Positions 1 through 64,000 of a DNA stretch of 64,000 nt are shown here, piece by piece (the first letter of the stretch is position 1; the number at the start of each line of letters is the position of its first letter). Below the pieces are notes generated by a model. It did not search any database. It worked only from the letters and a program-made list of their open reading frames with translations, and was not told the DNA's origin. A program made the position numbers and the translations under genes. The DNA is from an uncultured Bacteroidales bacterium (GTDB lineage: Bacteria > Bacteroidota > Bacteroidia > Bacteroidales > Muribaculaceae). The stretch spans positions 65,440-129,439 of the forward strand of contig CATZQR010000003.1 of the NCBI GenBank assembly GCA_958423255.1, in the 5' to 3' direction.

Positions 1-419
1 ACACTACCCCGTCGGGCGACGTCGTCACCACTTTCGACGTGCGCCTCACCGAACCCAACCGGCAGCCGGCTCTCGAACCCCGCGCTCTCCACGCCATGGA
101 GCATCTGGCCGCCACGTTCCTGCGCAACCACCCCGTGTGGGGCCCGAAAATCGTCTACTGGGGCCCGATGGGTTGCTGCACGGGCAACTACCTTATCGTG
201 CAGGGCGCCCTCGAATCCGCCGACATACTCCCGCTCGTGCGCGAGACCATGGAATTCGTGGCAACATTCGATGGCGACATCCCCGGCGCCACTCCGCGCG
301 ACTGCGGCAACTACTCCTTCATGGACCTCGACGGCGCCCGCAAGGCCGCACGCACCTATCTCGACGAAGTCCTCGCCTGCCCCACCACGGCCAACCTCGC
401 CTATCCCACCGATTTATAA
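1..419 (+). CDS. luxS: S-ribosylhomocysteine lyase LuxS (5' partial, continues left of window)
   Basis: In-frame from nt 3. It carries the LuxS metal-binding motif HxxEHL (HAMEHLAATFLRNH) and the conserved FDVRLTEPN segment. It ends at TAA 417-419. Confidence 0.8.
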   Translation, partial: TTPSGDVVTTFDVRLTEPNRQPALEPRALHAMEHLAATFLRNHPVWGPKIVYWGPMGCCTGNYLIVQGALESADILPLVRETMEFVATFDGDIPGATPRDCGNYSFMDLDGARKAARTYLDEVLACPTTANLAYPTDL

Positions 420-462
420 AAATTTATAAAAACCGGTAAGCGATTATTTTGTAGGATTTTGT

Positions 463-470
463 AATTTTGC
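463..470 (+). promoter_or_regulatory. Bacteroidota sigmaA -7 box TAATTTTG (within the 10-mer TAATTTTGCG) upstream of coaX
   Basis: Matches the Bacteroidetes TAnnTTTG consensus and lies 29 bp before the coaX ATG. The same 10-mer recurs at 16401, 21246 and 29132. Confidence 0.35.
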
Positions 471-498
471 GTAATAATCCGAAAACCACAGCCCCGAA

Positions 499-1215
499 AT
501 GGGATTGAACATAACAATCGACCAAGGCAACAGCTCGGTAAAAGTAGCCATCTGGGATGGCACGCATCTCGTTGAGGAAGAAAACCTCAAGGAGCTCACA
601 CGCCAGCAGCTGGCCCGGATCGTCGACCGTTTCCGCCCCGGGCGCGCCCTCTGCTGCTCCGTGACGGGCAACGGACGCCGCTACGTGCAGTGGCTCAACG
701 CCGCAGGCGTCGACGCCGCCGAAGTGAGTCTGGCCATGCCCCTGCCCCTGCAGTTCGACTACGCCACCCCCTCGACGCTCGGCGCCGACCGCATCGCCGC
801 GGCCGCAGGCGCCTGGAGCCTGATGCCCGGCCGCAATATGCTCGTGGTCGACATGGGTACAGCCGTGACCTACGATTTCGTCAGCGCCGAAGGCCGCTTC
901 AAAGGAGGCAACATCGCACCGGGAATCGGCATGCGCCTGCGCTCGCTCCACAACTACACCGCACGCCTCCCCGAGGTGAACGGCTACGGCGATATCCCCC
1001 TGCTCGGAGTCGACACCGCCTCGGCCATGCGCGCCGGAGCCGTACGCGGCGTGGTCGCCGAAATCTGCTACTACCGCTCCCAACTCCCGGAAGGCACCGA
1101 AGTGGTGCTCACCGGCGGATGGGCAAAGCATGTGGCATCGTTCCTTCCCTTCGAGGCCACAATCGACAAATGCCTGGTCACCAAGGGACTGCTTAGCATT
1201 CTTCTGAATTGTTGA
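499..1215 (+). CDS. coaX: type III pantothenate kinase
   Basis: 238 aa. It has the ASKHA-fold motifs (IDQGNSSVKVA, GADRIAAA, DMGTAVTYD) typical of CoaX/Bvg accessory factor. Confidence 0.85.
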   Translation: MGLNITIDQGNSSVKVAIWDGTHLVEEENLKELTRQQLARIVDRFRPGRALCCSVTGNGRRYVQWLNAAGVDAAEVSLAMPLPLQFDYATPSTLGADRIAAAAGAWSLMPGRNMLVVDMGTAVTYDFVSAEGRFKGGNIAPGIGMRLRSLHNYTARLPEVNGYGDIPLLGVDTASAMRAGAVRGVVAEICYYRSQLPEGTEVVLTGGWAKHVASFLPFEATIDKCLVTKGLLSILLNC

Positions 1216-1218
1216 AAA

Positions 1219-2460
1219 ATGAAAATATCCAGACTAATCGCGGCCGCTGTCGGCCTGCTCGCCGCCGCCTCAGGCGCAATCGCCCAGAACAACACCATTA
1301 GCCCCTATTCGCGTTTCGGCTACGGTCTGCTCTCCGACCAGGCCAACACCGTGCAGAAATCGATGGGCGGCGTGGGCATCGCCATGCGCTCCGGCCGCCA
1401 GATCAACTTCATGAACCCGGCCAGCTACGCCGGCATGGACTCGCTCACCTTCCTGTTCGACATGGGCCTCGACATCAAGACCCTCCGCACTACCGAGGGC
1501 AACGAGAGCGGAAAGAACTTCACGGGCGGCCTCAACTACATCACCATGCAGGTGCCCCTCACCAAATGGCTCGGAGCCTCGGCCGGCCTCATCCCCTTCT
1601 CGCAGGTAGGCTACAGTTTCGGCGACGAAATCGTCAACGGCACCGACTCGCGCACCGGCTCCGGAGCTCTCAACCAGCTGTATTTCGGCCTGGGCGCACG
1701 CCCCGTGAAAGGCCTCTCGGTCGGTGTCAACGTCAGCTACCTCTTCGGTACGCTCATCAACGACACCTACGTCTACAGCGGCTCCACAACCTCGCTCTTC
1801 GAGCGCGTGATCGAGGTGCGCGACTACAACCTCCGCTTCGGCGCCCAATACGGCCACTCCATTGCACCGGGCCACTACCTCACCGTAGGCGCCGTCTACT
1901 CCCCCAAGAAATCCTTCCGCGGCAAGACCTACGGAGTGAAATACGACGTCAACGCCGACCAGGCGCCCGACACCATCGCCGACATCCGCCTGAACGGCAA
2001 CGCCCAGATGGCCGAGACCTGGGGCGTGGGCCTCAACTACCAGTGGGGCGGACGCCTCATGGCCGAAGTCGACTTCACCTACCAGCCCTGGAAAAAGGTG
2101 AAGTTCGCCGCAATCGACGGCTTCGACAATCCCGACAAATTCAACGACCGCTGGAAACTCGGCCTCGGCCTGCAGTGGGTGACGCGACAGCGCGGCAGCT
2201 GGCTACAGCGCGTAAACTACCGCCTCGGCGGCTACTACAGCAACGACTACATCAAGGTGGGCGACAACGGCGTGCGCGAATACGGACTGTCGCTCGGCTT
2301 CGGACTGCCCGCGCCATCGTCGAAAACCATGGTGAACCTCAGTTTCGAATACCGCCACCGCCAGGCCCACCCCGCCCCGCTGGTGAAGGAAAACTACTTC
2401 GTGGTGACCCTCGGCGTGAACTTCAACGAGCTCTGGTTCTTCCGCAACAAGCTGCGCTAA
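1219..2460 (+). CDS. outer-membrane beta-barrel protein, hypothetical (weak PorP/SprF-like NPAxYAG motif)
   Basis: 413 aa with a signal peptide (AAASGAIA/QN). The composition is Gly/Tyr-rich with alternating hydrophobicity. It starts 3 bp after the coaX stop. Confidence 0.5.
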   Translation: MKISRLIAAAVGLLAAASGAIAQNNTISPYSRFGYGLLSDQANTVQKSMGGVGIAMRSGRQINFMNPASYAGMDSLTFLFDMGLDIKTLRTTEGNESGKNFTGGLNYITMQVPLTKWLGASAGLIPFSQVGYSFGDEIVNGTDSRTGSGALNQLYFGLGARPVKGLSVGVNVSYLFGTLINDTYVYSGSTTSLFERVIEVRDYNLRFGAQYGHSIAPGHYLTVGAVYSPKKSFRGKTYGVKYDVNADQAPDTIADIRLNGNAQMAETWGVGLNYQWGGRLMAEVDFTYQPWKKVKFAAIDGFDNPDKFNDRWKLGLGLQWVTRQRGSWLQRVNYRLGGYYSNDYIKVGDNGVREYGLSLGFGLPAPSSKTMVNLSFEYRHRQAHPAPLVKENYFVVTLGVNFNELWFFRNKLR

Positions 2461-2497
2461 GCCCCGGTACCACAATCCCACGTTCCCAACCGTCAAG

Positions 2498-3175
2498 ATG
2501 GCTTCCGGACACAAAATGCACATGCGGCTTCTGCCGCTGATCGCCATGATGGCGGCTGCCGCCGCAGCCGTCACATCTGCATGTTCCGACGATAAGCGCG
2601 AAACAATCTCCATCTCGGCCGACCCGGAGACATTCCCGACCATGCGTACCGTCAACGTCTCTACCCTCATCAGCGACTCGGGCTACACACGCTACCACAT
2701 CACCACCCCGCTCTGGCTGATGTATGAGGAAGCCGCCGAGCCCCACTGGAACTTTCCCGGAGGCCTCTTCATCGTGCAGTTCAACGATTCCATGCAGGAA
2801 AGCGGCATATTCACCGCCGACACCGCCACATACTTCAGCCTCAAGAAGATATGGCGTTTCGACCGCAACGTGCGCATGAAGAACATCGACGGCGACCGCT
2901 TCCGCACCCAGCAGCTCTTCTGGGACCAGAACACGAGAAAAGTCTACTCCGATTCGTTCATACACATAGAGCGCGCCGACCGCACCATCGAGGGCTACGG
3001 CTTCATCTCCAACGAGAGCATGACCGACTACACCATCCGCCGGCCCTCGGGCATTTTCCCCACCAATGCTTTCATGGGCGGCGACGGGCGCGACAAGAAC
3101 TCATCGCCGGACGCCGCCACACCCCCGGCTCCCGACAACACCAACAACGACAACAACACACCCCATCAGCAGTGA
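2498..3175 (+). CDS. LptC-like (OstA-fold) periplasmic lipoprotein
   Basis: 225 aa with a lipoprotein signal (AVTSAC/SDD). The beta-rich core resembles the LptC family. The C-terminal tail is Asn/Pro/Thr-rich. Confidence 0.5.
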   Translation: MASGHKMHMRLLPLIAMMAAAAAAVTSACSDDKRETISISADPETFPTMRTVNVSTLISDSGYTRYHITTPLWLMYEEAAEPHWNFPGGLFIVQFNDSMQESGIFTADTATYFSLKKIWRFDRNVRMKNIDGDRFRTQQLFWDQNTRKVYSDSFIHIERADRTIEGYGFISNESMTDYTIRRPSGIFPTNAFMGGDGRDKNSSPDAATPPAPDNTNNDNNTPHQQ

Positions 3176-4455
3176 TCGACACTTCCTGGCTCATAATCAC
3201 AATCATCTCCCTGGCATTCTCCGCCCTCTTCTCGGGCATCGAGATAGCCTTCGTCACCTCCGACCGCGTGCGCGTGGAGCTCGACATCCAGAAGGGAGGC
3301 TTCATCGGCCGAGTATTTAACATATTCTACTCCCGGTCGGAATTCTTCATCTCCACCATCCTGGTGGGCAACAACATCATGCTCGTGATCTACGGCATGG
3401 GCGCCGCCAAGATGATCGAGCCGTGGCTCGAAGGTATCTACCCCAACCAGGCCTTCGTGCTCATCTGCCAGACGCTCATCTCCACCGGCATCATCCTGCT
3501 CACCGGCGAGTTCCTCCCCAAATCCATATTCCGCATCAACCCCAACCGCTCGATGCGCGTGGTGGCACCGCTCTCGGCCTCGTTCTATTTCATCCTCTAT
3601 CCCATCTCGCTCTTCACCACCTGGCTCTCCAAGGCCCTGATGAAGATTTTCGGCATACGCAGTGAAAACGTCAAGCTCGGCGCCATATCCATCGGCGACC
3701 TCAACGAATACCTCGAGCAGACCATCGACGAGACCGCAGCCGAGCAGACCGAAGTCGAAAACGAGGTGAAGATTTTCCACAACGCTCTCGACTTCTCCGA
3801 GACACATCTGCGCGACTGCATGATTCCGCGCAACGAAATAGTGGCCGTCGACATCGACGAAACCTCCCGCCAGCAGCTCAGCGAACTTTTCACCAGCTCC
3901 GGCCGTTCAAAAATCATAGTATACCGCGAGGATATCGACAACGTGCTCGGCTACATCCACGTCAGCGAGCTATTCCAGCCCGAATGCGACTGGCGCGAAC
4001 ATCTCAAGCCCGTGGTCTACGCCCCGGAGACCCTCATGGCCAATAAGATGATGCGCCGGCTTCTGGCCGAAAAGCGTTCCATCGCCATCATCGTCGACGA
4101 GTTCGGAGGAACCGCCGGTATGGTCACCCTCGAGGACCTCGTGGAGGAGATTTTCGGCGACATACAGGACGAACACGACACCACACGCCTTGTAGAGCGC
4201 ACCATAGCTCCCGACACCTACGAATTTTCCGGCCGTATAGAAATCGAATATCTCAACGACAAATACCACCTCGACATACCCGAGGACGACGAATACCAGA
4301 CCCTTGCGGGCTACATTCTATGCAAGACCGGCCAGATTCCTGCCGTCGGAGCCATAGTGGAACTCGACAGTTTCCGCCTCGAGGTTGTCGAGAAATCGGC
4401 CAACCGCCTGGAGCTCATCCGCCTCACGGTAATCGACCGCCAGCCCAAAAATTGA
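3172..4455 (+). CDS. CNNM-transmembrane / CBS-pair / CorC_HlyC family protein (TlyC/GldE-like)
   Basis: It has four N-terminal TM helices, then a CBS pair, then a C-terminal CorC_HlyC domain. I place the start at GTG 3172, which overlaps the upstream stop. The track ORF from 2851 is an out-of-context upstream extension. Confidence 0.75.
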   Translation: MIDTSWLIITIISLAFSALFSGIEIAFVTSDRVRVELDIQKGGFIGRVFNIFYSRSEFFISTILVGNNIMLVIYGMGAAKMIEPWLEGIYPNQAFVLICQTLISTGIILLTGEFLPKSIFRINPNRSMRVVAPLSASFYFILYPISLFTTWLSKALMKIFGIRSENVKLGAISIGDLNEYLEQTIDETAAEQTEVENEVKIFHNALDFSETHLRDCMIPRNEIVAVDIDETSRQQLSELFTSSGRSKIIVYREDIDNVLGYIHVSELFQPECDWREHLKPVVYAPETLMANKMMRRLLAEKRSIAIIVDEFGGTAGMVTLEDLVEEIFGDIQDEHDTTRLVERTIAPDTYEFSGRIEIEYLNDKYHLDIPEDDEYQTLAGYILCKTGQIPAVGAIVELDSFRLEVVEKSANRLELIRLTVIDRQPKN

Positions 4456-5727
4456 ATGAAAGAATTAGTAATCAGCAAAGAAACCACCGAACGCGCAGTG
4501 CTCGTGGGCCTCATTACCCAGCAGCAGAGCGAACAAAAGGTGAAGGAATATCTCGACGAACTTGAATTTCTCGCCGACACGGCCGGCGCGCAGGTTGTGG
4601 CACGCTTCACCCAGAAGGTGGAGAACCCCAATCCTCGCACGTTTGTCGGTCAGGGCAAACTGGCTGAAATCAAGGAATTCGTAGAGAAAAACGAAATAGG
4701 AATGGCCATTTTCGACGACGATCTCTCGTCGAAGCAGGTGGCCAATATCGAAAAGGAGCTGCAGATCAAGATTCTCGACCGCTCCAGCCTGATTCTCGAC
4801 ATTTTCGCCAAGCGCGCGCAGACCGCCACGGCCAAGACGCAGGTCGAACTTGCACAGTACCAGTATCTTCTCCCACGCCTGACGCGTATGTGGACCCACC
4901 TTGAGCGCCAGCGCGGCGGTATCGGCATGCGCGGTCCCGGCGAAACGCAGATCGAGACCGACCGACGCATAATCCTGCGCCGCATCTCGCTGCTCAAGGA
5001 GGAGCTGCGCGACATCGACCGCCAGAAGACGCTCCAGCGCAAAAACCGTGGCAAGCTCACCCGTGTAGCCCTCGTGGGTTACACCAACGTGGGCAAATCC
5101 ACGCTGATGAACTTGCTGAGCAAGAGCGATGTATTCGCCGAAAACAAGCTTTTCGCCACGCTCGACACCACCGTGCGCAAGGTCACGATCGAAAACCTCC
5201 CCTTCCTGCTCACCGATACCGTCGGCTTCATCCGCAAGCTCCCCACCCATCTGGTAGAGTCGTTCAAGTCGACCCTCGACGAGGTGCGCGACGCCGACCT
5301 GCTCGTCCATGTGGTCGACATAAGCCATCCGCAATTCGAGGAGCAGATCGAGGTTGTCAACAAGACCCTCGCCGAGGTCTGCGGCTCCGCCGACAAACCG
5401 ATGATTGTGGTTTTCAACAAGATAGACGCGTATACCCACGTTCCCAAGGATGACGACGACCTCACGCCGCGCACCCGCGCGAACATTCCGCTCGAAGAAC
5501 TGAAAACCACCTGGATGAACCGCCTCGAGCAGGGCAACTGTGTATTTGTCTCGGCAAAAAAAGGTATCAATATCGACGAATTGAAGGACGCCATCTACGC
5601 CAAGGCGCGCGAAATCCACTCCCAGCGCTTCCCCTACAACGATTTCCTCTACCAGAAATACGACGACCTCGAACTCCCCGCTCCGGAAACTTCAGCCACA
5701 TCCGACACATCAGAAACACCACAATAA
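4456..5727 (+). CDS. hflX: GTPase HflX
   Basis: 423 aa. It has the HflX N-domain and the G1 motif GYTNVGKST. Its ATG abuts the upstream TGA (TGAATG). Confidence 0.9.
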   Translation: MKELVISKETTERAVLVGLITQQQSEQKVKEYLDELEFLADTAGAQVVARFTQKVENPNPRTFVGQGKLAEIKEFVEKNEIGMAIFDDDLSSKQVANIEKELQIKILDRSSLILDIFAKRAQTATAKTQVELAQYQYLLPRLTRMWTHLERQRGGIGMRGPGETQIETDRRIILRRISLLKEELRDIDRQKTLQRKNRGKLTRVALVGYTNVGKSTLMNLLSKSDVFAENKLFATLDTTVRKVTIENLPFLLTDTVGFIRKLPTHLVESFKSTLDEVRDADLLVHVVDISHPQFEEQIEVVNKTLAEVCGSADKPMIVVFNKIDAYTHVPKDDDDLTPRTRANIPLEELKTTWMNRLEQGNCVFVSAKKGINIDELKDAIYAKAREIHSQRFPYNDFLYQKYDDLELPAPETSATSDTSETPQ

Positions 5728-5755
5728 CCCATCTCCCTCCCGCTCATTATCGCCA

Positions 5756-7138
5756 ATGGAATCAGAATCAACCAAATACGCCGCCAATGGCGACGCCATG
5801 CAGTGGCGTCGGCTGATCAGCGACCGCCGCTTCGGCATGGAGGACTACCACCGCACCGACGGCGGCAGCGGCACGCGCTCTGATTTCCAGCGCGATTTCG
5901 ACCGGCTGGTGTTCTCCTCACCCTTCCGCCGGCTGCAGAACAAGACGCAGGTATTCCCCCTTCCGGGCAGTATATTCGTCCACAACCGCCTTACCCACAG
6001 CATGGAAGTATCGTCGGTGGGCCGGTCGATGGCCAACGTGATAGCCGGCGCCCTGCGCCCGCGCTACGCCGACACGCCCGACGCCGTGGCTCTCGACTCC
6101 ATCGGCGAAATTGTCGGCGCGGCCTGTCTGGCCCACGACCTCGGCAACCCTCCCTTCGGCCATTCGGGCGAGACGGCCATCTCCACCTTCTTTTCCGAAG
6201 GCGCCGGTGCCGACCTCCAGGCCGAGCTTATCCCCGAGCAATGGGCCGACCTGATCCATTTCGAAGGCAACGCCAACGCCCTGAGGCTGCTGACCCACCA
6301 GTTCAACGGCCGACGCAAGGGAGGTTTCGCCATGACCTACAGCATGCTGGCCTCCATCGTGAAATACCCCTTCAGTTCCACCATGGCCGGCACACGCAAT
6401 AAATTCGGATTTTTCACCACCGAGCGCGAGGCGTTCGGCCGCATCGCCGCGCATCTCGGGCTACTGCAGTCGGAACAAACGCCACTCGGAGTGCGCTACG
6501 CCCGCCATCCGCTGGTCTACATTGTCGAGGCCGCCGACGACATCTGCTACGAGGTAATGGACATCGAGGACGCCCACAAGCTCAAGATTCTTCCCACTGC
6601 CGAGGTGAAGCAGCTGCTGCTCGATTTCTTCGACCAGGAGCGTCAGCGCCGCTGCCTGGAGGTGATGGCGATGATTTCCGACCCCAACGAACAGATAGGC
6701 TATCTCCGTTCGGGCGTAATCGGGCTGCTCGTGGAGAGCTGCGCGAATGCCTTCGTGGAGCATGAACAGGAGATTCTTCGCGGACGCTTCCAGGGGCAGC
6801 TGCTCAAGCACGTGCCCGAGCGCGTGCGCCGCGCCTACGAAGCCTGCAACGCCCTGTCGTGGGAGCGGATATACCGCGCCCCCGACGTGGTCGACATCGA
6901 GCTGGCAGGCAACCGCATCATCACCTTCCTGATGGAGAAACTGATTCACGCCGTGCGCAACCCTCAGCTCAACTACTCGCGCCTGCTGCTCTCGCAAGTG
7001 CCCCAGCAATACGACGTTCACGCCGACGACCTTTTCACAAAAATCCAGGCCGTGCTCGACCACATCTCGGGCATGACCGACGTCTACGCCCTCGACCTCT
7101 ACCGCCGCCTCAACGGCCTGAGCCTTCCGGCCGTATAA
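5756..7138 (+). CDS. dgt: dGTP triphosphohydrolase-like HD-domain protein
   Basis: 460 aa. It carries HD-domain motifs (NRLTHSMEV, AHDLGNPPFGH) and the dGTPase family architecture. Confidence 0.85.
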   Translation: MESESTKYAANGDAMQWRRLISDRRFGMEDYHRTDGGSGTRSDFQRDFDRLVFSSPFRRLQNKTQVFPLPGSIFVHNRLTHSMEVSSVGRSMANVIAGALRPRYADTPDAVALDSIGEIVGAACLAHDLGNPPFGHSGETAISTFFSEGAGADLQAELIPEQWADLIHFEGNANALRLLTHQFNGRRKGGFAMTYSMLASIVKYPFSSTMAGTRNKFGFFTTEREAFGRIAAHLGLLQSEQTPLGVRYARHPLVYIVEAADDICYEVMDIEDAHKLKILPTAEVKQLLLDFFDQERQRRCLEVMAMISDPNEQIGYLRSGVIGLLVESCANAFVEHEQEILRGRFQGQLLKHVPERVRRAYEACNALSWERIYRAPDVVDIELAGNRIITFLMEKLIHAVRNPQLNYSRLLLSQVPQQYDVHADDLFTKIQAVLDHISGMTDVYALDLYRRLNGLSLPAV

Positions 7139-7223
7139 TCAATCCCCAAGCGCTCTTTTTCAGGCGTTTCCCTCTATTTTGTTTTCGTGCCGGGCGCTTG
7201 CGTCCGGGTTAAATATATCCAAT

Positions 7224-8465
7224 ATGCATCGCCTTCTCTCATACCTGCTCTTTCTGATCTGGCTTCCCGCCGCGGCCCTCACAACCAAAGATATAGACAA
7301 CGTACACGTTGCCGACCGCACGCGCTTCGTAAGCGATATGGCCGGCGCCATGAGCGCGCCTGCGCGCGCCCGGGCCGACTCCCTGCTCCAGTCGATATGG
7401 CGCCAGACCTCGGCCGAGCCGGTTGTGGTAATCGTCCCCTCGCTCGACGGCGAGGATATCGACGACTTCGCCACTGAGTTATTCTCCGACTGGGGAATCG
7501 GCAAGGACGACCGCGATAACGGCGTGCTGATGCTAATCTCCATCGGCGACCGGAAGGCGGTGATTCGCACCGGTTACGGCACCGAGGGTATATTGCCCGA
7601 CGTGGTCTGCGGCCGCATTATCCGCAATGAGATGGCCCAGCGCTTCCGCGAGGACGACTACGACGGCGGTATTCTCGCCTCCCTGCAGACCATGCAGGCG
7701 GCAATGACCTCCGACGAGGCCCGCGCCGAACTGATGTCCGACAAAGCCAACGACGCCACGGCCGACGAGTTCGACGCCGACGAGGCGTTCGACATCTACT
7801 GGAAGATATGTGTGGCGCTCGGCATGCTTGGGCTTCTTGCCGTAATTATCGCCTATCTCGGCGTGCGCAGGCTCCCGACTTCCCGGGCCTACGCCACATT
7901 CGAGAACACTCGCCTGGGGCTGCTCGTGGCCTCTTTCCTCTCGCTCGGCTGCCTCTTCCCGGCCTATTTTCTTATGCTGGCATTCCAGCGCCACATACGC
8001 CTCCACAAGCGGCTCTGCCCCAACTGCAACACTCGTATGCTGCGCGTCGACGAGGACAACGACAACGCCTATCTGACGGCCAGTCAGGACGCCGAGGAAC
8101 GTCTCGACTCCGTAGACTACGACGTATGGCTCTGCCCCGACTGCGGCGAGACCGACATCATCCCCTACGTGAACCCCAAGAAAAACTATACGGAGTGCCC
8201 CTCCTGCCATGCGCGGGCATGCACCCTCGTAAACCGCCGCACGATTCTGGCGCCCACCACCCGCCGCGAGGGGCGTGGCATCGAGGAATACGTATGCCTC
8301 AACTGCCGCAGGCGCTACGAGAAGCCCTACACCATCGCCAAAGAGGCAGTAGCCCCGATAATCATCGGCGGAGGAGGCTTCGGCAGCGGAGGCGGAGGCG
8401 GATTCAGCGGCGGCTCCTTCGGCGGAGGCATGACCGGCGGCGGTGGCGCCTCCGGCGGCTGGTAA
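7224..8465 (+). CDS. TPM (TLP18.3/Psb32/MOLO-1) domain membrane protein with Cys4 zinc ribbon and Gly-rich tail
   Basis: It has a signal peptide, then a TPM phosphatase-like domain, then two TM helices. A CxxC...CxxC...CxxC...CxxC region follows, ending in a GGGGFGSGGGGGFSGG...GGW tail. Confidence 0.7.
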   Translation: MHRLLSYLLFLIWLPAAALTTKDIDNVHVADRTRFVSDMAGAMSAPARARADSLLQSIWRQTSAEPVVVIVPSLDGEDIDDFATELFSDWGIGKDDRDNGVLMLISIGDRKAVIRTGYGTEGILPDVVCGRIIRNEMAQRFREDDYDGGILASLQTMQAAMTSDEARAELMSDKANDATADEFDADEAFDIYWKICVALGMLGLLAVIIAYLGVRRLPTSRAYATFENTRLGLLVASFLSLGCLFPAYFLMLAFQRHIRLHKRLCPNCNTRMLRVDEDNDNAYLTASQDAEERLDSVDYDVWLCPDCGETDIIPYVNPKKNYTECPSCHARACTLVNRRTILAPTTRREGRGIEEYVCLNCRRRYEKPYTIAKEAVAPIIIGGGGFGSGGGGGFSGGSFGGGMTGGGGASGGW

Positions 8466-8953
8466 TCCCGCTTTATCAATCAGAGTATTTGTAGTAGAAT
8501 AGTATGGAAATACGCCGACGTGTAGATATTGTTCAGTAGAGGCCGGAGGAGGTTCATCCCTTCCACGCGATTGCGTGCATTGTAGGAATGTATGCTGCTA
8601 TCCCAGGAAATACTTGCCATAAACGTTGAGCAACTCTCTGAAACTTCGGAAGGAATGACTGGATTTATTGCTTTTATAAAAAAGTGTCCACCATTTTGGC
8701 GTTTTTGATAAAATTAACTAATTTCGTCGCGATAACAATGGCACGTACAAGTCTATATGAGATTTTGTCTTGTCTGTGTTGTCAAAAAACAAATTTCTGG
8801 ACTCCACCATAATCTATACCTTCGCAACAGAAGCAAATAGAAGTTCCAATCTTTGTAAAAAAACGCGAACTATACAAAACAATCTTCATTCAGTATTCAA
8901 TTCATCCTGTATTCAATACGGCTATTGTAATTTAACTTTAAAATCTCATTATC

Positions 8954-10282
8954 ATGATTAAAATTCCAAGAACAGAACCATTGTTCGCAGCAATTCTTTT
9001 TATGGCTGCAGCCTGCTCAGACACACAAGAGGATATTGTTACACTGAGGTCAACAGCCATCCCTAACCATACGCAGAGTATTATCAGAACACCGAATGAG
9101 GCTTTGGGTATTGCAAACAAAGCCGTAGGGATGTTCACATCTCCTACCGAATCCCGAGCAGCCAATTTTTCAAAAAAAATTGATTATAACAAGGGGGTTA
9201 TTGTATGCGGCAGCGGAAAGCAGTCTCGTTCAGAAAAAGACACTTTGATGTACGCTGTGAACTACTGCGACAACCAAGGTTTTGTTCTTGTTTCGGCTGT
9301 TCGCTCTACTCCAGAAGTAATTGCATACGTACCAAATGGAACTTATGTGGATAGTATTGAAATTGAGAACCCTGGCTTCAAATTCTTCATAAATAAAGCC
9401 AATGAATACTTGGCAAATGAAAAAAATACATTGAGCATAGGAGAAGGAAATACTACTATAAAGCCATATCTTCCCATTTGGGCACCAATTTATAAAGAGT
9501 TCTCTGACACGACCATCACTGTTGATATTCCCAACCGCGTGCAAGTGTTTTGGGGGCAATCCGGAGCCGAAGGAGCAGAGTGCCCAAATCAAACATCCGG
9601 TTGCTCCATTACCGCTGCAGCAATGGCTATGACCTATTTTAAATATCCGGGGTCTATCACCTTGACTTACAAAGAAAATACCCCGGAGCTTATTCTAGAT
9701 TGGCAAAAAATGTGTAAACACAAAGATATGGATTCATATCACAGTGGTTATTACTATGATGATACATGCGATGCCGCAACACACGTTTCCATATCACAAT
9801 TATGCAGAGAATTAGGCAAAAGAGCTAATACCTTATACATTTATGATAATAACGGACGTGGTATTTCTCCTACATCGACTTCGAATTTAGTACAGGCACT
9901 TCGAAAGATTGGATATCGCGCATTTTCCGAAGAATATTCCTCGCAAAACGTAATTAATGCCTTACAAAATCAGAATTGCGTGCTATTAATGTGCGGGGTT
10001 GATGAAGCAAGAAATGTTGGCCATATGTGGGTCTGCGATGGTGTGAAAAGCAAAAAAATTCATCGCGTCAGCTACGAATCAAAAGATGGTGGAATGACAT
10101 GGCATCAATATTTTGAGAAGACCGAATATCTCACATACAACTACTATAAATGGGGTTGGAATTATTCTAATTGTGGATACTTTATAAGCGATTGTTTTGA
10201 CCCATCCAGTGCCATAGAATCACCAACCACTTCCAGAGCAAATTATAGTTCAAATGTATATTTTATAAAAATGATAAAATGA
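8954..10282 (+). CDS. C10 family cysteine peptidase (streptopain/SpeB-like) lipoprotein
   Basis: 442 aa with a lipoprotein signal (FMAAAC/SD). The catalytic-Cys context is WGQSGAEGAECPNQTSGCSITAAAMAMTYFKYP and the His context is GHMWVCDGV. The gene sits in a ~40% GC island. Confidence 0.7.
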   Translation: MIKIPRTEPLFAAILFMAAACSDTQEDIVTLRSTAIPNHTQSIIRTPNEALGIANKAVGMFTSPTESRAANFSKKIDYNKGVIVCGSGKQSRSEKDTLMYAVNYCDNQGFVLVSAVRSTPEVIAYVPNGTYVDSIEIENPGFKFFINKANEYLANEKNTLSIGEGNTTIKPYLPIWAPIYKEFSDTTITVDIPNRVQVFWGQSGAEGAECPNQTSGCSITAAAMAMTYFKYPGSITLTYKENTPELILDWQKMCKHKDMDSYHSGYYYDDTCDAATHVSISQLCRELGKRANTLYIYDNNGRGISPTSTSNLVQALRKIGYRAFSEEYSSQNVINALQNQNCVLLMCGVDEARNVGHMWVCDGVKSKKIHRVSYESKDGGMTWHQYFEKTEYLTYNYYKWGWNYSNCGYFISDCFDPSSAIESPTTSRANYSSNVYFIKMIK

Positions 10283-10902
10283 TGAAAAACATATTCAAAA
10301 TATTTCTCGGGATTGCGCTCGCGCTAAATTCTACGAGTTGCGAAGATGAAAAGAAGGATACGTGGTTGAACTCCATGGTGCCCTATAACATGATTATCGG
10401 GATTTTCGATGAAGATGGCAACAATTTATTGTCGGAAAGCGCGGAAGGGAACTGGCTATATGCCCCCATCTCCATCTCAATCAACGATTATCCCAAAAAT
10501 TTGGATTGGGAGTGCTTCCGGCCTCAGCAGGCGTGGCCATGGGTAAATATCGACCCCACTACAGGAGCTGAAACATCGGGCTTGGGCGAATGGGCGGGAA
10601 TCATACGCACTGACTGGAATACCCCCATTGCCCCAACGGAGGAAATGGTCGACAGCTACGCTATCTTGATTTCCGAACCATTGTTTCCAGATAAAAAAAA
10701 TGAGGTGTATTTGAATTTTCCTGAGTTAAATCAAGTGGTTCAAATAGAATTTGGCTCCTATCTGGCCGACAGGGAATCGCCCGACGGCAAAAAATACTCT
10801 TGCTACGTTAACGGCATAGGCAATCCCGTCGACGATTCAAATTATATAATTCCTGTTCGGATTGTGCTCCCTCATAGAGCCACACTGCCTCAAGGCGAAT
10901 AA
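10279..10902 (+). CDS. small lipoprotein, candidate cognate inhibitor of the C10 peptidase
   Basis: 207 aa with a lipoprotein signal (LNSTSC/ED). Its start overlaps the protease stop (ATGA), which indicates translational coupling. It shares the island's low GC. The inhibitor role is inferred only from context. Confidence 0.5.
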   Translation: MMKNIFKIFLGIALALNSTSCEDEKKDTWLNSMVPYNMIIGIFDEDGNNLLSESAEGNWLYAPISISINDYPKNLDWECFRPQQAWPWVNIDPTTGAETSGLGEWAGIIRTDWNTPIAPTEEMVDSYAILISEPLFPDKKNEVYLNFPELNQVVQIEFGSYLADRESPDGKKYSCYVNGIGNPVDDSNYIIPVRIVLPHRATLPQGE

Positions 10903-11001
10903 CTGGATTTTTTAATATCCCCGCTTCTGCTACTGCTGCGGAATCTCCTTCATCCAGCACCTATGCTCGGGATATACAGACCGGCATTGCCGGTTGGATA
11001 T

Positions 11002-11988
11002 TCAATGGTGTTGGCGCTGGGAGATGGTTACGCCGGAGGGGGTGGCTTCCACTATGGTCGGACAACCGAAGAGAAGGGGGGCGTTGGCCTCGATGTGGCC
11101 CACGGGGAGGCCGTAGACTATGGGGATGTCGGGCATGTCGATGCTGCCGAAGAAGCGGTGCATCATGGTGTACATGTCGGGATGGTCGGCGCTCGGGCGG
11201 TATTCGGTGAATTGGCCTACGAGCACGGCGCTCACGCGACGGAATACACCGCGAAGATGCTGCTGCCAGAGTATCCTCTCCACCTTATATATCGGCTCGG
11301 CGATGTCTTCGATAAAGAGCATCGGCCGCGCCACAGCGCCACTCTCCACGGCCTCGGCGGTGTAGACACTCTCAAACGGGTCGTAGGGGGTGCCGATCAG
11401 TCCGCCGAGCACTGCCAGATTTCCTCCGGTCACCACCCCTTCGGCGCATCCATATCGGTTAAATGGATGAGCGTCGGCCATTATCTTCAGGTTTCCTCCG
11501 CGCAATACTTCCATTTCGGTCTCGTAGTAAGGAAACCCGCTGCCTCGCCCTATGTATTTGGCCATCGCTCCGTGGAGCGAGGCGTACCCTTTGCGCGTCC
11601 AGAGGCAGTGGAGTGCCGTAATGTCGCTGAAGCCCACAAGCCATTTGTTGAAGCATTCCTCCGGAAGCCGGTCGAGCTTTTCAAGTAGATGGACAGCCCC
11701 GTAGCCGCCACGCGAGCAGATTATGGCATTGACAGTCGGGTCGGCAAGCCCCTCCTCAAGATCGGAGAGGCGTTCGGAGGCCAACCCGCTGAAGGAACCA
11801 TTGGCACCCTTGGCGTGAGGCATAACGACACACTCAAAGCCCTCGCTTTCAAGAGCCGCAGCGGCGCTGTCGATGAGCGTGGGGTCGATTTTCGATGCGG
11901 GCGACACGATGGCCACGCGGTTCCCGCACCTTAAAGCCGGAGGGCGCGCCAAGGCGCGCCCTCCCGATGTTATTTCGTTGGTTTTCAT
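11002..11988 (-). CDS. ldcA: LD-carboxypeptidase (peptidase S66)
   Basis: 328 aa with the S66 architecture. It has the GFSDITAL nucleophile motif and a C-terminal His. Confidence 0.8.
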   Translation of the reverse strand: MKTNEITSGGRALARPPALRCGNRVAIVSPASKIDPTLIDSAAAALESEGFECVVMPHAKGANGSFSGLASERLSDLEEGLADPTVNAIICSRGGYGAVHLLEKLDRLPEECFNKWLVGFSDITALHCLWTRKGYASLHGAMAKYIGRGSGFPYYETEMEVLRGGNLKIMADAHPFNRYGCAEGVVTGGNLAVLGGLIGTPYDPFESVYTAEAVESGAVARPMLFIEDIAEPIYKVERILWQQHLRGVFRRVSAVLVGQFTEYRPSADHPDMYTMMHRFFGSIDMPDIPIVYGLPVGHIEANAPLLFGCPTIVEATPSGVTISQRQHH

Positions 11989-11994
11989 CTGTTT

Positions 11995-12774
11995 TCAGTT
12001 TACCTGCACGGGGATTCCGGTAGCCTCCGCGATGCGCCGGCCGATGGCCTGGATCTCGTCGAGGGGCACTTTCCGCAGCGTATTCGCCGGTGTGGGCCTA
12101 TCGAGCGAATAGAGCATTATCTCGCGCGGGCGGATACGCCGGTAAGCCTCAATCAGCGCCTCCACCTCGGCATCGGTGGTGTTGTCGAACTCTGAGCCCT
12201 CCCACTCGCCGCGCAGCATCATGGTCTGTATGATTCCGGTTTCGGCGAAACGCGTAAGCCCCTCCACCACGCGGTCTATGGTGAAACCCGGCGCATTGGG
12301 GCGGTCGATTAGGCGCATCGTTGCCTCGACGGCCGAGTCGAGCTTCAGGATATTGTTGTCTACGCGCTCCAGAGCGGCGGCCACCCCGGGGGTGAAGATT
12401 CGCGTGGAGTTGGTCAACACGCTCACCTTCGCCTCCGGATAGTCGCGGTCGCGCAGGGCGAGCGTGTCGTCGATTATCCCCGCGAAATCGGGGTGGAGCG
12501 TCGGCTCACCGTTGCCCGAGAAGGTTATCACGTCGAGCCGCTGGCCGGCTTCCTTCATCTGCCGAAGGCGCGCGTCGAGCTGCCGTGCCACTTCGGCGCG
12601 CGCGGGCAACCCCGCCTTACCGGGCCCCTGGGCGTTGAACCCGGCCTCGCAGTAAAGGCAGTCGAACGTGCACGTCTTGCCATCAACCGGGCTGAGGTTC
12701 ACCCCCAGCGAGGTACCCAGCCGGCGCGAGTGGATCGGTCCGAACACCGTCTCATGAAACATTACGGTCTGCAT
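11995..12774 (-). CDS. radical SAM protein (COG0731-like)
   Basis: It has the CTFDCLYCE motif (CxxxCxxC) and the GNGEPTLHPDF motif. Confidence 0.75.
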   Translation of the reverse strand: MQTVMFHETVFGPIHSRRLGTSLGVNLSPVDGKTCTFDCLYCEAGFNAQGPGKAGLPARAEVARQLDARLRQMKEAGQRLDVITFSGNGEPTLHPDFAGIIDDTLALRDRDYPEAKVSVLTNSTRIFTPGVAAALERVDNNILKLDSAVEATMRLIDRPNAPGFTIDRVVEGLTRFAETGIIQTMMLRGEWEGSEFDNTTDAEVEALIEAYRRIRPREIMLYSLDRPTPANTLRKVPLDEIQAIGRRIAEATGIPVQVN

Positions 12775-12810
12775 GGCGTAGCTTTTAACCTTATGCCGGG
12801 CATATGGGAA

Positions 12811-13371
12811 TCAGACGGTAAGGATTTCCTTCTCCTTGGCGGCGAAAATCTCGTCGATTTTCTTGAGATACTTGTCGTGGATTTTCTGGGCCGTGGTCTC
12901 GGCGTCTTTCTCCACATCTTCGGGCATACCCTGTTTCACAGCCTTCTTCAGGCCGTCGATGGCGTCGCGGCGGGCGTTGCGCACGCTCACCTTGGCCTGC
13001 TCGGCCTCGCCCTTACACTGCTTTACGAGCTGCTTGCGGCGCTCCTCGGTGAGCGGTGGAATGCCGAGGCGGATCACCTCGCCGTTGTTTTCGGGCGTGA
13101 TGCCAAGCTCGGAATTGATGATAGCCTTTTCAATCTCCTTGAACATGGCTTTCTCCCAGGGAGTTATAGCGATGGTGCGCGCGTCGGGAGTCGACACGTT
13201 GGCCACATTCGAGATTGGCACCTGCGAGCCATAGTATTCCACGCGGATTCCTTCCAGAATCTTCGGGTTGGCCTTGCCGGCACGGATACGTTGCAGAGTT
13301 TCGTCGAGATACATCACTGCCATCTCCATCTTCTCCTCTGCGGGGTCGAGATAAGTCTTGGGGTCGGTCAT
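12811..13371 (-). CDS. frr: ribosome recycling factor
   Basis: 186 aa, recognisable full-length as RRF. It sits downstream of pyrH in the classic arrangement. Confidence 0.95.
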
Positions 13372-13441
13372 ATCGTTATATTTTTTATTTGTTTCTAAGT
13401 ATGATTACTACGAAAGGCCATCTTTGCTTCCATCCTCGAAA

Positions 13442-14152
13442 TCAATACACCAGCGTGCCGATGTTCTCTCCGGCCAGCACTTTGGCCAGGTTGCCGGGTG
13501 TGTCCATGTCGAAAACTACGATGGGGAGACCGTTCTCCTTACATAGCGCCGTGGCGGTGAGGTCCATCACCTTCAGGCCGCGGGTATACACCTCGTCGTA
13601 GCTGATTTCCTGGAATTTGGTGGCCGTGGGGTCTTTCTCCGGGTCGGCGGTGTAGATGCCGTCTACGCGGGTTCCCTTGAGCATCACGTCGGCCTCGACC
13701 TCAACTCCGCGCAGAGCGGCTCCGGTGTCGGTGGTGAAGAATGGGTTGCCCGTGCCGCCCGAAAGGATAGCTATTTTACCCTCGCGCATGGCGTCGATGG
13801 CCTTCCATTTGCTGTAGTACTCGCCGATAGGATACATATTGAGCGCCGTAAACACCTGGGCCGGCTGTCCGATCGACGTAAGAGCCGAGCTGAGCGCCAG
13901 CGAGTTGATTACCGTGGCGAGCATACCCATCTGGTCGCCCTTCACGCGGTCGAATCCTTTGGCCGCCCCCTGCATTCCGCGGAATATGTTGCCGCCGCCT
14001 ATCACGATGGCGATTTCCACGCCGCTGCCGGCGGCAGTCTTGATCTGCTCGGCATACTGCCCCAGACGCACCGGGTCGATGCCGTAGTGTTGTTCACCCA
14101 TCAGCGATTCTCCGCTGAGCTTCAAAAGTATACGTTTATAGTTCCTGCGCAT
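13442..14152 (-). CDS. pyrH: UMP kinase
   Basis: 236 aa. It has the amino-acid-kinase fold motifs (KLSGESL, GGGNIFRG). Confidence 0.95.
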   Translation of the reverse strand: MRRNYKRILLKLSGESLMGEQHYGIDPVRLGQYAEQIKTAAGSGVEIAIVIGGGNIFRGMQGAAKGFDRVKGDQMGMLATVINSLALSSALTSIGQPAQVFTALNMYPIGEYYSKWKAIDAMREGKIAILSGGTGNPFFTTDTGAALRGVEVEADVMLKGTRVDGIYTADPEKDPTATKFQEISYDEVYTRGLKVMDLTATALCKENGLPIVVFDMDTPGNLAKVLAGENIGTLVY

Positions 14153-14288
14153 GGCTTTCGGTTGCTTGGAAGTGATTCAAGAAAGTGGTTCAATAACTTC
14201 TCATTCAATTTTACAAAGATACATAAAAAAACCGTGAGATTTTTAGCTAACTTTGCAGAAAGTTTCCAAACGCTACAGTTTCCACCCG

Positions 14289-16175
14289 ATGGAGCAGATC
14301 AAACACGAGTGCGGCATCGCACTCATCCGGCTTCTCAAGCCTCTGAACTATTATAAAGAGAAATACGGCTCCGCCAGCTACGGCCTCAACAAGCTCTATC
14401 TCCTCATGGAGAAGCAGCACAACCGCGGCCAGGAAGCCGCCGGAGTGGGAGTGGTCAAGCTCAGGGCTCTTCCCGGCAGCGAATACCTCTATCGCGAGCG
14501 TGCGCTCGGGCCGAGTGCCATCGGCGACATTTTCAGCAAAATGCGCCACGCCATCGCCGATTTCGACCCCACGGCCCACACCGCGCGCGAGGTCGAGGAG
14601 GAAGCACCCTTCCTCGGCGAAATCTACATGGGCCATCTGCGCTACAGCACTACGGGCCGCTCGGGCATGAGCTACGTCCACCCCTTCCTCCGCCGCAACA
14701 ACTGGCGCTCGCGCAATCTGATGCTCTGCGGCAACTTCAACATGACCAATGTCGACAACCTATTCGAGGCCATAGTGTCGCGCGGACAGCATCCGCGCAT
14801 CTACAGCGACACCATCATGCTCCTCGAGCAACTCGGCTACGCGCTCGACAGCGAGCACTCACGGCTCTATCATGAGCTGCGCTCCACGCTGGAGGAGCCC
14901 GAGCTGACCCGCGCCATCGAGTCGCAGCTCGACATCGAGCGCGTGCTGCACTCCGAGGCCCCTGGTTGGGACGGCGGTTTCGTGATGTGCGGCTGCACCG
15001 GATCCGGCGACATGTTCGCCCTGCGCGACCGCCACGGCATCCGTCCGGCCTTCTATTTCGCCGACGACGAGGTGATTGCCGTCGCCTCCGAGCGTCCGGT
15101 GCTCTCTACTGCCTTCAACATCCCCACCGACCATATCCGCGAGCTCGCCCCCGGGTCCGCCCTGATATCCGACAGCCGCGGGCGCTACCGCGTATGCTCC
15201 ATCCTGGAGCCGGGTCGCAATGCCCGCTGCTCGTTCGAGCGCGTATATTTCTCGCGCGGCAGCGACGCCGACATCTACCGCGAGCGCAAGCGCCTGGGGC
15301 GTAACCTCGTGCCGCAGCTGCTCCAGGCAATCGGAGGCGACACCGACTCCGCCGTTTTCTCATTCATCCCCAACACCGCCGAGGTAGCCTTCATGGGCCT
15401 CCAGCAGGCTCTGGAGGAGCATCTGGAGGACGAGAAGATGTGCGCCATCAACCGCGCGCAGAAGGCCGGCGATCTGAACCCCGTATCGCTTGCGCGCATC
15501 ATGAAGCGCCATATCCGCGTGGAGAAAGTCGTCATCAAAGATATAAAGCTGCGCACATTCATAGCCGAAGGCTCCGAGCGCGACGACCTGGCCGCCCACG
15601 TCTACGACATCACCTACGGAACCATCCGCCCGGGCGTCGACACCATAGCCGTAATCGACGACTCGATAGTGCGCGGCACCACCCTCCGCCAGTCGATTCT
15701 CGCCATGCTCGGGCGCCTCGATCCGCGCCACATTGTGGTGCTCAGTTCATCGCCCCAGGTACGCTACCCCGACTGCTACGGCATCGACATGAGCCGCATG
15801 GCCGAGTTCATCGCCTTCCGCGCCGCCGTGGCCCTTCTGCGCGAATCGGGCCGCGAAAGTATTCTCGACGACACCTACGCTCGCTGCAAAGCCATGGCGA
15901 AGGCCCCCGACGCCGAACTGGAAAACTGTGTGAAGGCCGTCTACGCCCCCTTCACCGACCGCCAGATTTCGGAGAAAATCGCCGAAATGCTACGGCCGGA
16001 AGGTTTCAAGCCGAAAGTCACCATCATCTATCAGACTCTCGAAGGGCTCCACGAGGCCATCCCAGGCCATCCCGGCGACTGGTATTTTTCCGGCGACTAC
16101 CCCACCCCCGGCGCCATCCGTCTGGTCAACCAGGCAGTCGTCAACTACTACGAAGGCCACGCCGACCGTCGCTAA
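14289..16175 (+). CDS. purF: amidophosphoribosyltransferase, long Bacteroidota form (class II GATase + PRTase)
   Basis: A propeptide MEQIKHE precedes the nucleophile Cys (CGIALI). The PRTase motif is VIDDSIVRGTT. I chose the ATG at 14289 rather than the track start at 14253. Confidence 0.8.
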   Translation: MEQIKHECGIALIRLLKPLNYYKEKYGSASYGLNKLYLLMEKQHNRGQEAAGVGVVKLRALPGSEYLYRERALGPSAIGDIFSKMRHAIADFDPTAHTAREVEEEAPFLGEIYMGHLRYSTTGRSGMSYVHPFLRRNNWRSRNLMLCGNFNMTNVDNLFEAIVSRGQHPRIYSDTIMLLEQLGYALDSEHSRLYHELRSTLEEPELTRAIESQLDIERVLHSEAPGWDGGFVMCGCTGSGDMFALRDRHGIRPAFYFADDEVIAVASERPVLSTAFNIPTDHIRELAPGSALISDSRGRYRVCSILEPGRNARCSFERVYFSRGSDADIYRERKRLGRNLVPQLLQAIGGDTDSAVFSFIPNTAEVAFMGLQQALEEHLEDEKMCAINRAQKAGDLNPVSLARIMKRHIRVEKVVIKDIKLRTFIAEGSERDDLAAHVYDITYGTIRPGVDTIAVIDDSIVRGTTLRQSILAMLGRLDPRHIVVLSSSPQVRYPDCYGIDMSRMAEFIAFRAAVALLRESGRESILDDTYARCKAMAKAPDAELENCVKAVYAPFTDRQISEKIAEMLRPEGFKPKVTIIYQTLEGLHEAIPGHPGDWYFSGDYPTPGAIRLVNQAVVNYYEGHADRR

Positions 16176-16400
16176 TTCCTGCTTTTCAATACCAGGAATG
16201 ACTGTTTCTTACACTTTTCTGCCCCGAAATATTAGAGGATGAGAGTCTACTGTCGGATGCATAAAAGTCTGATTATAGCCTTATGTTTCCGTGCCGCTCC
16301 ATACCTAAAATATATTAGCGGAGAGGAAGCGGCGATGGACATGTGTACCCAATTGTGAGTATTTTTATGCGTGGAGAGGCGGTATGTTGGTAATTAATAT

Positions 16401-16408
16401 TAATTTTG
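16401..16408 (+). promoter_or_regulatory. TAATTTTG -7 box (TAATTTTGCG) upstream of the T9SS cargo gene
   Basis: Matches TAnnTTTG and lies about 100 bp before the 16506 start. Confidence 0.3.
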
Positions 16409-16505
16409 CGGCATCAATTCAAAACCAATATCGACAATTAAACAACCGGCAGCGTTTATCCGGATTTACGAAAGGGATCATCCTGCTGTCATTCAAAAAA
16501 ACATC

Positions 16506-18146
16506 ATGTTCATGAAGAAAACTTTACTTCTAAGTGCTCTCCTCTTCTCTGCGGCCGCAGCAAATGCCGCCGACGTAACGGCCACATATCAGGCAAGCGC
16601 ATGGCTGAAATCCGAAAACATGTGTAACTTCGACGCCGTCGCCCCGGCAAACGCCACCGACTTCTACGTCGGCTGCACCTTCGACAACGGAACGGCCAAC
16701 AAAAATGCCGAGGCGCTCTACTGGTCCGACACAGAAATCGTGGCCAAGGACAGCTACACCGGCTCGATAGTGAAGAATGTGCTCCTGGCGCGCGCCGACG
16801 CCCAGTGCGCCCCGGTATGGACCATCGCCACCGACTTCGCCCAGTGTGAGAACAACAGCGTATTTCTGACGCGTCTGCAGAGCGGCTCGGCCGTTTATGC
16901 CTTTAACCTGCGCGCATCCAATGCCGCCTCGGGCAAAGCATTCTCCTTCACCGACAAGGCCGGTAATAAATTTGAATTCGGTGTAACCCCTCAGGCTACG
17001 GCTAAGAATACCAACTGCGGCCTGATTCTCTGCCTCTCGCCCGAAGGCGTCTATCAGTGGCACGTTGTCATCGAGGCCGACAACTTCACCGCCGAGGACC
17101 CCTCGGTTGCAGCTCCCGAAACGTTCAAAGCGACATCGCTTGTCGCCGACAGTCACGACAACGTATTCCTTGCCGGCAACTACGGTGGCGGATACCTTGA
17201 TTTTGGCAACGGCGTGAAAGCTCCTGCTGCCGCCAACACCACCATCACCAACGGCAAAGCCACCGGCGCCACTTCGTTTGTAGTGAAAATCAACCACGAG
17301 GGTAAAGCCACTTCCGTTCTCACCGCTCTCGCCGGAGCAGGCGCCGGAGCAAAGGAAACTCAGCAGGTGCTCGCCACCGATGGCACACAGCTCGCTTTGG
17401 CCGAATATGTTGTCGACGCAGCCGGCGGCAAATCAATCCTTTACTTCGGGCTTGACGGCACCGACGCACTTGTGGCCGACGCGACGAAATATTCCATCGC
17501 TACAACCGGGGCCGTCCAGCTTTCATCCGCTGCATTCCATTCCGGCGAACTGCTGATCAACGGCAACTCCAACCAGGCTCTTACCCAGGACGATGAGAAA
17601 ATCTTCACCCCGGCCTCAGCAGGCAAATACGAGGGTCTCACTCTCCGCGCAAGCTTTACCCCGAGCTCTCCCTCCACCTGCTATGCCACCGGCGTCTTCA
17701 TAGGCAAGACCAACTACAGCTGGGTCCGCGACGGCAAACTCCTCACCTACGGCTACTGCCTGACCGGCAGCAAAGTGAACCTCAACGTATTCGACTATGC
17801 CACCGCCAAGAAGCTGCAGACCATCGATCTCGCCGTGGCAGGCGCCACCAATGCCGCCTTCTTCAACGAAAACAACAATACCCTATACGGCACAACCTAT
17901 GCCAAAGGTGCAACATCCTTCCCCGGCACCGAGGTGAAATACAATCCCACCGTCTTCAACGGCATTCTCGGTGCATGGAAGGTTGCCGGTCTTAGCAGCG
18001 CAATCAACTCCGTGGCCGACGACACCGTCGACGCCGACGCCCCCGTTGAATATTTCAACCTGCAGGGAATACGTGTAGCCAACCCCTCGAAGGGTTCCCT
18101 CGTGATCCGCCGTCAGGGCACTAAGGTAACCAAGGTGATTTTCTGA
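16506..18146 (+). CDS. secreted hypothetical protein with T9SS C-terminal sorting domain
   Basis: It has a signal peptide (SAAAANA/AD). The C-terminus FNLQGIRVANPSKGSLVIRRQGTKVTKVIF fits a Por-secretion-tail (T9SS CTD). Confidence 0.65.
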   Translation: MFMKKTLLLSALLFSAAAANAADVTATYQASAWLKSENMCNFDAVAPANATDFYVGCTFDNGTANKNAEALYWSDTEIVAKDSYTGSIVKNVLLARADAQCAPVWTIATDFAQCENNSVFLTRLQSGSAVYAFNLRASNAASGKAFSFTDKAGNKFEFGVTPQATAKNTNCGLILCLSPEGVYQWHVVIEADNFTAEDPSVAAPETFKATSLVADSHDNVFLAGNYGGGYLDFGNGVKAPAAANTTITNGKATGATSFVVKINHEGKATSVLTALAGAGAGAKETQQVLATDGTQLALAEYVVDAAGGKSILYFGLDGTDALVADATKYSIATTGAVQLSSAAFHSGELLINGNSNQALTQDDEKIFTPASAGKYEGLTLRASFTPSSPSTCYATGVFIGKTNYSWVRDGKLLTYGYCLTGSKVNLNVFDYATAKKLQTIDLAVAGATNAAFFNENNNTLYGTTYAKGATSFPGTEVKYNPTVFNGILGAWKVAGLSSAINSVADDTVDADAPVEYFNLQGIRVANPSKGSLVIRRQGTKVTKVIF

Positions 18147-18212
18147 TCGCCGCGGTCAGCATAAGGATAAACCACTTTTGATTTTTGAGTAACTTTTAGT
18201 TTTTACGTAAGC

Positions 18213-18245
18213 AAAGACGAAACAGGCCCCCGCGTGAGCAGGGGC
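18213..18245. terminator. bidirectional hairpin between convergent genes
   Basis: aaCAGGCCCCcgcgtgagcaGGGGCCTGtt forms a 9-bp GC stem. It sits between the + gene ending at 18146 and the - gene ending at 18272. Confidence 0.4.
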
Positions 18246-18271
18246 CTGTTCATATGCTGTAGTGGTATGCG

Positions 18272-20728
18272 TTACTTACTGAATCTCAACACGGTGAAGG
18301 AATATGGCGGGAGGACAATCTGCGCGGGGACGGCGTCGAGGGCCGTCACCTCGGGGAGGGCGTCGGTCTGCGCAGGGGTGCCGGTCAGCGTGGTGCGCCG
18401 GATAGCGGAGGGAGTGAATCCGAGCGTGGAGGCCAGGTCCGTATCAAGCTGAACTTCGACCGGGAGCAGGTTGGCGAGTTTCACCACGGTGTCGCCGCCG
18501 GAAGTGCGGACGATGGAAACACCCACGCGGCGCGTAGCGTCGGCGCCGGGGTCGTCACCCTCATAGCTGACGGCGGAATTTACATACGTCGTGCCGGAGT
18601 TGGCGCCGTAGAGCTGCTGCACATGGTAGTCGACGGTAGGACGGACTTCCGTGTTGCTGAAATATATCAGATCGGGGCGCCACTGCGTGTGGCCGTCTTT
18701 TGCAAGGAGGGGTGCGTAGGAGGCCATCTCCACCACGTCGGCGTTGCGCTCCACGGCGGTGAGATAGAGAGCTTCGGCCAGGGCAGTCTCAACGTTGCTG
18801 GGACGACCGTCGAGATGGGCGGCCCATTCCCCGAGATATACGTGAGGCTTGCTACGGTCGTACGAATCGTAATAGTCCTGGTTGTGAATCATCCATCCGG
18901 GCTGCACGTAGTAGTGTTCGTCGACCATTGGAACGCCCTTCTCTGTGGCGAGCTGCCAGCCGAGCTCGTAATCGGCGCCTTCGTAGAATGGGCCGACGGT
19001 GCCTATCACTTTTACTTCCGGGTGCGTAGCGGCCACGGCGTCGTAGATTTTGTTGAAGCGCTCGGTAAACACCGGAGTAATCATATCCTCATTGCCGATG
19101 CCTATGTATTTGAGGTTGAACGGCTCGGGATGGCCGGCCTCGGCGCGGAGTCGACCCCATCGGGTGGTGCGGGCGTCGCCGTTGGCGTATTCTATCAGGT
19201 CGAGCACATCCTGAACGTAGGCGTCCATCTCCTCCATCGGAATGCCGCCCTGCTGGCCGTAGGAGGCGGTGAAGGTGTGGCTGTGGTGCGACGCGTCGCC
19301 CGAGTTCTGGCAGGGGACGCCAGCGGCCACCACCGGGAGCGGCTCGGCACCGATGTCCTCGCAGAAAAGGAAATATTCATGGTAGCCCAGGCCGCGGGTC
19401 TGGTGATATCCCCAGAGGTTACTAAGCGGCTTGCGCGCCTCAAGCGGACCGATGGAGCCCTTCCAGTCGTAGATGTTGTCGACACCGTCGCCGTGGGCCA
19501 CGCAGCCGCCGGGAAAGCGCACGAAGCGCGGATGGAGGTCGGCGAGCGTCTGCGCCAGGTCGGCGCGGAGGCCGTTGCGGCGCCCCTTGAAGGTGTTGCG
19601 CGGGAAGAGCGAAATCATGTCGAGATGCAGCTCGTCGGCAGCCGAAGGGATGAGCACAAGCCGGCCGCAGGGGGTGGATTCCGCAGGCGTAAGCGTGGCC
19701 TTGTACTCCTTCCATCCTTTTCCCTTGGGCGAGAGCGAAGTGGAGGCGAGAACGTTGCCGAGCGTGTCGCGCAGTTCGACGCGGAGCCTCAGGGCCTTGG
19801 CGCCGGCGCCGAGGCGCGAGCGCAGCGAAAGGTCGTATTTCTCACCCTTCTTCAGGGCGATACCGTCGAAGCCGCTATTGCTGAGTGTCTGCCCCTTGAG
19901 CACGGCATAGTGCGGATTGTTGGGGTGGATGGGATCGTCGGTGGCGATTTGCGGACGTCCGGCGGCATCGTCGGTATGCCAGGAGGTAGTGGCCGACCAC
20001 TTGCTGCGGTCGTTGGAGTTATATTCGAAGTCGCGGTTCTGGATAAGCTCGGCGTATAGGCCGCCGTCGGCCGCGTAGTTGATATCCTCGAAGAAAATGC
20101 CCATCAGATTGGGGCTGATGGCCTTCGTGGAGTCGGGATAGACCGTGAGCGCCCCTTTCAGAGGCGTCAGCGAGGCGAAGCGAACGGCATCGCCGGCCAT
20201 GGTCTGCGCATGGAAGGCGTCGCGGTAGGCGCGGTGGTCGCCGTAGCGCCGCAACTCCTCAACGAGCGAGTATGGCACCTTCTGCGCCATCCCCTCGCGT
20301 TCCTTCGAACCCACACGCGCCCTTAGAGGCGTAGCTTTCGATGCTATGGGAGCCGGAGCAACATCTGTATATGTCTGCGCGCCCCAGCGGATAAGGTCGG
20401 GCGACTCCACGCGTGCCCACCCTTTACCCTCGGGAGAAAGCTCCCAGGTAGCAACCCAGGCGCCGTCGACAGTCTGCGCCAGCGAGGGGTGGAACATCTT
20501 CTTCATCCGTCCCCAGGGGCCGAAATCGCTGTTGACCACGGAATTGCCGTTGTTGAGCTTCTGCCACGACGTTCCGTCGGCGCTCCAGGCGAGCCTCAGG
20601 CCACCCTCACCATTGGCGTTGGCATACGAAAAGATATAGACGGAGTCCGGTTGATTGGCATCGGCCGCAGGCGCACCCCCCGAAAGAGCCGCCACAGCTA
20701 TCCCCATCCCGAGAATAATTTTCTTCAT
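18272..20728 (-). CDS. abfA: alpha-L-arabinofuranosidase, GH51 family, with N-terminal extra beta domain
   Basis: It has the GH51 motifs FPGGCVAHGD and IGIGNEDM (catalytic Glu), a C-terminal beta-sandwich, and a signal peptide. The track start at 20740 is a TTG, so I used the ATG (MKKIILG). Confidence 0.8.
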   Translation of the reverse strand: MKKIILGMGIAVAALSGGAPAADANQPDSVYIFSYANANGEGGLRLAWSADGTSWQKLNNGNSVVNSDFGPWGRMKKMFHPSLAQTVDGAWVATWELSPEGKGWARVESPDLIRWGAQTYTDVAPAPIASKATPLRARVGSKEREGMAQKVPYSLVEELRRYGDHRAYRDAFHAQTMAGDAVRFASLTPLKGALTVYPDSTKAISPNLMGIFFEDINYAADGGLYAELIQNRDFEYNSNDRSKWSATTSWHTDDAAGRPQIATDDPIHPNNPHYAVLKGQTLSNSGFDGIALKKGEKYDLSLRSRLGAGAKALRLRVELRDTLGNVLASTSLSPKGKGWKEYKATLTPAESTPCGRLVLIPSAADELHLDMISLFPRNTFKGRRNGLRADLAQTLADLHPRFVRFPGGCVAHGDGVDNIYDWKGSIGPLEARKPLSNLWGYHQTRGLGYHEYFLFCEDIGAEPLPVVAAGVPCQNSGDASHHSHTFTASYGQQGGIPMEEMDAYVQDVLDLIEYANGDARTTRWGRLRAEAGHPEPFNLKYIGIGNEDMITPVFTERFNKIYDAVAATHPEVKVIGTVGPFYEGADYELGWQLATEKGVPMVDEHYYVQPGWMIHNQDYYDSYDRSKPHVYLGEWAAHLDGRPSNVETALAEALYLTAVERNADVVEMASYAPLLAKDGHTQWRPDLIYFSNTEVRPTVDYHVQQLYGANSGTTYVNSAVSYEGDDPGADATRRVGVSIVRTSGGDTVVKLANLLPVEVQLDTDLASTLGFTPSAIRRTTLTGTPAQTDALPEVTALDAVPAQIVLPPYSFTVLRFSK

Positions 20729-21245
20729 GGTTAGATTCAAATTTATAAAAGATAGGTCTCTAAATATTTCCCTACAAATTTAGGGATTTCGCCCCACTCC
20801 CGCAAACCACCCGTCCATCCCCCAAAATACGACGCCCCGCTATGAAAAGCATGGATCCTGAACATGCTTCCATAGCAGGGCGTGCGTTCTTTTCGCAGGC
20901 CGAAAAGAACCAAAAGGCCCAGAGGCGCGGAGAAAAGCTTTACGGCGAGGGGGCCGCGCTGCGGCTGGTGCGGCAGAACTCGCTGCGCTCAGACACTGCC
21001 GCTCCAAGACGCCGCAGCTTTGCAGCCGCCTCGCCTGCTTTTCTCAGAGCGCCTGCCATCCGGACGGAAACGACAGCAGGGGGATTCCGAGGAGGTGGGA
21101 TGGGATGCGCCATTGACCGATAGGGACCTGGCAACAGCCCGCAGTCGGTCAATTGAGGGGGATAGAATAGACTCAGAAAATATATAAAAAATTTTTTCGG
21201 GTGACATACGATTTATGCGGATTTTTAAAAACGGGGGGAATTTTG

Positions 21246-21253
21246 TAATTTTG
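21246..21253 (+). promoter_or_regulatory. TAATTTTG -7 box (TTTTGTAATTTTGCGG) upstream of metG
   Basis: The 15-mer TTTTGTAATTTTGCG is identical to the coaX promoter site. It lies 74 bp before the ATG. Confidence 0.35.
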
Positions 21254-21326
21254 CGGATTAAATGCCGAAAAAGGCGCATCCCTGCGCCTTCGGCACACTG
21301 TCTTGATTTATAATTTGCAGACTGAT

Positions 21327-23369
21327 ATGACGAAGAACTTCAAACGTACGCTCGTTACGACCGCCCTCCCCTATGCAAACGGCCCTGTTCACATCGGCCA
21401 TCTGGCCGGCGTATATGTGCCCGCCGACATCTATACCCGCTTTCTGCGCCTGCGCGGCGAGGATGTGGTGATGATCGGAGGCTCCGACGAGCATGGTGTG
21501 CCCATCACGATTAAGGCTAAAAAAGAGGGGGTGACACCCCAGGATATCGTTGACCGCTATCACAAAATCATCAAGGATTCGTTTGAAGGTCTCGGCATCA
21601 GTTTCGACATCTATTCGCGCACCACTTCCTCCATCCACGAGGCCACGGCGTCGGAGTTCTTCCGCCGGCTGTACGACAACGGGCAGTTCGTGGAGAAGAC
21701 GTCGATGCAGCTTTTCGACGAGAAGGCCAACCAGTTTCTGGCAGACCGCTACGTGACGGGCGAATGCCCCCACTGCCACAATCTGAACGCCTACGGCGAC
21801 CAGTGTGAGGCATGCGGCTCGTCGCTCAACGCCACCGACCTGATCAACCCTAAGAGCGCCATCACGGGCAACACGCCGGTGCTGAAGGAGACGAAGCACT
21901 GGTATCTGCCGCTCGACCGCTGGGAGGGTGCGCTGAGCCGCTGGATTCTCGAAGGGCACAAGGAATGGAAAACGAACGTCTACGGCCAGTGCAAGTCGTG
22001 GATCGACCTGGGGCTACAGCCCCGCGCCGTGAGCCGTGACCTCGACTGGGGCGTACCCGTTCCGGTGGAAGGGGCCGACGGCAAGGTGCTCTACGTATGG
22101 TTCGACGCCCCGATCGGCTATATCTCCAACACCAAGGAGCTGCTGCCCGACTCGTGGGAGAAATACTGGAAGAACCCCGAGACCCGCATCATAAACTTCA
22201 TCGGCAAGGACAACATAGTGTTCCACTGCATCATCTTCCCGGCGATGCTCATGGCCTACGGCGACGGCTTCCAACTGCCCGACAACGTGCCGGCGATGGA
22301 GTTTCTCAACCTCGAGGGCGACAAAATCTCTACCTCGCGCAACTGGGCCATCTGGCTCCACGAGTATCTGCAGGATTTCCCCGGCAAGCAAGACGTATTG
22401 CGCTACGTGCTGACGGCCAACGCCCCCGAGACGAAAGACAACGATTTCACCTGGCGCGACTTCCAGAACCGCAACAATTCGGAGCTTGTGGCCATATTCG
22501 GCAACTTCGTGAACCGCGCCGTGGTTCTCACCCACAAATATTTTGACGGCACGGTGCCGGCCGCCGGCACCCTCGAGGAGGCCGACAAGGCCGCACTGGC
22601 TGAAATCGCCGATACCTGCGGCCGCCTGACCGAAAACCTCGAGAACTTCCACTTCCGCGAGGCTCTGAAGGAGGCGATGAACATTGCCCGCACAGGCAAC
22701 CGCTACCTGCAGGAGACCGAGCCATGGAAGGTGGCCAAGACCGACATGGCCCGCACGGCCACCATACTCAACACGGCCCTGCAGATCTGCGCCAACCTGG
22801 CTATCGCCTTCGAGCCGTTCCTCCCCTTCACGGCCGAAAAACTGAGCCGGATGCTCGGTCTGACCGGCCTGAAATGGGCCGACCTTGGCCGCGCCGGCCT
22901 CATCGCCGCCGGGAGCACCATCGGACAGCCCGAACTGCTCTTCGAAAAGATTGAGGACGACACCATCCAGGCGCAGCTCGACCGCCTGGCCCGCATAAAA
23001 GAGGAGAACAAGCTCAACAGCTGGAAACCCGCGCCGCAGCTCCCCGACGTGGCTTTCGACGATTTCCTCAAGACCGATATCCGCGTAGGCACCGTGAAGG
23101 AATGCAAACGCGTGCCCAAGGCCGACAAACTCCTTCAGTTCCTCATCGACGACGGAATGGGCGACCGCACCATAGTGAGCGGAATCGCCAAATACTACAA
23201 GCCGGAGGATCTGGTAGGCAAGCAGGTATGCTTCGTGGCCAATTTCGCTCCGCGCAAGCTCAAGGGTGTCGAGAGCCAGGGAATGATTCTCTCGGCCGAG
23301 AACCCCGACGGCTCGCTGACTGTGATTGGCCCGACAGGCGCCGTTCAGCCCGGAGCGCAGGTAAAATAG
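21327..23369 (+). CDS. metG: methionine--tRNA ligase with C-terminal tRNA-binding (EMAP/Trbp111-like) domain
   Basis: It has the HIGH motif (PVHIGHLAG), the CPHCH zinc knuckle, and the KMSKS region. The track start at 21303 is a TTG, so I used ATG 21327. Confidence 0.95.
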
Positions 23370-23486
23370 CGCCTCCAAAGGATATGAGACCCGTAGGCCG
23401 TATAAGTCTATAAGATAAGCCCTATAGGGCCTATAGTTCCCATATAATTCACGGATTCAAGTTTCTGATTTTTTGTAGTATTGGAA

Positions 23487-24527
23487 ATGAGCGAAAAACG
23501 TCCGCGCATCCTTATAATCTATACCGGCGGTACAATAGGAATGATCGAGGACCCGGCCACGGGCACCCTCAAGCCATTCGATTTCAACCACCTTATAGAC
23601 AACGTGCCCAAAATCCGCATGCTCGACTACGACATTGAACACATACAGTTCAAGCATCCCATCGACTCATCCGACATCAATCCGGCTCACTGGGAGCAGA
23701 TCGCGAGGCATATCGGGCAGAACTACGAGAAGTTCGACGGATTCGTGGTACTCCACGGCACAGACACCATGGCCTTCACGGCCTCGGCGCTCAGCTTCAT
23801 GCTCGAAAATCTCAGCAAGCCCGTGATAATCACCGGCTCGCAGCTCCCCATCGGCGAGGTGCGCACCGACGGCGAGGAAAACCTCATCACAGCCCTCCAG
23901 ATAGCCGCCGAGCGCGACCCGGTCAACGGCCAACCGATGGTGCAGGAGGTTGCCATACTTTTCGAGAATTATCTGTGGCGCGGCAACCGGTCGACCAAGA
24001 TGAGCGCCGACAATTTCAATGCCTTCAAGAGCAACAACTACCCCTCTCTGGCAAAAATCGGTCTGTCGATCCACTACAATCACGACGCGCTCTGGCGCGT
24101 GCGCGACAAGCGTCCGCTTATTCTCCACACGGGGATGAAATCTACCGTAATAGTAGTGTATGTGCATCCGGGCATCACTGAGGCATCGCTGCGCCAGCAG
24201 CTGGCCACGCCGGGCACACAGGGTGTGATTCTCCTGACCTACGGCGCCGGCAACGCTCCTACGGAGGATTGGTTCCAGCAGGCGGTGAAAGATGCGGTGG
24301 AAAGCGGCAAAGTGGTAATCAACGTGACGCAGTGCCCCAACGGAAGCGTGCATCAGAAGCGCTACTATACAGGCAATATCCTGGAGCGCGCAGGGGTGAT
24401 TTCAGGCCACGACCTCACCACCGAGGCCGCCCTCACAAAGCTTATGTTTCTTTTCGGCACGGGGATTTCCGCCGGCCAGGTGGCCCGCAGCATGAAGCAT
24501 CCGCTCTGCGGCGAGATGACAATCTGA
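23487..24527 (+). CDS. ansA: L-asparaginase, type I
   Basis: It has the N-terminal threonine motif TGGTIGM and the HGTDTM motif. The track start at 23481 is a TTG, so I used ATG 23487. Confidence 0.9.
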   Translation: MSEKRPRILIIYTGGTIGMIEDPATGTLKPFDFNHLIDNVPKIRMLDYDIEHIQFKHPIDSSDINPAHWEQIARHIGQNYEKFDGFVVLHGTDTMAFTASALSFMLENLSKPVIITGSQLPIGEVRTDGEENLITALQIAAERDPVNGQPMVQEVAILFENYLWRGNRSTKMSADNFNAFKSNNYPSLAKIGLSIHYNHDALWRVRDKRPLILHTGMKSTVIVVYVHPGITEASLRQQLATPGTQGVILLTYGAGNAPTEDWFQQAVKDAVESGKVVINVTQCPNGSVHQKRYYTGNILERAGVISGHDLTTEAALTKLMFLFGTGISAGQVARSMKHPLCGEMTI

Positions 24528-24554
24528 CCCGACTGCCGCGACACCGGCACCCTC

Positions 24555-24863
24555 TTAATCGAGGCCCCGGCGCTTTGGATTGGCGGGAAACCATCCCTTG
24601 GCCACTCGCTCGCGTTGCTCGAAAATCTCCTTGATGGTCCAGAACGACGAGAAAGCAAGCACTCCAAGAAGAGTCTGCCATATAATTGCCTCGACAAACA
24701 GCGACGCCACCACCGCCGCAACGCCCAGAACGAGGAACCACCACCAGCAGCGGGTGCCGAACCAATAATAGAATTTCACTACCACAGGGTGAAAAATGCC
24801 GATTATCAGGAATGTGGCCATGCCAAGGAGCAGGCCGGTGAAATGCAGTCCGGAGAAATCCAT
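24555..24863 (-). CDS. small three-TM membrane protein with charged C-terminal tail (holin-like topology)
   Basis: 102 aa with three hydrophobic segments and the tail KEIFEQRERVAKGWFPANPKRRGLD. It lies immediately downstream of the muramidase-like gene. Confidence 0.5.
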   Translation of the reverse strand: MDFSGLHFTGLLLGMATFLIIGIFHPVVVKFYYWFGTRCWWWFLVLGVAAVVASLFVEAIIWQTLLGVLAFSSFWTIKEIFEQRERVAKGWFPANPKRRGLD

Positions 24864-24897
24864 CGGATATTACTTTAATTTACAACAAGGAGGAGCG

Positions 24898-25842
24898 CTA
24901 TCTGCGCGCCTCCTGATTTTTATATTTGCGGTAGGCCGAAGCCAGACGTGTATGATAGCCTCGCGCCTTGGCCTTGGGCCCGTTGTAGCGCAGTGCAAAC
25001 TTAAGCCACTGATGCTGCCGTATAGGTTCGACCAGACCGTTGCTCTCAATGAAGCGGGCGAACAGTTCAAGCTGGTCGCGCTCGGAGCGGCCCATGAGAG
25101 CGACGAATTCCTCTATATTGTCGCACCCGCATTTACGCCAGTTGAACCCTCCGATCTGAAACATCCCCCAGAAACAACTCTCCACGCCAAGGGGCTTGCA
25201 GATTTTCGCGGCGGCCTCCAGACGCGCATACTGTGCACCCTGATAGGAGCCATATTTGGCCCGGTCGGGTTTGCGGAAAATCACCGGGGAGCTCTTGCGG
25301 GCCTTTTCGAGCGACACTCCGCGCCTGCGTGCAAACTGCTGGAACATCGAGAGGTCGAAGTTGATAAGCGGTTTGCCGGGCTTCCAGAAACCCTTGTGGG
25401 AGGGTCCCGCCTCGATATCGACTACGGCCTTGATGGCGGCGGTCTCCACGCCGAGCTCCTCGGCTACGGTGCGGTAGTCGTCGTCGGTGAGACGGAGATA
25501 TCGACTGTCGGTGGCGGTATTGTGGAAATGGAACAATGCTGTATCCGCCCACGCCACAGGGTCGACATCGGGCACTTCCTCAACAATCGTGCGGAAAGGT
25601 AGCTCGACCTCCTCGAGGTCGGTGGTGTCGACGTCGGCTGCCAGCAGGGAGATTGCCGACCGGGCGGGGAGAGCGGCCTGCCGGGATTCCATGGTATCGG
25701 CCGGAGCGGCCGAAGGAGCGGGATGCGCGGATGCGCGGCGCGTGTCGGCATAAGAAGTGAAAATGCTCCCGGCCAGCAGAAGTGAGGCCGGGAACATTAT
25801 GGATAGCGCAGCGCTGATTTTGTGGGAATTACCCATAGGCAT
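24898..25842 (-). CDS. N-acetylmuramidase-like protein (DUF3380-type peptidoglycan hydrolase) with signal anchor and Ala/Pro-rich linker
   Basis: The motif AIKAVVDIEAGPSHKGF is typical of DUF3380 / endolysin-like muramidases. There is an N-terminal hydrophobic segment. Confidence 0.6.
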   Translation of the reverse strand: MPMGNSHKISAALSIMFPASLLLAGSIFTSYADTRRASAHPAPSAAPADTMESRQAALPARSAISLLAADVDTTDLEEVELPFRTIVEEVPDVDPVAWADTALFHFHNTATDSRYLRLTDDDYRTVAEELGVETAAIKAVVDIEAGPSHKGFWKPGKPLINFDLSMFQQFARRRGVSLEKARKSSPVIFRKPDRAKYGSYQGAQYARLEAAAKICKPLGVESCFWGMFQIGGFNWRKCGCDNIEEFVALMGRSERDQLELFARFIESNGLVEPIRQHQWLKFALRYNGPKAKARGYHTRLASAYRKYKNQEARR

Positions 25843-25891
25843 CAGTGGTTAGGTTTAAGGTGGAGAAAGAAAGGAGAAGGTTGGCGACCGC

Positions 25892-27352
25892 TTATTTGCG
25901 GAGGTCGGCCACCTTCTCGATAGTGCGGCGGAGCTGACCCCAGAAGCGCTCTACGGCGGGAATATGCATGCGTTCGGAGGGAGAATGCACGTCGCGCAGC
26001 GTCGGACCGAACGACACCATGTCGAGGCCGGGATAGTTCTGCTGGAAGAGCGAGCACTCCAGGCCGGCGTGGATTGCCTTGATGGCGGGACGCTTGCCGT
26101 AAAGCTCCTCGTAAGCATCGGAAGCCAGACGCATCACGGTGGAATCGAGGTTGGGCGTCCATGCGGGGTAGCCTTCGCCATGCTCTACGGTAGCGCCGGC
26201 GAGAGTGAATACGGCCTCTACCTGGTCGGCGATGTCGAATTTACGCGAATCGACGCTGGAGCGCTGGGAAGTGGTGACGAGGATGCGACCGCCGTCGGCC
26301 ATCTTGACGGATGCGAGGTTGGTGGAGGTCTCTACGAGGCCTTCGATGTCGCGGCTCATGGAAATCACTCCGTGGGGGGCGCAGTAGAGCGCGAGGATGA
26401 GATTGCGCGAGGTGGCGCTGTCGACGGTGAAATCGGGCTTGTCGACGCTGTCGAGCGAAAGTTTGAGGGTCGTCTCCAGCCCCTTGTATTCCTTCTCTAT
26501 GTCGGCCACATACTGATTGAAGGCGATGCGGACATCCTCCTTCTTAGAGGTGTGGACACCGAAAACCACGTGGGCCGCACGCGGAATGGCGTTGCGGAGG
26601 TTGCCGCCGTCGATTTCGCAGATCTCGACTTCGCCTTTCTTCATGAGGTTGAAGAGGAAGCGGGCCACGAGCTTGTTGGCATTGGCGCGTCCGAGATGGA
26701 TGTCGCCTCCGGAGTGGCCTCCGAGGCCGTCGCGCACGTCGAACTTGAAATAGTGGAAGTCGGCCGGGGCGAAAGAGCGGCTGTAGTGGAACGTAGCCAC
26801 GGTGTCGATGCCGCCGGCGCAGCCTACGAACACCTCGGCGTCGTCTTCGGAGTCGAGGTTGATGAGCATGGTGCCCGTAAGCTCGCCTTTCTCAAGATTG
26901 TTGGCGCCGGTCATGCCGGTCTCCTCGTCCATGGTGATGAGCACTTCGAGCGGACCATGAACCAGGTCGGGATCGGTAAGAGCGGCCAGAGCGGCAGCCA
27001 CGCCGATGCCGTTGTCGGCGCCGAGGGTAGTTCCGTCGGCCCGCACCCACTCGCCGTCGACGATGGTATGGATTGGAGTGGTGGTGAAGTCGAAACTCTT
27101 GTCGTTGCTCTCGCATACCATATCCATGTGGCCCTGGAGGATGAGCGTGGGAGCGTTCTCATGGCCGGGAGTGGCGGGTTTGCGGAGAATCACGTTGCCG
27201 ATGCGGTCGGCATGGGCGTCGATGCCGTGGGTTTTGGCATAGTCGAGAATGAACTGACGTATTTTCTCCTCCTTCTTGGAGGGGCGGGGGATTTTGGTGA
27301 TTTCATCGAAAATCCCGAAGACAGCCTTGGGCTGAAGGTCTTTTACTTGCAT
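25892..27352 (-). CDS. pepD: aminoacyl-histidine dipeptidase (M20C, PepD)
   Basis: 486 aa. It has the M20 metal-ligand motifs (LQGHMDMV, DNGIGVAAALA, TMDEETGMTGA). Confidence 0.9.
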   Translation of the reverse strand: MQVKDLQPKAVFGIFDEITKIPRPSKKEEKIRQFILDYAKTHGIDAHADRIGNVILRKPATPGHENAPTLILQGHMDMVCESNDKSFDFTTTPIHTIVDGEWVRADGTTLGADNGIGVAAALAALTDPDLVHGPLEVLITMDEETGMTGANNLEKGELTGTMLINLDSEDDAEVFVGCAGGIDTVATFHYSRSFAPADFHYFKFDVRDGLGGHSGGDIHLGRANANKLVARFLFNLMKKGEVEICEIDGGNLRNAIPRAAHVVFGVHTSKKEDVRIAFNQYVADIEKEYKGLETTLKLSLDSVDKPDFTVDSATSRNLILALYCAPHGVISMSRDIEGLVETSTNLASVKMADGGRILVTTSQRSSVDSRKFDIADQVEAVFTLAGATVEHGEGYPAWTPNLDSTVMRLASDAYEELYGKRPAIKAIHAGLECSLFQQNYPGLDMVSFGPTLRDVHSPSERMHIPAVERFWGQLRRTIEKVADLRK

Positions 27353-27531
27353 GTTCGGGTGGTGTTATAATGTTTCTGATGTTGCGGATGTAACCGATGT
27401 GGTTTATGCAATGGGTTGGAGAGCGTTTAAAATAAGTTTGAGAATGGAAAAATCTGTTAAAAGATATGGTTTCTCACCCCCTAAGTTACAAAATAAAATT
27501 TACTTATGGCGAAAAATCAAGCTATGTTTCC

Positions 27532-27539
27532 TATATTTG
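27532..27539 (+). promoter_or_regulatory. TATATTTG -7 box upstream of the small ORF / skp-like operon
   Basis: Matches the TAnnTTTG consensus. Confidence 0.3.
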
Positions 27540-27629
27540 CGCAGTCAACGCGGCGGAGAGCCTGCCTTTTCCTCCGCATAAGGAAGAAAACAGACCATAC
27601 AATTATCCCTCGTTCCGAGCCCCGTGCAT

Positions 27630-27770
27630 ATGAAGCTCATAGCAATATCAATCGGATTGATAGCCCTGGCCGTACTGCTGCTCGGTGTGAAGGCGCTCTT
27701 CGTAAGAGGCGGGAAGTTTCCGGAGGGTCATTCCCACGACCTGAAGGAGATAGCAAGGAAAAAGAAATAA
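27630..27770 (+). CDS. small (46 aa) single-TM protein, not in the ORF track
   Basis: The ORF reads atg aag ctc ... aaa taa and encodes MKLIAISIGLIALAVLLLGVKALFVRGGKFPEGHSHDLKEIARKKK. It lies between the promoter box and the skp-like gene. Confidence 0.25.
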   Translation: MKLIAISIGLIALAVLLLGVKALFVRGGKFPEGHSHDLKEIARKKK

Positions 27771-27792
27771 AAAAACAACACCATAAAAACGC

Positions 27793-28431
27793 ATGAAAAA
27801 AACAGCCTACGCTGCAGCCGCACTTGCAGCCGTAATGATTTCCGCATGCTCAGGCAACGAAAAGAAAGCCGATGCAGAAAAGACGGAAAAGAAAACGGTG
27901 AAGGTGGAATCCGAGTCGTTTGAACCCACCACCAATATCCGCTACTACAATATGGACTCGGTGATGGCCAACTACGAGCTTGTGAAGACCTTCAACGAAG
28001 CCAATCTGCGCACCATGACCGAGCTTCAGAACGCCCAGCGCTCGCGCGAAGGCGAACTCAACCGCCTTGCGGCCTCGATCCAGCAGAAGATGCAGAACAA
28101 CGGCTACCTCTCGGAGGCATCGTACAACGCCGACGTGGCCGAGCTCAACAAAAAACAGCAGGCCGCCCAGAACTACCTCGGTTCGCTCCAGCAGCGTGCT
28201 CAGGAGGACGCCCTGCGCCAGCAGGAGGAGTTTATCGACTCGCTCAACAATTTCCTTGCAGAATATAACAAGACCCGCCACTACGACGCCATCCTTCTCT
28301 ACGCTCCTGGCGAGCTCTTCAACCCTGCGCTCGACATCACCAACGACATAATCGAGGGTCTGAACGCAAAATATAAGAAAGCGAATCCCGCCAAGGCCGA
28401 GGAAACGGCCGACGACGCCAAGAAAAAGTAA
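27793..28431 (+). CDS. OmpH/Skp-like periplasmic chaperone lipoprotein
   Basis: 212 aa with a lipoprotein signal (ISAC/SGN). The body is long, Gln/Ala-rich and coiled-coil, typical of the Skp family. Confidence 0.65.
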   Translation: MKKTAYAAAALAAVMISACSGNEKKADAEKTEKKTVKVESESFEPTTNIRYYNMDSVMANYELVKTFNEANLRTMTELQNAQRSREGELNRLAASIQQKMQNNGYLSEASYNADVAELNKKQQAAQNYLGSLQQRAQEDALRQQEEFIDSLNNFLAEYNKTRHYDAILLYAPGELFNPALDITNDIIEGLNAKYKKANPAKAEETADDAKKK

Positions 28432-28595
28432 GCCGACCTGAAGGCCGCTGCTGATGCACCTTCACAGAGCGGCCGCCAGAGGCCGGATGAGGCCTTAAAG
28501 GCCACAGAAAGCCCTTGAAAGGCGGCTTCGGAAAGAAAATCCACGGATTTTTGAAAAAATTTCAGAAAATATTTTGCGGAATCGAAAAAGGTTGC

Positions 28596-28603
28596 TAACT
28601 TTG
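28596..28603 (+). promoter_or_regulatory. TAACTTTG -7 box upstream of tRNA-Asp
   Basis: Matches TAnnTTTG and lies about 90 bp upstream of the tRNA. Confidence 0.3.
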
Positions 28604-28694
28604 CATCCGCAAACGGGAAGAAAGCCAAACCCCAACCGAGCCGAGCGAGGCCGGCGGCTTACAAAAATCTCCCGTCAAGCATCAAAATTCTTCT

Positions 28695-28768
28695 GGTGCG
28701 GTAGTTCAGTCGGTTAGAATACCGGCCTGTCACGCCGGGGGTCGCGAGTTCGAGTCTCGTCCGCACCG
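28695..28768 (+). tRNA. tRNA-Asp (anticodon GTC)
   Basis: The cloverleaf is readable: acceptor GGTGCGG/CCGCACC, anticodon stem CCGGC/GCCGG with loop cTGTCAc, T-arm GAGTTCGAGTCTC, and discriminator G. The CCA end is not encoded. Confidence 0.9.
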
Positions 28769-28782
28769 CAGGAGAGAGAGGA

Positions 28783-28831
28783 GAATGAGTAATTTATAAA
28801 CTTCGGTTTATGGTTACTCATTCTTTTTTTT
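28783..28831 (+). terminator. rho-independent terminator after tRNA-Asp
   Basis: The stem GAATGAGTAA...TTACTCATTC is followed by a T8 run. Confidence 0.7.
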
Positions 28832-29131
28832 GTATCCATACCGGAGCCGAGCGGGATAAAGCAGAAGGACTCTCAGGCACGGCCGGAGGGAATGAGCCGG
28901 GATAAAGCCCGGAGCACAAACAAATCAGAGCCATCCGCAAAGAAGGCTCTTAAAACAGAAGAATGTTAAACAGAGGGATGGTTGCTGAGAGAACAGGGGG
29001 GTGCGCTGAGAGATTGGAAGCGGGGCTTCGGTCGAGAGATTGGAAGAGAGATTTGTTAATGCTTTTGGTTAAACATGGTTAAACTCGCGGCAAATATGAC
29101 AAAAATCATATTTCGTGATTTGAAAAGTGAG

Positions 29132-29139
29132 TAATTTTG
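29132..29139 (+). promoter_or_regulatory. TAATTTTG -7 box (GTAATTTTGC) about 300 bp upstream of the RND efflux operon
   Basis: Matches TAnnTTTG and implies a long structured leader. Confidence 0.3.
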
Positions 29140-29196
29140 CAATCGTTTAGATTGGGGGATGTTAGGCGCGTGCGGATGCAGGTTGCCCGATGGAAA

Positions 29197-29237
29197 TTTT
29201 CGGACAACGGCGGATGCCCCAGGGTGCATCCCTACAA
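29197..29237 (+). promoter_or_regulatory. leader hairpin motif TTTCGGACAAC...GGATGC-N-GGGTGCATCCCTACAA (copy 1)
   Basis: The 16-mer GGGTGCATCCCTACAA and the preceding TTTCGG(N)CAAC recur at 54371-54416. A GGATGC/GCATCC hairpin is present. Confidence 0.3.
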
Positions 29238-29280
29238 GATGACGCCTTCCAGCGGGGAGGGATTGAAAGCGCTGGAGCAT

Positions 29281-29402
29281 CTGACCGACTGGACAACTGA
29301 AAAACAAGCATCAAGTTGACCGACCAACTGAGAAATAAACTTCAAGTTGACTGACCAGTGAGAAACAGGTATGAAGTTGACTGACTAACCGAGAAAATAA
29401 AC
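29281..29402 (+). repeat. four tandem ~30-bp imperfect direct repeats (core AAGTTGACYGACYAACYGAGAAA)
   Basis: Repeat units start at 29281, 29311, 29341 and 29371. The array ends 34 bp before the efflux adaptor ATG. Confidence 0.6.
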
Positions 29403-29435
29403 TACAATAGGTAAAATAAATTAAACAAGCAGAAA

Positions 29436-30632
29436 ATGATGAATTGCAAATTGCATTCGCTGGCCGCTTTCGCAGTGGTTTCCGCGACTTTCCTCACTTT
29501 CACATCGTGCGGCAAAAAAGACGCCCAGCAGATGGCCGGGGCCGGTGCGGCTCCCCAAATCGGCGTAATGACCGTAGAGCAGGGCGCTTCCGACCTCAAC
29601 AGCGCCTATTCGGCCACCATCAAGGGTAAGACAGACATCGAGGTACGCCCGCTGGTATCGGGTTTCATCACAAAAGTACATGTTGACGAGGGTCAGCGCG
29701 TGAGCAAGGGTCAGACACTCTTCACGCTCGACCAGGTGCAGTATCAGGCTGCAGTGGAGCAGGCCCAGGCGGCCGTTGCCTCTGCAAAGACCGCTCTTGA
29801 AAGCGCCAAGCTGACGGCTGCCAACAAGCAGCGCCTTTTCGACAAAAATATAATCAGCGAATATGAGAACCAGCTGGCCAAGAACCAGCTCGCGCAGGCC
29901 GAGGCCTCGCTGAGCCAGGCTCAGGCGGCTCTCGTAACAGCCCGCAAGAATCTGAGCTACACGGTTGTTACCGCTCCCTCCGACGGCTTCGTAGGCTCGA
30001 TTCCCAACCGCGAGGGCTCGCTCGCATCGCCCTCGATGGTAACGCCTCTCACCACCGTGAGCGACAACAGCGACGTGTACGCCTACTTCTCGCTTAACGA
30101 AAAGGACATTCTGGAAATGACCGACGGCGGCAAGATCGCGCTTAACACTGCCATCGCCCAGATGCCCGCAGTGCAGCTCCAGCTTTCCGACGGCACGATT
30201 TATCCCGAGGCCGGCAAAGTAGCCACCGTAAGCGGCGTAATCGACAACTCGACCGGCGCCGCCAACGTGCGTGCCCGCTTCAAGAACATCAACGGAATGC
30301 TCCGCAGCGGCTCCACGGGCATGATTCTGATTCCCAATCATAAGGAAAACGTAATCCTCGTGCCTCAGAAGGCTACGTTCGAGGTTCAGGACCGTCGGTT
30401 CGTATATGTGGTCAACGATTCGAACAAAACCGTCAGCACGGCCATCACCATTGCTCCAGAGAACGACGGCAAGCAGTTTATCGTTACCGGCGGCCTCGAG
30501 CCGGGTCAGCGCGTGGTTGTAGAGGGCGTAGGCACCAAGGTGCGCGACAACATGGAGATCGCTCCCGTCGACGCAGCCCAGGCAGCAGCTGCAGCGGCCG
30601 CACAGGGCCAGCAGCCCCAGCAGGGAAAGTAA
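29436..30632 (+). CDS. RND efflux periplasmic adaptor subunit (membrane fusion protein, AcrA/MexA family)
   Basis: 398 aa with a lipoprotein signal (TFTSC/GKK). It has the biotinyl-lipoyl, coiled-coil and beta-barrel domains. Confidence 0.9.
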   Translation: MMNCKLHSLAAFAVVSATFLTFTSCGKKDAQQMAGAGAAPQIGVMTVEQGASDLNSAYSATIKGKTDIEVRPLVSGFITKVHVDEGQRVSKGQTLFTLDQVQYQAAVEQAQAAVASAKTALESAKLTAANKQRLFDKNIISEYENQLAKNQLAQAEASLSQAQAALVTARKNLSYTVVTAPSDGFVGSIPNREGSLASPSMVTPLTTVSDNSDVYAYFSLNEKDILEMTDGGKIALNTAIAQMPAVQLQLSDGTIYPEAGKVATVSGVIDNSTGAANVRARFKNINGMLRSGSTGMILIPNHKENVILVPQKATFEVQDRRFVYVVNDSNKTVSTAITIAPENDGKQFIVTGGLEPGQRVVVEGVGTKVRDNMEIAPVDAAQAAAAAAAQGQQPQQGK

Positions 30633-30690
30633 TCCCCTCCCCTATCAACCGCAACACTCCAACCAAACAACATCATTCTGAATACCAACA

Positions 30691-33600
30691 ATGAAACTGG
30701 ATACCTTCATAAACCGTCCGGTGCTATCGACGGTTATCTCCATCTTCATAGTGCTGTTGGGTCTGATCGGACTGTCGTCGCTTCCTATCACGAAGTTCCC
30801 TGATATAGCGCCACCTACAATCCGTGTATCGACCACCTACAACGGCGCCAACGCCCAGGCCGTGCTGAATTCGGTGATTGCCCCCCTCGAGGAGTCGATC
30901 AACGGAGCCGAAGGCATGACCTACATCGAATCGACGGCCACCAACGCCGGTTCGGCCGATATTTCCGTACACTTCGAGCAGGGTTTCGACCCCGACATGG
31001 CGGCTGTCGACGTGCAGAACCGCGTGTCGAAGGCACTCAACCTGCTACCCGCCGAGGTTACGCAGGTGGGCGTGCAGACCCAGAAACGCCAGAGCTCGAT
31101 GCTCGTGGGTATCGCCCTCTACAGCGATGTTCCCGAGTACGACGGTGAATTCCTTGACAACTACATGAAAATCAACGTCATCCCGGTGCTCCAGCGTGTG
31201 AGCGGCGTGGGTGACGTGATGAGCTTCGGCGGCGACTACTCCATGCGCATATGGATAAAGCCGGAAATCATGGCCCAGTACGGTCTGACTCCTTCTGACG
31301 TGGCTGCCGCACTTAAGGACCAGAACGTCGAGGCCGCCCCCGGCTCGTTTGGCGCCCAGGGCAACCAGAGCTTCCAGTATACGCTGAAATACCGCGGACG
31401 CTACGAGACTCCGGAGGAGTTCGAAAACATCGTGGTACGCACCAACGCCAACGGCGACGTGCTCCGCCTGAAGGATGTAGCCGACGTTGAGCTGGGCAAG
31501 GTGACCTACGACTTCGAGAACACCCTCAACGGCAAGCCCGCAACGATGGCCATCGTATTCCAGACGGCCGGATCGAACGCCACACAGATCATCGACGACT
31601 GTCTGGCGCAGGTCGACGAGCTCTCGAAAGACCTTCCCTCGGGACTGCACTTCGCCGTTCCGATGAACAACAACGACTTCCTGTTCGCATCAATCCACAA
31701 GGTAATATCGACGCTTATCGAGGCGTTCATCCTTGTGTTCTTCGTGGTATACGTGTTCCTCAGCGACATCCGAAGCACGCTGATTCCTGCCATCGCCATC
31801 CCAGTGGCCCTGGTAGGCACATTCTTCTTCATGAACCTTATCGGCTTCTCGGTGAACCTCATCACGCTGTCGGCACTTGTGCTTGCGATCGCCATCGTGG
31901 TCGACGACGCCATCGTGGTGGTGGAAGCCGTGCACGCCAAGCTCGACGCGGGCTACAAGAGTTCGCGCAAGGCTGCTATCGATGCCATGAGCGAGATCGG
32001 CACGGCCATCATCTCGATTACACTCGTAATGATGCTGGTGTTCATCCCCGTATCGTTCATGCCAGGTACGGCCGGTATCTTCTACCGCCAGTTCGGTCTG
32101 ACAATGGCCATAGCCATCGGTCTGTCGGCTCTTAACGCTCTGACGCTGTCGCCGGCGCTGTGTGCCGTGTTCCTCAAGCCCCATCCCGCGGCCGACGGAC
32201 ACGAACCCTCGCTCAAAGAGCGTATGACCGACGCCTACAGCGCCGCCGGAAAAGCCTACGCCAGCAAGATGCAGACCCTCTGGATTCCTCTGGGCACGCT
32301 CTGCCTGCTGGTGGCTACCGTTACCTTCATGGTGAAGGGATGGTTCGACTTCCCCACCGTGGGCCAGGGCATCATCGCCATAGTATGCGCCATCGCTACC
32401 GTGGCCGGCCTGTTCACCCAGGCGTTCAAGCGCGGCTTCGAGCGTGTGTTCAGCTTCATCCTCAAGCACTACAACAAGTGGACGAGCTTCTTCATCCGCC
32501 ACAAAATCTCATGCGCCGGCATCGTGGCCGCCAGCATCGGCATCCTCGTATGGCTCATGAGCACCACCCCGTCGACCCTCGTGCCCAACGAGGATACGGG
32601 CGTACTCTTCTGTATGGTCGACATGCCCCCGGGCACATCGCAGGAACGCACCATCGAGGTGATGGACCAGGTCGACACGATGCTTATGAGCATCCCCGCG
32701 GTGAAATACTCGCAGAAAATCGCCGGCTATTCGTTTATCGCCGGCCAGGGTGCCACCTACGGTACATTCATCGTGAAGCTCAAGGACTGGAGCGAGCGCG
32801 ACAAAAAGACGGAGAGCTCCGACGCCGTGCTCGGTCAGATCTACGCAATGACAGGGCAGCTCGTGAAAGACGGCCGCGTGATGGCATTCGCACCGCCCAT
32901 GATCGACGGCTATTCGATGACCAACGGCTTCGAGCTTAAAATGCAGGACAAGACCGGCGGCGACATCGACCAGTTCTTCGCCATCGTGCAGGGCTTCCTG
33001 GCTCAGCTCAACGCCCAGCCGGAAATCCAGATGGCCTACACCACCTTCAACCCCACATTCCCGCAGTATAAGATCGACATCGATGCAGCCAAGGCCCAGA
33101 AGGCCGGCCTTACCACATCGGGCATTCTCTCCACGCTCCAGGGTTACTACGGCTCGATGTACGTTTCGAACTTCAACCGTTTCGGCAAAATCTACCGCGT
33201 GATGATGCAGGCTCCCCCGGAATCGCGCATCTCGCCCGAGACCCTCAAGAATATCAAGATCCGCTCGGCCAACGGCTCGATGGCCTCGCTGGAGAACTTC
33301 GTGACTCTCGAAAAGGTTTACGGTCCCGACCTTCTGAACCGCTTCAACCTGTTCACCTCCATCTCCGTGACCGGTTCGCCCGCCCAGGGCTACTCGTCGG
33401 GCCAGGCCCTCGAAGCCATCGCCCGCGTTGCCCAACAGACGCTGCCCCAGGGCTACGGCTACGAATATTCCGGCATGACGCGCGAGGAAGGCGAAAGCGG
33501 CTCGGGCAACACCACGGCCATCATCTTCGGCCTCTGCCTGCTGTTCGTCTACCTGCTTCTCTCAGCCCAGTATGAAAGCTACATCATCCCCTGGGCCGTT

Positions 33601-34071
33601 ATCCTCTCGATTCCGTTCGGCCTTATGGGCTCGTTCGTGTTCGCCAAGATATTCGACGTGAACAACAATATCTACCTGCAGATCGCGCTGATCATGCTTA
33701 TCGGTCTTCTGGCCAAGAACGCCATCCTTATCGTGGAATTCGCGCTCGAACGCCGCCGCACGGGCATGTCGGTTGTCAACGCCGCCATCGCCGGCGCCGA
33801 GGCCCGTCTGCGTCCTATCCTCATGACGTCGTTGGCCCTGATCATCGGCCTCCTGCCCATGATGTTCGCATCGGGTGTAGGCGCCAACGGCAACCGCGCC
33901 CTTGGTGTAGGCTCAATCGGCGGCATGCTCATAGGCATGATTCTGCAGATTCTGATAGTGCCTGCCCTGTTTGTGGCCTTCCAACTCATCCAGGAGAAGA
34001 TCACCCCGCTGAAGTGGGAGGACACCGACAACGCCGGCATCGAGAGCGAAATCGAGCAGTATTCGCGCTAA
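30691..34071 (+). CDS. RND multidrug efflux permease (HAE1 / AcrB-MexB family)
   Basis: 1126 aa. It has 12 TM helices and the two large periplasmic loops characteristic of AcrB, including the VVDDAIVVVE motif. Confidence 0.95.
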   Translation: MKLDTFINRPVLSTVISIFIVLLGLIGLSSLPITKFPDIAPPTIRVSTTYNGANAQAVLNSVIAPLEESINGAEGMTYIESTATNAGSADISVHFEQGFDPDMAAVDVQNRVSKALNLLPAEVTQVGVQTQKRQSSMLVGIALYSDVPEYDGEFLDNYMKINVIPVLQRVSGVGDVMSFGGDYSMRIWIKPEIMAQYGLTPSDVAAALKDQNVEAAPGSFGAQGNQSFQYTLKYRGRYETPEEFENIVVRTNANGDVLRLKDVADVELGKVTYDFENTLNGKPATMAIVFQTAGSNATQIIDDCLAQVDELSKDLPSGLHFAVPMNNNDFLFASIHKVISTLIEAFILVFFVVYVFLSDIRSTLIPAIAIPVALVGTFFFMNLIGFSVNLITLSALVLAIAIVVDDAIVVVEAVHAKLDAGYKSSRKAAIDAMSEIGTAIISITLVMMLVFIPVSFMPGTAGIFYRQFGLTMAIAIGLSALNALTLSPALCAVFLKPHPAADGHEPSLKERMTDAYSAAGKAYASKMQTLWIPLGTLCLLVATVTFMVKGWFDFPTVGQGIIAIVCAIATVAGLFTQAFKRGFERVFSFILKHYNKWTSFFIRHKISCAGIVAASIGILVWLMSTTPSTLVPNEDTGVLFCMVDMPPGTSQERTIEVMDQVDTMLMSIPAVKYSQKIAGYSFIAGQGATYGTFIVKLKDWSERDKKTESSDAVLGQIYAMTGQLVKDGRVMAFAPPMIDGYSMTNGFELKMQDKTGGDIDQFFAIVQGFLAQLNAQPEIQMAYTTFNPTFPQYKIDIDAAKAQKAGLTTSGILSTLQGYYGSMYVSNFNRFGKIYRVMMQAPPESRISPETLKNIKIRSANGSMASLENFVTLEKVYGPDLLNRFNLFTSISVTGSPAQGYSSGQALEAIARVAQQTLPQGYGYEYSGMTREEGESGSGNTTAIIFGLCLLFVYLLLSAQYESYIIPWAVILSIPFGLMGSFVFAKIFDVNNNIYLQIALIMLIGLLAKNAILIVEFALERRRTGMSVVNAAIAGAEARLRPILMTSLALIIGLLPMMFASGVGANGNRALGVGSIGGMLIGMILQILIVPALFVAFQLIQEKITPLKWEDTDNAGIESEIEQYSR

Positions 34072-34105
34072 CATTCAGATTTTGAACAGTTACCAATAGA
34101 TTAAG

Positions 34106-35491
34106 ATGAAAGCAACCACTATAATGCGCCTGGGCGCAGCCTCGCTGCTGGGAGCGGCCATGATGTCGTCGTGTCATATCTACAACAAGTTCGACATGCC
34201 GACCGACACCGACCTGACCCGCAGCTATGTCGAGGCCCGCGACGCCGAAGTAGACTCGGCCGCCTTGGGCAACCTGGGCTGGGAGAAGGTATTCACCGAC
34301 CCCCTGCTCCAGGACTATATCAACCGCGCTCTTGCCAACAACACCAACCTTGAAAACGCCCGTCTGAACGTCGACGTGGCCCGCGCCAACCTTCTGGGCG
34401 CCAAGCTGAGCTATCTCCCCTCCGTGGCCTTCACGCCCAACGGAGCCGGAGCCAGCTACGCCCACAGCCCGATGAGCTGGACCTACACGCTCCCCATCAG
34501 CATCAGCTGGGAAATCGACGTGTTCGGCAAGATTCTGAACAACAAACGCTCGGCTCAGGCCGCGCTCGAACTCCAGCAGGACTACCATCAGGCCGTGCGC
34601 TCGCAGATAATCACGGGTGTGGCATCGTGCTACTACTCCATCGCCACTCTCAAGGCACAGCTCGAGCTCTCGCGCGAGACGGCCGACATATGGGCCAAGA
34701 GCGTGCAGATCATGAAGGACTACAAGGAGGCCGGACGCGTAACGCAGGCCGCCGTGGTCCAGAGCGAGGCCCAGTACTGGAGCATCCTCGCCCAGATCAC
34801 CGACCTCGAGACATCGCTCACGCAGGCCAACAACTCACTCTCGCTGCTCCTCAACGAAGGTCCCGCCACATGGGAGGTTCCCGCAGCCGCACGGCTCGAG
34901 ACACCGCAGATACTTCGCGAGGGAATCGAGATGCGCGAGCTTGCACGCCGCCCCGACGTGCGCGCCGCCGAGCAGCAGCTCGCCACGGCCTACTACGCCA
35001 CCAACATAGCCCGCACGGCCTTCTACCCCGGAATCACCATAAGTAGCAACGGCGGTTTCACCAATCTGCTGGGTTCGTTTATCAAAAATCCCGGCGACTG
35101 GTTCATCCAGCTGGCCGGACAGCTGACGGCGCCCCTCTTTGCCCGCGGCCAGAACATCGCCCGCCTCAAAGGGGCGAAGCTGCAGCAGGAGCAGGCCATG
35201 AACTCGTTTGAGTACACTCTGCTCTCGGCGGCCTCCGAGGTAAACAACTACGTGACTGCCCTCGACAAGACGGCCGAGAAATCGGCTTTCCTGGCCAAGC
35301 AGGTCGCCGACCTCGTGGAGGCCGTGGAAGCCACCAACCTGCTTCTGGCCTACGACGGCAAGACAACCTACCTCGAGGTGCTGAACGCCCAGAGCTCGCT
35401 TCTGAGCGCGCAGATGAGCCAGCTCTCAACCGAGCTCGCCCGCGAGCAGGCGCTCATCAATCTCTACCAGTCGCTCGGCGGCGGCCGCTAA
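34106..35491 (+). CDS. outer-membrane efflux factor (TolC/NodT family lipoprotein)
   Basis: 461 aa with a lipoprotein signal (MMSSC/HIY) and two OEP repeats. Confidence 0.9.
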   Translation: MKATTIMRLGAASLLGAAMMSSCHIYNKFDMPTDTDLTRSYVEARDAEVDSAALGNLGWEKVFTDPLLQDYINRALANNTNLENARLNVDVARANLLGAKLSYLPSVAFTPNGAGASYAHSPMSWTYTLPISISWEIDVFGKILNNKRSAQAALELQQDYHQAVRSQIITGVASCYYSIATLKAQLELSRETADIWAKSVQIMKDYKEAGRVTQAAVVQSEAQYWSILAQITDLETSLTQANNSLSLLLNEGPATWEVPAAARLETPQILREGIEMRELARRPDVRAAEQQLATAYYATNIARTAFYPGITISSNGGFTNLLGSFIKNPGDWFIQLAGQLTAPLFARGQNIARLKGAKLQQEQAMNSFEYTLLSAASEVNNYVTALDKTAEKSAFLAKQVADLVEAVEATNLLLAYDGKTTYLEVLNAQSSLLSAQMSQLSTELAREQALINLYQSLGGGR

Positions 35492-35548
35492 TCGGCCTTT
35501 GGCGGGCGTTTCATCCTGTTACGCCTGCGGAAGGAGGCTCTGCAAACC

Positions 35549-35622
35549 ATGTAGGGACATGCCTTCGGCATGTATAATTCGCTGATAAACAACTGATACA
35601 TCGCACAGCGATGTCCCTACAT
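35549..35622 (+). other. structured intergenic element: 12-bp perfect inverted repeat ATGTAGGGACAT/ATGTCCCTACAT enclosing mutually exclusive sub-hairpins
   Basis: The sub-hairpins are CATGCC-ttc-GGCATG and ACATCGC-aca-GCGATGT, and each overlaps one arm of the long inverted repeat. The element lies between the OMF stop and lpxA. Confidence 0.35.
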
Positions 35623-35737
35623 TGATAAGGAAGTCCTTCCGGTGTCCGGGAAAAGGCCAAGCTTCCGAAAGAGAAATACTACTGAAGAGCAGCGGAAATT
35701 CCGGCGCGGCGGTGAGACTAATCTGAAATTTAATTGT

Positions 35738-35745
35738 TACATTTG
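35738..35745 (+). promoter_or_regulatory. TACATTTG -7 box upstream of lpxA
   Basis: Matches TAnnTTTG and lies 90 bp upstream of the ATG. Confidence 0.3.
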
Positions 35746-35834
35746 CGGGTGCGCTTTCCTGAGGTCCGCACGGCCCGACGGAGCGACACCCGCAATTACC
35801 ATCCATCCTCAATACATACACCCACTACACTACC

Positions 35835-36623
35835 ATGATCAGCCCGTTAGCTTATGTCGACGCTTCGGCCAAAATCGGCGCCAACGTCACCATCCACCCG
35901 TTCGCCTATATCGACAAGGATGTCGTAATCGGCGACGGCTGCGAAATAAAGCCTTACGCATCGGTGCTCGCCGGCACCCGCATGGGCAAGAACAGCCGCG
36001 TATATCAGGGCGCCATAATCGGAGCCGAACCTCAGGATTTCCGCTGGAAAGGTGAGCCTACGGAATGTATTATCGGCGACGATAACGTGATCCGTGAAAA
36101 CGTGATCATCAACCGAGGCATTCATCCCGAGGGAGGTACGCGCATCGGCGACGGCAATTTCCTGATGGCAAAATGCCATATCGGACACGATTCGGTAATC
36201 AAAGGGAAATGCGTGCTGGGCAACGGCGTGACCATGGCCGGCGACTGCACCGTCGACGAGTGTACCATCCTGTCGTCGAACGCCGTGGTCCACGAAAACT
36301 CGCACATAGGCAAGTGGGTGCTCGTGAAGGGCGGATGCCGTATAGCAGGCAACGTGCCTCCCTACATCATCGTAGCCCACAACCCGGTGGCCTACTACGG
36401 CGTAAACGCCTACATAATGCGTAAGAACGGCTACACCGAAGACCAGATCAGCGAGATAGCCAAAGCCTACCGCAACGTATATCAGAGCGGCATCTCGGTA
36501 TACAACGCGCTGCAGCGTATCGAGGCCGACGTGGCACCGTCCGAAACACGCAGTTCGATCATCGACTTCGTGCGGAGCCACAATCTGCGTATCGTGGCCC
36601 TTCCGATCGATATGCTCGACTGA
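35835..36623 (+). CDS. lpxA: acyl-ACP--UDP-N-acetylglucosamine O-acyltransferase
   Basis: 262 aa. It has left-handed beta-helix hexapeptide repeats and the LpxA C-terminal helical domain. Confidence 0.9.
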   Translation: MISPLAYVDASAKIGANVTIHPFAYIDKDVVIGDGCEIKPYASVLAGTRMGKNSRVYQGAIIGAEPQDFRWKGEPTECIIGDDNVIRENVIINRGIHPEGGTRIGDGNFLMAKCHIGHDSVIKGKCVLGNGVTMAGDCTVDECTILSSNAVVHENSHIGKWVLVKGGCRIAGNVPPYIIVAHNPVAYYGVNAYIMRKNGYTEDQISEIAKAYRNVYQSGISVYNALQRIEADVAPSETRSSIIDFVRSHNLRIVALPIDMLD

Positions 36624-36700
36624 CGGCGTGAGCGACCCGCTACCCTACCCGACTTTTAACCATCCTACCCGACCCAAGCTATCTTACACTCATTCCCATC

Positions 36701-37681
36701 ATGGCAGAAATCAAGTGCATAGGCATCCTGACCTCCGGAGGCGACGCCCCCGGAATGAATGCCGCCATCCGCGCCGTGACCCGCTCGGCGATATTCAGCG
36801 GTTTCAAAGTGAAGGGTATCTACCGCGGCTACCGCGGTCTGATTACCGACGAGATCATCGACTTCACCACCTCCAACGTGTCGAACATCATACAGCGCGG
36901 CGGCACGATCCTCAAGACGGCACGCTGTAAGGAGTTCCAGACTCCCGAAGGGCGTCAGCTGGCCTACGATACACTCAAGCGCCACGGCATCGACGCCCTG
37001 GTGGTAATCGGCGGCGACGGCTCGCTGACGGGTGCCCGCATCTTCGCCAACGAGTTCAACTTCCCCATAATCGGCCTGCCCGGCACTATCGACAACGACC
37101 TCTACGGCACCGACTCGACCATAGGCTACGATACGGCGCTCAACACCATCATGGAATGCGTCGACAAAATCCGCGACACGGCCACGAGCCATGAGCGCCT
37201 CTTCTTCATCGAGGTGATGGGCCGCGACGCCGGCTTCCTGGCGCTCAACGGCGCAATTGCCTCGGGCGCCGAGGCGGCGATCATCCCCGAGATCTCCACA
37301 GAGGTCGACCAGTTGGCCGAACTGATTCAGAACGGCTTCCGCAAGAGCAAGAACTCATCGATCGTGCTCGTGGCCGAAAGCCCTGTCACCGGTGGAGCCA
37401 TGGGTATCGCCAAGCGTGTGGAGGAGGAATATCCTCAATACGACGTGCGCGTGTCGATTCTGGGCCACCTGCAGCGTGGCGGCTCGCCCACGGCCTACGA
37501 CCGCATCCTGGCCTCGCGCATGGGAGCTGCCGCCATCGACGCCCTGCTCGATGACCAGCGCAACGTGATGATCGGCATCAAAAACGACGAAATCGTCTAC
37601 GTGCCCTTCGTGAAGGCCATCAAAAACGACAAGCCCATCAACCGCGACCTGCTCAACACCCTCCGCCGCCTCTCCATCTGA
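36701..37681 (+). CDS. pfkA: ATP-dependent 6-phosphofructokinase
   Basis: 326 aa. It has the PFK motifs [19 protein letters not shown], and MGR(D)AG. Confidence 0.95.
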
Positions 37682-37710
37682 TTACCGCAACATTTTACCT
37701 TGACATAACT

Positions 37711-37748
37711 GCACCCCGAAGCGCCCTTTCTCCGGCGCCTCGGGGTGC
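37711..37748. terminator. hairpin between convergent pfkA and aroB
   Basis: GCACCCCGAaGCGCC...GGCGCCTCGGGGTGC forms a ~15-bp stem with one mismatch. There is no clear U tract. Confidence 0.4.
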
Positions 37749-37858
37749 AATGCATCCAAGAACAGGTGTTCAAAACGCAGGTGGATGGGAGAGGGGAATT
37801 TTGGGACCTCGGGGGCTTTAGGGAGCTTGGGGAGTATAGAGGGTTGGAGTAAAGGAAT

Positions 37859-38926
37859 TCAGGGGAGATGGAGGAGGTCGCGGTAGATGTCGAGGGCGGC
37901 GGTCATGTCGGCGTCGGAGACGGGGGTGTCGACGCGGACGTCGCCATAGTCGGCCAGGAGTGCGCAGGAGATTTCGGCGGTGGTGTGGTTTTTCTTGTCG
38001 TGGTGCATGTAACCGATAAGCTCGCGACAGTCGTCGCAGCTGAACTCGAATGCGCCGTAGGTGCGGTATACGTAGTCGGCGTAGCGGTGAAGGTCGTCGG
38101 AGGGGAAGCCGAATTTCATGCGCGACAGCACGAGAGCCACTACCATACCGAAGGCTACGGCATAGCCGTGGGGCACTGGCGAGGTGCGACGCAGAGCGAG
38201 CGCTTCGAAGGCATGTGCGGCGGTATGGCCGAAGTTGAGCGAACGGCGGATACCGCGGTCGTCGAGGTCCTGCGCGACCACCCCACGCTTCACCTCGACG
38301 CTCTCGCGCAGGAGCGACAGGAGCGAATCGGGCTCGTAGGCGGTGACGTCGTAGCGCAGGAGGCGGGCGGTCATCTCGCGCGAGGTAATGAAGCCGTGCT
38401 TAAGCATCTCGGCATAGCCAGAGAGGAGTTCCTGCGATGTGAGAGTGCGGAAGAAGGTGGTTGAGATTATCACGACATCGGCCTGACGGATAACGCCTAT
38501 CTCGTTTTTCAGGCCGTTGAAGTTTATGCCGGTCTTGCCTCCTACGGAAGCGTCGACGGCGCCGAGAAGTGTTGTGGGGATATTAATGAACGATATGCCG
38601 CGCTTGAAGGTGGCGGCAGCGAAGGCTCCAAGATCGGTTACGGTGCCACCGCCGACGTTGATGAGCACCGAGCGGCGCGTGGCGCCTGAGTCGCCGAGCT
38701 GCTTCCATACGGAGGCAAGCGTATCGAGATTCTTGAATGGCTCGCCGGCATGTGTGGTTATTACGGTGGCGGACCCCACGGCGCGCGACTGCTCACGCAG
38801 ACGCGGGAGCACGAAGGAGGCGGTGTTGACGTCGACCAATACGAACACAGAGGCGGGGGCGAGACGGTCGACAATAGAGTCGAGCTTCTCGGCGACTTTA
38901 TTTGTGAATATGATTTCGCTCTTCAT
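37859..38926 (-). CDS. aroB: 3-dehydroquinate synthase
   Basis: 355 aa. It has the NAD-binding GGGTVTDLGAF motif and the metal ligands of the DHQS family. Confidence 0.9.
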   Translation of the reverse strand: MKSEIIFTNKVAEKLDSIVDRLAPASVFVLVDVNTASFVLPRLREQSRAVGSATVITTHAGEPFKNLDTLASVWKQLGDSGATRRSVLINVGGGTVTDLGAFAAATFKRGISFINIPTTLLGAVDASVGGKTGINFNGLKNEIGVIRQADVVIISTTFFRTLTSQELLSGYAEMLKHGFITSREMTARLLRYDVTAYEPDSLLSLLRESVEVKRGVVAQDLDDRGIRRSLNFGHTAAHAFEALALRRTSPVPHGYAVAFGMVVALVLSRMKFGFPSDDLHRYADYVYRTYGAFEFSCDDCRELIGYMHHDKKNHTTAEISCALLADYGDVRVDTPVSDADMTAALDIYRDLLHLP

Positions 38927-38974
38927 ATCGGGTATTTTATATCGGGCGTATAGGGCTTATCGGGCCTGTAATTA

Positions 38975-39730
38975 TTATTCGCAGGCGGCCAGGAGGGCCG
39001 GGAGAGCCCGGGCGAAGGCCGGCATGGAGGGGAAAACGATGTCGGAACCGGCCTGCCACATCTCGCGCTCGGGAATAGGGCCGGTGGTGACGGCCACGGC
39101 AAAGGCACGGGCGTCGGAGGCCGAACGGACGCCCAGAGGGGCATTTTCCACAGCGATGCACTGCCATGGCTCGGCCTTGGCAAGCGCCATCCCCTTGAGG
39201 TAGGGCTCCGGATGGGGCTTGCAATGGGTTACGTCGGCCGAAGTGATGCGCAGACTTTCGGAGAAACCTCCGGGGAAATCGGCGGCGAGGCGCTCGAGGT
39301 TGGAGTGCTGCCCCGAGCCGGTTACGAGCACACGGGCAATGCCCCGCTCCATAAGCGTACGCACCATCTGCTGCGCGCCATCCATTACCTCCGGACGCGG
39401 AAACTCATTGAAATAACCCGACTTCCGGGCATAAAGTTCACGCTTCTCGGTGTCGGTGGCCTCACGACCGAAAGTGCGCAGAAAGAGACGATTGATGGTC
39501 TCGGCGCCGGTCATCCCCTCGTAGAGGTAGAACTCCTCGCGGGAACATGGGATGCCGAGTTCGGTAGCCATACGGTGCCACGAGGCGGTGTGGAGGCCCA
39601 TTGAGTCGAGCAGGGTGCCGTCCATATCGATAAGCGCGGCGCGCGGCGAGAGCCCGGCGAAACCGGTACGCTCACGGTAGCGTGCGAGCGCGGCGGCAAT
39701 CTGAGAATCTATATTAAAGTAACTGTTCAA
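38975..39730 (-). CDS. HAD-superfamily hydrolase (beta-phosphoglucomutase-like subfamily IA)
   Basis: It has motif I (IDMDGTL) and the later HAD motifs. The annotated start is a TTG lying inside the MITE-like repeat, so the true N-terminus is uncertain. Confidence 0.7.
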   Translation of the reverse strand: MNSYFNIDSQIAAALARYRERTGFAGLSPRAALIDMDGTLLDSMGLHTASWHRMATELGIPCSREEFYLYEGMTGAETINRLFLRTFGREATDTEKRELYARKSGYFNEFPRPEVMDGAQQMVRTLMERGIARVLVTGSGQHSNLERLAADFPGGFSESLRITSADVTHCKPHPEPYLKGMALAKAEPWQCIAVENAPLGVRSASDARAFAVAVTTGPIPEREMWQAGSDIVFPSMPAFARALPALLAACE

Positions 39731-39900
39731 AATTATTTATATTTTCCTGATCTAATTATTTCAACATTTCCGCGGTAAAATTTTCGCATCTTTTCCTCTC
39801 TTCATCAGTCGTGTAGACATCTACACTCCTTCTTCATCGAGAAAAATCTCCTGAAAATTTTCCTCCCGGAAATATTAAAATAATTTCGACCAGTTACTTA
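39717..39900. repeat. MITE-like element copy A (~23-bp terminal inverted repeats TAAGTAACyGkTC..AATTATTT), 184 bp with a ~65-bp internal insertion relative to copy B
   Basis: It aligns along its length with 53560-53679. The TIRs are readable directly. It has no coding capacity. Confidence 0.6.
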
Positions 39901-39946
39901 TCCATATTCATTGTTCCAAAATTTTTCCCGGTGCGGGAAGAGGCTT

Positions 39947-40534
39947 TCAGCCGGCGTTGTAGTGTCCGTTTTTGATACGATAGAGCGTCTCCTTGCTCAG
40001 CCCGAGGAAGGAGGCGATCTGGGTTGTGGAGGCGCACTCCGTAAGTCGCGGGAAACGGCTGAGCGCCCATGCATAGCGCTCGGAGGCGCTGAGTGTCTGC
40101 ATTACGTCGACGCGCTCCTCAAGAAAATCGGTATAGTGCAGCAGAGCCGTATTGAGGAAGAGCAGACCCTCGTTGGGGTCGACGGCGCCGCTCTCCTCAA
40201 GCTGATCGCGCACGGGCTGCTGAGGGATGAAAATCAGGGTGGATGGTTCGAGAAACTGCACGGCGAGGGTGTCGGCATAACGCCGCGATATGTTGCGCGG
40301 CACCACGGCAAACTGGTCGGCGAAAGCGAAGGAGATGGTGTGCTCGCGGCCACGACGGGTGTAGTACAGACGTACGGCGCCGCTGACGATATAGAAAGCG
40401 TATGCCGAGAGCATCTGCGAACTCTGGATAATGTGGCCTTTTGGGAAACGCTCCTGGCTCATCATGGAGCGTAGACAGCGCTCTACTTCCGGCTCCAGCT
40501 TGGCGAATTTTCGGATATGGTCGATAGGATGCAT
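39947..40534 (-). CDS. Crp/Fnr family transcriptional regulator
   Basis: 195 aa with an N-terminal cNMP-binding beta-roll and a C-terminal HTH (TQIASFLGLSKETLYRI). Confidence 0.85.
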   Translation of the reverse strand: MHPIDHIRKFAKLEPEVERCLRSMMSQERFPKGHIIQSSQMLSAYAFYIVSGAVRLYYTRRGREHTISFAFADQFAVVPRNISRRYADTLAVQFLEPSTLIFIPQQPVRDQLEESGAVDPNEGLLFLNTALLHYTDFLEERVDVMQTLSASERYAWALSRFPRLTECASTTQIASFLGLSKETLYRIKNGHYNAG

Positions 40535-40535
40535 C

Positions 40536-41012
40536 TCAGCGAAGAATTACTACGGAATCGGGGGTTACGGCAACCGTATAAGGTACGCCCGACACCTTCG
40601 GGCGGCGCGAGCCACGGAAATAGTAGGTTCCCTGGCGGTCCCACGCGGGGAGATCGACACAGCGGGTTTCTCCCGCGGGGAGGTCTACTGCCACCGAGCA
40701 GCGTCGACGGTGAATCTGGCGCCCCTGAAGGTCGAAATATTCGATATGAAACACCGCCCGGACAACGTCGGCCGACATATGGTTGGTGATGAAAAGCGTC
40801 TCGCGCGAAGCGCGCAGCGGCTTGTCGTAGCCTGAGAAAACGAGATCTCCACGGGCGCAGGCGAGTGTGTCTGCCCCCTCAGGGGCCGCGGCGGAAGCAG
40901 CGGCAAGCGCATGCAGACGCGGCGAGAGCGAGTTGCGGCGCTGAGCCGTTGCCGATACGGCCACGGAAAGCATCGCTATAAGCACTATGATGAAGTTGCG
41001 GAGCATGAACAT
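40536..41012 (-). CDS. hypothetical secreted protein
   Basis: 158 aa with a signal peptide (AVSATA/QRR). It lies 2 bp downstream of crp, which suggests an operon. Confidence 0.5.
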   Translation of the reverse strand: MFMLRNFIIVLIAMLSVAVSATAQRRNSLSPRLHALAAASAAAPEGADTLACARGDLVFSGYDKPLRASRETLFITNHMSADVVRAVFHIEYFDLQGRQIHRRRCSVAVDLPAGETRCVDLPAWDRQGTYYFRGSRRPKVSGVPYTVAVTPDSVVILR

Positions 41013-41022
41013 AAGTAACTTA

Positions 41023-41628
41023 TCAGAGGTATCTTACGGCCGCAGGATGGTCGGGGTCGGAGGGCCAGAGGCGCACGTAGCCGGAGAGTTCGCGGGGAGT
41101 GTTGTCGGTCTGGCGCAGGGGGCGGCGGAACATGAAAGGGAGCAATCCCGTGAGCACCACGCGCAGCCCCTTGCGGCGTCGGGTAAGCATCAGGCGGCCG
41201 TCGGCATGGCGAATGTCGAAGGTTTTGGGCCGGGAAAGGCGACCCGAGTCGAGGCGGGTGAACATACGCGCCTCGTAGTGGTCCTGACGTGCGGTCGGGC
41301 TCATCCATCCAACCACCGTGCCGCAGCCAACACCTACCATCGGTGTATCTACGGCCACAATCAGCAGGGCGTTGCCGGCCGTTCCGGCCGCTCCGGGAGC
41401 AGCCGATCCCATCACTGCCACCACGGCACCGTCGGCAGGGTCCGTCCACAAACCTTCGAGCTCATGGACCGGACGCGCGCCGAGAGCTTGCCGCAGCGAG
41501 TCGGCCGAAAATCCGGCGATGCGCCATCCCTGGCCGGCCTCGGAGCGCGGAGCCTTCAGCGGCGCCTGGGCGAAACCGGCAGCAACCGCGAGCGCCAGGC
41601 AGAGAATTATGGCATGGAGTCGGTACAT
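41023..41628 (-). CDS. hypothetical secreted protein
   Basis: The signal peptide is MYRLHAIILCLALAVAAGFA/QAP. The track start at 41649 is a GTG, so I moved the start to ATG 41628. Confidence 0.5.
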   Translation of the reverse strand: MYRLHAIILCLALAVAAGFAQAPLKAPRSEAGQGWRIAGFSADSLRQALGARPVHELEGLWTDPADGAVVAVMGSAAPGAAGTAGNALLIVAVDTPMVGVGCGTVVGWMSPTARQDHYEARMFTRLDSGRLSRPKTFDIRHADGRLMLTRRRKGLRVVLTGLLPFMFRRPLRQTDNTPRELSGYVRLWPSDPDHPAAVRYL

Positions 41629-41655
41629 CGGTGGGATAGCGGAAACCACACAGCC

Positions 41656-43140
41656 TCAAACTCGCGAGAACTTATAGGCGAAGCCGATGGAAAGGATTTC
41701 CTTGAGCTGCCATTTGTGCCAGCGGGTTTCGGCGATGCGCTCGGCGTCGCTCTGATAGCGCAGGTGAGCGAAAATGCGCGTGGTCAGGAACTTGTTGATA
41801 TTGAAGTTAATGGTGTTCTCCCAGTCGCCCTGCACATATTCGTAGTTCGTGAAGATGAACATCCGGGAGAAATACTCGATGTTGTAGGTGATTTTCCAGC
41901 GGCAGGTGAGCTCGGCGCTCGAACCATACTGGCTGACGGAGCGCTTCCCTTCCTCGATGCCGAAAGCCGCAGGGTTGAGGCGGCTGTTGGTACACATCTT
42001 CAGATTATATGAGAGCGGCGAGAGGGCTGCGGTGAAGGTCAGGGTCTTTTTGGGATTCTCGTAGCTGTAGGTCATACCGAGGCCGAGGTTGAGTTCGCCC
42101 GGCGAGAGAAACGCGGCCGTGAGGTCCTCGGTGTTGACGCGGTAGTTGTTGAGCAGCTGGGTTTTGAACTGGAGGTTGACCGAGTAGTACCACCTGCGGG
42201 CGGCTTTGAGGCCGAATTTGGAGTTGATCTGCAGGAGATCTTCGGAGATATTGTAGGAGTGTACGGTATCGTCGGGGGCATTGTTCACGCCAAGCTTATA
42301 CTGCACCGAGGTGTCGAAAATGAGGTTCGGGTGGAATTTCTGGTTGAGGCTCACGTTGTAGAGCACATTGAGAATGGCATTGAGGTTGGAATTGCCGCCC
42401 TGATACCAGTTTTTCGAGACGTAGGCCTGCGAGAACTGCAGCGATGCGTCGAAATTGTGGAGCCAGTTGATGCGGTCGAGCTTCACCGGCTCCACCACCT
42501 GCTTCATTGCCGTCTCGTCGCGAGTAAACTCACGCACGTTGATTTTGGCCAATTCGGGATCGACCTCCATTACAAATTCGCGCGGGGGCCGGGGCATGGA
42601 GGCGAGATTATAGCGGATTATCTGGGGATAGGCCATCATGAATCCCTGCTCGAAGCGGGCGCGGCGGGCGTCGCGCGCGGTGGTGCGCTCAGACCAGTTC
42701 ATCGTGGCCGGATCGGGGGCGGCGAATCCGAGCGAATCGGGCACCGCGCCACTGAGCTTCACGGAATATGTATTGAAAATCAGCGGCATGGCAGCATAAT
42801 ACGGGAGAATCAGGCCCTCGACATCAATGGTCGAGTCAATCTGAAGCTCCTGCGGGCCGAAATTCTCAGGCTCGAGGAAGCGGCCTTCGGCGTCGGTCAT
42901 CTCCCAGAGAGGGTTGTCGTGGCCGGCACGCTTCATGGCGGCGCGTCGGGCACGCTTGGCACGCTCGGCGGCAAGCGAAAGGCGGCGCTGCTCGCGCTCG
43001 GAGAGCGGGCGTGCGGCAGAGTCGGCCTGCACGGTCTCGCCGTCGATTATCATTTCGTCGAAAAGCGATTGTGCCATAGAGGCAAAGGGGGCGGCAAGGG
43101 AGGCCGCCACGAGTGCAAATGTGACAAATATCCTATTCAT
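41656..43140 (-). CDS. outer-membrane protein, hypothetical (beta-barrel-like C-terminal half)
   Basis: The signal peptide is MNRIFVTFALVAASLAAPFASMA/QS. The C-terminal ~300 aa has alternating aromatic/hydrophobic strands. I moved the start from the track's 43212 to ATG 43140. Confidence 0.55.
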   Translation of the reverse strand: MNRIFVTFALVAASLAAPFASMAQSLFDEMIIDGETVQADSAARPLSEREQRRLSLAAERAKRARRAAMKRAGHDNPLWEMTDAEGRFLEPENFGPQELQIDSTIDVEGLILPYYAAMPLIFNTYSVKLSGAVPDSLGFAAPDPATMNWSERTTARDARRARFEQGFMMAYPQIIRYNLASMPRPPREFVMEVDPELAKINVREFTRDETAMKQVVEPVKLDRINWLHNFDASLQFSQAYVSKNWYQGGNSNLNAILNVLYNVSLNQKFHPNLIFDTSVQYKLGVNNAPDDTVHSYNISEDLLQINSKFGLKAARRWYYSVNLQFKTQLLNNYRVNTEDLTAAFLSPGELNLGLGMTYSYENPKKTLTFTAALSPLSYNLKMCTNSRLNPAAFGIEEGKRSVSQYGSSAELTCRWKITYNIEYFSRMFIFTNYEYVQGDWENTINFNINKFLTTRIFAHLRYQSDAERIAETRWHKWQLKEILSIGFAYKFSRV

Positions 43141-43175
43141 ACTGCAAATGTAACCATTTTTTTTCAGAATTTTGT

Positions 43176-43183
43176 AAATTTGC
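43176..43183 (+). promoter_or_regulatory. TAAATTTG -7 box upstream of pheT
   Basis: Matches TAnnTTTG and lies about 200 bp before the pheT ATG. Confidence 0.3.
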
Positions 43184-43388
43184 ACTTTGGAAGCGAGCGC
43201 ATCGCTCCACACCGCATAACGAAGTCATTTTAAACCCTTTCTCCAAATGGCTTCACAAGATGTATTCTTAAAGAATTTGGCTCTTTTCGGCTGATTTCAC
43301 CCTTGATTTCGGGGTAAATCCGCTCAAAACCAATCTCAAATTCTTTTCGAAGAAAAAGTTTAAACGACTTCAAAAATCAGTAATTCCG

Positions 43389-45863
43389 ATGAATATATCT
43401 TACAATTGGTTAAAGGATTACCTTCCGATTGACCTCAGTCCGGAGAAGACCACAGAGGCCCTTACCTCGATAGGCCTGGAGACCGACGGCCTTGAGGAAG
43501 TGGAATCGATAAAGGGCGGACTGAAGGGAATTGTGATCGGCAAGGTGCTCACCTGCGTGGAGCATCCCAACAGCGACCACCTGCACATCACCACCGTGGA
43601 CCTCGGCACCGGCGAGCCCACCCAGATCGTATGCGGCGCCCCCAATGTGGCCGCAGGGCAGACCGTAGTAGTGGCCACCGTGGGCACCACGCTCTACGAC
43701 GGCGACAACGAATTTCAGATCAAGCGCTCGAAAATCCGCGGCGTGGAGTCGCTCGGCATGATATGCGCCGAAGATGAAATCGGCGTGGGCAGCTCCCACG
43801 ACGGCATCATCGTGATTCCCGCCGACAAGGCGCCGGCGCCCGGCACCCCCGCAGCCGAATACTATAACCTTACGAGCGACTACGTGATGGAGGTAGACCT
43901 GACCCCCAACCGCATCGACGCCGCCTCGCATTTCGGCGTGGCGCGCGACCTCGCAGCCTATCTCGACGGCCATCTGGAGCGCAAGGAGCTGAAGCGCCCC
44001 GCCGTGGATGCCTTCCGCCCCGACCGCGCCGACGGCGCCATCGAGGTGGAGGTTGTCGACCTGCAAGGCGCTCCGCGCTACTCCGGCCTTACAATCCGCG
44101 GCGTGAAGGTGGCCCCCTCGCCCCAGTGGCTGCGCGACCGCCTGGAAACCATCGGCGTGCGCTCAATCAACAATATCGTAGACATAACCAACTACATACT
44201 CCACGGCATCGGTCAGCCCATGCACGCCTTCGACCTCAAGGCCATAGAGGGGGGCCGCATAGTGGTGCGCACCTGCCCGGACGGAACGCCCTTCACCACG
44301 CTCGACGGGGTGGAGCGCAAGCTCAGCGATGCCGACCTGATGATCTGCGACGCCGCGAAGCCGATGTGCATCGCCGGAGTGTTCGGCGGCCTGAATTCGG
44401 GTGTAACCGAGCAGACCACCGACATATTCCTTGAAAGCGCATACTTCAACCCCACACGCATACGCCGCTCGGCGCGCCGCCACGGCCTGAGCACCGACGC
44501 CTCGTTCCGCTACGAGCGCGGCCTCGACCCCAACGCCACACTCTACGCCCTGAAGCTCGCCGCCCTGATGGTGAAGGAGCTTGCCGGAGGCGAAATCTGC
44601 GGCGAACCCGTCGACATCTACCCCGAGCCGGTCGCACCCTTCAAGGTTGACTTCAGCCTCGACTACCTGCGGCGCCTCGTAGGCAAGGAGATTCCCGAAG
44701 AAACCGTCAATTCGATACTGCGCTCGCTCGAAATCGAGACCACCGGCCGCGACGGCGATACGCTCCACCTGCTCGTGCCGACCTATCGCGTGGACGTTCA
44801 GCGCCCCTGCGACGTGGTCGAGGACATACTCCGCATCTACGGCTACAACAACGTGGAAATCAACGACACCGTTCACTCCGCGCTGCAACTCACCACGATA
44901 GCCAACGAATCCGACGACCTCACGCGCCTGATCTCCGACCAGCTGACCGGCGCCGGATTCCACGAGATACTCAACAACTCGCTCACCGCCGAGGCCTACT
45001 ACGCCGACCTCAAGGCATATCCCGCCGACCACTGCGTGAAGCTGCTCAACCCCCTGAGCAACGACCTCAACGTGATGCGGCAGACGCTGCTCTTCGGCGG
45101 CCTCGAATCGATTGCCCACAACGTGAACCGCCGCGCCGACTCGCTGGCCTTCTACGAATTCGGCAACGTCTACTCGATGCGGCCCGACGTCGAGTCGACC
45201 GCCGAGGCTCCGCTCGCGCCCTACAGCGAGGGTGCTCGCCTGGCCCTCTGGCTCACTGGCAATGCCAGCCGCGGCAACTGGAGCGTCGCCGCCCGCGAGG
45301 CCACATTCTTCGACCTCAAGGGCCACGTGGCCAACATCTTCGCCCGCCTCGGCATCTCCGAGCGCGAAATCACAATCGCCAAAGGCGAGGGTTGCGACAT
45401 CTTCTCCGCTTATCTTACAATCGCCACACGCTCGGGCAAGCAGCTCGGCGAGATGGGTCTTGTATCCAAAGCCGTACTCGCCAAGGCCGACGTGCGTCAG
45501 CCCGTGGTCTACGCGCAGCTCGACTGGGATGCACTTGTGCGCCTGGCGCTCAAGAAAAAGGTGGAATTCACCCCGCTGCCCAAGACGCTCCCCGTGAAGC
45601 GCGACCTGGCCCTCCTGCTCGACAAGGGTGTCACGATGGCTCAGGTAGAGGCCACCGTGCGCGAGAGCGAGCGCAAGCTGCTCCGCTCGGTAGAGCTCTT
45701 CGACGTATACGAGGGGAAGAACCTCCCCGAGGGGAAAAAGTCGTACGCCATCTCGATGACCCTGCAGGACGACGAACGCACCCTTCAGGACAAGCAGATC
45801 GACGCCACCATGGCCAAGATCATCAAAATCCTGCAGACGCGCCTGGGCGCCGAGCTCCGCTGA
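43389..45863 (+). CDS. pheT: phenylalanine--tRNA ligase beta subunit
   Basis: 824 aa. It has the N-terminal tRNA-binding domain, B3/B4, B5, a class II-like core, and a C-terminal FDX-ACB domain. Confidence 0.95.
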   Translation: MNISYNWLKDYLPIDLSPEKTTEALTSIGLETDGLEEVESIKGGLKGIVIGKVLTCVEHPNSDHLHITTVDLGTGEPTQIVCGAPNVAAGQTVVVATVGTTLYDGDNEFQIKRSKIRGVESLGMICAEDEIGVGSSHDGIIVIPADKAPAPGTPAAEYYNLTSDYVMEVDLTPNRIDAASHFGVARDLAAYLDGHLERKELKRPAVDAFRPDRADGAIEVEVVDLQGAPRYSGLTIRGVKVAPSPQWLRDRLETIGVRSINNIVDITNYILHGIGQPMHAFDLKAIEGGRIVVRTCPDGTPFTTLDGVERKLSDADLMICDAAKPMCIAGVFGGLNSGVTEQTTDIFLESAYFNPTRIRRSARRHGLSTDASFRYERGLDPNATLYALKLAALMVKELAGGEICGEPVDIYPEPVAPFKVDFSLDYLRRLVGKEIPEETVNSILRSLEIETTGRDGDTLHLLVPTYRVDVQRPCDVVEDILRIYGYNNVEINDTVHSALQLTTIANESDDLTRLISDQLTGAGFHEILNNSLTAEAYYADLKAYPADHCVKLLNPLSNDLNVMRQTLLFGGLESIAHNVNRRADSLAFYEFGNVYSMRPDVESTAEAPLAPYSEGARLALWLTGNASRGNWSVAAREATFFDLKGHVANIFARLGISEREITIAKGEGCDIFSAYLTIATRSGKQLGEMGLVSKAVLAKADVRQPVVYAQLDWDALVRLALKKKVEFTPLPKTLPVKRDLALLLDKGVTMAQVEATVRESERKLLRSVELFDVYEGKNLPEGKKSYAISMTLQDDERTLQDKQIDATMAKIIKILQTRLGAELR

Positions 45864-45963
45864 CGGCCGACCGGACATTCCGTCACGCCCGTCACCCATC
45901 AGCTACATAAGTCACATCCGACACATCAGTAACAATACTCACAAATAAAAATACATAACCCCT

Positions 45964-46677
45964 ATGGGACGCGCATTTGAATATCGCAAAGCAAGAAAGC
46001 TGAAACGCTGGGGCAACATGAGCCGCACGTTCACCCGCATCGGTAAGGAAATCACCATAGCCGTGAAGGCCGGCGGCCCGGACCCTTCGACCAACCCGCG
46101 CCTCCGCGCCCTGATGCAGAACGCAAAGGCAGAGAACATGCCAAAGGACACCGTGGAACGCGCCATCAAGAAAGCTACCGACAAGGACGCCAAGGATTAT
46201 AAGGAAATCACCTACGAGGGATACGGCCCTCACGGTATCGCCATCTTCGTAGAAGCCGCCACCGACAACAATACACGCACCGTGGCCAACGTGCGCTCCT
46301 ACTTCACCAAACACGGCGGCTCGCTCGGCACCCAGGGCTCGCTCACATTCCTGTTCGAACACAAGGTGATGCTCAAGATCCAGCCCAAGGCCGACTTGAG
46401 CCTCGAAGATCTCGAACTCGAGCTGATTGACTACGGCGTGGACGAACTCGAAGCCGACGAGGATTCGATCGTGCTCTACGGCCCCTTCGAGGAGTATGCC
46501 AACATCCAGCAGTATCTTGAGGGCAACGGCTTTGAAATCCTCTCGACCGAATTCGTGCGCATCCCCAACGACGTGAAAGAGGTGACCGACGAGCAGCGCG
46601 AGACCATCGACAAGCTCCTCGAAAAGCTTGAAGAGGACGAGGACGTTCAGAACGTGTTCCACAACATGGCCGAATAA
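45964..46677 (+). CDS. yebC: YebC/PmpR family DNA-binding transcriptional regulator
   Basis: 237 aa with a family-typical N-terminus (MGRAFEYRKARKLKRWGNMSRTFTRIGKEI). Confidence 0.9.
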   Translation: MGRAFEYRKARKLKRWGNMSRTFTRIGKEITIAVKAGGPDPSTNPRLRALMQNAKAENMPKDTVERAIKKATDKDAKDYKEITYEGYGPHGIAIFVEAATDNNTRTVANVRSYFTKHGGSLGTQGSLTFLFEHKVMLKIQPKADLSLEDLELELIDYGVDELEADEDSIVLYGPFEEYANIQQYLEGNGFEILSTEFVRIPNDVKEVTDEQRETIDKLLEKLEEDEDVQNVFHNMAE

Positions 46678-46699
46678 TCCACCCATACATTTTCCAGCC

Positions 46700-47299
46700 A
46701 TGTTTTCCGGAATAGTTGAAGAAGCGGCCACGGTTGTGGCCGCCGTACGCCAGAACGGCAACGTGCACCTCACACTGCGCGCCTCGTTTGTCGACGAGCT
46801 GAAAATCGACCAGTCGGTGGCCCACAACGGCGTGTGTCTCACGGTGGTATCCATCGCCGACGGCACATATACCGTAACCGCCATCGAGGAGACCCTGCGC
46901 CGCAGCAACCTCGGGCTGCTGAAAGAGGGCGACCCGGTCAACGTGGAGCGCTGCATGCTGATGAACGGCCGTCTGGACGGCCACATCGTGCAGGGCCACG
47001 TGGACTGCACGGCCCGCTGCACCGACATCGAGGAAGTGGAGGGAAGCCGGTATTTCAAGTTCGAATACGAGGTGTCGCCCGAAATGGCGCGCCAGGGGTA
47101 TCTCACCGTAGAGAAAGGCTCGGTATGCGTCAACGGCGTGAGCCTGACGGTGTGCGACTCCGCTCCCGGCTCCTTCCGTGTCGCCATCATTCCCTACACC
47201 TTCGAGCACACCAACTTCGGCAAAATCGAAGTCGGCTCTACGGTCAACCTTGAGTTCGACATAATCGGCAAATATATAGCCCGCATCGCGGCTATCTGA
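46700..47299 (+). CDS. ribE: riboflavin synthase (alpha subunit)
   Basis: 200 aa. The N-terminus is MFSGIVEE and there are two lumazine-binding repeats. I took the start at ATG 46700. Confidence 0.9.
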   Translation: MFSGIVEEAATVVAAVRQNGNVHLTLRASFVDELKIDQSVAHNGVCLTVVSIADGTYTVTAIEETLRRSNLGLLKEGDPVNVERCMLMNGRLDGHIVQGHVDCTARCTDIEEVEGSRYFKFEYEVSPEMARQGYLTVEKGSVCVNGVSLTVCDSAPGSFRVAIIPYTFEHTNFGKIEVGSTVNLEFDIIGKYIARIAAI

Positions 47300-47425
47300 C
47301 CCTCATATCCCTTAACTATGCGGCTGCCCGGCCGGCAAACGCGCCGCCGAGGCAGCCACATGGCTTTCCACTCTCCCACCCCGCTTACTTACATCCGTCT
47401 ACTTCTTACCTTTTTCATCCGATCT

Positions 47426-64000: not shown

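Follow-up and report, generated by a model that had tools for sequence, protein, structure and literature searches.

In Streptococcus pneumoniae, the RUP element is a non-coding repeat of ~107 bp whose terminal repeats resemble those of an IS630-family insertion sequence (IS630-Spn1); its target is TA, some hundred copies occupy intergenic positions, and mobilization in trans is presumed (PMC2229807). The Correia elements of Neisseria (also called NEMIS or CREE) have terminal repeats of ~24 bp with TA termini and fall into classes of 107 and 155 bp; their transcripts form long hairpins, and neighboring genes are affected by putative outward promoters within them (PMC2229807). Elements of the IS630 family target TA, which is duplicated on insertion; now and then the duplication is AA/TT or incomplete, as described for ISY100 (PMC2170065). 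In Bacteroides, outward promoters carried by IS1186, IS1187, IS4351, and others activate cfiA, nim, and related genes, and the -7 promoter consensus of Bacteroides is TAnnTTTG (quoted in PMC9330008).

Here we consider a repeat family that was met as two copies, A and B, in a single stretch of DNA, the 64,000 nucleotides of an uncultured bacterium of the Muribaculaceae that we call the window. Muribaculaceae rank with the dominant bacteria of the mouse gut and inhabit the human gut too, and to our knowledge their mobile DNA has barely been described. A literature search for a MITE or IS630 element in Muribaculaceae or Bacteroidales found no publication, and none describing the present family. 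The family is genuine and previously undescribed in the literature that we found, but the kind of element is already known. We read both segments as copies of a non-autonomous MITE of the IS630/Tc1-mariner type, which likely persist in an orientation compatible with expression of the downstream gene, and we would put the probability of this reading at about 0.85.

A first-pass annotation of the window had reported two related copies with inverted-repeat ends, and both lie where it placed them (Table 1). They can be aligned along their entire length except for ~65 extra central bases in copy A (repeat families D12 and D14, pair I1). The core of copy A (AGTAAC..GTTACT) spans 39718-39898, flanked by AA (39716-17) and TA (39899-900), and that of copy B spans 53562-53677, flanked by TA on both sides (53560-61 and 53678-79). 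A 22-nt end pattern, AAGTAACNGNTCNNAATTATTT, was built from the ends and scanned over the 64-kb window and 100 shuffles of it. Its four matches in the window are exactly the four ends, with none expected by chance and none in any of the 100 shuffles. The terminal inverted repeats are ~24 nt long with two fixed mismatches (TGTTCAA versus TGGTCGA), and imperfect complementarity between the ends extends to ~36 nt (pair I1, 81%). Ends of the form TAAGTAACTG(T/G)TC(A/G)AAATTATTTT, 24 nt long, are found at all four window ends and across the family. The description of the copies as non-coding and palindromic holds as well: neither contains an ORF of 40 amino acids or more, and both fold into long hairpins better than shuffled sequences do (z = -2.9 for copy B and -5.1 for copy A). 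Both segments are AT-rich islands in a window of ~59% G+C. As a separate matter, window positions 8000-11000 are low in G+C (0.41-0.49, versus ~0.59 elsewhere) and are possibly acquired DNA.

Table 1. Positions of the two MITE copies, their parts, the affected HAD gene, and the copies of the related insertion sequence (IS). Coordinates refer to the window unless a contig is named.
Feature	Location	Strand	Remarks
MITE copy A, long form	39716..39900	+	185 bp including flanking AA and TA; subfamily II
Copy A left terminal repeat, AAAGTAACTGTTCAAAATTATTT	39716..39739	+	IRR-like end; flank AA, not TA; identical to IS IRR
Copy A right terminal repeat, TAAGTAACTGGTCGAAATTATTTT (- strand)	39877..39900	-	With flanking TA
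Central module, long forms only	39786..39850 (limits approximate)	+	
Outward-reading TAATTTTG in copy A	39728..39735	-	12 nt from left tip; fits Bacteroides -7 consensus TAnnTTTG
MITE copy B, short form	53560..53679	+	120 bp including both flanking TA; subfamily II arms, no central module
Copy B left terminal repeat, TAAGTAACTGTTCAAAATTATTTT	53560..53583	+	With flanking TA
Copy B right terminal repeat, TAAGTAACCGGTCGTAATTATTTT (- strand)	53656..53679	-	With flanking TA
HAD-family hydrolase ORF	38975..39730	-	5' end runs into MITE (MNSYF/NIDSQ...); relatives start MNMDNKNIDSQ
Stranded original HAD start, ATGAATATGGA (- strand)	39901..39911	-	From alignment with empty sites in L120 and L121
IS copy	L075 5926-7050		Flanked by TA
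IS copy	L123 729-1854		Apparently intact; 305-aa ORF; NF033545 above cut-off; flanked by TA
IS copy	L122 593-3379		Interrupted by IS3-type element; flanked by TA
IS copy	L138 1-1126		Contig is exactly one IS; no flanks

Beyond the window, species-representative genomes hold at least 109 matching stretches. Nearly all belong to Muribaculaceae, whose entries frequently bear the name 'Porphyromonadaceae' or 'Bacteroidales', and many share a genome with others. A cultured isolate, Muribaculaceae bacterium Isolate-013 (SCEJ01), is among the carriers, with copies in L043 and L059. At least 117 further stretches came from a metagenome collection, human-gut assemblies included. A profile built from the first pairs yielded 107 full elements among the matches listed, and clustering by 200 nt of flanking sequence resolved these into 94 distinct insertion sites, 3 of which overlap a long ORF. 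The sizes of the 107 listed elements peak at 183-186 bp, with minorities at 116-121 and 92-94 bp. Three sequence subfamilies emerge when 72 long copies are aligned. Both window copies belong to subfamily II, with whose members copy A clusters in the family alignment; in the nhmmer search, copy A scores E = 3e-48.

The central module is conserved across all three subfamilies, the internal junctions of the short forms are heterogeneous, and copy B is the sole short form of subfamily II in the sample. Because the junctions differ and the module is kept in every subfamily, copy B is to be regarded as an internal-deletion derivative. On this comparison, copy A is the full 183-bp form and carries no insertion, and copy B is an internally deleted member of the same subfamily; the ~65-bp insertion previously attributed to copy A is instead a deletion in copy B. 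Minimal derivatives also occur, as 37-bp units consisting of two terminal repeats only and as 92-94-bp forms (L078 3155-3191; L039 4500-4536; L135, L036, L161, and L185). Within the module lies a hairpin, GTGTAGACATCTACAC (39811-39826 in copy A; also written GTGTAGCTCGCTACAC), followed by TCCTTCTTCA; it is 94% paired over 71 copies, with both sides changed at three of six pairs. Small ORFs of 10 and 14 codons, read from right to left in the module, were considered as possible coding sequences. They were rejected by inspection of the alignment rather than by a formal test, because substitutions in them are mostly non-synonymous and they are absent from the short forms.

The mobility of the element is demonstrated by its presence and absence in relatives with the same gene order. 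At the crp-HAD locus, contigs of the window's own species provide no empty site for copy A because all assemblies carry it. It is missing from the orthologous site in two relatives, L120 and L121, which were reached by way of their HAD homologues (96% and 86% identical) and in which the crp-HAD spacer is merely ~30 bp. The empty site of L120 reads ATGAATATGGA-TA-ATAAAAATATTGATTC, versus ATGAATATGGA-TA[AGTAAC...GTTACT]TT-AATATAGATTC in the window. This is not a clean textbook insertion: the left junction is AA instead of TA, and ~5 nt differ or are missing relative to the empty sites. The AA/TT exceptions recorded for ISY100 resemble this odd junction (PMC2170065). For copy B, an exact-flank search of the metagenome contigs for an empty site in the same species gave no match. 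It is missing at the same site in L124-L126, whose upstream protein is ~80% identical. There the site reads ...CCAGGAGAGGA-TT-CACGAAAATCAC (in short, ...GAGAGGA-TT-), and in the window it reads ...CCAGGGGAGAA-TA[element]TA-CACGAAAATCAC (in short, ...GGGAGAA-TA). Comparison with the empty sites of copies A and B thus shows that an occupied site consists of the element plus 2 nt, TA. More generally, TA stands at both flanks in 80 of the 94 listed sites, within a wider target of symmetric form, (A/T)TA(T/A).

Two further observations concern sites of insertion. Homologous spacers have been hit independently in different genomes, by the long form in one and the short form in the other, in opposite orientation and at different positions (L214 9930-10114 versus L107 1137-1255; L217 787-971 versus L173 1128-1243). 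In one contig of the window's species (L111 4635-6076), copy A breaks off at model position 29 and is followed by a DDE_Tnp_1/DUF4372 transposase, and HTH and AbiEii genes stand in place of the HAD gene, a second rearrangement at the same spot.

The family also has a relative that encodes a transposase. A lone match to the MITE end in contig L075 delimits a 1125-bp element with a DDE_3 ORF, and further copies were found on the contigs of transposase homologues, which are named 'IS630 family transposase' (Table 1). The transposase matches DDE_3 (PF13358) at 2.4e-27 and NF033545 (IS630) at 101.6 and 143 bits, against a cut-off of 100. The IS is 1126 bp long, and its IRR, TAAGTAACTGTTCAAAATTATTTTAT, is identical to the left end of the MITE over 27 nt; its IRL, TAAGTGAGTAATCAAATTTATTTA, agrees with the MITE ends at just 18 of 24 positions. 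Because of this limited agreement, and because the MITE is unrelated to the IS past 27 nt, it is not a simple deletion derivative of the IS. Its reading frames orfA and orfB overlap at CGT TTT TTA, a classical -1 slippery heptamer, and are predicted to be joined by a programmed -1 frameshift at T TTT TTA. That L138 contains the IS and nothing else is as expected for a multi-copy repeat. The 64-kb window contains no IS630 transposase, and a search of a plasmid collection with the IS gave a sole match, 258 bp at 75% identity, to an HTH gene.

The first-pass annotation had suspected a non-autonomous transposable element and had proposed to count copies, to look for target-site duplications, and to look for an autonomous IS with matching terminal repeats. 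The at least 94 sites, the 2-bp TA duplication seen against empty sites in relatives, and an IS630-family element with one end identical to that of the MITE bear this suspicion out. We propose that the ~24-nt terminal inverted repeats are putative binding sites for the transposase of the related IS, which would mobilize the MITE in trans, excising the gene-less element and pasting it into a TA dinucleotide that would thereby be duplicated. Copies are retained nearly exclusively in short spacers right before a start codon, their IRR-like end toward the gene. Only this orientation would be compatible with expression of that gene, either through a promoter in the left arm or through one-way read-through. 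Copy A, which parted the HAD gene from its start codons, would on this proposal have been retained in the permissive orientation.

The bias in orientation and position is pronounced. Among listed sites at which the flanking genes are co-directional, the left, IRR-like end points toward the downstream start in 46 of 52 (binomial p = 1e-8), and the ratio of left to right is similar in subfamily I (17:2), subfamily II (11:1), subfamily III (8:1), and the short forms (10:2). Between the left tip and the first ATG of the gene that it faces, the median distance is 13.5 nt; where the right end faces the start, the median is 134 nt, and the distance usually exceeds 100 nt. In divergent spacers, the end adjoining the gene is again the left one, and at ten listed sites the flanking TA even contributes the A of the ATG of genuine-looking N termini (e.g. 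MKLLEGKTAVVTGAA). Because the element stands almost always just upstream of a start and in fixed orientation, it probably affects expression of the neighboring gene. Since the target itself is symmetric, we attribute the orientation rule to survival of those insertions that spare downstream expression, that is, to probable selection for the expression-compatible orientation.

Several features of the sequence bear on what could make one orientation compatible. Read outward, the left end is ...TATAAAATAATTTTGAACAGTTACTTA, in which TAATTTTG agrees with the Bacteroides -7 consensus. Of the 94 listed copies, 70 have an outward TAnnTTTG at 10-12 nt (12 in most) from the left tip; at the right end, TAATTTCG is the usual sequence. 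A Bacteroidetes promoter of canonical form, with its -33 element at the proper spacing, was considered and rejected: in none of the 94 listed copies does a TTTG or TTG lie 17-23 nt before the -7 motif, the nearest TTG being 26 nt upstream. Moreover, subfamily III has TAATTTTA at its left end and a perfect TAATTTTG at its right and still shows the bias, and thus the -7 box in the terminal repeat is not the sole determinant of orientation. A scan for sigma-70-type promoters detects TTGAAA-18-TAAAAT directed outward from the left arm, and the central hairpin with the TCCTTCTTCA that follows it scores as a weak terminator in the left-to-right direction only. Neither of these alone explains the rule, because the hexamer is unconserved in subfamily III and the short forms, which lack the hairpin, are equally biased. 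Two candidate causes are suggested by these features: the left arm may supply an outward promoter, or the element may permit read-through only from right to left.

The two window copies illustrate the two orientations. Copy A, in the majority configuration, has its right end toward the stop of a crp-like gene (39947-40534, - strand) and its left end (the 39716 side) against the coding sequence of the HAD-family hydrolase ORF. Measured against the empty sites of the relatives, its position falls within the first HAD codons. The insertion cuts ATG AAT ATG GAT off from the ORF, and the stranded start now reads ATG AAT ATG GAT AAG TAA. The only canonical in-frame start left to the ORF, and the one used by gene callers, is a TTG at 39728-39730 that lies inside the MITE end and consists of the last three bases of TAATTTTG. 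A canonical TA junction would put this TTG out of the HAD frame, and a secondary change at the left junction may have restored it. The gene shows no sign of decay, since dN/dS is 0.175 against a relative without the insertion and 0.168 between two relatives without it. The earlier description of both copies as intergenic thus needs correction for copy A, which is not purely so: rather than sitting next to accessory genes, it disrupts the start of a gene that belongs to the conserved crp-HAD-DHQ synthase block.

Copy B has the minority orientation, its left end pointing toward the stop of an upstream gene of 1021 amino acids. It lies 105 nt past this gene and its hairpin, and its right end is 194 nt before a cobalamin riboswitch; this distance makes it probably neutral. 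The riboswitch (53873-54190, 54.6 bits) stands ahead of a 2236-aa ORF, whose homologues have Beta_helix/NosD and DUF4465 domains, and the arrangement is kept in relatives without the MITE. Between the riboswitch and the real start of this ORF lies one copy of a second small palindromic repeat, TGTAGGGATGCACC..GGTGCATCCCT(A/G)CA, found at 29212-29236 and 54386-54415, with a similar sequence at 35549-35622 (I17/I19). At 29298-29385, just before an ORF that starts near 29437, are three tandem units of ~30 nt, each ending in AAGTTGAC(C/T)GAC and spaced by 30-31 nt (D19), which could be putative repeated binding sites for a regulator.

The orientation rule could also arise during insertion, if the transposase targeted gene starts and inserted the element and its parent IS there in a fixed orientation. 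The IS copies conform to such targeting, the IRR lying 10-27 nt before a start codon in all three that have flanks (L075, L122, and L123). The ten sites at which the duplicated TA gives the A of the ATG point the same way, as does the bias of subfamily III, which persists though the perfect -7 box is at the other end. Against this, the symmetric target logo offers no cue for orientation, the two MITE ends differ at just 2 of 24 terminal positions, and characterized IS630-family transposition requires only the transposase and TA (PMC2170065). Moreover, the distance that gene-facing right ends keep from the start is what a survival filter would produce. We thus consider targeting unlikely as the source of the rule.

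A broader proposition, which we regard as tentative and somewhat doubtful, is that the family is a portable expression cassette for Muribaculaceae, or else that its IS630-type transposase prefers gene starts in an orientation-specific manner for which there is no precedent. Were the cassette reading true, the left arm would drive or permit transcription into the genes before which it has landed. Dozens of genes per genome would then have their expression start from MITE-derived 5' regions, including genes whose own start region has been destroyed, such as the HAD gene.

Invertons, promoter segments that are flipped by a site-specific recombinase, are common in Bacteroidales, and inverted repeats around an AT-rich segment of 70-140 bp near gene starts, with a -7-like motif and in a Bacteroidales genome, are what such a segment would look like. 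But here the entire unit, repeats included, is missing from orthologous sites with a 2-bp duplication, and its whole length is conserved at 94 unrelated listed sites. The crp-HAD locus has one orientation in all five full-length assemblies, and the sole opposite-orientation pairs in homologous spacers are separate insertions at different positions. Further, one end is identical to that of an IS630-family element. An inverton is thus very improbable.

Just as improbable is that the segments are a local duplication, a REP/BIME repeat with a RAYT (Y1) transposase, or a structured non-coding RNA gene: the palindromic structure, the folding better than shuffles, and the conserved inner hairpin with some compensatory changes would suit these, but a local duplication does not yield hundreds of copies in many species, the terminal inverted repeats, TA duplication, and DDE_3/IS630 partner are not features of REP/RAYT systems, and, as for an RNA gene, Rfam gives no match at the element (whole window at the gathering threshold, element at E <= 1), and the short forms without the inner hairpin are equally spread with the same orientation bias. 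The label 'REP-like' in the first-pass annotation is therefore to be dropped, and no result of the analysis speaks for its suggestion that the element marks recombination hotspots.

If the MITE does supply or gate transcription, as the preferred reading of selectively retained insertions would allow, gene regulation in Muribaculaceae would have been rewired repeatedly by one small element. On the practical side, the element explains many assembly breaks in metagenome-assembled genomes of Muribaculaceae: its ends recur at contig positions 30-90, and contigs stop right after the crp gene. It also offers a marker for strain typing.

The family can be compared with the systems described at the outset. 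Like the promoter-bearing IS of Bacteroides, the MITE is found just upstream of start codons and has a -7 motif of the TAnnTTTG type (PMC9330008); unlike the MITE, those are full-length IS of other families with mapped promoters, whereas the promoter considered here is predicted and has no -33 element. Correia elements are the closest counterpart in their TA termini, size classes, and putative promoters; an internal block sets their 107-bp class apart from that of 155 bp, as it does for the ~118- and 183-bp forms here. In Correia elements, however, there is no known parent IS and the block contains an IHF site, in contrast to the 6-bp hairpin of the Muribaculaceae family; the sequences are unrelated, and the host here uses Bacteroidetes-type promoters. 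IS630 and ISY100, of the Tc1/mariner superfamily, share with the partner IS the imperfect terminal repeats, the DDE_3/NF033545 transposase, and the TA flanks. They differ from the window copies in that the latter encode nothing, and both ends of the MITE resemble the IRR of the IS only. RUP belongs to another phylum, is unrelated in sequence, and tends to land in other IS elements, and the review that covers it mentions no orientation-locked placement directly 5' of start codons (PMC2229807). Because sequences and hosts are unrelated, the window element is a member of neither RUP nor the Correia elements. RUP is the nearest to it in mechanism, being likewise a non-coding element with a TA target and an IS630-type partner.
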